Positions 1 to 64,000 are shown, counted from the stretch's first letter. The stretch is 64,000 nucleotides of DNA from Longimicrobiales bacterium (GCA_965204275.1 CBDBEC010000002.1:1981489-2045488), one strand, 5' to 3'. Notes: generated from the letters alone by a model not told the origin. A program made the numbers and translations.

Positions 1-629
1 GAACTGTTCACGGCGCGCGGGGATCATGGTCGGCCCCGAGTTCGGCACCGTCTCCCGTCCCGACCTGACGGCCGCGGCCAGAGAGGCGGCTGACTTCCGT
101 TTCGACACCCTCGTCTCCTGCGCCTTCAGCTACGATGCCGGGTGCTCCGACTTCGATAAGCTCGGCCGGATGCGAGTCCTGAAGGCACTGGATGAACGCC
201 GACCTTCACATGGCGACCGATCTCAAGAAGACGGACGCGGGGAATCTCTTCGTGGTCTTCGGCGAGCCCGACATCCGGATCCATGACGCGCCCGACGATC
301 AGATCGAGGTCGAGATCAGAGGCGTCGATGTCTTCGATCCCGCCAAGGGCGAGGTTCGTAGCGACGATGCGGACGGAATCGCCTGCTGGTTCATCGACAC
401 CGACTACGACGAGGAGAGTTTCTTCGTCCGCCACGCGTACTTCCTGGGGGCGAGGGACCCCTACAAGAGCCTGAAGACCTCGCTCAAGGCCGAGATCGAC
501 GAGGAGGCGTGGGCATCGCTGCGCAGGGCGCGATCCCGGCCTTTCGCCAAGCCGCGGACCGGGAGGATCGCGGTCAAGGTCATCAATCATCTCGGGGATG
601 AGGCGATGAACGTGTTCCGGGTCCAGTAA
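1..629 (+). pseudogene. site-specific DNA methyltransferase (Mod-like, N6/N4 family), C-terminal part, split by a frame change near 188-193; 5' end lies outside the window
   Basis: Frame +2 is open from the window start and reads ...DKLGRMRVLKAL. Frame +3 then continues MNADLHMATDLKKT...FFVRHAYFLGARDPYKSLK...GRIAVKVINHLGDEAMNVFRVQ*. I recall this C-terminal block from PF01555-type DNA methylases. The two frames abut, so one extra base or a read error splits the gene. Confidence 0.55.
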
Positions 630-779
630 GTCGTGCTACACGGTCAGTTTTCTGAAACCGGTGGGGATCCGACCCATCTCCCCTTCTTCATTCGGAGGAA
701 TGGGGAGGCATTTCCGCCTTGCCTGAGAAACACAGAGTGTACTGCGCGTAGTATCCCAAGATGATTGGCCCTCTCTTTA

Positions 780-1630
780 GAACCTATCTCAAAAACCCCT
801 TGGGGCTTGTGCACGGTATTGTCGGGGGTTAGTTTTGGTGCATGCTGAAGCTCACGGACGACCAGTGGAACCGGATCCGGCATCACTTCCCCGAGGAGAA
901 TCGGCCGAAGGGGCAGCGGGGACGCCCGCCGGTGCCGGCGCGGCAGGTCCTGGAAGCCGTGCTTTGGATTCTGAAGACGGGGGCCCAGTGGCACATGCTG
1001 CCGCAGTGCTATCCGAACTACAAGACGGTGCACCGGCGATTCCAGGCGTGGTGCCGCGACGAGGTGCTGGCGGACGTGCTCGAGGATCTGGCGTCCGAAC
1101 TCCGGGAAGTCCGGGTGATCGACGGGTCGGAGGCGTTCATTGACGCGTCGTTCGCCCGCGCCAAGGGCGGAGGGGACGGCGTGGGGCTCACGAAGGCCGG
1201 AAAAGGCGTGAAGATCATGGCGATCGTGGACCGTTGCGGCCTTCCACTGTCCGTCGGGACGCACTCGGCCCAGCGGCACGAGGCCAGGCTCGTCCAGCTG
1301 AGCCTCGATCTGGTCTTCGTGGACGACCTCCCGGAGAATCTGGTCGGCGACAAGGCGTATGACAGCGATCCGCTGGACGGGGATCTCAGGAAGCAGGGAG
1401 TCGAGATGATCGCGCCCCACCGGAAGAACCGGACGCGGGCGAAGACGCAGGACGGACGCCGCCTGCGCAGGTACAAGCGGCGGTGGATCGTGGAGCGGTT
1501 CTTCGCCTGGATCCAGTGGAACCGCCGCGTCCTCATCCGGTGGGAGTATCACGCCGAGAACTTCCTCGGGTTCGTCCAGCTGGCCGCGCTATGCCTCCTG
1601 CTCAAGCCGCTTTATTATTGAGATAGGTTC
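780..1630 (+). mobile_element. IS5-family insertion sequence, copy 1 (851 bp), flanked by TA
   Basis: Terminal inverted repeats GAACCTATCTC...GAGATAGGTTC. TA on both sides (778-779, 1631-1632). Single DDE transposase ORF. Appears identical to the copy at 13476-14326. Confidence 0.9.
842..1621 (+). CDS. IS5-family DDE transposase (259 aa, IS427/IS1031-like subgroup)
   Basis: The N-terminal LTDDQWNRIRHHFP...GRPPVPARQVLEAVLWILKTGAQWHMLP block (DUF4096-like) and the C-terminal ...YKRRWIVERFFAWIQWNRRV... block are typical of IS5-family transposases. Confidence 0.9.
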   Translation: MLKLTDDQWNRIRHHFPEENRPKGQRGRPPVPARQVLEAVLWILKTGAQWHMLPQCYPNYKTVHRRFQAWCRDEVLADVLEDLASELREVRVIDGSEAFIDASFARAKGGGDGVGLTKAGKGVKIMAIVDRCGLPLSVGTHSAQRHEARLVQLSLDLVFVDDLPENLVGDKAYDSDPLDGDLRKQGVEMIAPHRKNRTRAKTQDGRRLRRYKRRWIVERFFAWIQWNRRVLIRWEYHAENFLGFVQLAALCLLLKPLYY

Positions 1631-2022
1631 TACAGACCACATACCTACATGGTCGCCGACCGCCATTCGTATGGGGATTATGCCAGACGGGTTACTTATT
1701 GCCCCATTGAATTTGTGGAGAATACGATGCTCATCGGATTTGACCGGAACAGTGATATCGATATCGTGTATGCTACGACGGCCTGCGCGGTTCGGCGGCG
1801 ATATGTGGATATCTGTTATTTCGACGGTGATTCTAACCACGTTCCCGTCGTTCACTCTCGGATGGTAGAGTTCAATCATTCTGGTTCTCATTCAATCCTC
1901 TCTCGCTATAGCTATATCGTGTTCGTTCTGGCACCCGGACGGTGCGGCTTATCATACCGGAAGTCGACCGATGGTCAAGGCAGGCGACCGGGTGCTGCGT
2001 GTCCGCCACAGCTACCGAAGAC

Positions 2023-2451
2023 TCACCGACGGGAGGGGGTCTGGACCTGGTCCGCAAACTGTTTGACCGCGAGTGACTGGCGGGCTGGATCGACAACCGG
2101 ACGAGAGGGAGAAGAGCTTCTTCCGCTCGTCGCTGATGGTCGAGACGTGGGCCGTGCTCCTGCTCTACGGAAGCGTGCGTGACTGAGGTCGGTCACAAGC
2201 GGTCCTGCATGATTCCCGATAGGGAGGGACGACGTTGGGTTCAGACTCGAGTCACCGCTACACCACAGGCCGAAGATACCGCAGAGGAGGCCAGGGAAGC
2301 GATTATCTGGAGAGACCTCGATTCGGTCAACCCGCTCCATCCTGACCCAGTCCACCTGCGTACCCTCATGATCTTGAACCAACAGCCAGTTCGTAAAACT
2401 ACGCAAGACATAGGCTTTTTTTGCAACTGATCCAGAGTCCCCTGCCTGCAA
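2023..2451 (-). CDS. hypothetical protein (weak call)
   Basis: ORF 77 bp downstream of the TPR-ATPase stop on the same strand, in a lower-GC stretch. The N-terminal half looks protein-like (KKAYVLRSFTNWLLVQDHEGTQVDWVRMERVDRIEV). The C-terminal half is Arg/Ser/Pro-rich and may be out of frame. Confidence 0.2.
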   Translation of the reverse strand: MQAGDSGSVAKKAYVLRSFTNWLLVQDHEGTQVDWVRMERVDRIEVSPDNRFPGLLCGIFGLWCSGDSSLNPTSSLPIGNHAGPLVTDLSHARFRRAGARPTSRPSATSGRSSSPSRPVVDPARQSLAVKQFADQVQTPSRR

Positions 2452-2527
2452 CCGGACATAGGCTACACTTGTTTACGGGTTTCGTGAGTCACCTACTCGG
2501 TCATCTTCCGGGCATGGTGAGGGCGGG

Positions 2528-5038
2528 TCAGGCGCTTCGAGTGCCTGCCTGCATCTGCCCCATCCCAGCCTGCGCCCGCATCTCCGCGAGTTCCAGTTGC
2601 AGATCGTGTGCAACGTCTCGGATCTCCTTCGCGACCCTGGGCTCGTCACCCATTTCCAAGTCGAGGGCGGTGGTCAATGCCAGGAGACGATCTGCCGACG
2701 GCGATTCCCGGATGAGCAGTGCCATCTGCTCGATGCCGAGTCCAATACTAGCTACCATCAAGCACTGGATCGTTCTCGCCGGTATTGTGGCGATCCGCGG
2801 AAGGATTCCGAGAACGACTCGGGTCTCCTCGACAAGCGCGGCATCGTTTTCGGCCTTGGTGAGTGCAAGCATCCGAATCTCATGTGTCGCCAAGCGCAAT
2901 GAGAGAAGGGCGCCTGAATCGTAATCGGCCACCTCGTCAGCCAAGGCTCGTTGCTCGTGCACATCCAGTCGACCCAATAGCTCGCGGCCAACCGCGAGAA
3001 CCTCGGCAACGTGACCCTGCTCGCCTAGGATCACAATCTTGATGGCCATTCCCCGAGCCGCAGTCTGCAACAACTCGGTCGATGCGCGCTTTCCGAAGCG
3101 ATCCCAGAGCGTCCCACACACCTGCAACGCCTCGTCCCATCTCTGCGATTGAAACAGTGTTGCTGCCTGGTTGAATAACCCGTTCGCAACCCGGACGAGC
3201 ACGGTCTCCGACATGTGGGAACTGAATCGACGGAAGAGATCGTCATACCCCGCCAGCGCTTCATCCGTCCGACCTAGTTGGGTCAGCATCGTGGCGCGAT
3301 CGAACATGGCGATCGCCACCGATTCCGCGACCGTATCGGTGCGACAGTCGCCGAACTCGGTGATCAACTCGTCGCACACCGCGATGGCATCCGGCATCCG
3401 TCCGGCACCCTTCAGACATTGCGACTTGCCGACCAGAGCGATCGGCAGAGCATCGCGGATCTCCGGGGAATCAATCGAAGTGAAGATCCCAATGGCTTTA
3501 TCGTAGGCGATGATCGCCTCGTTGCCTCTATCGAGATCCATGAGGACTGTTCCCGTAATAAGCCAGGCCTTGGCTACGGTATCCCGAACGGTGGGCGTCT
3601 CCTGGCCGTCGAACTCCTGCAGAAGACCGTCCAGGTCATTGAGCTCTCCGGCGAGATCACCGTCTTCGTGTTTCGCACGAGCTTGTTCCAACAGGAGGGA
3701 CGCCCGCTCCGTCACCGTTCGCACATGGTCGGGCAGATGAGCTGGGTGTCTCCAATAGAGGTGCCAAGCCACCTCCGGGAGGGCGCTAAGTTGCTCGAAC
3801 GCCGATTGGTAGAACAGGCGCGTGTGGGAATCCACACTATCCAACACCGCCACCATCTCATCCACGACTCCCTGGAGCTCCGACCGCGAATAGTACGCAT
3901 CCATGAACTGCACCAGCGCCGCGACGAGGCTGTCTCGGCCGCGGCTCCGGCGAAGCAGATGGTAGATGTTGTAGAGCCGCTCGCTGACGTAGTACTCCCT
4001 CCTGCGGTGAGTTCCTCCCGCAGGCGACACCACGCCCCGGCTCATAAGGCGCCTGAGCTGCGCGCTGCACTTGCTGGTCTCCAACCGCGCGCAATCGGCG
4101 ACCTCCCGGGCCGTCGCGGGCTTCCACAATTCTGCAAGGGCCAGGTAGACCCGGCGCTCCTGGGCAGCCAGGGACTCCAGATGACCCTTGAAGTAGGCCG
4201 TGTGCTCGTCCACGAGATCGAGCAGATCGGCCAGCAAGGTCCGAAACGACCTGGCCGCCGCGAACCGGACCAGAATCGCGAGCAGCCTGGGACTGCCGCC
4301 GGTGAGGATCTGAAGCCGGCGGACCACGCCGGGATCCACGGTCCTTCCGGACACGTTCTCGCAGAGCACCGCGCTCTCCTTCCGATCGAGCGGTCGCAGC
4401 TGCAGTACGCGGAAGAGGTCGTAGAGGGCACGGTCCGGCCTGTCGATTTCTCCGAATCTGCTGGTGGCGCTCCCGATCATCATGATTCGCGGCTCGGTCT
4501 GGAGCGTCTTTCGCAAGCACCAGCCCGCATCGCGATCCATCATCTCGGAGAACAGCATGTTGAGGTTCTCCACATGGAGCACCAAGCGCTTGTCCTCCCG
4601 TTCCGCGAAGTCCAGCAGTGCGCCGAGGCAGCGTTCGCGGAGCATCCGGTCGTCCCGCTCCCTTCGCACGTCTTTGACGGTACGCCGGAGGTCCGGTTCT
4701 CCGGGGCGGGAGGATACCTGTTGCGACAGGCGGGAGAGGCATTCCAGCCAGAACTCGCCGCAGGTGCCGACCGAGTAGCTCTCCTCCGCGAAGACGATCG
4801 GATACAGCCGGGACGAGAGTGGCGGATCCGACCGGACTTCCAATGCGAGCCGCAGCAGCAGTGTCGTTTTTCCGCTGCCCCGCGGCCCGATGACAATGGC
4901 GTGCTGGTTCGACTCGCCGGTGTTCTCGCGAAGGGTCTCGAGGAGCGACTCTAACTCTCCTACTCTCACGCAGAACATCTGCCGGAGCTCGTCGTCCGTC
5001 AGGAATCCCGGATTGTAGCTCTTGGCGGCGGTCGCCAT
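2528..5038 (-). CDS. STAND-like P-loop NTPase with wHTH and C-terminal TPR-like repeats (836 aa)
   Basis: Walker A GPRGSGKTT near aa 52-60. wHTH-like RVYLALAELWKPATAREVADCARLETSKCSAQLRRLMSRGVV. The C-terminal half has recurring (E/D)A(I/L)xxxDxLxxxF helical repeats (EAIIAYDKAIGIF, DAIAVCDELITEF, EALAGYDDLFRRF, EALQVCGTLWDRF). Confidence 0.8.
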   Translation of the reverse strand: MATAAKSYNPGFLTDDELRQMFCVRVGELESLLETLRENTGESNQHAIVIGPRGSGKTTLLLRLALEVRSDPPLSSRLYPIVFAEESYSVGTCGEFWLECLSRLSQQVSSRPGEPDLRRTVKDVRRERDDRMLRERCLGALLDFAEREDKRLVLHVENLNMLFSEMMDRDAGWCLRKTLQTEPRIMMIGSATSRFGEIDRPDRALYDLFRVLQLRPLDRKESAVLCENVSGRTVDPGVVRRLQILTGGSPRLLAILVRFAAARSFRTLLADLLDLVDEHTAYFKGHLESLAAQERRVYLALAELWKPATAREVADCARLETSKCSAQLRRLMSRGVVSPAGGTHRRREYYVSERLYNIYHLLRRSRGRDSLVAALVQFMDAYYSRSELQGVVDEMVAVLDSVDSHTRLFYQSAFEQLSALPEVAWHLYWRHPAHLPDHVRTVTERASLLLEQARAKHEDGDLAGELNDLDGLLQEFDGQETPTVRDTVAKAWLITGTVLMDLDRGNEAIIAYDKAIGIFTSIDSPEIRDALPIALVGKSQCLKGAGRMPDAIAVCDELITEFGDCRTDTVAESVAIAMFDRATMLTQLGRTDEALAGYDDLFRRFSSHMSETVLVRVANGLFNQAATLFQSQRWDEALQVCGTLWDRFGKRASTELLQTAARGMAIKIVILGEQGHVAEVLAVGRELLGRLDVHEQRALADEVADYDSGALLSLRLATHEIRMLALTKAENDAALVEETRVVLGILPRIATIPARTIQCLMVASIGLGIEQMALLIRESPSADRLLALTTALDLEMGDEPRVAKEIRDVAHDLQLELAEMRAQAGMGQMQAGTRSA

Positions 5039-5053
5039 GGTTCGCCTCCCTTC

Positions 5054-6472
5054 CTATGCCTGCCGCTCGCTGAACGGCACGAAGCCCCGACTGTTGCGTT
5101 TGCACCACCAGTCCTCCACCAGCCCCGACACGAAGCGGTAGCCGTCGTCGCCGCGCGTCAGGTATCCGTCGTGCTCCAGGACATTCAGCACCCCCTTGAT
5201 TGGCACGGAGGAATCATCGGATAGGACCGACCTGTACGCCTCGTACAGCCGAAGCGCGCGGTCCGTAAGCCAGCCATCGCTGACGGCCGCTTCCGTCAGC
5301 AGTTCCAAGGCGACTTCGTAGCCTGCGTCGCCGAGCACCATCCGAAGCCGGGTCTGGTAGTGTTCGAGGTGGACCTGCCCCCGGACGCCGAGCATGTCCT
5401 GGGAATACACGCGGTCCACGTCATCCGCCGTCGCTTCCTGCCGCCGCTTCCGTCGCAGGTGCTCGTGGAGCTTGTCGAAGAAGAGCTGGACATGGTGCGG
5501 CACCCCACATCGGAGACGCCGGAACATCCGGCGGCGAAGCCCACTCGGAATCCGAATGTGGTAGGAGCCGGCCAGCTCACCAAGGCACATGACTGCGGCC
5601 TCCTCACCCCACGGCTTCAGATCGAAGGGCGGGAAGACATTGGCGTGGGCGCTAAGTCCGGCCTGCTCCAGGATCGGTTCCAGACCCACGCTGCCGGACA
5701 CGATGAGTCGGATGCGACCTCGGTGCGCCTGCGCGTTCTTGCGGAGCCAGCTCATGAATTCATCGGTTTCCCGTCTGTGCTCCGGCGTGATCCTGTAGTC
5801 GCTGTGATCGTGGCCCTTGAGGAGCCGGTTCACCAGGATCGGAAGCTCGTCAATCGCCATCACCACCGGCTTGTCGCACCTGGCGAGGGACGCGAACAGC
5901 GCGTCGCCCTGGATTTGCCACCTTCCCGCGTCGATTCCGGCCCGCAGCTTGACCTTGAGTTCGCTCACGCTCAGGTGGTGGATTCGATCCCCGGCCGCCT
6001 TCGAAGTCCTCGCGACCCAGTTGCCGACGCGAGTCCACATGCTCCCGGTCTTCTTGGACGCGGCCGCAATCTCCACCAACGCGTCCGCCGCACTGGAGGC
6101 GTCCTCCAGATCGACGAACACGGTCTCGTAGTCGCCCCTCTCCTCGAGACGGCGCAGCAGTTCGCGCACCAAGCTGGTCTTGCCCATGCGGCGCTGCGCG
6201 GTGATCAACGTGTGGCTGCCGTCTTCGACCCGCTCGGTGAGCGCCTCGATCTCGATATCGCGGTCGAAGAAGCGCTCACCATCGACCCAGTTTCCTCCGG
6301 CTTTTCGTAGTGGCACCTCGTCTTCTCCCATCAAGTTGGTTGGCAACGGTTTTGTTGGCAACAGAAATGTTGGGAGATGATGTCCGAAAGTCAAGTCCAG
6401 CGCACGGGAGGATGATGGTATCGCCTCAGGTGGCTCCACTCCCGGATCACAAAACGGCATGCTCGAAGCCAT
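5054..6472 (-). CDS. ATP-binding protein, archaeal-type ATPase (PF01637-like) with C-terminal wHTH-like domain
   Basis: Walker A AQRRMGKTSL and Walker B VVMAIDELP. 15-bp gap to the downstream ATPase gene. Start uncertain: ATG at 6472, or ATG at 6331 (MGEDEVPL...). Confidence 0.8.
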   Translation of the reverse strand: MASSMPFCDPGVEPPEAIPSSSRALDLTFGHHLPTFLLPTKPLPTNLMGEDEVPLRKAGGNWVDGERFFDRDIEIEALTERVEDGSHTLITAQRRMGKTSLVRELLRRLEERGDYETVFVDLEDASSAADALVEIAAASKKTGSMWTRVGNWVARTSKAAGDRIHHLSVSELKVKLRAGIDAGRWQIQGDALFASLARCDKPVVMAIDELPILVNRLLKGHDHSDYRITPEHRRETDEFMSWLRKNAQAHRGRIRLIVSGSVGLEPILEQAGLSAHANVFPPFDLKPWGEEAAVMCLGELAGSYHIRIPSGLRRRMFRRLRCGVPHHVQLFFDKLHEHLRRKRRQEATADDVDRVYSQDMLGVRGQVHLEHYQTRLRMVLGDAGYEVALELLTEAAVSDGWLTDRALRLYEAYRSVLSDDSSVPIKGVLNVLEHDGYLTRGDDGYRFVSGLVEDWWCKRNSRGFVPFSERQA

Positions 6473-6590
6473 GAACTCACTCGGCTAGGCCGCCAAGGTC
6501 CGTACCTGCGGCTACCGAACCACCGGATCGGCGGCCCCCGCATGTCGAAGGTGGACGTTGTGTCAGTCCGCTTCGCAGCGGCCTTCTGAC

Positions 6591-6621
6591 AACCACAGTT
6601 TACATAATGTAAACCACAGTT
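6591..6621. promoter_or_regulatory. AT-rich palindrome GTTTACAT-A-ATGTAAAC (6598-6614) framed by direct repeats AACCACAGTT (6591-6600, 6612-6621)
   Basis: Read directly in the sequence. Sits in the nrdJ-stop to ATPase-start spacer, upstream of the minus-strand ATPase pair, and stands out against the GC-rich background. Confidence 0.3.
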
Positions 6622-6674
6622 GACATTTCTCGATCCCAAGCGTGGTCGTGAAGGGGGCCGTGGTTCACCCCCCC

Positions 6675-9203
6675 TCACCCACACTCCGAAAACCCACACA
6701 CGTAGCACTTCTTGCACCCCTCCTCGAACACCAGCTGCCCCGCCCCACAATCCGGACACGCCCCCAACGTCTGCGCCGTGTGATCCACCACGTACTCCCC
6801 CCTGCCCTCCGCCACCGCCCCACCCACCCCCACCCCACCCCTCACCGTCACCGGCACCTCGATCGGCAGCACCTCCTGCACCCCCTCCTTCTCGGCCAGG
6901 TAGCGCTCGATCGCCTGCGCGATCGCGTCCGGCGCCGACAGCACCTTCTGCGGCCCCACGCCGACCGCCCGGTCGCACGAGATCCCCCGCAGCTGGTCGC
7001 GCACCGCGGTAATCGGAATCCCCGAACGCAGCGACAGCGAGATCAGCCGCCCGATCGCCTCCGAGTCGGCCATGGCCGCGCCGCCCGCCTTGCCCACCGT
7101 GCAGAACACCTCGAAGGGCTTGCCCCGGTCGTCCTCGTTGATGGTCACGTAGAGGTCGCCGAGCGGACATTCGACCTTCACCGTCCGGCCCTTCAGCATC
7201 GACGGGCGGCGGCGCTTGTGGCGCGCGGCCGCAGCCTCCCGGTCGTGCTCCTTCAGCTCCGCGCGCGCCTTCTCCAGCACGCCCTCCAGGTCGTGCTTCT
7301 CGGCCCGCGCGTCGGCCAGCTGCGCCTTCAGCTCCTCGAGCTCCTCGCCGACGGCGGCCCCCTCCTGCCCCGTCTTCCCCGTCGAGAGCACCTGCATGGG
7401 CCGCGAACCGTCGCGGTACACGGTCACCCCCTTGCATCCCAGCTCGAAGGCCATGTCATAGATCTTGCGCACGTCTTCGCGGGTGGCCTCGTGGGCGAAG
7501 TTGGTGGTCTTGGAGATGGCCGAGTCGACGTGGTCCTGGAAGGCCCCCTGCATGCGCACGTGCCACTCGGGGGTGATGTCGTGGGCGGTGCGGAAGGTGT
7601 CCTGCACCTCCCGGGGGACCTCGTCGAAGTGGATGTGGCCCTCTTCGGCGATGCGCTTCATGAGGTCGTCGGAGTGCCAGCCCTCGGCCTTGGCGCGCGC
7701 GACGAAGTCCTCGTTGACGTCGGGCATCATCACGCCGGCCTGGTTGCGCATGAACGCCACCGCGAAGAGCGGCTCGATGCCGCCGCTGCAGCCGGCGATG
7801 ATCGAGATGGTGCCGGTGGGGGCGACGGTGGTGAGGTTGCAGTTGCGCAGGCGGCGGTGGTCGCGGACGCGGTCGCCGGAGGCGTCGCGGGCGCACTCGT
7901 CGTCGGGGCCCCAGATGGACTCCTCCCACGCGGGGAAGACGCCACGCGACTCGGCCAGCTTCTCCGACGCGACCCTCGTCTCCTCCTCGATGAAGGCCAT
8001 GACGGTGCGGCCGAGCGCCACGCCCTCGTCCGAGTCGTAGCGCACGCCCAGGCGCACCAGCAGGTCGGCCCAGCCCATGATGCCCAGCCCCACGCGGCGG
8101 ATCTTCTTGGCCAGGTCGTCGATCTCGCCCAGCGGGTAGCGGTTGGCGTCGATCACGTTGTCGAGGAAGTGCGTGGACAGGTGCACGACGCGGCGGAACT
8201 CGTCCCAGTCGATGCCGTCCTCGGGGCGCTCGAAGCGGCCCTTGCGGGCGAAGGCGCCCACGTTGATGCTGCCCAGGTTGCACACGTCGTACGCCAGCAG
8301 CGGCTGCTCGCCGCACGGGTTGGTGGCCTCGTAGGAGCCCAGCCGCGGGACGGGGTTGTGCTCGTTGGCGCGGTCGATGAAGAACACGCCGGGCTCGCCG
8401 GTCCTCCACGCCCCCTCGACGATCATGTCGAAGATCTCGCGCGCCTTCTCGCGGCCCACGACACCGTCGCCGCGCGGACTGACCAGGTCGTACTCGCCGT
8501 CTTCGCGCACCGCTCGCATGAAGTCGTCGGTGATGGCGACCGAGATGTTGAAGTTGGTGACCTGGGAGGTGTCGTTCTTGCAGGTGATGAACTCGCGGAT
8601 GTCGGGGTGGTCGACGCGGAGGATGCCCATGTTGGCGCCGCGGCGGGTGCCGCCCTGCTTCACCACCTCGGTCGAGGCGTCGTAGAGGCGCATGAACGAC
8701 ACCGGACCCGACGCCACCCCCATGGTGGACCGCACGGTGTCGCCCTCGGGGCGCAGGCGCGAGAAGGAGAACCCGGTTCCGCCGCCTGACTGGTGCACCA
8801 GCGCCATGGCGCGGAGCGTGTCGTAGATGCCGCTGGCCCCGTTGGAGAGCGCATCCTCGACGGGCAGCACGAAGCACGCCGAGAGCTGGCCCAGCGGCCG
8901 GCCCGCGTTCATGAGGGTCGGGGAGTTGGGCTCGAACAGGCCTGTGGTCATGAGCTCGTAGAAGCTCCGCGCGACCTCCTCGACCGCGGCGTCCGAGGCG
9001 CCGTGGTTCCTGTCCTCCTCCGCGATCACCCTCGCGATGCGCCAGAACATGGTCTCCGGATCCTCGGTGGGCTCGCCGGCCTCGTCCTTCTTCAGGTAGC
9101 GCCTGGCGAGCACGATGCGGGCGTTCTCCGAGAGCGTGGCGGGGGGCAGGTCGGGCGGGACGCGGTCGTCGAAGAGACGGGGGTCCGGGGCTGGCGCTTT
9201 CAT
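6675..9203 (-). CDS. nrdJ: adenosylcobalamin-dependent (class II) ribonucleotide reductase
   Basis: Long match to the recalled NrdJ layout (LSENARIVLARRYLKKDE..., NPCGEQPLLAYDVCNLGSIN, C-terminal zinc ribbon CPDCGAGQLVFEEGCKKCYVCG). Start placed at ATG 9203, which has GGAAGGTGAG upstream. The upstream ATG at 9254 lacks an SD. Confidence 0.9.
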   Translation of the reverse strand: MKAPAPDPRLFDDRVPPDLPPATLSENARIVLARRYLKKDEAGEPTEDPETMFWRIARVIAEEDRNHGASDAAVEEVARSFYELMTTGLFEPNSPTLMNAGRPLGQLSACFVLPVEDALSNGASGIYDTLRAMALVHQSGGGTGFSFSRLRPEGDTVRSTMGVASGPVSFMRLYDASTEVVKQGGTRRGANMGILRVDHPDIREFITCKNDTSQVTNFNISVAITDDFMRAVREDGEYDLVSPRGDGVVGREKAREIFDMIVEGAWRTGEPGVFFIDRANEHNPVPRLGSYEATNPCGEQPLLAYDVCNLGSINVGAFARKGRFERPEDGIDWDEFRRVVHLSTHFLDNVIDANRYPLGEIDDLAKKIRRVGLGIMGWADLLVRLGVRYDSDEGVALGRTVMAFIEEETRVASEKLAESRGVFPAWEESIWGPDDECARDASGDRVRDHRRLRNCNLTTVAPTGTISIIAGCSGGIEPLFAVAFMRNQAGVMMPDVNEDFVARAKAEGWHSDDLMKRIAEEGHIHFDEVPREVQDTFRTAHDITPEWHVRMQGAFQDHVDSAISKTTNFAHEATREDVRKIYDMAFELGCKGVTVYRDGSRPMQVLSTGKTGQEGAAVGEELEELKAQLADARAEKHDLEGVLEKARAELKEHDREAAAARHKRRRPSMLKGRTVKVECPLGDLYVTINEDDRGKPFEVFCTVGKAGGAAMADSEAIGRLISLSLRSGIPITAVRDQLRGISCDRAVGVGPQKVLSAPDAIAQAIERYLAEKEGVQEVLPIEVPVTVRGGVGVGGAVAEGRGEYVVDHTAQTLGACPDCGAGQLVFEEGCKKCYVCGFSECG

Positions 9204-9247
9204 CGGACACTCACCTTCCGGGATTGGTGGAACATACCAGATGTTGG

Positions 9248-9269
9248 GGGGCATGAACTTTAATGCCCC
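9248..9269. promoter_or_regulatory. perfect 7-bp inverted repeat GGGGCAT-N8-ATGCCCC in the nrdJ leader
   Basis: Seen directly, 45-66 nt upstream of the preferred nrdJ start. Function unknown. Confidence 0.25.
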
Positions 9270-9387
9270 TATGGATTGTGGTCAATAGATCGGTGATCGT
9301 GGATCCGGCCGCGGGGGTTACCGAACCGGTCGGCGCCCGTTACGGGCGCGGGTGGCTGGTGCTCGCGGCAGCTCCATCCACGGACCG

Positions 9388-12300
9388 CTAGAAAGCGTTC
9401 CCGATCCGGATGTAGAAGACCGGGTCGCCTTCGATCACCGGGACTTCGGTGTCCACCAGCGGGAATCCGGCCCCGAAGCGCAACGTGAGTCCGCGCTGGT
9501 AGACCGGGACCACGATCACCGACACCTCCGCTCCGACGCTCATGAGCACGTCCTGCTTCGGGTTGTCGTAGCGGGGCTCGCTCTCGCCCAGATCGGGCCC
9601 CCAGGCGTTACCCGCGTCGACGAACACCGAGCCGTGGAACCTGTCGAAGAAGAGGGGCAGCGGCCCCAGACCGCGATCGATCAGCAGGACCGGGAAGCGG
9701 TACTCGGCGCTCGCGGTCCAGGCCACCTGCCCGTAGCGCACGTCCGTGGGGTAGCCCCGGATGGGGAGCAGGCGGGCCGAGCCGCCGAAGAGGCCGAACC
9801 CGGTCAACCCCTCCGGTGTGCCCTCGGCTCCTCCGACGCCGAAATGGTACTGGTCGGCGCCCGGCCCGTAGCCCTTGCCCGCCGAGAAGCGCAAGGCCAG
9901 CACATGGTTGGCGAACCCGCCGGCACGGAAGCCCTTGTATGCCGAGACCTCGCCGGTCAGCTCCTGGAAGCTCCGGTCCTCGCGGCGCTTGCCGCGCATC
10001 TCCGATTCCAGTCCCCCCTCCCGCTGCGTCCGCGCGCTCAGCCACCCGCTGACCCCGTCCTCGCGTGAGAGGGAAAAGGCCCGTCGCTGCGCGTTGGAGG
10101 CCGAGAGCGTGGCCCGCAGCTGGGTGAAGTCGGTCTCGTGGAAGCGTGACGGAATGAAATCCTGTGGGCCCTCCTCCCCCTGCAGATCCTGCAGAGTCAG
10201 ATACTCGCGCACAAGGCTGCCGCTGAGCGCAAAGCCGATCACGCTCCGGTAACGGGCTCTCTGGAACGAAGCCGAGAGGGTGGTCCACCTTTCCCGTTCC
10301 ATCAGGAAGTATTCCTGCAGGTCCCCCGAGACGCGGACGGAGTCCGTGCGGGACCGGGCGTCGTGGCTCTGGCCGCCGGAGAGCCCCAGCACCGGGTTGC
10401 CCAGTCCGTAGTACGAGTACCCGAAGTTGCCCGTGAAGCGCTTCCCGTCGAGAGAGACGCGCGCGTCGAGCGAGTAGTGGTGCCGCCCGACGATGTCCTC
10501 ACCCTCGGTCGCCAACCCGATGAACGGCTCGAAGACCGTGTAGCGCATTCTGTCCACCACGCTGGTCCCCTGCTCCGCCGCCGTGAACAGGGGTCTCCAA
10601 TGGTAGGGGCGGAGCGTGGGCAGGGCCCGGTAGTTCCTGTCGTCACCGGTAATGTCGGCGGCCTCCGCCGGGGGCGCGGCGGTCTCTGCAAATCGCTCGT
10701 GCAGCGGCTGGGGGGTGAACCACTCCTCCGGCGCGAAGGGGATCCGCTCGATGTGCCACCCGTCGTAGTGGTAGGAGGAGAAGTGGATCCAGCGGCCGCC
10801 GGGATCCACCGAGGGGTGCATGGCTCCGCCGAGCACGTTCGTGACCTGGCGGATTTCGGGGTCGCCGCCGGCGGGGACGGTCGCCGCGAAGAGATTCGGG
10901 ATCCCCGTGCGGTCGGAGGACCACAGGAGCATGGTGCCGTCGGGGGTCCAGTAGGGGTTGGTGTCGACGGCGCGGTCGTTCGTCACCCGGGTGGTCACCG
11001 TGCCGGTCGTGTCCAGGATGACGATGTCCATCATGCCGGGCGCCATCCAGCGCACCCCGGCGATGCGGCTCCCGTCGGGGGACCAGCGCGGATAGGCCCA
11101 GTGCGTGCCCGGGCCGGGCTCCGTGAGCGGCGTGACATCGCCCGTGCCCAGGTCGACCAGCACCAGCCGGTTCGTGCCGCCGCCCTCCTGCACGGCGATG
11201 GCCCGCTCCCCGTCCGGCGCGACGTCCGCGGAGGTGAGGCGGCGGCCCCGCGTCAGGCGGTCCACCCATCCGTCGAGCGTGACCCGGTAGAGGTCCATCG
11301 TGAGGCGGTAGGGATCGGTGAATTCGAACTGGGAGAACACCAGTGTCCCGTCCGGGCTCCAGGACAGGCTGCCGTCCACCCCGTTGAGCCGGGTGAGGCG
11401 GCGGGACCCGCTGCCGTCGGGTCCGGACACCCGGATCTGCGCGGCGTCGACTCCGTCCGCCCTGGCGAAGGCGAGCGTCTCCCCGTCCGGCGACATCATG
11501 GCCTGCCGGGCCAGGCGGCCCGCGCCCTCGACCTTTTCGCCGGCCGTGATGGGAGCCGACTCCGCGAGGCGGGCGGCCAGGGCGCGGTACTCTTCCGCGC
11601 TCGTACGGCGCCAGCTCTCCCAGCTTTCGCCGATCCCGCTCCCGAAGGCATCGTGCGCGGCCGCGCTCATTCGATACGGGACCACGAGCCCCGCCACGGA
11701 ACGGGCGAAGTCGCCCAGCGACTCCTCGCCGTGCAGCCCGGCCATGTGGTCCAGGTAGTGCGCCCCGTACGCGTAGGGACGGTAGCCGCCCGGCCACACC
11801 GGCGAGCTCCCCGAAACCTGGTCCACCTCGTCGAAGGACGCCTCCAGGGCGGCGGTGCGCAGCACCATGTCCTGCCAGGTTCCCTTGACCCGCCCCGCAC
11901 CGGTCAGTTCCGACTCGAAATAGGTGGCCAGCCCCTCGAGCACCCAGGAAGGCGACGAACTCGAGGGAAAGATCGGCCAGGTCCCCGGGGGCCGGCCGAA
12001 GATGGCGCGGATCACCTTGCCGGCCAGTCCGGTCATGTCGAGCTGGAAGGTGTGGACCAGCTCGTGGGTGATTACCAGTTCCAGCCAGTCGTCGAAGTAC
12101 GAGAGACTGCCGCCGTCCATGGGCGGGCGCACGAGGACGACGATCCGGTTGTAGGGGAACGGGGAGGCCAGACCGTTCGAGAAGTCCGCGTGATCGCTGA
12201 GAAGGAGCTGGACGCGGCCCGGCGGGGACTCGACGAAGCGCTCGTCGAGGAGGGCGTAGGCCCGTTCGGCGCTGGTGGCCGCGCGCGTGGCCAGCTGCCC

Positions 12301-12447
12301 GAGTCCGTCCGGATAGGTGACGACGAAGTGCTCGGTGGTGAGCTGGCGCCAGTCCTCGTCGGGCGGGACGGCCTGGGCCGCGGCGGGGCGGGCGGGTGCA
12401 ACGACCAGGAGGAGGGTGATGGAGAGGGGTAGGGCTCTGTGTCTCAT
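9388..12447 (-). CDS. outer-membrane protein: N-terminal zincin-like domain, TolB/PD40 beta-propeller, C-terminal Omp85/surface-antigen-like barrel
   Basis: Signal peptide MRHRALPLSITLLLVVAPARPAAAQA. HExxH in ITHELVHTF. Repeated (W)SPDG/APDG/WTPDG propeller motifs. C-terminus ...FYIRIGNAF ends in an aromatic residue, as in OMPs. Confidence 0.8.
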   Translation of the reverse strand: MRHRALPLSITLLLVVAPARPAAAQAVPPDEDWRQLTTEHFVVTYPDGLGQLATRAATSAERAYALLDERFVESPPGRVQLLLSDHADFSNGLASPFPYNRIVVLVRPPMDGGSLSYFDDWLELVITHELVHTFQLDMTGLAGKVIRAIFGRPPGTWPIFPSSSSPSWVLEGLATYFESELTGAGRVKGTWQDMVLRTAALEASFDEVDQVSGSSPVWPGGYRPYAYGAHYLDHMAGLHGEESLGDFARSVAGLVVPYRMSAAAHDAFGSGIGESWESWRRTSAEEYRALAARLAESAPITAGEKVEGAGRLARQAMMSPDGETLAFARADGVDAAQIRVSGPDGSGSRRLTRLNGVDGSLSWSPDGTLVFSQFEFTDPYRLTMDLYRVTLDGWVDRLTRGRRLTSADVAPDGERAIAVQEGGGTNRLVLVDLGTGDVTPLTEPGPGTHWAYPRWSPDGSRIAGVRWMAPGMMDIVILDTTGTVTTRVTNDRAVDTNPYWTPDGTMLLWSSDRTGIPNLFAATVPAGGDPEIRQVTNVLGGAMHPSVDPGGRWIHFSSYHYDGWHIERIPFAPEEWFTPQPLHERFAETAAPPAEAADITGDDRNYRALPTLRPYHWRPLFTAAEQGTSVVDRMRYTVFEPFIGLATEGEDIVGRHHYSLDARVSLDGKRFTGNFGYSYYGLGNPVLGLSGGQSHDARSRTDSVRVSGDLQEYFLMERERWTTLSASFQRARYRSVIGFALSGSLVREYLTLQDLQGEEGPQDFIPSRFHETDFTQLRATLSASNAQRRAFSLSREDGVSGWLSARTQREGGLESEMRGKRREDRSFQELTGEVSAYKGFRAGGFANHVLALRFSAGKGYGPGADQYHFGVGGAEGTPEGLTGFGLFGGSARLLPIRGYPTDVRYGQVAWTASAEYRFPVLLIDRGLGPLPLFFDRFHGSVFVDAGNAWGPDLGESEPRYDNPKQDVLMSVGAEVSVIVVPVYQRGLTLRFGAGFPLVDTEVPVIEGDPVFYIRIGNAF

Positions 12448-12491
12448 GGAGGCGGTTCCATCGGGGATTGGTGCGCGCCGCTGCTCACCGA

Positions 12492-13448
12492 TTATCGGGC
12501 ACCCGTGCTGCCCCCGCCAGTCTCCGTTCCGGCCGCACCGTCACGGGGGAGCGCGGCGATCACTCCACGCACGCGCGCAAGCGCCGCCCGTGCCTCGTCC
12601 GCCCCCACCCCCAGCCGCCGCATGGCCAGCGCGGTCTTCACATGGCCCCCCGCCGCCTCCAGCAGCCCGCGCGCCGCCGCGCGGTCGAGCCCGAGCGTCG
12701 CCATCAGGATGCGTTCGCCGCGGTCCTGCAGCTTGGCGCAGGTTACCCGCAGGTCCACCATCAGGTTCCCGTGGACCTTGCCGAAGCGCACCATCGCGGC
12801 GGTGGTGATCGTGTTCAGCACCATCTTGGTCGCGGTCCCCGCCTTCATGCGCGTCGACCCGGTGACGACCTCCGGTCCGGTCAGCGGGGCGATCACAACG
12901 TCGTGCGCGTCCAGGAGTTCCCTGCTCGGGGGCGTGCACAGCAGCAGTCCCGTGCGGGCGCCCCGCTCGCTCGCGCGGGCCAGCGCCCCGTGCACGTACG
13001 GCGTGGTCCCGGACGTGGCTATCCCGAGCACCACGTCGGTGGCGCCGACTCCCTTCTCGTCCATGGCCGCGGCCCCGTCTTCCGGATGGTCCTCCGCCCC
13101 CTCGCACGAGCGCACCAGGGCCCCGAAGCCCCCCGCGATCACCCCCTGGACCATTTCGGGATCGGTGCCGTAGGTGGGCGGCATCTCGGCGGCGTCGAGC
13201 ACGCCCAGGCGCCCCGATGTGCCCGCACCGACGTAGATCAGGCGCCCCCCGGACCGGAACGCCGCCACCGCCAGGTCCACCGCCCGGGCGATCGCCTCCG
13301 CCTCACGCTCCACGGCCCGCGCCACCGTTCGGTCCTCCCGGCTGATGAGCCGCACGATCTCCAGTGAAGCGAGGCGGTCCACCTCCTCGCTGCGCGGGTT
13401 CCGTTGCTCTGTCAGCCGGTCATCCAACATCTTTAGCCTTCCCGCCAA
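12492..13448 (-). CDS. murQ: N-acetylmuramic acid 6-phosphate etherase
   Basis: SIS-domain protein with the MurQ-typical N-terminus LTEQRNPRSEEVDRL and GAGTSGRLGVLDAAEMPPT. Start may be 13448 or 13430. Confidence 0.85.
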   Translation of the reverse strand: MAGRLKMLDDRLTEQRNPRSEEVDRLASLEIVRLISREDRTVARAVEREAEAIARAVDLAVAAFRSGGRLIYVGAGTSGRLGVLDAAEMPPTYGTDPEMVQGVIAGGFGALVRSCEGAEDHPEDGAAAMDEKGVGATDVVLGIATSGTTPYVHGALARASERGARTGLLLCTPPSRELLDAHDVVIAPLTGPEVVTGSTRMKAGTATKMVLNTITTAAMVRFGKVHGNLMVDLRVTCAKLQDRGERILMATLGLDRAAARGLLEAAGGHVKTALAMRRLGVGADEARAALARVRGVIAALPRDGAAGTETGGGSTGAR

Positions 13449-13475
13449 CCGTGGGTGAACGCCACCCGGAAGCTA

Positions 13476-14326
13476 GAACCTATCTCAAAAACCCCTTGGG
13501 GCTTGTGCACGGTATTGTCGGGGGTTAGTTTTGGTGCATGCTGAAGCTCACGGACGACCAGTGGAACCGGATCCGGCATCACTTCCCCGAGGAGAATCGG
13601 CCGAAGGGGCAGCGGGGACGCCCGCCGGTGCCGGCGCGGCAGGTCCTGGAAGCCGTGCTTTGGATTCTGAAGACGGGGGCCCAGTGGCACATGCTGCCGC
13701 AGTGCTATCCGAACTACAAGACGGTGCACCGGCGATTCCAGGCGTGGTGCCGCGACGAGGTGCTGGCGGACGTGCTCGAGGATCTGGCGTCCGAACTCCG
13801 GGAAGTCCGGGTGATCGACGGGTCGGAGGCGTTCATTGACGCGTCGTTCGCCCGCGCCAAGGGCGGAGGGGACGGCGTGGGGCTCACGAAGGCCGGAAAA
13901 GGCGTGAAGATCATGGCGATCGTGGACCGTTGCGGCCTTCCACTGTCCGTCGGGACGCACTCGGCCCAGCGGCACGAGGCCAGGCTCGTCCAGCTGAGCC
14001 TCGATCTGGTCTTCGTGGACGACCTCCCGGAGAATCTGGTCGGCGACAAGGCGTATGACAGCGATCCGCTGGACGGGGATCTCAGGAAGCAGGGAGTCGA
14101 GATGATCGCGCCCCACCGGAAGAACCGGACGCGGGCGAAGACGCAGGACGGACGCCGCCTGCGCAGGTACAAGCGGCGGTGGATCGTGGAGCGGTTCTTC
14201 GCCTGGATCCAGTGGAACCGCCGCGTCCTCATCCGGTGGGAGTATCACGCCGAGAACTTCCTCGGGTTCGTCCAGCTGGCCGCGCTATGCCTCCTGCTCA
14301 AGCCGCTTTATTATTGAGATAGGTTC
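13476..14326 (+). mobile_element. IS5-family insertion sequence, copy 2 (851 bp), flanked by TA
   Basis: Same ends and internal sequence as 780-1630; all overlapping ORF translations are identical. TA at 13474-13475 and 14327-14328. Confidence 0.9.
13538..14317 (+). CDS. IS5-family DDE transposase (identical to 842-1621)
   Basis: The 259-aa translation is identical to copy 1. Confidence 0.9.
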   Translation: MLKLTDDQWNRIRHHFPEENRPKGQRGRPPVPARQVLEAVLWILKTGAQWHMLPQCYPNYKTVHRRFQAWCRDEVLADVLEDLASELREVRVIDGSEAFIDASFARAKGGGDGVGLTKAGKGVKIMAIVDRCGLPLSVGTHSAQRHEARLVQLSLDLVFVDDLPENLVGDKAYDSDPLDGDLRKQGVEMIAPHRKNRTRAKTQDGRRLRRYKRRWIVERFFAWIQWNRRVLIRWEYHAENFLGFVQLAALCLLLKPLYY

Positions 14327-14366
14327 TAACCATCTTCACGGACCCCGAAGGGAGTCCCGCAACCCG

Positions 14367-15284
14367 ATGCCGAACCCTGCGCCGGAACACTCGTGCGACT
14401 TCTGCGGCGGCCGGTCGGTCTCCACCCGCTACGATTTCGGCCGGCACCGGATCCTCCGCTGCCGCGGATGCACCTTCATGTGGCTCGACCCGCAACCGTC
14501 GGAGGCCGAGTTGCACGAAGTCTACGGCTCCGACTACTACCGCAACCGGCGTTTCTTCGACGGGGACGGGACGATCTACGGGTACTTCGACTGCTTCTCG
14601 GAGCACCCGGCCAAGGAATTCGACAACCGGCGCATCCTGGACCGGCTCACCCGGCTCCTCGAACCGCCCGGTTCGAACGGCCGCCGGTTTCTGGACGTGG
14701 GATGCGGCCTGGGCCACCTGATGAATGCCGCCAGCCGCCGCGGCTACCGGGTGCAGGGTATCGACTACAACCTCGCCGCCACCGAGTGGATCGCCGACAC
14801 CTACGGGTTCCCGGCCTTCTGCGGCGACTTCATGGAGTACCAGGGAGAGGCCAGCGACGCGGTGGCCATGCTGGACGTGATCGAACACCTGCCCCGTCCG
14901 CTGGCGGCCCTGGAAAAGGCCCGCTCCCTGACCAGGCCGGGCGGGGTCTTCGTGCTCTCGACCATGGACTCCGATTCGCTGGTGTCCCGCCTGGTCGGCA
15001 AGAGGCTGGAGGATTTCCGGCGCACCCGCGAGCACCTGTACTTCTTCAACCGCGCCACCATTCGCAAGGCCCTCCGGCGGGCCGGGTTCGAGGTGCTGCG
15101 GATCGACTCGCACGGGCTCACGATCCGGATGGACTTCCTGGCACAGCGGGTCCGGCTGGCGTACCCGCGGGCCGGAGCCGCGCTGGAGCGCATGGTGCGG
15201 TGGCTGCGCCTTTCCGACCGGAAGCTGCACTTCGATCCGCGCACCAAGATGATCGTGTACGCGCGCAGGCCGGCCGGCTCGTGA
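14367..15284 (+). CDS. class I SAM-dependent methyltransferase with N-terminal zinc-ribbon-like CxxC...CxxC
   Basis: Motif I LDVGCGLGHLM. N-terminal CDFCGG...RCRGC. Confidence 0.8.
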   Translation: MPNPAPEHSCDFCGGRSVSTRYDFGRHRILRCRGCTFMWLDPQPSEAELHEVYGSDYYRNRRFFDGDGTIYGYFDCFSEHPAKEFDNRRILDRLTRLLEPPGSNGRRFLDVGCGLGHLMNAASRRGYRVQGIDYNLAATEWIADTYGFPAFCGDFMEYQGEASDAVAMLDVIEHLPRPLAALEKARSLTRPGGVFVLSTMDSDSLVSRLVGKRLEDFRRTREHLYFFNRATIRKALRRAGFEVLRIDSHGLTIRMDFLAQRVRLAYPRAGAALERMVRWLRLSDRKLHFDPRTKMIVYARRPAGS

Positions 15285-16873
15285 AAGGCGACCGCGCGAC
15301 CCTCGTCCGGTTCTCCGACCGGGTGAAGGAACGGGTCCCCATTGTGACCGCGGGTCTGGTCGTCTTCCACATCCTGCTGTGCGCCGCACTCTTCGAGCCC
15401 AAGATCCACACCGGGGGCGACAGCGTCACCTACGTCCTGCTCGCCGAGAGCCTGCTCACGCCGGGCGACGGCTACTCGCTGTCCATCGACCCCGGACCTC
15501 CGCAGGCCCACACCAAGTACCCCCCGGGCTACCCCGCGGCGCTCGCGCCGCTGGTGGCGGCCTTCGGACGGAACTTCGTGGTGCTCAAGCTGCTGTCGCT
15601 GGTCTTCACGGCCGGCGCCGTCCTGGTCTTCTGCCGTTACGCCCTGAGGGGGCGGGAGCCGGTGCTCTGGTTCTTCCTCGCGCTGGCCTTCGCGGTCAGT
15701 CCCGGGGTGATCGACTACTCGCGCTGGATGCTGAGCGAGGCCCCCTTCCTCTTCTTCACGCTGCTGGCGCTGTGGCAGCTGGACGAGGACCGCTCCGGCG
15801 AAGGGATGGGCCGGGCGTTCTGGCTGGGGCTGGCCGCGGCCGTGATCGGCTTCTACGTGCGGTCGATCGGCGCCCTGCTGCTGGCCGCGGCGTCGCTCTC
15901 CTACCTGGTTCGGCGCGAGTGGCGGAAGTTCTTCGTGCACGGAGCCGTCGGGGCGGGTCTGACCATCCCGTGGCTCGTCCGCAACAGGATGGTCTCGGAG
16001 AGCGCGACCCCATACCTGGAGGAGTTCCTGCTGGGCAACGTGTACGAGCCCGAAGCCGGATACCTCGACCTTGGGGGGATGGTGGAGCGGTTCTTCGAGA
16101 ACGCCCTGCTCTACGGCACGCGGGAGCTTCCCCGGGCCCTTGCGGGGTCCGACAGCGGCTGGGCCGCGACCCCGCCGGTCGTCCTGGTCGCCGTGGTGGT
16201 GTGCGCCCTGGTCCTCTGCGGACTGGTCCGGGCGCTGCGCCGGCGGCCGGCCGCCCCGGAGTTCTATTTCCTTCTGACCTGCCTGGCGATCATGCTCTTC
16301 CAGACGAGCGTGAACGACGTGCGTTACCTGGTTCCGCTCATTCCCCTGATCCTGGTCTACCTGAGCCAGGGGGCCGCCATGCTGGCCGGGGTTTCCCGGG
16401 GATTCCTGCCCGCGCGTCTTCCCGTCGTGGTCACCGCCGCCCTCGCCGCACTTGCGGCGGGATCCCAGGCGGCCCGGATTCCCGCCAACCTCGACATGAT
16501 CGCCCGGTACCAGGCCGGCGACCGCTACGCCGGCTACCACCCCGCCTGGGGCACCTTCTTCGATGCCGCCCGCTGGCTCGACTTCAACACGCCGGCCGAC
16601 GCCACGGTGACCGTGCGCAAGCCGCGCCTCTTCCACGCTCTGGCGGACCGCCGGGCGTTGATCTATCCGTTCAGCACCGAAGCCGACAGCGTACTCCGGG
16701 TCGTACGGGAGACGGACTACGTGTTGATCGATGCCCTGTTTCCGACCACACGCCGCTATCTCGTGCCGGCCCTGCAGAGTCGGCCGGACGATTTCGACCT
16801 GGTTCATCAGACACGAGAACCCGTCACCTGGGTCCTGAGAGTGAAAGATGCCGCTCACCCACCGAATCCGTAG
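15281..16873 (+). CDS. polytopic membrane glycosyltransferase (GT39/ArnT-like)
   Basis: The GTG at 15281 overlaps the upstream stop (GTGA). Many TM segments. The YPPGYPAALAP loop is typical of ArnT/PMT-like enzymes. The start is inferred inside a longer ORF. Confidence 0.7.
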   Translation: MKGDRATLVRFSDRVKERVPIVTAGLVVFHILLCAALFEPKIHTGGDSVTYVLLAESLLTPGDGYSLSIDPGPPQAHTKYPPGYPAALAPLVAAFGRNFVVLKLLSLVFTAGAVLVFCRYALRGREPVLWFFLALAFAVSPGVIDYSRWMLSEAPFLFFTLLALWQLDEDRSGEGMGRAFWLGLAAAVIGFYVRSIGALLLAAASLSYLVRREWRKFFVHGAVGAGLTIPWLVRNRMVSESATPYLEEFLLGNVYEPEAGYLDLGGMVERFFENALLYGTRELPRALAGSDSGWAATPPVVLVAVVVCALVLCGLVRALRRRPAAPEFYFLLTCLAIMLFQTSVNDVRYLVPLIPLILVYLSQGAAMLAGVSRGFLPARLPVVVTAALAALAAGSQAARIPANLDMIARYQAGDRYAGYHPAWGTFFDAARWLDFNTPADATVTVRKPRLFHALADRRALIYPFSTEADSVLRVVRETDYVLIDALFPTTRRYLVPALQSRPDDFDLVHQTREPVTWVLRVKDAAHPPNP

Positions 16874-18665
16874 CCGGAACGCCCCCCTGCGCGGCGCGGC
16901 CCCGGCGCTCCTCCTTCTCGCGCTGCCGGGCTGCGAGCCCCGCACCACCGCAAGCGACTTCGCGCGGGCGGGCGGGTCCTTCCCGGACGGCTGGCCCTTC
17001 CCCCCCGGCGCCCCGCCGGTCACGGCGCGGGGAGGCATCGTCGCGACCACCGACGAGTACGCCACGCGGGTCGGGCTCGACATCCTCGCCGCCGGCGGCA
17101 ACGCGGTCGACGCGGCGATCGCCACCGGGCTGGCGCTGGCCGTCGTGAACCCGGAGGCGGGGAACCTGGGAGGTGGCGGCTTCATGATGGTGCGCCTGGG
17201 CGACGGCAGCGTCCACGCCCTCGACCACCGCGAGAAGGCCCCGCTCGCCGCCACCCGCGACATGTACCTCGACGGGGAGGGCGACCTCACCGACAAGTCC
17301 GTGCTGGGACACCTGGCGGCGGGGGTGCCGGGAACGGTCGCCGGACTGTGGGAGGCCCACAGGCGCTTCGGCACCATGGATTGGGCCGCCCTGGTGGCAC
17401 CGGCGATCCGCCTGGCCGGAGGGTTCGAGGTCACTACGCGCCTGGTCTCCACCCTCGAGGCGGCCCGCGACCGCATCCTCCTGTTCCCGGCCGGTGCGCG
17501 CATCTTCCTGCCCGGCGGCGAGGTCCCCGCAATCGGGGACACCTTCGCGCAGCCCGGCCTGGCCGCCGTCCTCACCCGGCTCCGCGACCAGGGACCCGAC
17601 GACTTCTACCGCGGCGAGACCGCCAGCCTCATCGCGGCCGAGATGGTGCGGGGCGGCGGCATCATCACGCTGGAGGACCTCGGCCGTTACGAGGCCGTGT
17701 GGCGCACTCCCGTCGCCTTCGGCTACCGCGGCTACACAGCCTACTCCATGCCGCCGCCCTCGTCGGGCGGGGTCACCATGGCCATGATCGCCGGGATGCT
17801 GGAGCGCCGGGACCTGGCCGCGCTGGGGTGGAACACCCCCGAGACCATCCATCTCATGGCCGAGGCGTTCCGGCGGGCCTACGCCGACCGCAACGAATAC
17901 CTGGCCGACCCCGACTTCGTGGACCTGCCGGTCGAGGAACTCACCTCCGGAACGTACGCGGCCGTGCGCGCCGCGACGATCTCGCCCGACCGCGCGACCC
18001 CCTCCAGCGAGGTGCGGCCGGGGCTCGGGGAGTTCCTGGACGAGAGCCACACCACGCACTACGCGGTGGTGGACGCGGCCGGCAATGCGGTGGCGGTCAC
18101 GACCAGTCTGAACCTGTGGTACGGGAACAAGGTCGTGGTGGACGGCGCCGGGTTCTTCCTCAACAACACCATGGACGACTTCTCCGCCAAGCCCGGCACC
18201 CCGAACCAGTTCGGCCTGGTGCAGGGCGAATGGAACGCGGTCGCGCCGGGCAAGCGGATGCTGTCGGCGATGAGTCCCACGATCGTCGAGGACGCGGACG
18301 GGGGGCTCTTCCTGGTGACCGGCACGCCGGGCGGCGCCACCATCATCACGACGGTGCTGCAGACCATAATGAACGTGGTCGACCACGGCATGAACGTGGT
18401 TCAGGCGGTCCACGCGCCCCGCGTGCACCACCAGCACCTGCCCGACCGGATCTTCTTCGAGTACCGGGGGCTGCCCGAAGCCACCGTGCGCGCGCTCGAA
18501 GCCCTGGGTCACACGGTCGAGCAGCGCGACCCCGGACCGCCCGACGCCTACTTCGCCGGCGGGGTGTCGGGCGACGTGCAGCTGATCATGGTCATGCCCG
18601 ACGGTTCGCTCGAGGGGTGGTCGGACCCGCGGCGGGGCGGGATGGCGCTGGGGTTTCGGGAGTAG
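16848..18665 (+). CDS. ggt: gamma-glutamyltranspeptidase
   Basis: Lipoprotein-like signal LLLLALPGC. Autoprocessing site and nucleophile region SHTTHYAVVDAAGNAVAVTTSLN. GTPGGATIITTVLQ near the C-terminus. Confidence 0.9.
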   Translation: MPLTHRIRSRNAPLRGAAPALLLLALPGCEPRTTASDFARAGGSFPDGWPFPPGAPPVTARGGIVATTDEYATRVGLDILAAGGNAVDAAIATGLALAVVNPEAGNLGGGGFMMVRLGDGSVHALDHREKAPLAATRDMYLDGEGDLTDKSVLGHLAAGVPGTVAGLWEAHRRFGTMDWAALVAPAIRLAGGFEVTTRLVSTLEAARDRILLFPAGARIFLPGGEVPAIGDTFAQPGLAAVLTRLRDQGPDDFYRGETASLIAAEMVRGGGIITLEDLGRYEAVWRTPVAFGYRGYTAYSMPPPSSGGVTMAMIAGMLERRDLAALGWNTPETIHLMAEAFRRAYADRNEYLADPDFVDLPVEELTSGTYAAVRAATISPDRATPSSEVRPGLGEFLDESHTTHYAVVDAAGNAVAVTTSLNLWYGNKVVVDGAGFFLNNTMDDFSAKPGTPNQFGLVQGEWNAVAPGKRMLSAMSPTIVEDADGGLFLVTGTPGGATIITTVLQTIMNVVDHGMNVVQAVHAPRVHHQHLPDRIFFEYRGLPEATVRALEALGHTVEQRDPGPPDAYFAGGVSGDVQLIMVMPDGSLEGWSDPRRGGMALGFRE

Positions 18666-18675
18666 GAACGGGCCG

Positions 18676-19479
18676 TCAGGACGGGCGCGCGCCCGGTATC
18701 GAATCCGGCTTCGGCGCCACCGAATCCTCCGGAAGGACAGGCTCCGCCGGGGCGGCGGGCGGCGGCACGTGGACAGCCTCGCGCAGCTCGACGGCGATGA
18801 TCGTCCCCGCCATGATCAGTCCCGGCACCTCGGTCACCGCGGCCACCCGGCCCGAGGCCGACCGTCGTGCCCGCGCGGCCGCCGGATCCAGGACCACGGG
18901 CGTGTTGACGACGACGCCTTCCACCGGCCGCTCCCAGGTGTAGGCCGACAGCGTCTCGAAGGCGATCTCCAGCACCGGAATCTCACCGGGCCCGCCGGAG
19001 CCCACCGACGCCTCGACGCGCCCGAGCAGCCTCACCCCCTGTGGGAGGAGACGCTCCCCGCCCGGACCGCGAACGTCGTGGATGACAGTCGTGATCACCG
19101 GGTCGTTCACCCGGTAGTCCGCCGTTGAGATATCCTCGTCGGCCACGACGTTGACGCGGGTGCCGGCGGGGATCCGCATGAAGGGGCCGGGTTCGGCGGT
19201 GACGGCTCCGGCAGTATCGTTCGTCTCCATCCCGCCGGGGTCGGCCGACTCACCCGGTGCGACGCCCTCCGGGTCCCCCTCCGCTCCCTGGTCGTCCTCG
19301 CCGCCACCGGGGAGGACACCATCGGCGTCTCCGGGAGCCGGTGGGGCATCCCCCCCTGTCGCCGAGTCCCCCGTCGCCGCGCCATCCGCGGTCGATTCCG
19401 CGTTCCCGCCGCAGGCCGCGGCAAGCAGCAGGCAGAGGACCGGCGCGAGCAGTCCCCGCCGGCGCTGTGTTGTCGCCAT
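18676..19479 (-). CDS. hypothetical lipoprotein with low-complexity N-terminal linker
   Basis: Lipobox LLLAAACGG followed by a Gly/Asp/Ala/Pro-rich linker and a ~170-aa globular part. No family recognised. Confidence 0.6.
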   Translation of the reverse strand: MATTQRRRGLLAPVLCLLLAAACGGNAESTADGAATGDSATGGDAPPAPGDADGVLPGGGEDDQGAEGDPEGVAPGESADPGGMETNDTAGAVTAEPGPFMRIPAGTRVNVVADEDISTADYRVNDPVITTVIHDVRGPGGERLLPQGVRLLGRVEASVGSGGPGEIPVLEIAFETLSAYTWERPVEGVVVNTPVVLDPAAARARRSASGRVAAVTEVPGLIMAGTIIAVELREAVHVPPPAAPAEPVLPEDSVAPKPDSIPGARPS

Positions 19480-19619
19480 CCCGGTGCCCTCCTTGGACCG
19501 GCCGGCCCGGACGCGCCATCGCGTTCGCCGCCGGCCTCCTTAATATACAGGCCGGGACGCGCGCGCCGCGCACGCACCCGGCCCGGCCCCACCGACCCCC
19601 CCGGACCGCCGACCCGGCC

Positions 19620-21461
19620 ATGGACCAGCTCAAGACCGTTCTGCCCTACTTCCGCCCCTACCGCGCGCCGATGATCTGGGGCCTGGTCCTGGTGATCGTC
19701 GCCAACGCCTTCTCCCTGGCGAGCCCCTACCTCCTCAAGCTGCCCATCGACGCCCTCACCGCCGGCGCCGGCTCCGGCGCGGACCCGGACGGCACCCGCC
19801 GGACGATCCTCACCTTCGCCCTCCTCATCGTGGGCGCGGCTGTTCTGGGCAACGCCGCCCGCTACGGGATGCGGGAGATCCTCAACGGCCTCAGCCGCCG
19901 CATCGAGGTGGACCTGCGCAACGACTTCCTGCGCCACCTGCTGCGTCTCGACGCCGGCTTCCACGGCCGCACCCGCACCGGCGACCTCATGAGCCTGGCC
20001 ACAAACGACACCCTGGCCGTGCGCCAGGCGGTGGGGCCGGCGGTCATGTACTCGGTTAACACCCTGGTCAACTTCGCCTTCGGGCTGGGCGTGATGATCT
20101 GGATCAGCCCCCGGCTCACCCTGGCGGCGCTCCTGCCGCTGGCGCTGCTTCCCCCCGTGGTCCTCTGGTTCGGCCGCGCCATCCATACGCGCTTCGAGCG
20201 CATCCAGGAGCAGTTCGCGGCGCTCTCGACGATGGTGCAGGAGAATCTGGCGGGGGTTCGCATCGTGCGGGCCTACGGGCAGGAGACCGCGCAGGAGCGC
20301 GAGTTCGACGCCTTCAACCGCGAGTACGTCAGGCGCAACATGCACCTCGCGTACGTCTCGGGCGCCTTCCATCCGATCATGGGCCTGCTGACCGGCGCGG
20401 GCATGGTGGTGGTGCTCTGGTACGGGGGCCGGCTGGTCATGTCCGGCGCGATCACCACGGGCGACTTCGTGGCCTTCTCCTTCTACCTGGTTCTCCTCGG
20501 CTGGCCGATGATCGCCCTGGGCTGGGTGGTCAACCTCTTCCAGCGCGGCGCCGCGTCGATGGGCCGCATCAACCGGATCATGGCGACCGAGCCCGCCATC
20601 GCGCCGCCCGCCGCACCGCATCCGCCGCCCACGGGCGCCGCGGCCATAGAGTTTCGCAACGTTTGTTTCCGTTACCCCGGCAGGGGTGGGGAGGGGGAAG
20701 AGAAGGCGGGCGGCGACGCGGAAACGTCCGTGCCGGAGCCGGATCACCTGGTCCTCGAGGACATCTCCTTCACCGCCGAGCCCGGCCGCACCGTCGCCAT
20801 CGTGGGCCCCACCGGCTCCGGCAAGAGCACACTCGTCTCGCTCATCGCGCGCGTCCACGACCCCACCTCCGGCGCGGTGCTGCTGGACGGCGTCCCGCTG
20901 CACGAATACGACCCGGCCGACATCCGCGGCCGCGTAGGCTTCGCCCCCCAGGACGGCTTCCTCTTCTCGGCCCGGCTCGGCCTCAACATCGGACTCGGCG
21001 TCCACGCGTCCCTGCCCGCGGACGAACGCAAGCGGCGCATCCGGGACGCCGCCGCGGCCGCCGACCTGCACGAAACCGCCGAGGGGTTCCCCGACGGCTA
21101 CCGAACCCGGCTCGGCGAGCGCGGCATCAATCTGTCGGGCGGGCAGAAGCAGCGGGCCACGCTCGCGCGGGCGCTGGCCATCGAACCCGCCGTCCTGGTT
21201 CTGGACGACGTGCTCAGCGCCGTCGACACGGCCACCGAATCACGCATTCTGCAGGGCCTGCGGCGCGAGTTCCGGGGCCGCACCGCGTTCATCATCTCGC
21301 ATCGGGTCACCGCCGTGAAGGACGCGGACCTCATCCTGGTGCTCGACGGCGGGCGGATCGTGGAGCGGGGGCGTCACGAGGAGCTGCTCACGCGGCGGGG
21401 AACCTACGCCTCGCTGCTCAGGAGGCAGTTGCTGGAGCAGGATCTGGCGGGGGCGGCCTGA
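19620..21461 (+). CDS. ABC transporter ATP-binding/permease (MsbA/MdlB-like exporter)
   Basis: Six-TM N-terminal half. Walker A GPTGSGKST, signature LSGGQKQR, Walker B VLVLDD. Start set at MDQLKTVLPYFRPY inside a longer ORF. Confidence 0.85.
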   Translation: MDQLKTVLPYFRPYRAPMIWGLVLVIVANAFSLASPYLLKLPIDALTAGAGSGADPDGTRRTILTFALLIVGAAVLGNAARYGMREILNGLSRRIEVDLRNDFLRHLLRLDAGFHGRTRTGDLMSLATNDTLAVRQAVGPAVMYSVNTLVNFAFGLGVMIWISPRLTLAALLPLALLPPVVLWFGRAIHTRFERIQEQFAALSTMVQENLAGVRIVRAYGQETAQEREFDAFNREYVRRNMHLAYVSGAFHPIMGLLTGAGMVVVLWYGGRLVMSGAITTGDFVAFSFYLVLLGWPMIALGWVVNLFQRGAASMGRINRIMATEPAIAPPAAPHPPPTGAAAIEFRNVCFRYPGRGGEGEEKAGGDAETSVPEPDHLVLEDISFTAEPGRTVAIVGPTGSGKSTLVSLIARVHDPTSGAVLLDGVPLHEYDPADIRGRVGFAPQDGFLFSARLGLNIGLGVHASLPADERKRRIRDAAAAADLHETAEGFPDGYRTRLGERGINLSGGQKQRATLARALAIEPAVLVLDDVLSAVDTATESRILQGLRREFRGRTAFIISHRVTAVKDADLILVLDGGRIVERGRHEELLTRRGTYASLLRRQLLEQDLAGAA

Positions 21462-21506
21462 GGCTACACAACTACACACTACACATCGCCTTCGAGCCCC
21501 CCCCGG

Positions 21507-22085
21507 CTACCACCAATCCGGCTCGTTGCCCAGCTTCCACTTGATGTTGCATCCGATGCTCGGCAACTGCATCGGCGACGGCTCCTCTCCCGCCAGCACG
21601 GCACCCATCGCGGCGCGCAGATCCCGCCCGGTCACGATTTCCTCGGATCCCGGCCGGCTCGAATCGAACTGCCCGCGGTACACCAGGCGGCGGTCCGCGT
21701 CGAACAGGAAGAAGTCCGGCGTGCACGCCGCGCGGTACGCCTTCGCCACCTCCTGGGTCTCGTCGAAGAGGTAGGGGAAGGTGTAGCCGCGCCACTCCAC
21801 CTCGCCCTTCATGTTCTCGGTGTCGTCTTCCGGATGGGTCGTCGTGTCGTTCGAGTTGATCCCCACCACCGCCGCTCCGTCCGTCCGGAAGCCGCCGGCC
21901 ACCGCGGCGAAGTGGTCGGCGATGTGCTTGACGTACGGGCAGTGGTTGCACAGGAAGGCCACGAGCAGCGCCGGCGCGCCGTCGAAGTCGGAGAGCGAGA
22001 CGATCCGGCCGGTGTGGGGCTCGGGGAGCGAGAAGCCGGGGGCGGGGGTGCCCAGCGGGAGCATTGTCGAGGGAACCAGGACCAT
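21507..22085 (-). CDS. thioredoxin-fold (redoxin/AhpC-TSA-like) protein
   Basis: CNHCPY redox motif. AGGAGA SD 8 nt upstream of the ATG. Confidence 0.8.
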   Translation of the reverse strand: MVLVPSTMLPLGTPAPGFSLPEPHTGRIVSLSDFDGAPALLVAFLCNHCPYVKHIADHFAAVAGGFRTDGAAVVGINSNDTTTHPEDDTENMKGEVEWRGYTFPYLFDETQEVAKAYRAACTPDFFLFDADRRLVYRGQFDSSRPGSEEIVTGRDLRAAMGAVLAGEEPSPMQLPSIGCNIKWKLGNEPDWW

Positions 22086-22101
22086 TCGCGGCGGTCTCCT
22101 C

Positions 22102-22349
22102 AGCAGTCCGCGGATAAGGCCACCCGAGCACCGGGAGCGGCGAGGCGCCGGGCTGGCAAGGCGCGACGAGAGGGCGGTAGCAGCGCTACCGGCCCGAGGA
22201 GAAACGCAGAGCGAAGCCTTGATGAGGAAGAGAGTATGTCAGGCATGACAAATCGTAACGTCGCCTTTGCAGTGTGACCAGACGGGGCGAAGCGGCCAGC
22301 ACGGATGCATCGTCGCTCGAATGCCGGGGGGTCTTGTCCGCGGGCTGCT
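22102..22349 (-). mobile_element. 248-bp MITE-like element, copy A (intact), between ccdA and the thioredoxin-like gene
   Basis: Imperfect terminal inverted repeats AGCAGCCCGCGGACAAGACC / AGCAGTCCGCGGATAAGGCC (17/20). Homologous end to end with the split copy 32194-32397 + 42721-42765. Confidence 0.7.
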
Positions 22350-22386
22350 TCAGTTGATTGTCGGCGGGAATCCAGGCGGAGGCCGA

Positions 22387-23166
22387 CTACAACCGCTCCA
22401 CCAGGAATTCGGGGGCGAAGCGGTTCAGCCAGGAGGCCAGGATCACGAACGAGCCCGTGACGAGCAGGAGCCCCAGGACGACAAGCAGCGCGCCCGCGAC
22501 CTTCTGCACCGCGGGAAGGAACCGGCGGAAGCGGGAGAAGGCGTGCAGGAAGCGTTCGAGCGCCACGGCCGCCAGCATGAACGGCACCGCCAACCCCATG
22601 GAGTAGACGAAGAGCAGGAGCATCCCCGTCCCGACGTGCTCCTGCGAGGCCGCCATCGTCATGATCGCACCCAGCACCGGGCCGATGCACGGCGTCCACC
22701 CCGCGCCGAAGGCGGCGCCCACCGCGAGGGTGCCGGCGTACCCGGCCGGCTTGTCCGCCAGGTGGACCCGCTTCTCGCTCAGCAGGGGCAGGAGCTGGAA
22801 GACTCCCATCAGGTGCAGCCCGAAGAGGATGATGATCACGCCCCCGACCCGCGCGATCCACTCGCTGTTGTAGAGCAGAAGGGCACCCACGTAGGTCGCC
22901 CCGGCGCCCAGCAGGACGAAGATCAGGGTGAAGCCGATCACGAAGAGGCCCGAATGGAGCAGCACGCGGCGCCGCTCGATGCCCTCCTGCATGTCCTCGA
23001 GCGACATGCCCGTCACGAAGGACAGGTAGCTCGGCACGAGCGGGAGGACGCAGGGGGACAGGAAGGAGAGCAGACCCGCCATCAGGGCAATGGGGAAGCC
23101 GACGGATTCGGTCAAGGTCGGGGGGGCTCGGGCGAGGAGGCATGGGTGTGGGTGACCGAACCACAC
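22387..23166 (-). CDS. ccdA: cytochrome c biogenesis thiol:disulfide transfer protein CcdA (DsbD-like membrane domain)
   Basis: LSFLSPCVLPLVPSYLSFVTG and GWTPCIGPVLGAI motifs. Start uncertain. Confidence 0.8.
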   Translation of the reverse strand: MWFGHPHPCLLARAPPTLTESVGFPIALMAGLLSFLSPCVLPLVPSYLSFVTGMSLEDMQEGIERRRVLLHSGLFVIGFTLIFVLLGAGATYVGALLLYNSEWIARVGGVIIILFGLHLMGVFQLLPLLSEKRVHLADKPAGYAGTLAVGAAFGAGWTPCIGPVLGAIMTMAASQEHVGTGMLLLFVYSMGLAVPFMLAAVALERFLHAFSRFRRFLPAVQKVAGALLVVLGLLLVTGSFVILASWLNRFAPEFLVERL

Positions 23167-23252
23167 TCGCGGGTCGCGCCGCCAACCGCAACCGCGGCGG
23201 GCCGCGCTCCTGCGTCATCGCGGTTCCGGGTCCGGGGTGGCGACGGCTCGGG

Positions 23253-26200
23253 TCAGGACGGACCCATCCCCACCCGCTCCACCGCCAGCGTTCGCGTCAG
23301 CTCGCGGTCCCCGATCTTCACACTCACCGTGTAGGTCCCCGACTCCACCAGGTCACCCTGCCCCCCACCCCCGCCCCGCCTCCGGAACAGCCCGCCCATC
23401 CCCACACCCGGGCGGACCAGTTCGGCGAGTTCCCGCATCCGGTTGAAGCTGGGCATGCCTCCACCGCCCCCACGCCCCCCTCCGCCACGCGTCGACTCAC
23501 CCGGACGCTCCCGGAAGGCCTCCGGGTCCCTGCTCTGGCCCCCACCACCCCCGAAACCGCGCCCGAACCCCCCGAACACGGCCTGCGGAGTGCTCTCGCC
23601 CGTGAACAGCCCGACCAGCCGGCGGAGCGGCGCCTCGTCCCATCCCGCTTCGATCAGCGAGTCGGCCACGAAGCGCGCCCGTTCGGCCACCTCGATGCTG
23701 TCGCGGCGCTCTGACGGCGAAAGCGGCTCGGGCGGCGGCGCGGGACCACGCATGTTCCAGGTAACGGTGTGGAGCCCGGCCCCGGCGGGACCGCGCAGCG
23801 TCCGCACCTCTTCGCCCGCCGCATCGGTGACCGTTATCTCGACCCGGGGCCCGAGTCGGCGCGGCGGACCCGCCGGCCGCTCACCCGCCGGCCGGGCACC
23901 CGCCTCCCCCCGCCCAGCCCCCCGCCCGGCATCCCCCTCGCCTTCGGCCTGCTCTTCCTCCTCCTCTTCCTCCTCGGCCGCGGCCACCAGCGCCTCCGCC
24001 ACCTCTTCGCCGATGTAGTATCGGATCCGCGCGCTCGTTCCCGGCGTCGGCCGCGAGAACCACGCCTGTCCGTACGCCTCCCCGCCCCTGGCCTCCTCGC
24101 CGAACTGAAACGCAGGCGCGGGCTCGAAGGCCGCCGCCCCGTCCGCCAGCACCTGTGCCGTCAGTTCCTGGAGCGGCGCGATGTCGACGATCCAGATCGA
24201 GCGCCCGTGCGTCCCCGCGATCAGTTCGCGGTCGCGCGGGTGGATCTCCAGGTCGTGCACCGGCGCCGTCGGCAGGCTCTCCATGAAGCGCCGCCACGAC
24301 GCGCCGCGGTCCAGCGAGGCGTACACGCCCACGTCGGTCCCCACGAAGAGCAGGTTCTCGCTCAGCGGGTCCTCGCGGACGACGTGCACGAAGTCCGGGG
24401 CGCCGGTGGGGAGCCCGGCCGCGATGGAGCGGAAGGAGTGCCCACCATCGTCGGAGACGTACACATACGGCGTGAAGTCGTTGGTGCGGTGGCCGTCGAA
24501 GGAGACGTAGACGCGTTCGGCGTCGTGGCGCGAAGGCTCCAGGCGGCTCACGTAGGTGCCCGCGGGGACCCCCCCGAACCGGTCGGTCAGCTCGATCCAC
24601 TCGCCGCCGTCGTTCGGCGACATCCAGACCCGCCCGTCGTCGGTCCCGGCATAGAGCAGGCCCCGCACCAGCGGCGACTCGGCCAGCGCGGTGATCGTGG
24701 CGTGCGTTTCGGCGCCGGTCACGTCGGGGGTGATGCCACCGGTGGTGCGCGTGCTCACCTCGATCTTCTCCGGGTCGGCGTATGAGAGGTCCGGGGAGAT
24801 GATCCGCAGGTCGTCGCCGAAATCGGTGCTCTTGACAACACGGTTACCAGCAGCGTAGAAGTGGGTACGGTCGTGCACCGACTGAAAGAACGGGGTGTTC
24901 CAGTTCCAGCGCATGATGTGGCTGAGAGAGTCCGCGGCCGCCTGTTCGCGAAGCGCCCCGATCTGCGGATCGTCTTCGGCCATGCCGCCTTCGAGGAGCA
25001 GCACGATGCTGTCCTGCAGCGGGCGCCAGGCGTCCTCCCACCCCGGCCTGCGGAGCGAAGCCGACTCGCGCGTGGCCAGATTGAGCCGCCGCATGTTGCC
25101 GCCCTGCGACTCGGCCCACACCAGGTTAGGGTCCTCCGGATCCTGCGCGGTCACGAAGCCGTCGCCGCCGCTGATGTTCCCCCAGTGGTACTTCGAGATA
25201 GAGCCTCTCGATAAACGACTGGGGCCGCACCATGTTCCGTTGTCCTGCAACCCGCCGCACACCCGGTACGGCTTCTCCATGTTGTACGAGACGTCGTAGA
25301 ACTGCCCCACCGCCATCGTGTTCAGGTAGCGCCAGTTGCCGCCCCTGTCGTATGTGATCGCCGCGCCGCCGTCGTTGCCCACCACGATCCGCTCCGGGTC
25401 CACCGGATCGATCCACATCGCGTGGTGGTCGACGTGGATTCCGACGGTCGTGGACCCGACGGTGCGCCCGCCGTCGTCCGAGAACAGCACGGGGGTGGAC
25501 GAGAAGTAGACGCGGTCGGGGTCCTGCGGGTCCACCCGCACCTGCGAGTAGTAGAAGGGACGCGTGTTGGCGTCGTTGACCTTCTCCCAGGTCTCGCCGC
25601 CGTCCTCGGAGCGATAGAGGCCGTTGCCACCGGAGGCGCGTTCCCTCTGCACGGCTTCGGCTTCCTCACCCGCCTCCGCTTCCTCACCCGCCTCGGTGTC
25701 GCCCGCCTCGCCGGCCTCAGCTCCCTCCTCCTTCCCGGCTTCCGCCCCCTTCCTGGCTCCGGCTCCCTCGCCAGCCTCGGTCTCCTCCTTCTCGGCTCCC
25801 TCCTCGCCCTCGGCTTCGTCCTCCTCCGCTTCCTCCTCGACCTCCTCCTCCTCTTCGGCCTCGACCATCGCGTACATGATCTCGGGGTCGCTCTCGCTGA
25901 TCGCAATCCCGATCCGTCCCTTCATCGCCGTCGGGAACCCGTTCCCGGCAACCTCGGTCCAGGTCGTCCCGCCGTCGGTCGACTTCCAGAGCGCGCTCCC
26001 CGGTCCCCCGCTGTTCAGGAACCAGGGGCCGCGCACCCGCTCCCAGCTGGCCGCGAACAGCGTGTTCGGATCGCCGGGCTTGAAGGCCACATCCACGAAC
26101 CCGGCCTTGTCGCTGATGAACTTGACCAGCTCCCAGCTGTCGCCGCCGTCGGTGGTGCGGTAGAGGCCGCGCTCCGGGTTCGACCCCCAGATGTGGCCCA

Positions 26201-26735
26201 GCGCCGCCACGAAGACGATGTCCGGGTCCTCCGGGTGAACCACCACGCGCCCGATGACCTGGGTCCCGCGGAGCCCCTTGAACTCCCAGCTGTCGCCCCC
26301 GTCGGTGGACTTGAAGATCCCGCCTCCCGGCGAGATCGAGTTGCGCGAGTCCTCCTCGCCGGTCCCTGCCCAGATCCGGCTGGGATCGCCGGGCGCGATC
26401 GCCAGGTCGCCCATCGACACGACCCGCGGGTCGTTGAAGACGGAGCGGAAGGTGATGCCGTTGTTGGTGGTCTTCCAGATCCCGCCCGCGGCGGCCGCCA
26501 CGTAGAAGGTCTTCGACGGGCTCGGCAGGCCCTCGACGTCGGTGACGCGCCCGCCCATGTTGACCGGGCCGACGGAGCGCCAGCGGAAGGTCTCCCAGAC
26601 CGCGTCGGGGACCTGTTCGGTGAGCTGGGCCGACGCGGCTAACGGGGCCGCCGCGGTGAACGCCGTGACGGCGAGGCGGAGGGCACGGGTGGGAGCGGAA
26701 CGGAGCGCACTGCGGATCATGAGGTTCTCCGGCAA
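23253..26735 (-). CDS. secreted sortilin/VPS10-like BNR(Asp-box)-repeat protein (1160 aa) with acidic low-complexity inserts
   Basis: Signal peptide. Repeated S/TxDGGxxW Asp-boxes (STDGGDSWE, TTDGGDSWE, STDGGTTWT, SEDGGETWE). Glu-rich insert at aa ~292-361. Confidence 0.8.
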   Translation of the reverse strand: MPENLMIRSALRSAPTRALRLAVTAFTAAAPLAASAQLTEQVPDAVWETFRWRSVGPVNMGGRVTDVEGLPSPSKTFYVAAAAGGIWKTTNNGITFRSVFNDPRVVSMGDLAIAPGDPSRIWAGTGEEDSRNSISPGGGIFKSTDGGDSWEFKGLRGTQVIGRVVVHPEDPDIVFVAALGHIWGSNPERGLYRTTDGGDSWELVKFISDKAGFVDVAFKPGDPNTLFAASWERVRGPWFLNSGGPGSALWKSTDGGTTWTEVAGNGFPTAMKGRIGIAISESDPEIMYAMVEAEEEEEVEEEAEEDEAEGEEGAEKEETEAGEGAGARKGAEAGKEEGAEAGEAGDTEAGEEAEAGEEAEAVQRERASGGNGLYRSEDGGETWEKVNDANTRPFYYSQVRVDPQDPDRVYFSSTPVLFSDDGGRTVGSTTVGIHVDHHAMWIDPVDPERIVVGNDGGAAITYDRGGNWRYLNTMAVGQFYDVSYNMEKPYRVCGGLQDNGTWCGPSRLSRGSISKYHWGNISGGDGFVTAQDPEDPNLVWAESQGGNMRRLNLATRESASLRRPGWEDAWRPLQDSIVLLLEGGMAEDDPQIGALREQAAADSLSHIMRWNWNTPFFQSVHDRTHFYAAGNRVVKSTDFGDDLRIISPDLSYADPEKIEVSTRTTGGITPDVTGAETHATITALAESPLVRGLLYAGTDDGRVWMSPNDGGEWIELTDRFGGVPAGTYVSRLEPSRHDAERVYVSFDGHRTNDFTPYVYVSDDGGHSFRSIAAGLPTGAPDFVHVVREDPLSENLLFVGTDVGVYASLDRGASWRRFMESLPTAPVHDLEIHPRDRELIAGTHGRSIWIVDIAPLQELTAQVLADGAAAFEPAPAFQFGEEARGGEAYGQAWFSRPTPGTSARIRYYIGEEVAEALVAAAEEEEEEEEQAEGEGDAGRGAGRGEAGARPAGERPAGPPRRLGPRVEITVTDAAGEEVRTLRGPAGAGLHTVTWNMRGPAPPPEPLSPSERRDSIEVAERARFVADSLIEAGWDEAPLRRLVGLFTGESTPQAVFGGFGRGFGGGGGQSRDPEAFRERPGESTRGGGGRGGGGGMPSFNRMRELAELVRPGVGMGGLFRRRGGGGGQGDLVESGTYTVSVKIGDRELTRTLAVERVGMGPS

Positions 26736-26799
26736 GGGTTTGGAACGTCGGTGCTACCCGAGGACACCCGAAGCGAGGACCGCGTTGGGGCAGCGACAG

Positions 26800-27771
26800 T
26801 CAGCGGTGCCCGGAGCGGTCGCTCCAGTAGCCGATCATCCTGCAGATGAGCTTGGCCACCAGGAAGTCCGGCGCCGCCAACCCGGGTATCGGTGCGTGCT
26901 CCACGACGTCGGCGCCCACGACCCGCCGTTCGCCGAAGACCCGCCGGAGCAGGGCCAGCGCCGTGGGCCAGTCCCCGCCGCCCGGCTCGGGTGTCCCGGT
27001 GGAGGGCACCAGCGAGGGGTCGAAGAAGTCGACGTCGAAGGTTATGTAGACGGTCCGGCCGAGCGCCGCGAGGGCGCGCCCCATCCAGTCCCCGCCGGCC
27101 ATCTCCTCCGCCGTGACGGCGGTGACGTTGGCGCGGTCCCGCACGACATCCCACTCCGCGGCACTGATCCCGCGCGCACCGACGGCAACCAGGTCCACAT
27201 GCTCGACGACCCGTCCCATGGCGCACGCGTGCGAAAAGGGGCTGCCGTCCAGCTCCGCGCGCAGGTCGAGGTGGGCGTCGAACTGGAGCACGCTCAGCCG
27301 CCCGGGGTGGCGGCGCGCGTGTGCCAGGATCGCGGGGGCCGAGACGGAGTGCTCACCGCCGATCGTGATCACGCGTCTGGCGCCCGCCGCGTCGAGGACG
27401 CGGGTCATGGCGTCCTCGAGTTCGGCCATGGCGCGGGCCGCGTCGCCGCGCGGGAGTTCCAGGGCGGGAAAGGTGTAGACGCCTTCCCGGGAGGGATCGC
27501 GGTCCAGCTCGTGGTCGTAGAGCTCGACGTAGCGCGAGGCGTCGATGATGGCGCGGGGCCCGTGGCGCGTCCCCGGGCCCCAGCTGGTGGTGGCTTCGTA
27601 GGGCACGGGCAGGATCCAGGTGGCCGCGCCGTCCGGGGTGGCCCCGGCGCCGTCCAGTCCCAGAAAGACCCGCGGGAGCTCCCAGGGAAGCCGTTCCAGC
27701 CCGGCGGGCAGGGTATGGATGGTGCCGGCGCCCCCGCGCGCGAGATCCTCGGGGTCCCTCCGGTTGGGCAT
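26800..27771 (-). CDS. speB: agmatinase (arginase/ureohydrolase family)
   Basis: Metal-binding motifs GGEHS, DAHLDLR, ITFDVDFFDPS. Confidence 0.85.
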   Translation of the reverse strand: MPNRRDPEDLARGGAGTIHTLPAGLERLPWELPRVFLGLDGAGATPDGAATWILPVPYEATTSWGPGTRHGPRAIIDASRYVELYDHELDRDPSREGVYTFPALELPRGDAARAMAELEDAMTRVLDAAGARRVITIGGEHSVSAPAILAHARRHPGRLSVLQFDAHLDLRAELDGSPFSHACAMGRVVEHVDLVAVGARGISAAEWDVVRDRANVTAVTAEEMAGGDWMGRALAALGRTVYITFDVDFFDPSLVPSTGTPEPGGGDWPTALALLRRVFGERRVVGADVVEHAPIPGLAAPDFLVAKLICRMIGYWSDRSGHR

Positions 27772-27787
27772 CGGAGCGGCCCGGTGC

Positions 27788-28291
27788 TCAGGTGGTCTCG
27801 ATGGGGCAGGTGAGGCCGCGGGAGGGAACCTCCGCGCCCGACTCCTGGCTGGCGCGGCTCAGGCCGAAGATGACCAGCTTGTGATGCGTGGGGCGGAAGC
27901 CGTGCCGGGCGGCGGTTTCCTCGACGATGCGGGTGAGTTCCTCGTTGCGGAACTCGATCACCTCGCCGCTCTCCGTGCATACCAGGTGGTGGTGCACCGG
28001 GTCCTTCGACAGGCGGTGCTCGTAGCGGCGGAAGCCCTCGCCGAAGTCGTGCTCCTCGACCAGCCCGCTCCGGACCAGCAGGTCGAGGGTCCGGTAGATC
28101 GTCGCCTTGCCCAGGCGCAGGTCCTTATCCCGCAGCACCGCCTCCAGATCCTCGACCGATTGGTGGCGCGGAGAGGAAAACACGGCCTCGGCCACGGCCA
28201 CCCGCTGCTGCGTGACGGGCAGCCCCTGTTCACGCAGGTAACGGCCGAAGATCGCCAGGTAGGGCTCGATGTCGGCGGGACCGAACTTCAT
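27788..28291 (-). CDS. Fur-family transcriptional regulator
   Basis: wHTH ...GKATIYRTLDLLVRSGLV..., HHHLVC and the overall 167-aa length fit Fur/Zur/PerR. Start ATG at 28291 chosen inside a longer ORF. Confidence 0.85.
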   Translation of the reverse strand: MKFGPADIEPYLAIFGRYLREQGLPVTQQRVAVAEAVFSSPRHQSVEDLEAVLRDKDLRLGKATIYRTLDLLVRSGLVEEHDFGEGFRRYEHRLSKDPVHHHLVCTESGEVIEFRNEELTRIVEETAARHGFRPTHHKLVIFGLSRASQESGAEVPSRGLTCPIETT

Positions 28292-28331
28292 CGCCGCTCG
28301 AATGCCGGGGGGATTTTGTTCACGCGCTGCT
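28289..28331 (-). repeat. solo MITE left-end homolog filling the spacer upstream of the Fur-family gene
   Basis: The minus strand reads AGCAGCGCGTGAACAAAATCCCCCCGGCATTCGAGCGGCGATG. MITE B reads AGCAGCCCGTGGAAAAACCCTCACGGCATTCGAGCGGCGATG and MITE A reads AGCAGCCCGCGGACAAGACCCCCCGGCATTCGAGCGACGATG. Confidence 0.6.
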
Positions 28332-28872
28332 AGTCCGGCGGCCGGGTCCCGGCGACCGCCTCCTCGAAGAGATCGCCGGGGAAGTCGGCCATGAGGTCTT
28401 CGAAGGCGTCCGCATCGCCGCCCAGCTCCACCACGCGGGGACTTCCGAGCGGCTCCGGCCCGCGCCGCACGACGCCCTCCATCACCCGCGGCAACCGGTC
28501 GAACGGCGCCACTCCCTCGTCGAGCAGCTGCGTGTCCAGGTAGAGTCCCCTGCCCGTGCGCGCCGCCGCGTAGCGCGCCGTTACCAGTCTGCGCGCACCC
28601 GCGCCGTCGAAGCACCCCGCCGCCACCAGTCCCCACTCGCGGCGACCCCGCACCAGCGGCGGGAAGATCCACAGGCGGTCGATGGCGGCGGGCCCGAGCC
28701 GTATCCCCACCTCCCGCAGGGTTCGGGGCAGAGCCTCCGGTACTCCGGGTCCCACGTCGGCTTCGGAGGCGGGGCGAGGTCTTGCGGGCGCTATCTGCAT
28801 TGCTGTGGCCACGATGGGGGTGTGGGCTCCCGCAGGGAGGGGCCCGGCACTACGGTTTGGTGTCAGCGTCAA
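28330..28872 (-). CDS. hypothetical protein
   Basis: ORF immediately upstream of the Fur-family gene on the same strand. No motif recognised; start uncertain. Confidence 0.4.
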   Translation of the reverse strand: MTLTPNRSAGPLPAGAHTPIVATAMQIAPARPRPASEADVGPGVPEALPRTLREVGIRLGPAAIDRLWIFPPLVRGRREWGLVAAGCFDGAGARRLVTARYAAARTGRGLYLDTQLLDEGVAPFDRLPRVMEGVVRRGPEPLGSPRVVELGGDADAFEDLMADFPGDLFEEAVAGTRPPD

Positions 28873-29007
28873 ATCTAGAGAATCCGGAAGGGCCGGTCAC
28901 CTGTCGGCTCGGGGGCTGCCGGCGCCCGTGGGCAACCCGGGTAAGACCGGGAGGTGCCCCGCCAACGGGTGCCGACAGGGATCTCCGCCTTGGGGCGGAC
29001 ATGTGAC

Positions 29008-30249
29008 TCAGCGTATCGGCACCTCAATCACGGATTCACCGATAGGCACCAGCCGACGCCCCACCACATGGGGCAAGCCCAGGTCGTCTTCCAGAATCCC
29101 CCAGACATGCGTGTCGGTGACATCCTGCACCGACAACCACTTCGGCACGAGCACGCGTTTGGGGGCGCGAGCCACATCATCTCTCCGCAGCGCGTAGAAC
29201 ACTCTCAGAGTGTCCAATTCCTCGAAGGTACTGAGCCAGACCTCGCCGGAGGCAGTGAGTGCGAGGTTGATTGCTCCCGGGAGATGGGCGGGTCTGTAGA
29301 GGGTCTCCTCCCAGGCCTTTCTCAACTCGAGGCCGGACACCCCGGGAAACGCCGTGCTCTCCAACTGGAGTTTCTCGGCTTCCGTCCTTGTCCTTTCCGG
29401 TGTCAGACGAATGGGCTCGAACTGCAGGTGCCGATGCCAGATCGTGTCCCCATCCGGGTTCATTTCGGTCAGCTCCACGACTCCGGGGCCTTGCGTGCGG
29501 CGCGCCACCACCGCCACGCCGGGACGAAACCCGCTCAGATCGTAGTCTCCGAAGAGCTGGCCGAAGAACGCGGTTCTGGACTTGACCGGCACCGCGTGCC
29601 AACGGTTCCTGTTGTTCATCCAGAAAACGGGCTCGGGAGGGAGCCAGTGTCCGCTGCCGGAACGCCGGGCACGCATGACGGGATAGCGTTCGACAAGCGA
29701 GTCCGTGGCGCTGGCCAACCAGGTTTGTGGAACCACGAAATACGCCTCGGCGACCGCAGTGGCTTCGACGGACACGGACAAGCCCTGGTAGGACGCCGTC
29801 GCCCTTGGTCCCGGCTCGGTCCGCGTCGGTACGCCGTCCGTCGAGTAGTACGTAAACCGTGATCCGTATCCCTCCCGGACGTAAAACCCGCCATCATCCT
29901 GGAAATGCAGGCGGGTTGGAAGCATGAACTCCCCGGGGCCATCTCCCGGCCTGCCGACGACGAAGATCAGTGAACCGTCGGGCGTCCAGGCGGAGACCTG
30001 TCGGTCGATCCGGTCGATCACGAAGACGCGGTCCCGGTTGGGATCGGCTCTGAGGTACACATGGGAGAACAGAACGCCCGTTTCGCTACCGCTTGTAAAC
30101 CGGTATTCCGGCTCGGTGATCCATGTCCTTGGGTTGGGATTCACCGGAACCGGTGCGTCGGTGTCACATGCGAGGCATAGGAGCGCGACGGGGGCGGCGG
30201 CACGGAGCCGCCGCCCCGGGAGCACCGGCACCGGCAACTCGTTCAACAT
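29008..30249 (-). CDS. lipoprotein, beta-propeller-like (6-bladed propeller/NHL-like), hypothetical
   Basis: Lipobox ALLCLAC. Repeated motifs such as DRVFVIDRIDRQVSAWTPDGSLIFVVGRPGDGPGEF are typical of 6-bladed propeller lipoproteins. GC is lower than in the core genes. Confidence 0.65.
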   Translation of the reverse strand: MLNELPVPVLPGRRLRAAAPVALLCLACDTDAPVPVNPNPRTWITEPEYRFTSGSETGVLFSHVYLRADPNRDRVFVIDRIDRQVSAWTPDGSLIFVVGRPGDGPGEFMLPTRLHFQDDGGFYVREGYGSRFTYYSTDGVPTRTEPGPRATASYQGLSVSVEATAVAEAYFVVPQTWLASATDSLVERYPVMRARRSGSGHWLPPEPVFWMNNRNRWHAVPVKSRTAFFGQLFGDYDLSGFRPGVAVVARRTQGPGVVELTEMNPDGDTIWHRHLQFEPIRLTPERTRTEAEKLQLESTAFPGVSGLELRKAWEETLYRPAHLPGAINLALTASGEVWLSTFEELDTLRVFYALRRDDVARAPKRVLVPKWLSVQDVTDTHVWGILEDDLGLPHVVGRRLVPIGESVIEVPIR

Positions 30250-30275
30250 CCTATCTGGCTAGCTGCTTTGCGGCG

Positions 30276-31269
30276 TTAGCCGGACGATCCTCCGTTGAAG
30301 TTGACCCTCAATCTGACGAGCGATGTTACGCCCAATACATCGTGCCGCGAGGCGAGGATGTCACCGTTGGAGCACTGGAACCAAGGCTGGTACATAACCC
30401 CGTCCGTCCTAGCTTCGGCCTCCAGGTCGCCGGCGGGACTGAAGAGCTGCCAGATGGTGTGGCGCAACTCTGGATCCTCGTTTCGAGTGGGTGATCACGT
30501 TCAAGATCGCCCCGTCGGCCATCAGGAACACACCCCTAGACTGCGGATACCAGACCCTGAACGTCGTATAGGAAACCCCGTTCTCGTCGGTCGTCTTGAG
30601 GAGCACATCGTCTCCCGGTGACTCAAGGAGGCCACTGACAGAAACGATCGTACGACCGCTCGCGGCGACCGATCCAGAGGTGGGTAGTTGGTACCGTACG
30701 ATCTCGTGGGGCGCCGCCCGCGAGTAGAGGAGGGATCCGTCCGGCAGCACGTCGAGCGCCCCACCCGTCCCGACGAACCGGGCCATCATGTCTTCGGCCT
30801 CCATGGCTTCGCCCCAGCTACGAAGATACCTCCCCAGTTCGTCGAATTGATGGATCGCGTGGCTATTGCCGAACACCCCTCCGCTCAATACGAAGCCGCC
30901 ACCTGGCAGCAAGGCGAATCCTCCGTCGCGAGCGACAAGGAAATCGTCACGCTTGTCTCCGTTCGGGGCCACAGCCAGCACCATTCCTGGTCTGGAACTC
31001 GCGATCCACACTGTCCCCAGCGGGCTCTCGGCTGCTCCCGTAATCCTCGTGAGCTCTTCGAGCCGTGTGTTGCCGTCAGCAACCCATACCTCGGTCACGG
31101 TTAGGCGATCCGTGCCCTGCGCATCTAGCTGAAGGTTGAGGGCCAGTAAAGCGAATCCGGCGAGCCCCGAAGCTCGCCGGATTCGCTGCAGCGCCAGAGC
31201 CTGTCCGGTACTCGACCGCCGCAGCCAGCGTTCCAGCTCCTCCCGCTGTCCGTCGCCGACCTCCGGCAC
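30276..31269 (-). pseudogene. beta-propeller-like protein with a probable frameshift near 30470-30490
   Basis: The ORF 30409-31269 ends ...ILNVITHSKRGSRV.... An adjacent frame continues plausibly as ...RNEDPELRHTIWQLFSPAGDLEAEARTDGVMYQPWFQCSNGDIL... to 30276. Confidence 0.45.
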
Positions 31270-31398
31270 CGCCCGCGTGTTGCGTGTGGTGATTCGCCAT
31301 GATGTCGCATCCTCCGGTTGCGGGGAAAGGGGTCGGATAAGGCGTTATCCTTATACCTACGCCAATGGTTATCCCGACGCCAGAGGGAGGAGTCGCCG

Positions 31399-32194
31399 AT
31401 GAGTGCAAGACGGGCTCGCCAACGAAGTCTTTTCGACACCGGGTATCCAGATCACGAGATGGGGCGAGGGTTGGCCACGATGTCGGCGGTTCTGGACCAG
31501 CACCCTGAGTTGAGTTAGTGGACTGGATCGCGGAAGATGTGGACCGGGGAGAGCGGTCGTCGATGGGGCGGGCCGAACTGCCCTGCCAGGTGATTCTGCG
31601 CTGCGGGATCCTCAAGCAGCTGTGGCAGTCCGACTACCGAGAACTGGAGTTTGTGCTCGCAGACTCCGCCTCGGCCAGGCGGTTCACGCGGATCAACCCC
31701 CTGCGGCCCCCGAAGCGCTCGGCGTTGCAGCGCTGCATCAGGGCCGTGCGGGCGGAGACATGGGAGCGGATCAACCGGGCCCTGCTGGGGACTGCGCGGG
31801 GCGACGAGATCGAGACGGGAAGCAAGGTGCGCATCGACGGTGCCCGCGGAGGAGAAGGTGTTGAGCCTGTTCGAGCCCCACACCGACATCATTCGCAAGG
31901 GCGGCCGCCCGGGTTCAGTACGGACACAAGGTGAACCTCGGCAGCGGGCCGAGCGGCCTGGTGCTCGACGCCGTGGTCGAGGCGGGCAATCCGCCGGACA
32001 GCATTCGGTGCCTGCCGATGATCGAGCGGCACTCGGAGATCTACGGGTCGCCGCCGGAGCAGGTGGCGTGCGACGGGGGCTACGCCAGCAAGGCGAACCT
32101 GGCGGAGGCGAAGGCCTTGGGGGGTGCGCGACGTGGTCTTCCACAAGAAGAAGGGCCTCAGAGCCACTGACATGGCGTGGTCACCGAAGGTCTA
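31399..32194 (+). pseudogene. ISNCY/ISKra4-like (DUF772-type) transposase, 5' part, decayed
   Basis: GGGAGGAG SD, then MSARRARQRSLFDTGYPDHEMGRGLATMSAVLDQHPEL. A stop or frame change occurs at ~31515 before VDWIAEDV...ILKQLWQSDYRELEFVLADSASARRF...TWERIN...VRID. There is an internal deletion, and frame changes near 31905 and 32125. The part ends ...KKKGLRATDMAWSPKV at the TA at 32193-32194. Confidence 0.7.
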
Positions 32195-32397
32195 GCAGCC
32201 CGTGGAAAAACCCTCACGGCATTCGAGCGGCGATGCATCCGCGCTGGAACGCTTCGCTTGGACTGTCTCGAACGTAATGTTAACATTACATTTGGTCAAC
32301 TACAGTATACATTCCTTCTCTCCAAAGCTCCGCTCTGCGTTGCTCCTCGGGCGAACAGCTCCGCCATTCACCTTTCGTCGCGCCTTGCCAGCCCGGC
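32194..32397 (+). mobile_element. MITE copy B, left 204 bp (split by the integrase element)
   Basis: Aligns with positions 1-203 of copy A, from the TIR AGCAGCCCGTGG... to ...TCGTCGCGCCTTGCCAGCCCGGC. Confidence 0.7.
32386..32397 (+). repeat. attL core TGCCAGCCCGGC
   Basis: The 12-bp sequence repeats exactly at 42709-42720. It occurs once, uninterrupted, in MITE copy A. Confidence 0.7.
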
Positions 32398-32607
32398 AGA
32401 GCACCTGAAGCCCAAATCACGGTAGGAAGTCACGTAAAGTCAACCAGGACTGCACGATCTGCGTTTCCTACCGTTGGACTGGACCCTGCTGGACCGTGCC
32501 GCGAAAGCGGGAAAACCGGACCTGAATGGCGAGACTCCAGAACATGGCCCGGTACGTTGCCTTATCGTTCTTAGCACCGACTCCCCGCTGGGGGAGGAGT
32601 ACCTGTG

Positions 32608-32727
32608 ATGACCAAGACCCAGATGTGTGACGGCTGCGGCCGCCGGATGCTTGATGGGCTTGCCCGATCCGCGAGGTCCGGCAGCGTGAACAGGCGGAAC
32701 TTGGTAGAAAACCGAGTCCAAGCCTAG
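32608..32727 (+). CDS. small CxxC protein (39 aa), candidate only
   Basis: GGGAGGAG lies 7-8 nt upstream of the ATG. Translation MTKTQMCDGCGRRMLDGLARSARSGSVNRRNLVENRVQA*. Below the ORF-track length cutoff. Confidence 0.3.
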   Translation: MTKTQMCDGCGRRMLDGLARSARSGSVNRRNLVENRVQA

Positions 32728-32905
32728 GGCCAGAGCGGCGCCGGGAGGCTATCCAGGCGTGGAATGAACCACCTGGGGGCTTTGAGTAGTCGGGTGCAGA
32801 GGCACGCATCCCGGTTTGATCCAGCTACCCTCATCCAATCTCGGCCTCCGGTGCCTAATGTCCGTGCATTTGACGAGAGCAGAAGGAAGTCTCCAGCTTC
32901 GTGCC

Positions 32906-33460
32906 ATGGAAACAGACTTGACACGGCGGAAGCCGATCAGGCGCTGGTTGAAGCGGGCAATCGACCTGCCCGGAACGCTGAGCCACCTCAGGGTGTGGGC
33001 CGCGTGTTTGTCCAAGGCTTGGGCATGGTTGCTGGTCGTCATGCCCGGTCCAGTGATCTTGCTCCGTAGCTGGCTGGTGGACCGGATTCTTGACGTCGTG
33101 GTCGTCGGATTGAGTTTCGTCGTGTCGGCGGCCGGGGTACTTCTGCTTCGATCACAGGCGAAGCGTCCGAACCCAGAAGTGGAACGTTTGAAGGCCTTGA
33201 CCCCTCGGATCCGAGAAGCACGGGACACGTTCCATGAGATGGGACCCAGTGGCGGCCAACGCTTCATTTCGCTGACTATCGAACTCGCCGCGCACTTGGA
33301 AGCGCTAGGCGTTCACTGTCCGGCGGAGCTGGGAACGGGCAACCGTGTCACGCAATGGGTTCGTTTCTTGGATAGGCTGCTACCGCTGGCCGAACTCGGA
33401 CGACTTGAAGAAGCTCGCGATCTGTGCGAGCCAGAGGCCAGTACTGCGCCCCGAGGCTAA
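32906..33460 (+). CDS. hypothetical membrane protein (two predicted TM helices plus a helical cytoplasmic tail)
   Basis: METDLTRRKPIRRWLKR..., then the hydrophobic stretches AWAWLLVVMPGPVILL and VVVVGLSFVVSAAGVLLL. Start chosen at an internal ATG. Confidence 0.5.
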   Translation: METDLTRRKPIRRWLKRAIDLPGTLSHLRVWAACLSKAWAWLLVVMPGPVILLRSWLVDRILDVVVVGLSFVVSAAGVLLLRSQAKRPNPEVERLKALTPRIREARDTFHEMGPSGGQRFISLTIELAAHLEALGVHCPAELGTGNRVTQWVRFLDRLLPLAELGRLEEARDLCEPEASTAPRG

Positions 33461-33736
33461 TCTGCGGCGTACCGTCAGGTTTCCCGTGAGGGATTGTGGA
33501 GGACGGGCGTGGCGACGCGGTGGAGGGACTGAGGCCGCACTGGCCCGTCCACGTCCGGTTGAAGGAATAGGTGGAGGTCGCCTACGCGTGTCGATCTGCT
33601 GGACCGGTGACGGGAGGTCATGCAAGCGTGGTGGGCTACCTCCGACAGTTGAGGGTGGCTGGCCCACCGCGTAGACCGCATCCAAGTGGCGGTCTCACCT
33701 GGTCCGACTCTCCCCCGTTGGCTAGCTTCCCGGCCA

Positions 33737-34483
33737 ATGATCACCCTCGGCGTCGACCTTGCATCTCAGCCGGAACGGACGGCCACCTGCCGGATCCGTT
33801 GGCGCGCACCGCCTCTGCGGCGACCGACTGTCGACGCACTCTCGAAGGGCGCCACGGATTCACGTCTCCTTGAGCTGTTCCGAGGATCAGATAAGATCGG
33901 AATCGATGCCCCGTTCGGATGGCCTGTGAGCTTCGTCCAAGCCATTCGCGGGTACTCGACCGCCACGGTTTGGCCAACCTGTGACGTTTCCGATCTGCGT
34001 TTCCGCCGAACGGACCGAATGGTCAGGGAGAGACTGGGTCGATGGCCTCTCAGTGTCTCGGCGGACCGGATCGCCATGACCGCGATGCGAGCTGCCCGTC
34101 TGCTGGCGAAAGTGGCTGAAGAGGGCGAAGTCATTGATCGGAGCGGAGGTGGCCGGTTCGTCGAAACCTACCCTGCCGTGGCCCTCTCGATATGGGGACT
34201 GCCCTCGAAGTGCTACAAAGGCGAAACGGAGGAGGCGACCGCAGTTCGGTTGGAGATCGTGGATGGCCTTGCCGAGAAGCTCGGCTCCGGGCTCATCCTC
34301 TCCGAAGAGGTTCGGCGCAAGTGTCTGGAGTCGGATGACATGCTCGATGCGCTCGTGGCCGCTCTGGTGGCTCGCGGGGCGGCACGTCGCCGCTGCCAAC
34401 CGGTTGCGCCTGACGACCGCCGTCTGGCCAACGAGGAAGGGTGGATCGCGTGCCCGCACGCGAATAGTCTTGAGAGGCTCTGA
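33737..34483 (+). CDS. DUF429-family protein (predicted RNase H-like nuclease)
   Basis: MITLGVDLAS..., IGIDAPFGWP, ...ETYPAVAL..., ...SDDMLDALVAALVA. This fits my recollection of DUF429 conserved blocks. Confidence 0.7.
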   Translation: MITLGVDLASQPERTATCRIRWRAPPLRRPTVDALSKGATDSRLLELFRGSDKIGIDAPFGWPVSFVQAIRGYSTATVWPTCDVSDLRFRRTDRMVRERLGRWPLSVSADRIAMTAMRAARLLAKVAEEGEVIDRSGGGRFVETYPAVALSIWGLPSKCYKGETEEATAVRLEIVDGLAEKLGSGLILSEEVRRKCLESDDMLDALVAALVARGAARRRCQPVAPDDRRLANEEGWIACPHANSLERL

Positions 34484-34779
34484 GGACGAGCAAAGCAGCC
34501 AAGGGACAGGTCCGCTTCGAGGTTCTTGACTCGCTCCTCGCACCGGATCCGGCCCTGTTCCCGCTCGTAGCCCTCGGCCCAGCGCGACAGCCGGTGCTTG
34601 CTGTTGCCCAGTTTCGCCGCTATCGCGGTCTCGCGACCGACCCGGTTGGTGGCCATTTCGACTCCGTTTGCCGAGGAGGGAAGAAAGGAAGAAGGGCTGC
34701 GACCCCTCGGCGCTCCACGAAAGGCTGCCGAAGCTGTAGCGCGACAATCAGGATGAGAAGCCAGCGACAATCAGGATGA

Positions 34780-37190
<2,411 letters not shown>

Positions 37191-37430
37191 AGCGCTCCAC
37201 AACGCGGGTCCCTCCCCCGAACGGGACCGAAGAGGCGGCAGAGATGGCCCTGAGAGGCCCGTGGAGCCGCCGGAAGGGTCACCGACGAACCCCTCGGAGC
37301 CTCTGACAACCCGAATCCCGGGGCCGGACGGCCCGAATCCGGAGCATCGGGGCGAACAGGGGGCGGGAAATGCGCCCGTCGAGGGCGCTTTGACGCACTC
37401 GGCCTACCGTTACCCCTCGGAAGAAGGCCA

Positions 37431-37479
37431 GCCGACGCTCCGGCCCGGCTCGCTACGCTCCCCGCGCCGGAGCGTCGGC
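37431..37479. repeat. 13-bp perfect inverted repeat GCCGACGCTCCGG-N23-CCGGAGCGTCGGC inside the IS21 3' region
   Basis: Read directly. It lies in the unusually long (~470 bp) stretch between the istB stop and the right terminal repeats. Confidence 0.6.
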
Positions 37480-37869
37480 CGAGCCACCCACCAACCCCCC
37501 GCAGCGCACCCCTCCCCACGTCCCCACCACCCCACCACCACCCCCCCCTCCCTTGCCCCAGCCCCCCAAACCCCTCATCATCTCCACACTCGAAGCGTCG
37601 CGGCCTCTTATTCTCACCTTGATTGTCGCAACGCTCTCATCTTGATTGTCGCCGCGCAGCCGAAGCCCAGTCGTCAACTCGGCGCGACGGCCCCTCCCGG
37701 CTGCGAGTGTCCGACCATCGTGGTCGACTTGGCCGGAGTCCCGGAGCCGCGAGGTGCGGCACCCCCATTGGCGCCCGGCTTCTCCCTGTTGTACCGTCTC
37801 AGGCTGAACAGCTTTCGAGGGCCTGCGAATGGCCCGGCTCCAATGTCCAGCCGAAGAAAGGGGATCACG

Positions 37870-38304
37870 ATGTCCCATTTGTCCTTCACGCTCGTAGGCC
37901 TGTTTCTTCTGAGCTTGGTTCTGGAAGCTCACCAGGAACCGACCGAGGTCAAGCAGGAACGGCAGCATCCATCCATCCAAGAAGCCTACGCGCAGGTGGT
38001 CTACTGCGAGGTCTTGGAAAACGAAGCGATCATGGCCGCTGACTCAAGCTGGACAGAAATCCGCTTCACAGTACCTCTCGCGACCGAGGAGGGGGTTGAG
38101 AAGATGCGCAGCCACAACGAGCTTCTGGTCACGCTGGAAGATGCGCGAATGGCAAACCGAGCCGCCGTAGCGCGGCTTACCGGGCTGTTGGAAAAGGAAG
38201 GCCTGATAGAATTTGGTTTGACTGAGGAACTTGATCCAGAGAACTGCGAATCGCGCCGGGGGGGCCTAAGACCCGCCCGCCGTCTTCGGCCAACGGCACG
38301 GTGA
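37870..38304 (+). CDS. small secreted hypothetical protein (144 aa)
   Basis: AAAGGGG SD-like. Signal-like MSHLSFTLVGLFLLSLVLEA. Lower GC. No family recognised. Confidence 0.5.
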   Translation: MSHLSFTLVGLFLLSLVLEAHQEPTEVKQERQHPSIQEAYAQVVYCEVLENEAIMAADSSWTEIRFTVPLATEEGVEKMRSHNELLVTLEDARMANRAAVARLTGLLEKEGLIEFGLTEELDPENCESRRGGLRPARRLRPTAR

Positions 38305-38566
38305 GGGCCTCGGAGGGCCCGTTTCCGGGGGGTGGACGCACATTTCGGGGTACATACGGGCGGTAGAATCGCCTCAGAGCGACGATCGCCGGTCCCCGAG
38401 GGGTATGGGTAGGCCGGAATTCGATCGCGCAACAGGAGCGCCGGGGATACGTCGTCGTCGTGCCAGAGGCTGGCGACCGGGAGGCCGATGGGCTTGCCCG
38501 CGACGGCCCTGTGGGACGCTGTTCCGGGCCGTGTCCTGAAAGGCCGTTTCGGCGGCTCCGCCGGGG

Positions 38567-38598
38567 GCTGGCTTGTCCCTTAAGGTAGACAAGCCAGC
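38567..38598. repeat. 11-bp perfect palindrome arms GCTGGCTTGTC-N10-GACAAGCCAGC with an AT-rich loop (CCTTAAGGTA)
   Basis: Read directly. Sits in the ORF-poor stretch 38305-39240. Confidence 0.6.
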
Positions 38599-39255
38599 TT
38601 ACTCCTTGGGGCCACACTCCGTGCGTCCCCTGCGGAGGCTGGCGGGGGGCCGCGCCCCCTCTGACCCCGCGGTTTTCCGGCCCGTCGCCGGGGCCGCGGC
38701 CGAGCGCTTCCCCTCCGTGGCCGACGGTCCGGCCGACGCGATCCTGGCCGGACCCGCCAGCCGCGAACTCGGTCACGACCGGCGAGGCCGTCAGGATCCG
38801 CCCGTGGGCGAGTCCCTGGCCGACCGGGTGGCCGGAGCCGTATCAAGCCCGGAAACCCACTCTCACGGCGATTCTGGGCGTTTTGGGGGTGGTCTGGCGG
38901 AATCCGAGGCCACAGAATCGCCTGTAACGCACGAACTCGACCCCCGGAGGGGTAGGAGTACCCCCGGTTTCGGACCTCCGGCAAAGAACTCGACATCCTC
39001 CCGGTGGATGATCGAGCCACGGAAACGGGTATGGGCGCGTCCTCGATGGCCTAACGGCCGGCGGTGGCCGGATGGCCCGCGCGCGCAATCTGACCGGCGA
39101 TCCTGCCCCGGCGCTCCGCGCCCTTTTCGGGCACGACGCCGAACCGGGACATCTCCGTGCCGGTTGACATGGCGCGCGGATGTCGTTCGGGGGTCCGGGG
39201 GCACCCCCCGGCCAGAGGTTTTCGTGAAGCGAAAACACATCTGGCTCCTCCGAAA

Positions 39256-39271
39256 CCCCGCGAACGCGGGG
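39256..39271 (-). terminator. duplicate copy of the same hairpin in repeat unit 1
   Basis: Identical sequence, 342 bp away. Confidence 0.3.
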
Positions 39272-39597
39272 ACCAATAACGCGGACCGCGTCAAGCCAGC
39301 GACGGCGGCTGCCCCGCAAGCCATGATCGCGCCCTCGGCGCGCGTCCCACTCGGCATTCGGCGCGGTGGAGGACGCTGGCTAGCAGCTTTCCGACCGAAC
39401 TACAAGAAGCGAACGCAGAAGTCGCAAGCGCGACCGAAACGGACTTGCTCCTCCACCTTCTTGCAATGTCCGCAACCGTGCCTGCCAAAGAACCACAGCG
39501 CTGGATCAAGGGCCGCGCATGTGCCCTTGATTCCGGCTGGTCCTACGATGTCTGCCTCCGATACGGCATTCCGCCAAGTCTGCTGGCTCCTCCGAAA

Positions 39598-39613
39598 CCC
39601 CGCGAACGCGGGG
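39598..39613 (-). terminator. candidate intrinsic terminator hairpin CCCCGCG-TT-CGCGGGG followed by TTTCGG (minus strand)
   Basis: 129 nt downstream of the stop at 39742. The T-tract is short, so this is weak. Confidence 0.35.
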
Positions 39614-39741
39614 ACCAATAACGCGGACCGCGTCAAGCCAGCGACGGCGGCTGCCCCGCAAGCCATGATCGCGCCCTCGGCGCGCGTCCCACTCGGCATT
39701 CGGCGCGGTGGAGGACGCTGGCTAGCAGCTTTCCGACCGAA

Positions 39742-41196
39742 CTACAAGAAGCGAACGCAGAAGTCGCAAGCGCGACCGAAACGGACTTGCTCCTCCACCT
39801 TCTTGCAATGTCCGCAACCGTGCCTGCCAAAGAACCACAGCGCTGGATCAAGGGCCGCGCATGTGCCCTTGATTCCGGCTGGTCCTACGATGTCTGCCTC
39901 CGATACGGCATTCCGCCAAGTCTGCTGGATGACACGTTTGGCCTTCGGAAGCGGCAACCCGCGCGTCGCCGTCACTCCCAGACTCTCGGTCGCCCTACGC
40001 ACCTGAACATCCACTGCGACCGGGATGGTTTCGATGCGATCGATCACGGCTTGACCCGGATTCGCCATCATTCGGACCCACATCGGTCCGACCTTCGGGC
40101 CGCGTAGCATCGGAAAGCGATCGCGCCCGTCCCTGTCGCGGGACTTGAGGTCCCTGAGCAGTTCCTGGGCCTCACCGGCGCCAGCGTCAATCACCCGACT
40201 CACGGGAGACTTGAGGCGAGCGGACAGGCTCTTGCCGATCTGGTGCCACGCTTTCGAGTCGGGACCGTGCCTTCGGCTAACGCTTGCGGCCTTCAACAGC
40301 CTGCGAAGCTCGTCGACCTCAAGCCCGGCTACATGCTGCGGATCAAAGCTCTCCGGGTGGTCTTCGTAGAGGCGTCCCCCGGCGTTCCAGAGTTGGGTGG
40401 CGTCCCGCGCCCGGTCCATCGCGGCAACGAACGTGAGAAAAAGGCGCGCGGCGCGGTCGGTATCCCCAAGGAAGCGGATGTGCTTGGCGCTGCGAACGCT
40501 ATGCAGGAGAGCCGAATCGTTCCCGGTCTCGAACTCCGCCCCGGCGGCCCGCAGCCTATGCACGATCTCGACCTCGGGCATGTCGAGCCATGGATGGCTT
40601 GGAGCCATGCCGCGCGAAGCCAGGTCGAGGCCGTCTCCGTAGAAGTCGTCCGCGATCAGCTTCGCGATGCGGGCGGCATGGGGGCGAGCGGGTGAGTTGG
40701 GTTGATCCGCCTTTCCGTTGGCGTCCAACCTCTCCCGATACCAAGCCTGCTGGCGCGCGATCCCGGCGATGCCAGCGAGTGGCCGATGAACTGCGGCCCC
40801 TGCATCGCACAGTCCTTCTTCCAGCCCGTGGTCGATGTAGGTCGCGCCAGCGTGGATCTCGATCCGCTTGTCCCGCATCGGCGGCACCCGACGCTTCAAG
40901 TCAGCGAGTACGCGGGCCGACCAAGCTCGCCGGGCCTTGGCCCGGAGATCCGTCAACGCGAGTTCGTAGGCATCAATGCGCCGGTCAGGATCCAGCAACC
41001 CATGTAGCGCGCTGAGGATGTACCACGGAACGCCCAGGCACTCGGCATACGCACGCCGGTAGCGCCACAGGGGTGAGCTGTAGAGATCCTTGGCGGCGCT
41101 CCTCGCCGCACGCTTGGTCTTCACGCACCCGACCAGCACGATGTCGGGTGGCTGCCACGAGGCCATGGGCGGCTCCGGTTCTTCAGACGAGTTCAT
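39742..41196 (-). CDS. fusion protein: DUF6884-like N-terminal domain plus HhH-GPD/endonuclease III-like C-terminal domain with a Cys cluster
   Basis: N-terminus DIVLVGCVKTKRAARSAAKDLYSSPLWRYRRAYAE...PWYILSALHGLLDPDRRIDAYELAL fits recalled DUF6884. C-terminus LRGPKVGPMWVRMMA...IPVAVDVQVRRATESLGVT...ALDPALWFFGRHGCGHC...CDFC resembles HhH-GPD glycosylases with an FeS-type loop. Start at 41196 or 41166. Confidence 0.6.
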   Translation of the reverse strand: MNSSEEPEPPMASWQPPDIVLVGCVKTKRAARSAAKDLYSSPLWRYRRAYAECLGVPWYILSALHGLLDPDRRIDAYELALTDLRAKARRAWSARVLADLKRRVPPMRDKRIEIHAGATYIDHGLEEGLCDAGAAVHRPLAGIAGIARQQAWYRERLDANGKADQPNSPARPHAARIAKLIADDFYGDGLDLASRGMAPSHPWLDMPEVEIVHRLRAAGAEFETGNDSALLHSVRSAKHIRFLGDTDRAARLFLTFVAAMDRARDATQLWNAGGRLYEDHPESFDPQHVAGLEVDELRRLLKAASVSRRHGPDSKAWHQIGKSLSARLKSPVSRVIDAGAGEAQELLRDLKSRDRDGRDRFPMLRGPKVGPMWVRMMANPGQAVIDRIETIPVAVDVQVRRATESLGVTATRGLPLPKAKRVIQQTWRNAVSEADIVGPAGIKGTCAALDPALWFFGRHGCGHCKKVEEQVRFGRACDFCVRFL

Positions 41197-41456
41197 GCCG
41201 AACCAAGTAGGCTCAATGACGTGGCCCTTGCAAGGCGGTTCGCGGGCGGTGCGTTCAAATGGGGAGCAGTTCCGCCACTCTCCCGTCGCCTCGCGGTTGC
41301 CACATGCTTGCCGAACGGGGCCGCTTGGACGACGTGTTCCGGCCCGGTTCCGGGGAGGATGCCACGCGCTTCCAGACGCCTCCGGCTGGCGGAGACCGCT
41401 TCTCTCGGCGATACTTCGTTCGCGCAGATCGTGCGGTCCATCACGAGAGGAATCGA

Positions 41457-42617
41457 ATGATGGCACGCACGAAACGAAGTCGGCGCAGCTACGGCGCCGG
41501 CGAGTGGGGCCGGAACCGGGTGAGGATCTTTCCCGATCCCAAGACCGGCCTCTTTCAGATTGAGTGGCGCGAGAACGGTCGAAGGCTGAGCCGGTCGCTG
41601 AGACACCGCGACTGGGCGCGCGCGAAGAGGCAGGCGGATCAGTTCGCCGCAGGGTTCATCGACGCGCCGAACGGCAAGGCCGAAGGCAAGCCCGAGCCGC
41701 TCACGCTGGAACGGCTCTTTGACATCTACGGCAAGGAGGTGACGCCCGCGAAGGGCGCTCATACCCGGCAGCACGACCGGACCTCGATGCGGATGTTCCT
41801 CCGCTTCTTCGGACGGAACCGCGACCCGGCCACCCTCTCCCAAAGGGACTGGGACCGATTCATCCGGGAGCGCCGGGCGGGCAGGATCGGTCCGAGCGGG
41901 AGGCCCGTCGCGGACCGGACCGTCGAATACGATCTGAAGTTCCTGATCGCGGTTCTGAACTGGGCGGCGAAGTCACGCGACGAGCGGGGGCGGTTGTTGC
42001 TCGACCGAAATCCGCTCAGAGGACTCAGGACGCCGAGCGAGAAGAACCCGACCCGCGTGGTGCTCGCCGAGGAGGAATACCGAGCGCTGCTGAAGGTGTC
42101 GGGCCGGGTGGACTGGCGGTTCCACGTCGCGCTCGTGCTCGCGCACGAGACGGGCCACCGGATCGGAGCCATCCGCCAGCTACGATGGGCTGACATCGAC
42201 TTCGAGGGAGGAACCATCGTCTGGCGCGCGGAGCACGACAAGTCCGGCTACGAACACATCACGCCGGTCACCGCCGAGGCCCTCGACGTTCTGGAAGAGG
42301 CGCGGGGGAGGAATCCCGGATGCGGGGAAGCTCCAGCGCTGCCAGCGCCCCGGAATCCGTCGGCCTGCATGGGAGCCGCGTTGGCGCAGGGATGGTGGGA
42401 CAGGGCCGAGAAGCTGGCGGGGCTGGAGCCGAAGCCCGGCAGGGGCTGGCACTCGCTACGCCGCAAGTTCGCCTCCGACCTGATGGACCAGCCGTTGAAG
42501 GTGCTCTGCCAACTCGGCGGCTGGAAGACGGCCAAGACGGTGCTCCGGTGCTATCAGAGGGCCGACGAAGGACAGCTTCGGAAGGCTCTGGAAGACCGCC
42601 GCCGGGCTCGCGGCTGA
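41457..42617 (+). CDS. tyrosine-type site-specific recombinase/integrase
   Basis: GAGAGG SD. Catalytic-region motifs LAHETGHRIGAIRQLRWADID, GWHSLRRKFASDL, LGGWKTAKTVLRCYQ (R...HxxR...Y). Confidence 0.9.
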   Translation: MMARTKRSRRSYGAGEWGRNRVRIFPDPKTGLFQIEWRENGRRLSRSLRHRDWARAKRQADQFAAGFIDAPNGKAEGKPEPLTLERLFDIYGKEVTPAKGAHTRQHDRTSMRMFLRFFGRNRDPATLSQRDWDRFIRERRAGRIGPSGRPVADRTVEYDLKFLIAVLNWAAKSRDERGRLLLDRNPLRGLRTPSEKNPTRVVLAEEEYRALLKVSGRVDWRFHVALVLAHETGHRIGAIRQLRWADIDFEGGTIVWRAEHDKSGYEHITPVTAEALDVLEEARGRNPGCGEAPALPAPRNPSACMGAALAQGWWDRAEKLAGLEPKPGRGWHSLRRKFASDLMDQPLKVLCQLGGWKTAKTVLRCYQRADEGQLRKALEDRRRARG

Positions 42618-42708
42618 AATCCAGAACGGCGGGAGTCAATCAGCGGGAATCCGGGCTGTCGAACATGCAAACACCTTCACCGCAACAAGATGCGAAACTT
42701 CAACCACA

Positions 42709-42720
42709 TGCCAGCCCGGC
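42709..42720 (+). repeat. attR core TGCCAGCCCGGC
   Basis: Exact repeat of 32386-32397. Confidence 0.7.
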
Positions 42721-42765
42721 GCCTCGCCGCTCTCGGTGCTCGCGGGGCTTTATCCACGGACTCCT
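42721..42765 (+). mobile_element. MITE copy B, right 45 bp
   Basis: GCCTCGCCGCTCTCGGTGCTCGCGGGGCTTTATCCACGGACTCCT aligns with the right end of copy A, including the TIR. Confidence 0.7.
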
Positions 42766-42950
42766 ACGGGCGGCTCAGGAACTTCCGGGCCGGCATGGAG
42801 GCCGTGGTCTCGTACCTCAAGCGATGCTTCGGGCTCCGCCGGTGCAACTGGCGGGTACTCGAACACTTCCGGGCCTACGTCTGGTCGGCGGTGGTCACGC
42901 ACAATCTCTGGGTGACCCAGCCCCTACAATCATGCTCACAACATTGTTGA
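42765..42950 (+). pseudogene. ISNCY/ISKra4-like transposase, 3' part
   Basis: (TA)C GGG... reads YGRLRNFRAGMEAVVSYLKRCFGLRRCNWRVLEHFRAYVWSAVVTHNLWV. Joined to ...DMAWSPKV at 32192 through a single TA, this restores the expected contiguous motif. Confidence 0.7.
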
Positions 42951-43138
42951 ACTCTCTGGGCCTCACTCATTGGCCGCTCGCAATCATCCTGATCAGCTCC
43001 GCCTCCAGTAGACCACACCGCGACGAGCCCGGGTTGGCCGATGCGGCCCAGCCCGTATGCATCGCCGGTCGGGGCGCCCCAGCCGCGCCCGTCCCCCGGT
43101 GGTGACTACTGCCCCGAGGAGCAACGCGTAGCGTAGCG

Positions 43139-44212
43139 TCAGTCCTCGCAGGTCGGCCCCACCGCGTGCCCGATCCCAGCCAGCCAGTCCTGAAACTCCC
43201 GGTCTGCCGGGGCACAGAGCCCGTCGTTGACCTCCCAGGTGAAGGCGTAGAGCGCGCTTAGCCGGGTGAATTCGGCAGGGATCGGACCGGTGAGGCGGTT
43301 TCCCGCGAGAAGCAGCTCTTCGAGTCCCGCGGCGTTGGCGAGTTCGGGAGGCAGGGGACCTTCCAGCCGGTTGAGGTCGAGGCGCACCCATTCGAGCGTC
43401 GGGATGTCGCCGAGGACGGCCGGGATCCGGCCGCTCAACCGGTTTTCCTAGGCAAAAAGGTACCTGAGCTTCGGCAGATTGCCGAGTTCCGCCGGAATCG
43501 GGCCCGTCAGCCGGTTCCGGTTTAGGTCGAGCACCTCGAGGTTCGGCATGCCGCCCAGTTGGGCGGGGATTTCTCCTTCGACTCCGCTGTGCCAGAGGCT
43601 CAGGAAATGGAGTCTCGTGAGATTCGCCAACTCGGGCGGGATGGAACCGCTGAACTCGTTCCAATCCAGCAGGAGCTGCTCGAGGCTCTCCAGATTGCCG
43701 AGTTCCCCGGGGATCTCGCCCGTGAGCCGGTTGTGGTTGAGTTGGAGTTCCTCCAGCTTGCGCAGCTCGCCCAGCTCGGCGGGAATCGCACCGCTGAGCT
43801 CATTGCGGCCCAGCATCAGATAGCGCAGCGACCCGAGGTCCCCGAGTTCGGGAGGGACCGGGCCGGTGAGCCGGTTCCCCTCCAGGTAGAGCCCCTCAAG
43901 CTCTCCGAGGTCGCCGAGTTCGGCCGGAAGGGGCCCCGCCAGTCCGTTGTCGTCCAGCCGGAGCACCCTCACCTTCCCTTCGCCATTGACGCCTACGCCG
44001 TGCCACTCGCCGACCGGCTCCTCGGAGAGCCACTTGTCCCTGCGGGCCCATCCAGAACCTCCCGTGGCATTGTACAGGGCGACCAGCGCCTCGCGCTCGA
44101 CATCCGCGGGGGGCTTCGGCTTGACCGGATCGTCCCCGCAGGCCACGGCGACAGTGATTGCGAGTGCCGGCCCGATCCGTCGGGCCGGCGTGGATTCGAA
44201 TGTCGGTTGCAT
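43139..44212 (-). pseudogene. plant-type leucine-rich-repeat lipoprotein interrupted by an in-frame TAG (43448-43450)
   Basis: Signal and lipobox ...ITVAVACGD. N-cap REALVALYNATGGSGW. About 10 repeats of 24 residues, LxxLxxLxLxxNxLtGxIPxELG. Reads ...LRYLFA*ENRLSGRIP... in one frame. C-cap LCAPADREFQDWL. Confidence 0.6.
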
Positions 44213-44276
44213 CCTCTGATTCTCCCGTCCCCCTTCGACCCTCCAGCGAAACGAGCCGCCCCTGCCTGCTACCCGG

Positions 44277-45320
44277 TCAGGCCAACCCCTGTTCCACCCT
44301 CCTCACCACGCGCTTCACCACCTCTTCCAATGCCCCCCCCACCACCGCCGCCGCCGCCCGCACATGCCCCCCGCCCCCCAGCTCGGCCGCGATCACGTTC
44401 ACGTCCACCGGGGACACCGACCGCAGCGACACCTTGATGCGCCCGTCGGCCGTCGTGCGAAAGAGCACCGCCACCTCGACTCCTGCGATGTCGCGCGGAA
44501 CATCCACGAACCCCTCCAGGTCCTCCACCGTCGCCCCGAGGCGGTCGTAGGCGTCCTTCGGCACGATCATCCATGCCACGCGGCCGCTCTCGTGCACGGT
44601 GAGGGTGGCCAGCGCCTCGCGGAGCAACTCGAACCGGCGCGGGCGAAAGCGGCCGTAAGCCGCGCGATGGAGTTTCTCGGGCGAGGCACCCAGTTCGACC
44701 AGCCGTGCCGCCACCCGCAGGCAGGACGGGTTGGTGTTGGTGAAGCGGAAGCCGCCGGTGTCGGTCAGCAGGGCGATGTAGAGCGCGGACGCGATGGCCG
44801 CGCTCCAGGGCCCCCCGGCCCGGTCGATCAGCTCGAAGACGAGAGCCCCGGTGGCACACGCCGCCGTGTCGCGGAAGACCTCCCCCTGGATGGGGCGCCT
44901 GCCGGGCGGGTGGTGGTCGATCACGACCTTGGGCAGCCCCCGGATCAGCGACTTGACGCGCCCGATGCGTGGCGTCTCGGCGGTGTCCACGACGACCGCC
45001 AGGCCGGCCGCGCGGCAACGCAGTGACGCCTCGTCACTCCGAGCCGGAATCACCCAGTCCGGGTCCGGGAGCAGGAAGGTGCAGCTGTCGGGAAACGGAG
45101 TCGGATTCACGATCCAGGCCTCGGTCCCCCGTGCCCGCAGGAAGGCGGCGAGGGCCACCTCCGAGCCCGCCCCGTCCCCATCCGCGTTGGCGTGCGTCGT
45201 GATCACAACCGACCCGGCCCGGCCCAGCATCTCGAGGATGCGGTCCAGCCGGCCGCCTCGATCCACGACGGCACCATCCACACCGTCCCCGCCCCGCTCC
45301 CCCACCGTCACGATCCCCAC
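44277..45320 (-). CDS. nrnA: bifunctional oligoribonuclease/PAP phosphatase NrnA (DHH/DHHA1)
   Basis: DHH-family motifs ITTHANADGDGAGS and VVIDHH. DHHA1 GGGGHVRAAA. Confidence 0.85.
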   Translation of the reverse strand: MGIVTVGERGGDGVDGAVVDRGGRLDRILEMLGRAGSVVITTHANADGDGAGSEVALAAFLRARGTEAWIVNPTPFPDSCTFLLPDPDWVIPARSDEASLRCRAAGLAVVVDTAETPRIGRVKSLIRGLPKVVIDHHPPGRRPIQGEVFRDTAACATGALVFELIDRAGGPWSAAIASALYIALLTDTGGFRFTNTNPSCLRVAARLVELGASPEKLHRAAYGRFRPRRFELLREALATLTVHESGRVAWMIVPKDAYDRLGATVEDLEGFVDVPRDIAGVEVAVLFRTTADGRIKVSLRSVSPVDVNVIAAELGGGGHVRAAAAVVGGALEEVVKRVVRRVEQGLA

Positions 45321-45910
45321 CCCTCCAGCGCCTTCAGCACCCCGGCGGCCCGCTTCGCCAACTCCGCGCGCGTCCCCCGGTTGTCCACCACGAAATCGGC
45401 CCGCCGGCGCTTCCCCTCCGCGGGCAGCTGGGCCTCCATGACCGCCGCGGCCTCCTCATCGCCGAGCCCCCTCGTCTCGACGATCCGCCGCCGGCGCACT
45501 TCCGCCGGCGCGTCCACCACCACCACCACGTCCACCTCGTCGTGCATCCCCGTCTCGAAGAGCAGGGGGATCTCCCACACGACGAGCTCCGCGCCGTTCT
45601 CTCGCCGCCGCCAGGTCCATGCGTCCCGCAGGCGCCTCACCCCGGGGTGGACGACGGCCTCCAGGCGGCGCCTCGCCCCCTCGTCCCCGAAGACTACCCG
45701 CCGTACGGCCGCCCGGTCGAGCGTTCCGTCGGCCCCTATCACCTCCGGCCCGAAGAGCTCCGCGACCCGGGCCAGCGTCGGCGTGCCGGGTGCCGTCACC
45801 TCGCGGGCGAGCTCGTCCGCCGAAAGCACCGGTACCCCGGCCCTTCGCCACAGCTCGGCAACCGCCGACTTCCCCGCCGCCACGTTGCCCGTCAGGCCGA
45901 CCACCAGCAT
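45308..45910 (-). CDS. coaE: dephospho-CoA kinase
   Basis: MLVVGLTGNVAAGKSAV P-loop. 200 aa. 13-nt overlap with nrnA. Confidence 0.9.
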   Translation of the reverse strand: MLVVGLTGNVAAGKSAVAELWRRAGVPVLSADELAREVTAPGTPTLARVAELFGPEVIGADGTLDRAAVRRVVFGDEGARRRLEAVVHPGVRRLRDAWTWRRRENGAELVVWEIPLLFETGMHDEVDVVVVVDAPAEVRRRRIVETRGLGDEEAAAVMEAQLPAEGKRRRADFVVDNRGTRAELAKRAAGVLKALEGWGS

Positions 45911-45911
45911 C

Positions 45912-46736
45912 TCACCCCCCGACCCCGAAGATCCACGCCACCCCGAAGGCCACCGTCGTGTTGAAGATGAGGTTGCCGCAGAGCACCGCCGCCATGACCG
46001 CGGGCAGGGGATACCGCATGTACGCCATCGGTATTACCAGCAGCTCGTTCGGCAGCGGCACGAAGCCCGCGTAGAGGAAGAGCAGGCCCAGCGGCAGGAA
46101 CCGGTGGCGGGCGTGCAGCGCCTCGGCACGGGCCCGGAAACCGGCCAGACGGTGGTGACCCAGGTCCCGGGTCGCGTTGCCGACCAGGTAGCCCAAAAGG
46201 TCGCCGCCGGTCATTCCCAGCGCGATCGTGGCCAGGGTCGGCACCGGCTCGAACCCCGACTCGATGAAGAAGGGGTAGAACACGGCGACCGGAACCGGCC
46301 ACACAACGTTGAAGCCGCTCACCACCGAAGCCAGCAGCAACCCCGGGTACCCCGCGGCCGCCGCCCCGGCCCTCGCCGCCTCCATGTCCCCGGCCCGCAG
46401 GTTCACCCACACCATGAAGCCCACCAGGGCAACGATCACGATCAGCTTGACCACGGCCGGCACCCGCCCGCGCGGCCGCATCCGGCGCCGCATCTCAGCC
46501 GACCAGGTCACGAAGCGTTCGATCTCGTCGGCGGGGGGCACCGCGTCGGGTTCGCCGTAGGCGGTCTCCAGCCGCCACCGCAGGTACCCCCGCGACGGCA
46601 GGGGCAGGAACGGGGGCCGACGGTACCACCCCCTCGGCCGGAAGGCCCAGGCCGCCGACAGCAGCGCGGGCCAGAGCCGGGGGCGGCGGAGCGCCAGGCG
46701 GAGGAAGGGACGGAAGATACCGCGAGGATTCGTCAT
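45912..46736 (-). CDS. hypothetical polytopic membrane protein
   Basis: Several hydrophobic segments. Its stop lies 1 nt from the coaE start. Start set at MTNPRGIF.... No family assigned with confidence. Confidence 0.6.
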   Translation of the reverse strand: MTNPRGIFRPFLRLALRRPRLWPALLSAAWAFRPRGWYRRPPFLPLPSRGYLRWRLETAYGEPDAVPPADEIERFVTWSAEMRRRMRPRGRVPAVVKLIVIVALVGFMVWVNLRAGDMEAARAGAAAAGYPGLLLASVVSGFNVVWPVPVAVFYPFFIESGFEPVPTLATIALGMTGGDLLGYLVGNATRDLGHHRLAGFRARAEALHARHRFLPLGLLFLYAGFVPLPNELLVIPMAYMRYPLPAVMAAVLCGNLIFNTTVAFGVAWIFGVGG

Positions 46737-47029
46737 ATCAGTCAAGTTACTCGACTTCGCCGGGATGGTCGCGGGTGGCAGGCCGGCCGGCACGGCGGCG
46801 GGGACCCTCCCGGACCTTCCCCAGAAGGGGGAGAAGCACGGTCCCCGCTTCCGATTCACGCTTTGTGAAGGCTCTCACTTCACAATCTGCGGAAGTCCAG
46901 CGCACAACCCGGGGTATCGCGCGAAACTACGATCCGGCGTCAGCGGCCGCCGGGCGCACAGGCCCCTGGGCCGAAAGCGGGTGGCTGATCGGCTTCCACC
47001 GGCCAGCCGTGCATGCATTCCGAACCAGC

Positions 47030-47617
47030 ACTACCCAAGGTCGTCGCCGAACGCCTTCTCCCTGATCTCACGAGTCAGAGCGTCCAGGAGAGCACCCCGG
47101 AGTTCCACCCCCCACTCCGGAGGCGGAATCGCCACCATTTCGGCCAGTGCGGGCACCGTTCGATCCGGCCCGCCACTACGCAAGTCCGCGACGGTTTCCT
47201 GCTGCGATCGCGTCGCGCCTCCGGCCCACATATCCCCCCTTCCTCCGAGGCCCGACAGTTGCGACCGTCTCGAAGAGCAGCGGAATCTCCAACACAACGA
47301 ACTCCCGTGCCCGCATCGCACTGCCGCCCGGTGCATTCGTCCCGCAGGCGTTTCACTCCGGGATGGTCGATTGCTTCCAGACCGCGACGGACTCTCCCGT
47401 CGCAGACGATCCTGCGCGCGGAGGCACGGTCGAGCGTTCCATCGCCCTGGATCACCCCGGTCCGAAGAGTTCCGCTACGCGGGCCAGCGTCACGGTGCCG
47501 GGCCCCACCACCGTTCGGGGGAGCTCGTCCGCTGACAGCACCGGCACCCCGGCCAGCCGCCAGAATTCGGCAACCGCGACTTCCCCGCCGCCACCTTGCC
47601 GGTCAGCCCACGATCAT
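47030..47617 (-). pseudogene. decayed paralog of coaE
   Basis: ATGATCGTGGGCTGA... gives MIVG*. With a 1-nt repair it reads MIVGLTGKVAAGKS..., versus functional MLVVGLTGNVAAGKS. Further on, ...GDGTLDRASARRIV...HPGVKRLRDE matches ...ADGTLDRAAVRRVV...HPGVRRLRDA. Multiple frame breaks. Confidence 0.6.
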
Positions 47618-47618
47618 C

Positions 47619-47942
47619 TCATCCAACGGCCCGCAGGACCCACGACACCCCGAGGGCACCATCGCGCTGAAAGTCACATTGCCGAAGAGCACCGCCGCCA
47701 TGACCCGCGGGCAGCTGATTTCCCATGAACGCCATCGGTATCACAAGCAGTGCGTTCGGCAGCGGCACGAACCTGTACTCCCGCGACGGCACCGGCAGGA
47801 ATGGTGGCCTGCGGCACCACCCCCTCGGCCGGAAGGTCCGGGTCTCCGAAAGAAGAGGGGGCCAGAGCCGGGAACGGCGGAGCGCCAGGTGGAGTAAGGG
47901 GCGGAGCACGGCGGTCAGCGACGATTCCTGGCCGGGAAACAC
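47619..47942 (-). pseudogene. decayed, internally deleted paralog of the 45912-46736 membrane-protein gene
   Basis: ...LRPLLHLALRRSRLWPPLLSETRTFRPRGWCRRPPFLPVPSR and ...FVPLPNALLVIPMAFM match IFRPFLRLALRRPRLWPALLSAAWAFRPRGWYRRPPFLPLPSR and FVPLPNELLVIPMAYM. The middle ~500 bp is missing. The same CATCTCA start/stop junction as in the functional pair is present. Confidence 0.6.
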
Positions 47943-47966
47943 CGTGCAAACAGCGCCGCCACCCGT

Positions 47967-48353
47967 TTACCTTCCGTCAGCAGCCTGAACTCGCGACCCC
48001 GCGCACGCCGCGAGAGCGTGCCGCGGTTCTCGTCGAGAAAACCGGATCAGAAGGCCGATGGTCGCATTTGGCATGTCGGCAACCTCCTCCTGAACCAACC
48101 TGGGGAATTCGTCGTACCCTTCGAGATATGCGACTTCGAGGGACAGGTCCCGGGTCACCGTCTGCTCGACGCAGCGATAGAGGAATTCGGCGTGCCGTGT
48201 GGCAGCCACACCGAATGACGCCCTGCTGTCCGAGACAAGGAGAAACGCCGCCGCCCTCCGCACGATGTCGGGATGGGCCCGGTCGATGATCTCCCGGGCC
48301 CTTTCGCCGAGCTTCATGGATTCCGTGAACTGAATCACCAGGTGTGTCCACAT
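47967..48353 (-). pseudogene. possible Fic-family C-terminal remnant with a frameshift (weak)
   Basis: ...AEFLYRCVEQTVTRDLSLEVAYLEGYDEFPRLVQEEVADMPNATIGLLIRF, then after a 1-nt slip LDENRGTLSRRARGREFRLLTEG. This resembles the C-terminal region I recall from some Fic proteins. No HPFxxGNGR core is present. Confidence 0.3.
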
Positions 48354-48441
48354 CCGCCGCTCCCCCTCCCCCCACCATCCCACGCCACCTATCTTCTCTC
48401 ACCCCACAGCCCCCACTCCAGTCCCCCTCCCCCCCCACCCC

Positions 48442-50490
48442 ATGCCCAACCGCCTCGCCTCGGCGACCAGTCCCTACCTGCTGCAGCACGCACACAACCC
48501 GGTCGACTGGTACCCGTGGGGAGACGAGGCCCTCGCCCTGGCACGGGAGCAGGACCGCCCCATCCTCCTCTCGATCGGCTACTCTGCGTGTCACTGGTGC
48601 CACGTCATGGAACGGGAGTCCTTCGAGGACGAGGGGACCGCGCAGCTGATGAACCGGGCCTTCGTCAACATCAAGGTCGACCGGGAGGAGCGGCCCGACA
48701 TCGACTCGATCTACATGCGGGCCATCCAGGCGATGACCGGCCACGGCGGCTGGCCCCTGACCGCCTTTCTCACGCCCGCGGGAGTCCCCTACTACGGCGG
48801 CACCTACTTCCCCCCCGAACCCCGCCACGGCATGCCCTCCTTCCGGCAGGTGCTCGCCGCCGCCGCCAACGCCTACCGCGACCGCCGGGGCGAGGTCGCC
48901 GAAGCCGGCGCCCGGCTGACCGAGGTCCTGGACCGGAGCTCCACCGAACCGCAGCCCGCTTCCGGCCGCTTCGAGACCGGGGACGCCCGGATCTTCGTCC
49001 ACGCGGTAGCCGCGGCGGGGCGCACCTTCGACCCCTCCAACGGCGGTTTCGGCGGCGCGCCCAAGTTCCCGCAACCGGACTTCCTCGATTTCCTGCTGCG
49101 CACCGGCGGCCCTGAGTCGCACGGGGTCTCCATGGCGGTGCACACCCTGTCGCGCATGGCGGCCGGCGGCATCCGCGACCACTGCGGGGGCGGCTTCCAC
49201 CGCTACTCGGTGGACGCGCGCTGGCTGGTCCCCCACTTCGAGAAGATGCTCTACGACAACGCGCTCATCGCCCGGGCGCTCACGCGGGCGCACCTGCTGG
49301 GGGCCCGTCACCTGGGACCGGTCGCAGAGGAAACGCTCGACTACGTGCTCGAGGATCTCACCTCGCCGGAGGGCGTCTTCCACTCCGCGCGCGACGCCGA
49401 TTCGGAGGGCGAGGAGGGCGCCTTCTACCTCTGGACCCCCGCCGAAGTGCGAGACGTTCTGGGCGCGGACGCCGCCCGTCTCCTGTCGCGGGTCTACGAC
49501 GTGAGCGACGCCGGGAACTTCGAGGGGCGCAACATTCTGCACCTGCCCCACGACCTCGACGCCGTCGCCCGCCAGGAGGGGATCGGGCGCACCGAACTCG
49601 ACGGGGTGCTGAAGGAGTCCCTGGACAAGCTGAAGGTGCGCCGCGGCGGACGCCCCGAACCCCTGCGCGACGACAAGGTGCTGACCTCGTGGAACGGCTT
49701 CACGATCCGCGCGCTGGCCGAAGCGGGGCCCGCGCTGGGCCGGCCCGACTACACGCGCGCCGCGGCCAGGGCGGCCGGATTCCTCCTGGACACCATGCGG
49801 CGCGGCGACCGCCTAATGCGCGTCTTCGCGGGCGGGCGCGTCCACGTCGAAGGCTTCCTGGAGGACTACGGCGCCCTCGGCAACGCCTGCCTCACCCTCT
49901 ACGAGGCCACCCTCGACCCGCGCTGGCTCGGCGAAGGGGCCTGGATGGCCGACGCGGCCGTCGCCCATTTCTGGTCCCCCGCCGAGCACCTCTTCCACGA
50001 CGCGCCCGCGGACGGGGAAGCGCTGCTCGTGCGGCCCCGCGACATAATGGACAACGCCACACCGTCGGGGAATTCGCTGGCGGCCGAGCTGCTGGTGCGC
50101 TTCAGTGCGCTGACGGGGTCCGCGAAACAGCGCGACACAGCCGAGGCGGTTCTCGACCGCGAGCGCGGCACCATGGAGCGCTATCCGTCCGCGGTCGGCC
50201 GGCTTCTCACGGCGGCGCTCACCCACGAGACGCCCCGCCTGGAGGTCACGCTGGTCGGACCCCCGGAGCGTGTCGCGGGTATGCTCGACCGCGCGCACCG
50301 GCATCCCCACCCGAACCGGCTCATCGCCGGCGGGGACCCGGGGGATCCGGTGATCGCCGCCCTTCCCGCCATGGAAGGCCGGCTGGACCATCCCGGCCAG
50401 GCGTTCGTCTGCGCGGGCACGGCCTGCCAGGATCCGGCGCCGACCCCAGAGGCACTGGACGCCGCACTCGCACGCGCCCAGACTGAATAG
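48442..50490 (+). CDS. thioredoxin-domain protein (DUF255/YyaL-like, N-terminal Trx fold plus alpha/alpha toroid)
   Basis: [22 protein letters not shown]...[22 protein letters not shown] is the hallmark N-terminus of this family. Confidence 0.85.
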
Positions 50491-50532
50491 CCCGCGCTTT
50501 CGCGCAGTCCGTCCACTCCGCTCCGGGAGCAC

Positions 50533-52665
50533 ATGGCCACACAGGAACACGACCTCGGCACCCACCTCGACTCCGGCCGTCCGGGCCCGGACAGGCTTCT
50601 CGCCTGGTTCCGCACCATGGTCACCGCCCGCGCCGTGGACGACCGCGAGGCGAAGCTCTACAAGCAGGGAAAGGTCTTCTTCCTGATCTCGGGCGCGGGC
50701 CACGAGGCGGTGCAGGTCGCGCTGGCCGACTTCGTGCGCCCCGGGTCGGACTGGTTCTACTTCTACTACCGGGACCGCGCCCTGGCGCTGGCGCTGGGGG
50801 TGTCGCCCGTGGAGCAGCTGCTGCAGGGGATGGGCGCGGAGGCCGATCCGGCCAGCGGGGGCCGCCAGATGCCCTGCCACTACGGCGACACCCGCTTCAA
50901 CATCGTGTCGGCCTCCTCGCCTACGGGGACGCAGTTCCTGCAGGCGGTCGGCGCGGCCGAAGCGGGGCTGCGCGCCGCGAACCAGCCGGAGCTGCGGCGG
51001 CATCTGCGGACCTTCGCCGAGGACGAGATCGTCGTCTGCACCGCCGGCGACGGCACCACCTCCGAGGGCGAGTTCTGGGAGGCCCTCAACACGGCGTGCA
51101 ACCTGAAGCTGCCGGTCGTCTTCGTCGTCGAGGACAACGAATACGCCATCTCGGTGCCGGTCGAGGTACAGACCGCGGGCGGCAGCGTCTCGCGGCTCCT
51201 GACCGGCTTCCCGGACCTGAAGATCGTGGAGTGCGACGGAACCGACCTGCTCGACAGCCACCGGGCCGCGGGCGAGGTGGTGCGCTGGTGCCGGGAGCGG
51301 CGCGGGCCGGCCCTGCTTCACGCGCACACCATCCGCCCCTACTCCCATTCCGGGTCGGACGACGAATCCGCGTACCGCACCCCCGCCGAACGCGCCGCGC
51401 AGGACCGCCGCGATCCGCTCCGCAAGGCCCGCAGGATGCTCATCGAGACCGGAGCCGCGACCGCGGCCGAACTCGACCGGCTGGAGGCCGATGTGCGGGC
51501 GGCGGTGGCGGCCGCGAGCGACCAGGCGCTGGAGTATCCGCAGCCGGCGCCCGAGACCGCCATGAAGTGGCTCTACTCGGAGACTGTCGACCCGACCGGC
51601 CCGGATTTCGACACCGAGGACCGTCCCGCCTTCCGGGGCGACCGCCAGCTCACCATGGTGGACCTCCTCAACCGGTGCCTGCGTGACGAGATGGAGCGCG
51701 ATCCCAGGATCGTAGTCTTCGGGCAGGACGTGGCCGACGCCTCGCGCGAGGAGGCGCTGAGCGAGGTGAAGGGCAAGGGCGGGGTCTTCAAGGTGACCCA
51801 CGGTCTGCAGACGCGCTTCGGCGGCAACCGCGTGTACAACTCGCCGCTCGCCGAGGCCAACATCGTGGGGCGCGCGGTGGGGATGGCGGCGCGCGGGATG
51901 CGGCCCGTCGTGGAGATCCAGTTCGTCGACTACATCTGGCCGGCCTTCATGCAGATCCGGAATGAACTCGCCACCATGCGCTACCGCTCCGCCGGGAGCT
52001 GGGCGGCGCCGGTGGTCGTGCGCGTCACCTACGGCGGCTACATCAAGGGCGGGATCTACCACTCGCAGACCGGCGCCACCCTCTTCACCCACACGGCGGG
52101 GCTCCGGGTGGTGCTGCCGTCCAACGCCCTCGACGCCAACGGCCTGCTGCGCACGGCGATCCGCTCGGACGACCCGGTGATCTTCCTCGAACACAAGCAC
52201 CTGTACCGGCAGGTGCACAACAAGGGGGCCGACCCCGGTCCCGGCTACATGGTGCCGTTCGGGAAGGCAAAGGTGGTGCGTCCGGGCAGGGACGTGACGG
52301 TGGTGACCTGCGGGGCCCTGGTGAAGCGGTCCCTGGACGCCGCCCGCACCGCCGCGACGCGCCACGGGATCAGCGCCGAGGTCATCGACCTGCGCTGCCT
52401 GTCGCCGCTGGACATGGAGACGATCGGCGACTCGGTGCGGCGCACCAACAAGGTGATGGTCGCGCACGAGGACGCGCTCTCGTGGGGGATCGGCTCCGAG
52501 GTGGCCGCGCGGATCGCCGACGAGCTGTTTCCGTGGCTGGACGGTCCGGTGCGCCGGGTGGCGGCGCTGGACACCTGGGTGGCGTACGCGCCCGAACTGG
52601 AACGGGCGATCCTGCCGCAGACGGACGACGTGCTGGAGGGGATCGTGGGGCTGGCGGGGTATTGA
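50533..52665 (+). CDS. fused alpha/beta E1 component of a 2-oxoacid (branched-chain/pyruvate-type) dehydrogenase, TPP-dependent
   Basis: Alpha-like half ([15 protein letters not shown]) followed by a beta-like half ([17 protein letters not shown]...). 710 aa. Confidence 0.85.
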
Positions 52666-52685
52666 GGCCGGCGGGGCCCGGCCGG

Positions 52686-53873
52686 TCAGAAGCGCACCTT
52701 CAGCAGCGGGATCTTCCAGGCCAGGGCGTCACGACCTCCGCTTCGAGAGGTGGGTTGCCGCACCGCGGATGGGAGCGGCGCCGACAGCGCCCAGTCTCCG
52801 TCCGACCAGTTGAGCAGCGCGCCGGGGGCCGGGACAGAAGCCGCCTCCTCCGGATCTCCAACGTCGACCGGCTCGCCCCGGTCTCCGCGCGTCCCGGCCG
52901 CGCCTACGGCCAGGCCCCCAATGCTGCTCGCCAGGATCAAACCGATGACCCCTTTGTCGCTTTCGGGCCGAGCGATCAGGGACATCCCCAGGCCGGCGAA
53001 GGCCCCGACCACCCCACCCACGCTGATGAGGCGGGCGCGCGGGCGGCTGATCGGAACGCGGCTTCCCGCCAGGGCGCCGGCCACCAGACCGGCGTTGCCC
53101 GCGACCATCGCCGCCGCGGTGAGATCATCCCCCTCGGCATCCAGCAGGATCCCCGTCGAGATGCCGAACCACAAGCCCCACAGGCTGCCGAGCATGGCCG
53201 AGGTGGCGGTACCGGGCGTGATCTCCTGCCGTGCCAGGGCCGTGCCGGCGGCGATACCCGCGGCCCCGCCGAGGATCATCGAAAGAATGGTGGCCTCGAA
53301 CGATTCATCGTCGTCGTAAGGATAGCGATACATCACGTAGTCCCTGCTGCCCAGGTTAAGCACACGCGCCCAGCCCCACCCCTGGATGGCCCCCCAGGTC
53401 CCGCCCCAGGTGATGGCCCTGGCCTGGCCCAGGGAACGCGGGCGTGACCGCGCAAGCTCCCGCCCCGCCAGGAATCCCGCCGATCCCCCCACCAGGAGTC
53501 CGAACCCGTATGTCTCCGGTTCTTCGGCGCCGGCCGCGATCGGTATCGCAATGCCCTGCCAGATCCCGTATAGCGCCGACCACACCTTGAGTTCGACTTC
53601 GCCGCCCGCCCGGGATTGCCGGGTGGTGACACCTTCCAGCAGGGAAAGTGCGGTCTCCGCGACGGCGTTCCCCGGGAAGTGTTCCACGATGTGACGGTAT
53701 AGGGCCTTGGCAATGTCGTGCGCTCCACGGTTCGCGAAGTGTTCCGCGGTCGCTAGGAGAACGGCGACCGAATCGGCCCGGGTGGGCTGGGCCGAGGCGG
53801 GGCGGGGGGCGGACAGGGCCGCGGCGACGAGGGCCGGAAGAAGCAGGGTCCGGAGCGGGATCGGCGTTTTCAT
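52686..53873 (-). CDS. hypothetical secreted/membrane protein with Gly-rich TM segments
   Basis: Signal MKTPIPLRTLLLPALVAAALSAPRPASAQ, a short TPR-like helical part, then multiple GxxxG-rich hydrophobic segments. Confidence 0.6.
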   Translation of the reverse strand: MKTPIPLRTLLLPALVAAALSAPRPASAQPTRADSVAVLLATAEHFANRGAHDIAKALYRHIVEHFPGNAVAETALSLLEGVTTRQSRAGGEVELKVWSALYGIWQGIAIPIAAGAEEPETYGFGLLVGGSAGFLAGRELARSRPRSLGQARAITWGGTWGAIQGWGWARVLNLGSRDYVMYRYPYDDDESFEATILSMILGGAAGIAAGTALARQEITPGTATSAMLGSLWGLWFGISTGILLDAEGDDLTAAAMVAGNAGLVAGALAGSRVPISRPRARLISVGGVVGAFAGLGMSLIARPESDKGVIGLILASSIGGLAVGAAGTRGDRGEPVDVGDPEEAASVPAPGALLNWSDGDWALSAPLPSAVRQPTSRSGGRDALAWKIPLLKVRF

Positions 53874-54008
53874 GGGACATCGTACTCCTGTTGGGACCGG
53901 ACGCGTCACCAGCGACACCGGCGACCCGCATGACTACAGGTAACTACCAGAAGCTCGGGGAGTTTGTTTCCCCACGAATCGGATCCCCGGCCGCGGCCCC
54001 TTCGCCCT

Positions 54009-55145
54009 TCACCCCACCACCGCCGCGATACCGCCCTCGAGGTTGCGCACATCCGCGTATCCCTCGACCGCGAGCAGCTTCGCCACCTCGAGGCTCCTCA
54101 CGCCCGTGTGGCAGTAGACCACCACGGGACGTTCGCGCGGGATCTCGTCCATACGCGCGGGGACCTCGCTCATCGGCACCAGCACGGCTCCCAGGTGCGC
54201 CAGGTTCACGTTCTGCCACTCCATGACCTCGCGCACATCCAGCAGGAAGGGGCGCGGCTCGTCTCCCAGCACCGACTCCAGCTCCTCCGGCTCGACCCCG
54301 CCGACAGTCACACTCTCCCCATCCGGTTCGGCCTCGACCCCGCAGAACAACCCGTAGTCGATCAGCTCGGTCTGGGTGGGTTCGTCCCCGCAGACCACGC
54401 ATCCGGAATCCCGCCGGATCTCCAGCTCCCTCCAGCGGTAGGACAGCGCGTCGAAGATCTGCAGACGGCCCACCAGCGGCTCGCCCACGCCCAGGAGCAG
54501 CTTGATCGTCTCCATCGCCTGGGCCGCACCGATCACGCCGGGGAGCGCCCCGAAGACACCCGCCTCGGCGCAGCTGGGGATCAGGCCCGGGGGCGGAGGT
54601 TCGCGGAAGAGGCAGCGGTAGCACGGCCCGCCCTCCTTCGCGAATACCGAGAGCTGGCCCTCCCAGCGGTACACGGACCCGTAGACGTTGGGGCGGCCGG
54701 CGAGCACGCAGGCGTCGTTGACCAGGTAGCGCGTCGGGAAGTTGTCGCTGCCGTCGACGACCACCTCGTAGGCTTCCACGATCTCGAGCGCATTGGCCGA
54801 CGAGAGTCGCACGGCGCCGGTCTCCACCGTGACATGCGGGTTCACGTCCTCCAGGCGCGCGCGCGCCGAATCGACCTTGGGTGCGCCCAGCCCGGCTGTG
54901 CCGTGCAGGATCTGGCGCTGCAGGTTGGTCACGTCGACCACGTCGGGGTCCACGATGCCGAGGGTTCCGACACCCGCCGCCGCCAGGTACAGGGCCGCCG
55001 GGGAGCCCAGCCCGCCGGCGCCGACCAGCAGTACTCGCGCCTCCTTGAGACGCTGCTGTCCGGCCAGTCCCACCTCGGGAAGCACCAGGTGGCGGGCGTA
55101 GCGTGCGGCCTCGCGCGGCGTCAGGCCCGAGCGGTCGCGACTCAC
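54009..55145 (-). CDS. moeB: MoeB/ThiF-type adenylyltransferase with C-terminal rhodanese domain
   Basis: RYARHLVLPEVGLAGQQRL...LLVGAGGLGSPAALYLAAAGVG. Two CxxC pairs. Rhodanese active-site YCHTGVRS. The GTG start overlaps the upstream stop (GTGA). Confidence 0.85.
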   Translation of the reverse strand: MSRDRSGLTPREAARYARHLVLPEVGLAGQQRLKEARVLLVGAGGLGSPAALYLAAAGVGTLGIVDPDVVDVTNLQRQILHGTAGLGAPKVDSARARLEDVNPHVTVETGAVRLSSANALEIVEAYEVVVDGSDNFPTRYLVNDACVLAGRPNVYGSVYRWEGQLSVFAKEGGPCYRCLFREPPPPGLIPSCAEAGVFGALPGVIGAAQAMETIKLLLGVGEPLVGRLQIFDALSYRWRELEIRRDSGCVVCGDEPTQTELIDYGLFCGVEAEPDGESVTVGGVEPEELESVLGDEPRPFLLDVREVMEWQNVNLAHLGAVLVPMSEVPARMDEIPRERPVVVYCHTGVRSLEVAKLLAVEGYADVRNLEGGIAAVVG

Positions 55146-55846
55146 TGGCGGCGCATACCCAGGCGAAGCGTGTAGCTCATGCCGACGCTGATGATCGGCC
55201 AGTAGTTCACGAACGCACCCGCATCGTCGTTCGTCTCCTTCTTCTTCTGCTCGAGGTTGCCGCGGAATGAAGGAGATTCCAGAACCTCCCGGTCTCCGGT
55301 GGCGGCCATGGTGAGCTCCACGCCCGTGGGCAGCGCCACGCCGATATCGGCCACAAACGAGAATCCGGACGCGAAGCGCGATCCGAATCCCAGGAGCAGG
55401 TACGGCGCGACCGCCCCCGAGGAGAGGGTCGTCGTAAGGGTCTTCACCTCGGTCTCCTCGTATGTGCCACCGCCGATCACGATGTTTGCGCCGGGATCGA
55501 GGGTGACCCGGTAGGCGGGCTCCCCGGACTTGAAGAGCGCGCCCGCCCCCACTCTCAGGCTGCCGAGCCGGAAGTCCCCCCCGAGCATATGGAACGCCGT
55601 CGGCAGGGTCAGCGTCGCGGTGCGGTCGTCATCCAGTCCGAAGCGGCCGGTCAGATCCATGTCGAATCCCAGGAGGCCCGTTCCGCCGCGCACGGTGACC
55701 CGTTCGTGGACGCGCACCGCGACATCGGCACCGAGCCCCATCGTTCCCGCGCGCGCGGCCACGGCGATGTCCTGCATGGCCTGGGCGGGGGCGGCGGTCG
55801 CGCATGGCGAAAGCGCGGCGGCCATGAATAGCAGATTTGTTCTCAT
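55142..55846 (-). CDS. outer-membrane beta-barrel protein (hypothetical)
   Basis: Signal MRTNLLFMAAALSPCATAAPAQA. Alternating hydrophobic beta-strand pattern. Confidence 0.6.
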   Translation of the reverse strand: MRTNLLFMAAALSPCATAAPAQAMQDIAVAARAGTMGLGADVAVRVHERVTVRGGTGLLGFDMDLTGRFGLDDDRTATLTLPTAFHMLGGDFRLGSLRVGAGALFKSGEPAYRVTLDPGANIVIGGGTYEETEVKTLTTTLSSGAVAPYLLLGFGSRFASGFSFVADIGVALPTGVELTMAATGDREVLESPSFRGNLEQKKKETNDDAGAFVNYWPIISVGMSYTLRLGMRRQ

Positions 55847-56084
55847 CCTGAAACTCCCGTGATGGGTTTTGTACGACCGGGCGGTGAGCGGGTGGTGCGG
55901 GCCACCTTGCTCGACCAGCGAACATCGTTGTGTGCGGTACGAGTTGTCCAGATACTGTAACGGTGCGACGCGGTGAGCGCCCGATGCTCGCGAATCCTGG
56001 GCGGCCGGGCCTTGGATGTCGGACCGGTAGATCGGGGAGGTCGACGGGCCGGCAGGCGTACGTGCTCGACGCCGCCGCCCCGGC

Positions 56085-57233
56085 TCACACCCTCATCGGC
56101 TGCCGCCTCATGTAAGCGGCGGAGCGCCACAGCCATTCCAGCGGCCCGAAACGGAAGCGGGCCAGCCACCACGGCGACCAGATCAGTTGCAGCACCCATA
56201 TCCCCACCACGATCGCCACCTGTCCCGGCCCGCCGACCCGCTCGAACAGCCCGAGGCCGTGGCCGTAGAAGACGAGACCGCAGATCAGGCTCTGCGCGAT
56301 GTAGTTGGTGAGCGCCATGCGCCCCGTTGCGGCAAGGCGTTTCTGCAGCCGGGGCAGCCGACCACCCTTCACGGCCAGCATGACCAGCGCAACATACCCC
56401 AGGCAGACGCCGGCGGAACCCACATAGTTGAAGAGCCCGCCCGCGAACATCGTCCGCTCCCAGGCGAAGTCCACGCGGATCTTGTACGTGGTTCCGGCCG
56501 CCGCGAGCGGCAGACCGGCGCCGAGTCCGAAAACCAGCATGCGCCGGTAGAATGCCGTCGAGCGCTCGGCGGCCAGCACGCCCAGTCTGTAGAGCGCCAT
56601 GCCCACGAGCATCATTCCGCCCGCGCGCCAGAGCAGCATGCCCGGAAGCACGATGGTCTGGAGCGCGAGCGCAATCGGCACGCGCGCGACAACCTGATCG
56701 GCGATACCACCCCGGAAGGCCGCGATCTCAGCGCCGAGCGCACCCGGAGACGGCGCCCACTCGGCTTCGGCAGCCATTCGTTCCGCAGCCGTCCAGTACG
56801 GGATCGAGAGCTCCGCCATGCCCCAGAGCGGGATCACGACCGCCACCACGCAGCCACCGCTCCAAAGCAGCCGGCGCGGCGGCAGGTTGCGCAACGGATA
56901 GAGCAGGAACCCGCACAGGGCGTAGGTAACCAGGATGTCCCCGTGCCAGACCAGATATGCGTGCGCGAGCCCGATGACCAGCAGCCAGAGCTGGCGGCGA
57001 TAGTGGAGGCCCGTGCCGGAGACGCCACGCCGGGCCATGCCCTCGCTCATCATCGCGATCCCCGCGCCGAAGAGGAGCGAGAAGATCGAGATGAACTTGG
57101 TGTCGGCAACGAGGTAGACCGCGGCCCAGGTCCACAGGTCCGCGCCTTCCAGCACGCGCCCCGACGCGGGGTTGATGTACGCGGACGCCACCCGAGCGAA
57201 ACCCTGGACGTTGACGATCAGTATGCCGAGCAC
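56085..57233 (-). CDS. DUF418 (YeiB-like) membrane protein
   Basis: ...LARFRFGPLEWLWRSAAYMRRQPM is the typical C-terminus. Conserved-looking residues RIVAIDVLRGFA lie in frame upstream of the first canonical start (GTG 57233), so the true start is unclear. Confidence 0.7.
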   Translation of the reverse strand: MLGILIVNVQGFARVASAYINPASGRVLEGADLWTWAAVYLVADTKFISIFSLLFGAGIAMMSEGMARRGVSGTGLHYRRQLWLLVIGLAHAYLVWHGDILVTYALCGFLLYPLRNLPPRRLLWSGGCVVAVVIPLWGMAELSIPYWTAAERMAAEAEWAPSPGALGAEIAAFRGGIADQVVARVPIALALQTIVLPGMLLWRAGGMMLVGMALYRLGVLAAERSTAFYRRMLVFGLGAGLPLAAAGTTYKIRVDFAWERTMFAGGLFNYVGSAGVCLGYVALVMLAVKGGRLPRLQKRLAATGRMALTNYIAQSLICGLVFYGHGLGLFERVGGPGQVAIVVGIWVLQLIWSPWWLARFRFGPLEWLWRSAAYMRRQPMRV

Positions 57234-57422
57234 GGCGAAGCCGCGCAGTACGTCAATCGCGACGATCCGTTCGGCCCGGGGGGCGGGTGAGGGCGGAGGG
57301 GTGGTGGAGCTGATTTTGGCTCCGGAGTTACCGGATCATTGGACCATGCGGGCACCCCCGGCGACCGTGGATCCAAGCCGGGGAGGTTCTTGCACGGGCC
57401 GCAACCAACGTCTCACGCAGTC

Positions 57423-60167
57423 TCACCGTCTCCATGCCGCCGCATCGGGGATGCCGCGGCTGAAGAGAACCTCGAGGCCGGGCCGGGAGGCCAGCCGGGC
57501 GGCGTCGGCCGGGGTTCGCACTTCCGGGGGCAGGTCGCCCAGGATCGCCCGCACCTGTCCGGTGCGCGGGTCCCGCACGATCGCGGCGGGACGGTCCGTG
57601 CCGGTGTCCAGTGTGAACGACCCGTCCGGCCCCGAGAGGATGATCCGGTCCAGGAGGTCCGCCCACCCGGGCCGTACCGGCAACACGAACGCGAAGGACG
57701 AACTCCCGTCGCCGTCGGCGACCTCGGGCATCGGGAAGTCGAGTGCGAACAGCTCGGCGCCCTCGGCCGTCGCGCCGACCAGCCTGTGGTCGCCCCCGCC
57801 CCGGGGCAGCGATGGCGCGGCATCGATCACGAACACCGGCTCCAGGTGGGGGACCCCGTGCCGGTCGACTCCTCCGACGATCAGAAGCGACCTGGCGGGA
57901 GCCGGCCGGCCGGCCATCAGTGCGTCGTTCTCCCTGCCGGGCCTGTATCGCAACGCGTTGGTGAAGTGGAAATCGCTGATCCAGGTCGGATCGCAATAGG
58001 ACATCAGGTCCAGGGTGCCGGGGTCGACCAGCGCTTCCGTCCTGAAGTCGTATCCCCACGCGCCGGTCGTGCCGTCCGGCTCGGGAAATGACGGGTCGGT
58101 GTTGGGGGGATCACCGCAGGGAGCGTGGTACATGTACATGTTGTGCCCGAGTTCATGGCTCACGACCGTCGAGTCGGGCACGGAGAAGCTGGTCCACCCC
58201 GGCAGGTATGCCACGCCGCGGGCGCCCGTGACCTCGCCCGACATCATGCCCATGTAGTACCCGCTGCCACTCTCCGCTCTGTAGATCGCATTCGTCTGGC
58301 GCAGCAACGCAAAGGCGTTGTTCGAATCCGTCACGACCGGATCGTGAATCTTCAGGTCGATCTCCGCCACCGGGAGCAGCGCGTTGACCTGCCACAACAG
58401 GTTGTCGCCGGCGGACAGGTCCTCGGTGATGTCCAGGATGGTGGAATCCGGATCCTCCTTCCACAGGAACGGGATGAGCGTGAGTTCCAGTTCGGGCATT
58501 GTACGCACGTCCACCGCCATCCGGCCCGTCTCGGGAATGCGGCCGGAAATGCCCAGATCCGGGTCCGTGGTTTCGTCGGGATCGATCTCGACCACGACTT
58601 CCAGCCCGGGCTGAATCAGGGAGTCCGGAACCAGGGTGTTGGCCGAGTACTTCAGCGAACTCTCGTCCAGCGCTTCGACGACGACCGACGACCCCGGCTC
58701 GATGTCGATCACCTCCGTCTCCGAGCCGTTCACGTAGAAGGTGGCCCGGACGAGCGGGATCGTGTCGCCCGCGGCCGCCGGCGCCACCACGAAGACCCGC
58801 AGCAAGGCCTCCTCACCGGCGACCAGCGGCACCGGATAGGCCCTGGACTGCACGGCCTGGGTCAGGTATGCGTCCGAGCCTTCCCGGGGCTTCCGGCACG
58901 ACGCGATCCGCCGCTTCCCCAGGCGTTCCAGCCACTCGAGAAAATCATCGTCGACCGGCGCGCACAGGTCGGTGCCGCCCGCGAGGATTTCGCCCAGGCG
59001 GTTCATTCGGGTCATGCTGAGCGGGAGCGGCCCGGACAGGTCTGTGTTGGTAAGGTGCAGTTGGCGCAGCCTGGCCATGTCCCCGACCTCGTCGGGCAGC
59101 GGGCCCGTCAGCGGGTTACCGATCAGATCCAGAATGTCGACATTGTACGGAACGGTCAGTTCCGCCGGAATCGGGCCCGTCAGATCGTTGCCGCCCAGGA
59201 GGAGGTAGGTCAGACGGGAGAGGTCGCCCAGCTCCGGCGGGATCTCCCCGGTCAGCGCGTTCCCGCCGAGGTCGACAACGATAGCGTTCTCCATGTCGCC
59301 GAGTTCCGGCGGAATGGAACCGGAAAAGTCGTTGCGTGGAAGCCTCAGCACCTCAAGTCGTTTCAGCTTGGCGAGTTCGGGCGGAATGGAACCGGAAAAG
59401 TCGTTGCCGCCAACGGACAGCGACTTCAGTTGCGCGAGGTTGCCGAACTCCGGCGGAAGGGGACCGGAGAATTCGTTGCCGGAAAGCCCCAGCCGCTCGA
59501 GCTTGGAAAGGTTGCCGAACTCCGGCGGAATGGGGGCACGCAGCTGGTTCACCCACAGCCACAGTTTCCTCAGTTCCGTCAGGTGTTCGATCTCGGGCGG
59601 GATGGTCCCCTTGAGGCCGTTGTCTCCGAGGTCTATCTCGACCACCCGGCCGTTCTCGTCCGTCGTCACTCCATGCCAATCCGAGAAGGGGGCGTCCGAA
59701 AGCCACCCCTCGCTGGAAACCCAGTCCGGTCCGCCCGTGGCCTCGTACAGCGCGACCAGAGCTTCCCGGTCACGGTCGAGGATCACCGTGACCGCGGCGG
59801 TGGCGGACACCGAATCCGCGGTCGCGGTGACCACGGTTTCACCGGCCCCCGTGGCACGGACCAGCCCCGACCCGCTCACGGTGGCCACCGACGTGTCACC
59901 GGCCGACCAAACGACGTCGTAGTCCTCGATCACGTCACCATCCTCGTCGAGTACGACCGCCGTGAGGCGGGTGGTATCGTGCAGAACCCGGAACACCACC
60001 TCCGCGGGGCTCACCGTGATCGACGCCGGTTCGGGCCGCGGGGGAAGGGTGGGTTCGTCCTCGCACGCGAAGCCGGCGAGCAGGAAGAGAACGGCGCCCC
60101 CGGTGAAAGGGCGGGACTGCCGACCGTGTCCGCAGGCCGGCTTCGAGGCAGCGGTGTCGAGTGCCAT
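57423..60167 (-). CDS. secreted Big_2 / plant-type LRR / zincin metalloprotease fusion (914 aa)
   Basis: AGGAGA SD. Ig-like ...VVWSAGDTSVATVSGSGLVRATGAGETVVTATA. N-cap REALVALYEATGGPDW. About 9 LRRs. HELGHNMYMYHAPCG zinc motif. C-terminal tail SRGIPDAAAWRR. Confidence 0.8.
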   Translation of the reverse strand: MALDTAASKPACGHGRQSRPFTGGAVLFLLAGFACEDEPTLPPRPEPASITVSPAEVVFRVLHDTTRLTAVVLDEDGDVIEDYDVVWSAGDTSVATVSGSGLVRATGAGETVVTATADSVSATAAVTVILDRDREALVALYEATGGPDWVSSEGWLSDAPFSDWHGVTTDENGRVVEIDLGDNGLKGTIPPEIEHLTELRKLWLWVNQLRAPIPPEFGNLSKLERLGLSGNEFSGPLPPEFGNLAQLKSLSVGGNDFSGSIPPELAKLKRLEVLRLPRNDFSGSIPPELGDMENAIVVDLGGNALTGEIPPELGDLSRLTYLLLGGNDLTGPIPAELTVPYNVDILDLIGNPLTGPLPDEVGDMARLRQLHLTNTDLSGPLPLSMTRMNRLGEILAGGTDLCAPVDDDFLEWLERLGKRRIASCRKPREGSDAYLTQAVQSRAYPVPLVAGEEALLRVFVVAPAAAGDTIPLVRATFYVNGSETEVIDIEPGSSVVVEALDESSLKYSANTLVPDSLIQPGLEVVVEIDPDETTDPDLGISGRIPETGRMAVDVRTMPELELTLIPFLWKEDPDSTILDITEDLSAGDNLLWQVNALLPVAEIDLKIHDPVVTDSNNAFALLRQTNAIYRAESGSGYYMGMMSGEVTGARGVAYLPGWTSFSVPDSTVVSHELGHNMYMYHAPCGDPPNTDPSFPEPDGTTGAWGYDFRTEALVDPGTLDLMSYCDPTWISDFHFTNALRYRPGRENDALMAGRPAPARSLLIVGGVDRHGVPHLEPVFVIDAAPSLPRGGGDHRLVGATAEGAELFALDFPMPEVADGDGSSSFAFVLPVRPGWADLLDRIILSGPDGSFTLDTGTDRPAAIVRDPRTGQVRAILGDLPPEVRTPADAARLASRPGLEVLFSRGIPDAAAWRR

Positions 60168-60388
60168 TGTATTCTCCTGCTTCCTTCGGCCTCTTCTCCA
60201 GTCTAGCACCCCGGGGACACCCGGGACAATCGGCTTCCACACGGCAACACGCGTGGATGCCCGCGAGTCTGTGGGGTGGTGGTCGGCTATTCCTCTCCTC
60301 CCCCGGTCCTGCCGCCAAGCGGCATATTGTGTATGATGGAGCGGAAGACCGGGGCCATCACGCCGCACCCCGGAAGAACCCGGACACG

Positions 60389-61810
60389 ATGGACACGAAG
60401 AGGATGAAGACCTGGCTACCCGCAACCCTGGCAGCGGCCATGTCGCTGACCGCATTCGCGCCCGGCAGGGCTCAGCTGCCCGTGGACACGACCCCCGCGG
60501 CCACCCCCGGCCTGACGGCGTTCAGCGGCGTGTCCACCCTGCCCATGACCTCGGACGAAGTGTTGCCCGGCCAGACCGTCGTCGTCCGGGACGGTGTGAT
60601 TCTCGCGGTCGGACCGGCGGACGCGCTCGAGGTACCCCCCGGTGCCACCGTGATCGACGGAAGCGGCCGGTTTCTCATGCCCGGACTCGCCGAGATGCAC
60701 GCCCATGTTCCGCCCGGTGCCGACCCGCCCCGGGAAGAGGTCGAGGACATCCTCTTCCTGTACATCGCGAACGGCATCACCACGATCCGGGGCATGCTCG
60801 GTTCGGCCTACCAGATACCCCTGGCGGGCGAAATCGAACGCGGCGAGGTGCTCGGTCCCAACTTCTACGTCGGCGCGCCCTCGATCAACGGCCGCTCGGC
60901 CCCGGCGCCGGAGGCCGCGGAGAGACTCGTGCGCGCCCATGCGGCAGCCGGATACCATCTGCAGAAGATCCACCCCGGAGTGTCGCGGGAGACGTGGGAC
61001 CACATGGTGGAGGTCGCCCGCGAGGTGGGCCTCACCTGGGCCGGCCACGTCCCCGCCGACGTGGGACTCGTGCACGCGATCGAGACCGGCATGTCCACCG
61101 TCGACCATCTCGACGGGTACGTGCAGGCGATTGCGCCGGACGGAGTGCTGGCCCAGGTGGGAGCCGGCCCGATCCGCCTCGGAGGGCTGGCGAACGGCGT
61201 GGACGAAGCCGGGCTGGAGGAGATCGTCCGGCTCACCATCGAGCACGACGTCTACGTGGTGCCGACGATGTACCTGTGGGAGAACCTGTACGGCGCGCCG
61301 AACCCCGACGAGATGTTGCGGCAGCCCGGGATGCGGTACGTGTCGGCCCGGACGCGGGAGGGGTGGCGGCGGCGGGCGGGTGGCGGTTGGGGGACGCCGG
61401 AGGACGTCGAACGCTACCTCGAGCTGCGCAGGCGGATTCTCAGGGCGCTGTCGGACGCGGGCGCGGGGATCCTGATGGGGACCGACTCGCCGCAGCTCTT
61501 CAACGTGCCCGGATTCGCGCTGCACCGGGAGCTGCAGGTGATGGCCGAAGCGGGGATGTCCAACTACGAGATCCTGAAGAGCGGGACGGTCACCGTGGGA
61601 GAATACGTTGCCTCGCACCTCGGGCTCGACGGCAACTTCGGGACGATCGCGCCGGGCCAGCGGGCGGATCTGGTTCTCCTGGGCTCCAACCCCCTCGACG
61701 ACCTGGTGAACCTGTTCGACCGCGTGGGGGTGATGGTGAGGGGGCGGTGGGTGAGCCGCGCGGAGATCGACGCCGGTCTGGAGGCGCTGGCCGCGAAGCA
61801 CGCGGGGTAG
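60389..61810 (+). CDS. secreted amidohydrolase-family protein
   Basis: Signal ...AAMSLTAFAPGRAQ. Metal motif MPGLAEMHAHVP (HxH). ...GTDSP.... Start inferred inside a longer ORF. Confidence 0.8.
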   Translation: MDTKRMKTWLPATLAAAMSLTAFAPGRAQLPVDTTPAATPGLTAFSGVSTLPMTSDEVLPGQTVVVRDGVILAVGPADALEVPPGATVIDGSGRFLMPGLAEMHAHVPPGADPPREEVEDILFLYIANGITTIRGMLGSAYQIPLAGEIERGEVLGPNFYVGAPSINGRSAPAPEAAERLVRAHAAAGYHLQKIHPGVSRETWDHMVEVAREVGLTWAGHVPADVGLVHAIETGMSTVDHLDGYVQAIAPDGVLAQVGAGPIRLGGLANGVDEAGLEEIVRLTIEHDVYVVPTMYLWENLYGAPNPDEMLRQPGMRYVSARTREGWRRRAGGGWGTPEDVERYLELRRRILRALSDAGAGILMGTDSPQLFNVPGFALHRELQVMAEAGMSNYEILKSGTVTVGEYVASHLGLDGNFGTIAPGQRADLVLLGSNPLDDLVNLFDRVGVMVRGRWVSRAEIDAGLEALAAKHAG

Positions 61811-61829
61811 CGGCGGGGCCGGGGGGAAA

Positions 61830-64000
61830 TCAGCGCCTCCACTCCGCGGCGTCCGGAATGCCGCGGCTGAAGAACACCTCGAGGCCGGGCTCGAAGCCAC
61901 GGCCGGCGAGCACCTCCGCCGCGGTTGAACCCGGTGGCAGATCGCTGAAGATGCCCCGCACCTTCCCGGTGTGCGCATCCCGCACGATCGCGCCCGGGCT
62001 GTCGGTGTCGGCGTCCAGGGTGAAGGATCCGTTCGGCCCCGAGAGCGTGATCCGGCGGAGTTCATCCGCCCACCCCGCCTGTACCGGCACGGTGAACGCG
62101 AACGATCCCCGGCCCTCCGCGTCGGCGATGACGGGCATGTCGAAGTCCAGCGCGAACAGCTCGGCGCCGTCCCCGGAAACGCCTCTCAGCCGATACGACC
62201 CGCCGAAGCGTGGCAGGTGTGGCATGGCATCGATCACGAACGCCGGCTCCAGGTACGGAACTCCGTTCGGGTCCGTCCCGCCCCAGATCAGGAGCGACCG
62301 GACCGGAGCAGCCCGCCGGGCCGCGTACTCCTCGACCTCCACGTCCAGCCGGTGGCGCAGCGAGTTGGTGAAATAGAACTCGCTGATCCAGGTCGGATCG
62401 CAGTATGACATGAGATCGCGGGTGGACGGGTCCACCAGTTCGCCGGACTCGAAGTCGTATCCCCACGCACCGATCGTCCCGTTGGGCTGCGGAAACGATG
62501 GATCCGGGCCGGCCGCCCCGCCGCAGGGCGCGTGGTAGAGGCTGAGATTGTGCCCGAGCTCGTGAGCCATGACGGCGGAGTCGGGGATCGAAAAGCTGGT
62601 CCAGCCGGGTACATAGGCGACCCCGGCGGCCCCCGTGACCCCTCCTGACATCGTACCCATCCAATACCCGGTTCCACCTTCCGCAACGCGAATCGCACCC
62701 GTCTGGGCCAGCAACGAAAAGGCGCTGTTCGTTGACGACAACACGGCGTCGTGGATCTTCAGGTCCATCTCCGCAACCGGCAGAAGCGTGGTGATCTGCC
62801 ACAACAGCTCGTCGTCGGGGGACAGGTCCTTGGTGATGTCCAGGATCGCCGAGTCAGGATCCGATTCCAGCAGGAAGGGGATCAGGGTCAATTCAAGGTC
62901 CGGCATCTGACGCACCGACACGGCCATGCGGCCCGTTTCGGGAATGCGTTGCGCCACACCCAACTCCGAGTCCATCGTCGTGTCGGGATCGATCTCCACC
63001 ACCATTTCCAGACCCGGCTTGATCGCGGACGCCGGAACCTCCACGTTGGCGGACGCATCCAGCGACCCTTCGTTCACTTCATCTCCGATGAGCGACGAAC
63101 CCGGCTCTATTTCCACGACCTCTTCCACCTCCCCATCCAGGTAGAAGGTGGCCCGGACGAGTGGAATCGTGTCGCCCTTGGCGGCCGGAGCCACCACGAA
63201 GACCCGCAGCAGCGCCTTCTCGCCGGCGACCAGCGACACGGGGTATTCCAGGGACTGTGAGGCCTGCGTGAGATAGGCTGCCGATTCGCCGCCGGGCGCG
63301 CAGGCGGGAACCCGCCTCTTCGGGATGCCCTCGAGCCAGGTCCTGAAGTCGTCATCGTCCGGCACGCACAGCTTCGTGCCCCCCAACATGAGTTCGGCGA
63401 CATCCTGGAGGTCGGTCATGCTCCCCGGGAGCACACCGGACAGGCCGGTGTTCGTCAGATGGAGCCTCCGAAGGCCGACCATGGCGCCGATCTCATCGGG
63501 CAGCGTGCCAGTGTGCGGGTTGCCCGTCAGGGACAGTCTTTCCAGGTTGGGCAGCCGGGTCAGATGAACGGGAAACGGGCCGCCCAGGTTGTTTCCGCCC
63601 AGCCAAAGGTCGTTCAACTGCGAGAGGTTCTCAAGCTCCGCGGGGATCTCCCCCGAGAACGCGTTGTCGTTGAGGTACAGCCGCTCGAGGTTCTCCAGAT
63701 CGCCCAGTTCCCGTGGGATGGACCCGCTGATTTCGTTGAAACCCAGCGCAAGCGTGCGCAGTTCCGCGAGGTCGCGGATCTCGGGCGGGAGGGAACCGGA
63801 AACGAAGTTGTTGGCGAGGTTCAGCGCCACCACTCCGCTGCCGTCGGCCTGAACCCCGTGCCAGTCCGAAACCGGATCGTCCGACAGCCACCCGTCGTCG
63901 TTGCGCCAGGTCGGGCCCCCGGTTGCTTCGTACAGCGCCACCAGCGCATCGCGCTCCACATCGATGTCTACCGTTACAGCCGCAGCGCCGGCCGCCGACT
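61830..64000 (-). CDS. paralogous LRR / zincin metalloprotease (5' end beyond the window)
   Basis: The frame stays open to the window end (...SAAGAAAVTVDIDVERDALVALYEATGGPTW). HELGHNLSLYHAPCG. Tail SRGIPDAAEWRR. Collinear with 57423-60167. Confidence 0.8.
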   Translation of the reverse strand, partial: SAAGAAAVTVDIDVERDALVALYEATGGPTWRNDDGWLSDDPVSDWHGVQADGSGVVALNLANNFVSGSLPPEIRDLAELRTLALGFNEISGSIPRELGDLENLERLYLNDNAFSGEIPAELENLSQLNDLWLGGNNLGGPFPVHLTRLPNLERLSLTGNPHTGTLPDEIGAMVGLRRLHLTNTGLSGVLPGSMTDLQDVAELMLGGTKLCVPDDDDFRTWLEGIPKRRVPACAPGGESAAYLTQASQSLEYPVSLVAGEKALLRVFVVAPAAKGDTIPLVRATFYLDGEVEEVVEIEPGSSLIGDEVNEGSLDASANVEVPASAIKPGLEMVVEIDPDTTMDSELGVAQRIPETGRMAVSVRQMPDLELTLIPFLLESDPDSAILDITKDLSPDDELLWQITTLLPVAEMDLKIHDAVLSSTNSAFSLLAQTGAIRVAEGGTGYWMGTMSGGVTGAAGVAYVPGWTSFSIPDSAVMAHELGHNLSLYHAPCGGAAGPDPSFPQPNGTIGAWGYDFESGELVDPSTRDLMSYCDPTWISEFYFTNSLRHRLDVEVEEYAARRAAPVRSLLIWGGTDPNGVPYLEPAFVIDAMPHLPRFGGSYRLRGVSGDGAELFALDFDMPVIADAEGRGSFAFTVPVQAGWADELRRITLSGPNGSFTLDADTDSPGAIVRDAHTGKVRGIFSDLPPGSTAAEVLAGRGFEPGLEVFFSRGIPDAAEWRR

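Follow-up and report, generated by a model that had tools for sequence, protein, structure and literature searches.

An integrase-bearing element of a Longimicrobiales bacterium, probably inserted by site-specific recombination into the core of a dispersed MITE

The 64,000-nucleotide stretch of Longimicrobiales DNA analysed here (the window) contains an insert of 10,323 bp that carries the 12-mer TGCCAGCCCGGC at both of its ends, starting at 32386 and at 42709, exactly as the first-pass annotation had it. The insert interrupts a copy of a MITE (copy B), whose left part, comprising a terminal inverted repeat, a promoter-like region and a degenerate hairpin, occupies 32195-32385 (+) and whose right part, ending in the terminal inverted repeat, occupies 42721-42763 (+); a CTA target duplication borders it at 32192-32194 and 42764-42766. 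Copy B itself precisely splits a frameshifted DDE (DDE_Tnp_1) IS pseudogene, with upstream fragments at 31509-32194 (+) and a C-terminal piece at 42767-42945, such that reading resumes across the MITE from ..SPKV to YGRLRNFRAG... A second, uninterrupted copy of the long form (copy A; 22102-22349, minus strand) offers an empty paralogous site with its core at 22147-22158 and a promoter-like TTGTCA-N17-CATACT directed toward that core, and a solitary 45-bp MITE terminus lies at 28287-28331 (-). The order of nesting at the locus runs from IS pseudogene to MITE to the inserted element and finally to an IS21-family element within it. No tRNA or tmRNA gene was found within the window.

The window has TGCCAGCCCGGC at exactly three places, namely 32386-32397 (+; the attL core), 42709-42720 (+; the attR core) and 22147-22158 (-; copy A), compared with 0.04 occurrences expected by chance, and none of 100 shuffles contained three or more. 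The partial dyad symmetry described earlier for this repeat is seen at attL as TGCC-AGCCC-GGCA, the dyad of the core having the form YGCC-N5-GGCR. If the two flanks are joined (32194-32397 plus 42721-42765), the rebuilt site aligns with the reverse strand of 22102-22349 over 253 bp at 75% identity, bearing out the earlier view that the flanks are collinear with an empty MITE in which the 12-mer occurs once, and the 35 bp surrounding the 12-mer are identical between rebuilt copy B and copy A. No empty orthologue of the window's own insertion site was found among the loci.

Immediately inside the cores lie two conserved arm regions, the attL-proximal P' arm (32398-32565, +), with AATCACGGCAGGAA, GGACTGCACGATCTGC and two GCGGGA(N)TC-type motifs, and the int-proximal P arm (42618-42708, +), with two direct GCGGGA(G/A)TC motifs; their scores against the family profiles are high (169 and 96 bits). 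The element lacks terminal inverted repeats and encodes no DDE transposase suited to those of the MITE. Between the arms we find, from left to right, a cargo gene for a DUF429 protein (33686-34483, +), which none of the other sampled elements was found to carry; a 49-aa remnant of a MobA/VirD2-type relaxase (34516-34662, -), 75-78% identical to the relaxases of two related loci, L022 and L064; the nested IS21-family element (34735-37658, +), with istA (34813-36378), istB (36375-37190), multi-repeat inverted termini and a target duplication of 8 bp, GCCGAAGC, at 34727-34734 and 37659-37666; a conserved non-coding region of ~700 nt (38551-39264, +), which in canonical relatives lies directly upstream of int; a perfect tandem duplication of 342 bp (39241-39928, +; 2.0 copies, 100% identity); and a cargo gene for a DUF6884-domain protein (39742-41166, -), common only to L027 (92% aa identity), whose ~2-kb segment here separates the conserved upstream region from int. 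The integrase gene (41457-42617, +) closes the series, its stop lying 91 nt before the attR core, close to the 92 bp given in the first pass.

The ~700-nt region contains single-nucleotide indels, shows no consistent reading frame and may be a decayed mob/oriT region; its last ~95 nt, with hairpins and ATCTGGCTCCTCC, correspond to the int/mob divergent region and make a candidate oriT. Neither this region nor the arms had a match in Rfam. Two further ideas about it were rejected: a structured RNA, for which RNAalifold gave 26 pairs with double changes and an unfavourable overall covariation term, and a guide RNA with a segment tracking the core, GGCTGGC being the same across subfamilies with different cores.

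The integrase (386 aa) has the features of the tyrosine recombinase superfamily: its catalytic domain scores above the curated threshold for PF00589 (57.5 bits vs a cut-off of 27.1, E 2e-15), the ORF is intact, and the full catalytic set (R235, K262, H332, R335, W356 and Y366) is invariant across 35 family sequences, its R, HxxR and Y aligning with those of archaeal Xer 4a8e. An archaeal Xer is also the closest sequence match among solved integrases (E 2.5e-8), at very low similarity. In the structural model, which is weak as a whole (pLDDT 65, pTM 0.42), the N-terminus comprises three strands (22-26, 33-39, 42-47) followed by a helix (53-64), with a local pLDDT of ~75-78; because confidence in the model is low, this three-strand sheet and helix do no more than suggest an N-terminal arm-binding domain. 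The top Foldseek match of the same low-confidence model was full-length lambda Int (1z1b, E 7e-8), with a TM score of only 0.23-0.26, and XerA and Tn1549 Int were the other best fold matches.

The repeat that harbors the core behaves as a MITE: it is short (~249 bp or ~175 bp), has no ORF, ends in inverted termini (CAGYCCGYGGAYAA..., with imperfect inverted arms of ~57 bp), is bordered by target duplications of 3-4 bp with a C(T/C)AG-like sequence, and exists in many dispersed copies. The duplications read CTAG/CTAG (L008), CTAGG/CTAGG (L123), CCAG/CCAG (L089) and CTA/CTA (window copy B), and at some copies they are degenerate. Two copies and one fragment fall within the 64 kb of the window, at least 12 copies or parts within three 21-kb loci of chromosome OX639991, and further copies on dozens of contigs from sponge-type metagenomes. 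No match to the MITE or to the module around its core (see below) was found in Rfam, nor any to the Longimicrobiales MITE in plasmid and phage databases. A search of ~2 Mb of loci for an autonomous IS with the same termini yielded no pair 0.6-4 kb apart, except two adjacent MITEs (L008).

Relatives of the integrase number more than 560 among genome contigs, nearly all of them in assemblies of Longimicrobiales (Gemmatimonadota), and 79 of the loci were fetched for comparison. Several copies may share a chromosome (up to 8 of the 79 came from a single one), and head-to-head or nested pairs are frequent. Among the 42 copies with this core type, 25 adjoin a clear MITE, five a variant or truncated MITE-like sequence and 12 other sequence, one of these 12 adjoining a sibling element. 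The recurrence takes both orientations, as can be seen directly: in group 1 the core stands ~92 nt after the int stop and is followed by the right end of the MITE (20 copies, that is, 19 loci and the window), and in group 2 (L018, L036, L037, L040 and L053) an inverted core is followed by the left part of the MITE. Empty sites are likewise observed. Seven of ten uninterrupted MITE copies in the integrase loci carry the exact 12-mer, and an unbiased metagenome scan with the left MITE flank plus the core recovered ~30 empty and 5 occupied copies, the two kinds of copy that the first pass had proposed to look for. Near-identical integrases sit at different sites and in different species: those of L045 and L046, from a single assembly, show 100% identity and have different flanks, and across species-representative genomes L071 and L073 share 99.9% and L001 and L026 99.2% identity.

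These observations bear on an alternative in which nothing was ever integrated: the MITE would be an internal-deletion derivative of a larger unit with the same termini, and the 12-bp repeats would mark the deletion point. MITEs commonly originate by internal deletion between short repeats, and one core in copy A versus two in copy B is what such a deletion would leave. However, the sister subfamily occupies the same MITE site in reverse (the five group-2 loci above), the same type of element is found at non-MITE sites that share the core alone (L004 and L007, as well as the right flank of L012), empty MITE copies outnumber occupied ones by ~6 to 1, the element has no DDE transposase able to use the inverted repeats of the MITE, and the outer bases of attL and attR differ in the way expected of an attP x attB exchange. 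We consequently regard this origin as exceedingly improbable.

The last of these points rests on hybrid cores. In each of the 30 complete elements (3.5-11.2 kb) the two ends share an identical stretch of 7 bp or more; the direct repeats range from 7 to 14 bp, and the shortest shared repeat is 7 bp. At some loci the two cores are not the same: attL and attR read TGCCAGCCCGAC and TGTCAGCCCGGC in L005 and L009, TGCCGGCCCGAC and TGTCGGCCCGGC in L007, and CGGCAGCCCGAC and TGTCAGCCCGTC in L004, the pattern being TGC-CAGCCCG-AC at attL and TGT-CAGCCCG-GC at attR. Because the hybrid cores differ outside CAGCCCG, strand exchange probably takes place within these 7 bp, which in the attL core of the window would correspond to 32389-32395; both the length and the position of this overlap we infer from the pattern. 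The GCGGGA(N)TC motif, found twice per arm and conserved across subfamilies, would be a putative arm-type site bound by the integrase.

Flanking direct repeats are also what transposition produces, and with an IS21 element sitting inside the insert one could argue that the 12-bp repeat is the target-site duplication of IS21 or another DDE enzyme and that the integrase is mere cargo, a doubt already raised in the first-pass annotation. Here too the chances appear vanishingly small. The IS21 element has inverted repeats and an 8-bp duplication of its own within the larger element, which itself lacks terminal inverted repeats; independent insertions in many genomes show the same core; and conservation in every copy is limited to the integrase and the two arm regions. 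Moreover, the repeat length tracks the similarity of attP and attB over the range of 7 to 14 bp, which argues against a staggered cut, as the product of such a cut would not vary in this manner, and unrelated duplications of fixed length were seen in none of the 30 complete elements. The attL/attR differences, finally, are those that an attP x attB exchange predicts. Of the three refuting conditions named in the first pass, none proved true when checked.

We therefore consider it very probable that 32386-42720 is an integrated copy of an integrative mobilizable element (IME), inserted into the MITE core by its own tyrosine integrase through site-specific recombination. In the mechanism that we envisage, attP, with the sequence TG(C/T)-CAGCCCG-(G/A)C, would lie between arm regions bearing the repeated GCGGGA(N)TC motifs, and the identical core TGCCAGCCCGGC within the MITE would serve as attB. 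The integrase (41457-42617) would then insert the element by conservative site-specific recombination, with exchange inside CAGCCCG leaving one core copy at each end, and the part played by the MITE would be to spread many perfect copies of the core through the genome. The sister subfamily, with the overlap inverted in its attP, enters the same MITE site in reverse orientation, and other subfamilies differ in both overlap and target. Excision should yield an attP junction of the form ...GATGCGAAACTTCAACCACA-TGCCAGCCCGGC-AGAGCACCTGAAGCCC... (in short, CAACCACA-TGCCAGCCCGGC-AGAGCACC) and a repaired copy B reading ...CACCTTTCGTCGCGCCT-TGCCAGCCCGGC-GCCTCGCCGCTCTCGG.... Exact-pattern scans for the excised circle (CAACCACATGYCRGCCCGRCAGAGC in metagenome contigs, and also viral contigs and all loci) found none, which says little about activity given that these organisms are rare in the scanned collection. 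The single locus that matched the attP pattern is a head-to-head pair of elements.

In several respects the system resembles lambda-type (heterobivalent) integrases, with which it shares PF00589, the R-K-H-R-W-Y set, 7-bp identity at the exchange site (the lambda overlap is 7 bp), repeated motifs in the arms to either side of the core, and an int gene adjoining attP; a three-domain layout may be common to both as well, full-length lambda Int being the top fold match of the weak model. In contrast to lambda-type elements, it is multicopy per genome and goes to a dispersed repeat instead of a single tRNA or other gene, and a conserved excisionase was not found. Unlike Xer/dif-dependent elements (IMEX), which encode no integrase and enter the single chromosomal dif site through the XerCD of the host, it has its own integrase, a multicopy GC-rich site and element-specific arms. 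A tyrosine recombinase, many insertion sites and a circular intermediate (no circle was found here) are also typical of conjugative transposons of the Tn916/Tn1549/CTnDOT type; those, however, tolerate non-homologous coupling sequences and have a loose target preference, whereas here the two ends have the same overlap in 30 of 30 complete elements and the core is highly specific.

How much of the MITE does the integrase actually read? With 12 of the 42 copies outside MITE sequence, the use of the MITE appears to be a statistical preference and not a requirement. At the non-MITE insertions for which both ends were recovered (L004 and L007), the rebuilt site matches the MITE in the core/overlap only, and the right flank of L012 is likewise unlike the MITE. 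Since such insertions share the core alone, the integrase would seem to require little beyond ~12 bp, the MITE supplying many good sites without itself being recognised. The proposal that the element targets the MITE thus holds as a description of where it is mostly found (25 of 42 copies at clear MITE sequence) and probably not as a statement of what is recognised. The opposite view, that the integrase recognises an extended sequence or structure of the MITE (the invariant 22-35 bp), which would then be the true attB, draws on the 35 identical bp around the core in copies that are otherwise 75% identical, on a 22-mer, CGTCGCGCCTTGCCAGCCCGGC, that is invariant even in unrelated repeat families, and on the location of 25 to 30 of the 42 insertions within MITE or MITE-like sequence. 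It is at odds with the non-MITE sites just described and with the entry of group-2 elements into the same core from the other side; furthermore, the 22-mer is also kept in repeats from soil and from Burkholderiales, where none of these integrases was seen, which suggests that it is conserved for some other reason. Taken together, extended recognition strikes us as unlikely.

The 22-mer belongs to a module of ~100 nt that holds the att core and consists of GCGTTGCTCCTC, a hairpin of variable sequence with a covarying stem, and the invariant CGTCGCGCCTTGCCAGCCCGGC. The same module occurs in unrelated MITE families of distant lineages, with examples from soil metagenomes, from termite metagenomes and from two plasmids, one of Caballeronia and one of Polaromonas; for the foreign MITE that carries it, these two plasmids were the only plasmid matches, and the Caballeronia copy, which was inspected, is without annotation. 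Being carried by unrelated MITE families of distant lineages, the module may be a functional unit itself. One could go further and propose jointly that it functions independently, as an RNA or as a protein-binding unit, and that the IME family pursues a general repeat-hopping strategy, its subfamilies rewriting the 7-bp overlap for different multicopy DNAs, namely this MITE, entered in either orientation, a repeated region of mobilisation genes and the conserved module of sibling elements. We regard this combined reading as doubtful; if its repeat-hopping part were true, the elements would spread together with the repeats they target.

The relatives also inform on transfer. Three of them (L022, L040 and L064) carry, divergent from int, a MobC/NikA-like gene and a MobA/VirD2 relaxase, on the strength of which the family would be classed as integrative mobilizable elements. 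Cell-to-cell movement would accordingly proceed by conjugative mobilization, with the MobC-like protein and relaxase encoded by intact relatives, and the window copy, having lost both, would depend on help in trans to move between cells. Measured against the definition of an IME, which calls for a site-specific integrase together with a relaxase, an oriT or both and for the absence of mating-pair formation genes, it retains the integrase, a 49-aa relaxase remnant and the candidate oriT, and the fuller set is found in the three relatives; by its gene content it would be a decayed IME that is not self-sufficient and may no longer be mobile. Known IMEs such as NBU1, SGI1 and those of streptococci are usually confined to one specific locus or a few. 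The present family resembles them in its small size (3.5-11 kb), in combining int with variable cargo and in the relaxase and MobC/NikA-like gene of some members, and differs from them in reaching at least 8 copies per chromosome, often head-to-head or nested, and in that many members, including the window copy, have no relaxase.

Present-day activity of the window copy we can only infer. That it is instead an immobile fossil, integrated once and since deprived of excision and transfer, deserves serious weight even though we lean against it: the relaxase is reduced to 49 aa, an IS21 element and a 342-bp duplication have intruded, 2 kb separate the upstream region from int, and scans of metagenomes, viral contigs and loci revealed no attP junction. 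On the other hand, the int ORF is intact with its catalytic residues, the cores are perfect, the arms still score 169 and 96 bits, and sibling elements with relaxases in the lineage could act in trans. A cognate excisionase is typical of lambda-type integrases and not strictly defining. No conserved one was found here, nor any small gene common to the elements, and among 27 elements surveyed one AlpA-like gene occurs in the cargo. The 39-aa CxxC ORF near attL (32608-32727), which the first-pass annotation had allowed as a possible exception, does exist; it has no homologue among 125 loci and was rejected as an excisionase, being conserved in no related element.

Integrative elements are normally viewed as settling at a single site per genome, within a tRNA gene or another conserved gene, and the elements named below that go to REP or dRS3 repeats use DDE or IS110-type transposases. 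The choice of a MITE is unusual, and it is made by ordinary site-specific recombination. The nearest precedents are the IS elements that target REP sequences (IS1397, ISKpn1 and ISPpu9/10) (PMC1525189, PMC12288879) and the Neisseria prophage Nf1, which targets dRS3 (PMC7058167); there too, a dispersed intergenic repeat offers many neutral landing pads. The present case differs from them in that a tyrosine integrase with multi-gene cargo is at work and in that the target is a MITE, a transposon-derived repeat that has inverted termini and target duplications. The earlier suggestion that targeting of mobile repeats had gone undescribed as a strategy is accordingly too broad in view of these precedents, which involve other enzymes, and stands in a narrower form, as the literature examined (with incomplete coverage) contained neither a description of a MITE-targeting integrase or IME nor the core sequence.

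We suggest that a large, putatively active tyrosine-integrase family of small cargo islands behaves more like a transposon because its short core rides on a mobile repeat. This would provide a natural example of how site-specific recombinases may gain many neutral landing pads and shift their specificity by a change of overlap; it would account for the clustered and nested islands in these genomes, bears on the spread of their cargo, and makes a compact integrase with a defined site of 12-13 bp a possible tool. The more than 560 copies lie in genomes representative of species in an uncultured lineage, many of them associated with sponges; among the cargo of the family are giant LRR/Ig-like proteins, transporters and an FGE-sulfatase protein.

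The combined evidence supports integration of the element at 32386-42720 into a MITE by its own site-specific integrase, with corrections to the first-pass annotation on the core, precedent, excisionase and decay as an integrative mobilizable element (IME). The window contains three copies of the 12-mer TGCCAGCCCGGC, at 32386 (+), 42709 (+) and 22147 (other strand), with 0.04 matches expected by chance; the first two are exact copies bounding the insert as a direct repeat, as that annotation had proposed. When the element's flanks (left of 32397 and right of 42709) are fused at the 12-mer, they align over their full length with the uninterrupted MITE at 22102-22349 (253 bp, 75% identity, the 35 bp surrounding the 12-mer being identical), which bears out the proposed collinearity. 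The gene near attR was likewise correctly read as a tyrosine recombinase: int (41457-42617; 386 aa) is intact, stops 91 nt short of the right-hand 12-mer, reaches 57.5 bits with PF00589 (cut-off 27.1) and has the invariant residues R235, K262, H332, R335, W356 and Y366. A low-confidence model of the integrase (pLDDT 65) has a three-strand sheet plus helix at its N-terminus, a four-helix domain and a catalytic domain; by fold it best matches full-length lambda integrase, XerA and the Tn1549 integrase, and a profile search against solved structures returned the same relatives with weak E-values. No tRNA, tmRNA or Rfam family was found in the window. The G+C content over 29000-34000 (IS pseudogene and left island) is 61-66% versus ~69-74% in the surroundings, in keeping with foreign origin.

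The repeat is a MITE. It is ~249 bp long, also exists as a ~175-bp version without the central 68 nt, has no ORF, and carries inverted termini, CAGYCCGYGGAYAA, that run on into imperfect inverted arms of ~57 bp. Independent copies are flanked by C(T/C)AG-like target duplications of 3-4 bp (CTAG/CTAG, CTAGG/CTAGG, CCAG/CCAG). The window copy that the element interrupts has a CTA duplication and precisely splits a frameshifted DDE transposase pseudogene, whose reading (..MAWSPKV|YGRLRNFRAGMEAVV..) resumes beyond the MITE and fits the end of the DDE_Tnp_1 profile. An autonomous IS bearing the MITE termini was not found in the ~2 Mb available. The window also holds a lone 45-bp MITE terminus (28287-28331) and a rearranged, degenerate MITE-like scrap including GAGGAGCAACGC (43039-43139), which adjoins the IS pseudogene. 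The short form (~171-175 bp) occurs in head-to-tail tandem arrays (L002 5650-6120 and 11250-11650, L008 11890-12240, L040 2880-3110), and the element of locus L002 is located within such an array.

Integrase homologues at 80-90% identity number in the thousands in the protein database, and scanning a single genome for each species gave more than 560 copies. Nearly all of the 79 integrase loci that we fetched, each with 10-kb flanks, come from assemblies of Longimicrobiales or other Gemmatimonadota, many of them sponge-associated; several chromosomes carry multiple copies, one supplying up to 8 of the 79. The same integrase family also appears on contigs binned as Gammaproteobacteria (L004, L035, L061) and Bryobacterales/Acidobacteria (L057, L078); these bins derive from metagenomes of sponges or similar sources and the contigs are mostly short, which suggests binning errors rather than cross-phylum spread. 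Only three parts of the element are conserved across loci, namely ~170 bp inside attL, int with its upstream region, and the 91 nt that separate the int stop from attR, the rest of the window element being variable cargo. Both arms contain two GCGGGA(N)TC motifs each, and a 16-mer of the attL arm is repeated, inverted, ~20 nt ahead of the int start codon; these motifs would be bound by protein.

How far does the MITE itself define the target? Every copy has a YGCC-N5-GGCR dyad core ~92 nt past the int stop. Among the 30 copies of the window core type (overlap CAGCCCG or CGGCCCG; window included), the MITE right end lies next to the core in 20, a variant MITE-like end in 3 and other sequence in 7, one of which adjoins a sibling element. 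Twelve further copies have the reverse-complement core TGCCGGGCTGGCA, followed by the backward MITE left part (5/12), a truncated version of it (2/12) or unrelated DNA (5/12). Because cores of both types adjoin MITE halves, the same MITE site has been entered in opposite orientations by two integrase subfamilies, and the MITE therefore cannot be derived from the element by deletion. Other copies of the MITE are found both empty and occupied: the exact 12-mer is present in 7 of 10 uninterrupted copies from the integrase loci and the window (a variant core in 3), and an integrase-independent scan of metagenomes, with the MITE left flank plus core as query, returned 46 contigs, comprising ~30 uninterrupted MITEs, 5 copies that run from the core into the element's attL arm, 2 matches probably due to chance and several copies of other repeats. 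The claim that the MITE serves as attachment site thus holds insofar as most copies of the same core type adjoin it; rebuilt non-MITE targets, however, have only the core in common with it. Since the resemblance is confined to the core, we conclude that the enzyme would require ~12-13 bp, the MITE acting as a multiplier of perfect sites.

The ends of the elements argue for an integrase reaction. In the 30 elements for which both ends were identified (3.5-11.2 kb), the direct repeat varies from 7 to 14 bp, and end mismatches, where present, fit the prediction for attP x attB exchange. Thus, L005 and L009 have attL TGC-CAGCCCG-AC and attR TGT-CAGCCCG-GC, L007 has TGC-CGGCCCG-AC and TGT-CGGCCCG-GC, and L004, at a non-MITE site, has CGG-CAGCCCG-AC and TGT-CAGCCCG-TC. 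For these four loci attP would read TGT-overlap-AC and the MITE attB TGC-CAGCCCG-GC, with strand exchange presumably confined to 7 bp. The hybrid ends and variable repeat length rule out a duplication made by staggered cuts at a transposition target, and the repeat is of the integrase type as first proposed. Int genes are 100% identical between L045 and L046, two loci of one assembly with different flanks, and nearly so across genomes of different species (L071/L073, 99.9%; L001/L026, 99.2%), which, judged from sequence, is evidence of recent movement. Scans of metagenome contigs, viral contigs and the loci did not find the attP junction that excision would create.

The overlap differs in other subfamilies, and at least one of these (CCGTCAG) again inserts inside a multicopy sequence, distinct from the MITE (L071 ~7742, L066 ~18071, L020 ~14385, L065 ~1419). 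For L071, the same assembly also contains a paralogue of the target without an insertion (L042 11541-12375), and this target looks like a mobilisation-gene region. At seven loci (L015 ~1270, L036 ~11348, L037 ~5225, L055 ~8765, L072 ~7857, L077 ~7870, L079 ~7874) an inverted arm of the attL type lies directly against the 5' module of a sibling's int-upstream region at cores of the form CANNGGGTANGC; these are probably nested insertions of a further subfamily whose targets are the elements themselves. In addition, sibling pairs share a single core head-to-head, with two inverted attL arms, or tail-to-tail (L001 ~658, L009 ~1324, L016 ~4610, L021 ~3032, L003 ~11253), which shows that attL and attR stay targetable by the opposite-orientation subfamily.

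The att core of the MITE lies in a conserved module of ~100 nt, in which GCGTTGCTCCTC is followed by a hairpin with a covarying stem and the invariant 22-mer CGTCGCGCCTTGCCAGCCCGGC. The same module occurs in repeat families with wholly different terminal inverted repeats from unrelated bacteria (among them L085/L113, L095, L101, L084, L108, L114 and L080), in soil and termite metagenomes and on a Caballeronia plasmid (NZ_CP084278.1; L126 3915-4165). It matched no Rfam family, and may represent a transposase leader that is conserved and has been kept by MITEs, an RNA, or a site for protein binding.

The family shares its chemistry and site architecture with lambda-type integration and its gene content with IMEs, but departs from both in target and copy number. 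Landing on dispersed repeats, of which the first-pass annotation knew no description as a general strategy, has been documented with REP sequences as targets of IS elements (PMC1525189, PMC12288879) and with dRS3 repeats, present at 200-700 per genome, as targets of the Neisseria Nf1 prophage (PMC7058167), and is therefore not a new strategy; what stands is that the literature searched, with incomplete coverage, yielded no report of a tyrosine-integrase island using a MITE.

A cargo survey of 102 proteins from 27 complete elements found nested IS110 and DDE transposases, giant LRR/Big_2 proteins, an FGE-sulfatase protein, a short-chain dehydrogenase, a TonB receptor, ABC/AAA_21 proteins and one AlpA-like protein. 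MobA/VirD2 relaxase and NikA/MobC-like genes occur in two surveyed elements, and in L022, L040 and L064 a MobC-like gene and a relaxase are present, divergent from int; the family is therefore best described as IMEs. No conserved excisionase was found among its elements, and the 39-aa CxxC ORF suggested for this role is confined to the window, with no counterpart elsewhere. Upstream of int lies a non-coding region of ~700 nt (window 38551-39264; ~9100-9830 in L001, L004, L005, L009, L010, L026, L029 and L030) with single-nucleotide indels, several hairpins, no consistent reading frame and no Rfam match; its 5' (~110 nt) and 3' (~95 nt) modules stand apart in most other elements, separated by variable DNA. 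RNAalifold gave 26 base pairs with double changes in this region but an unfavourable covariation term overall. The last ~95 nt coincide with the mob operon start in intact relatives, which makes a role as oriT or in regulation plausible.

The window copy has decayed. Its relaxase is reduced to a 49-aa remnant (34516-34662), and a nested IS21-family element with istA and istB (34735-37658) is bounded by multi-repeat terminal inverted repeats and flanked by an 8-bp target duplication, GCCGAAGC. A DUF6884 gene segment lies between int and its normally adjacent conserved upstream region, and a perfect 342-bp tandem duplication (39241-39928; 2.0 copies, 100% identity), whose start falls within the conserved int-upstream module, may have arisen very recently or be an artefact of assembly. 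The integrase is intact, as are both cores and both arms.
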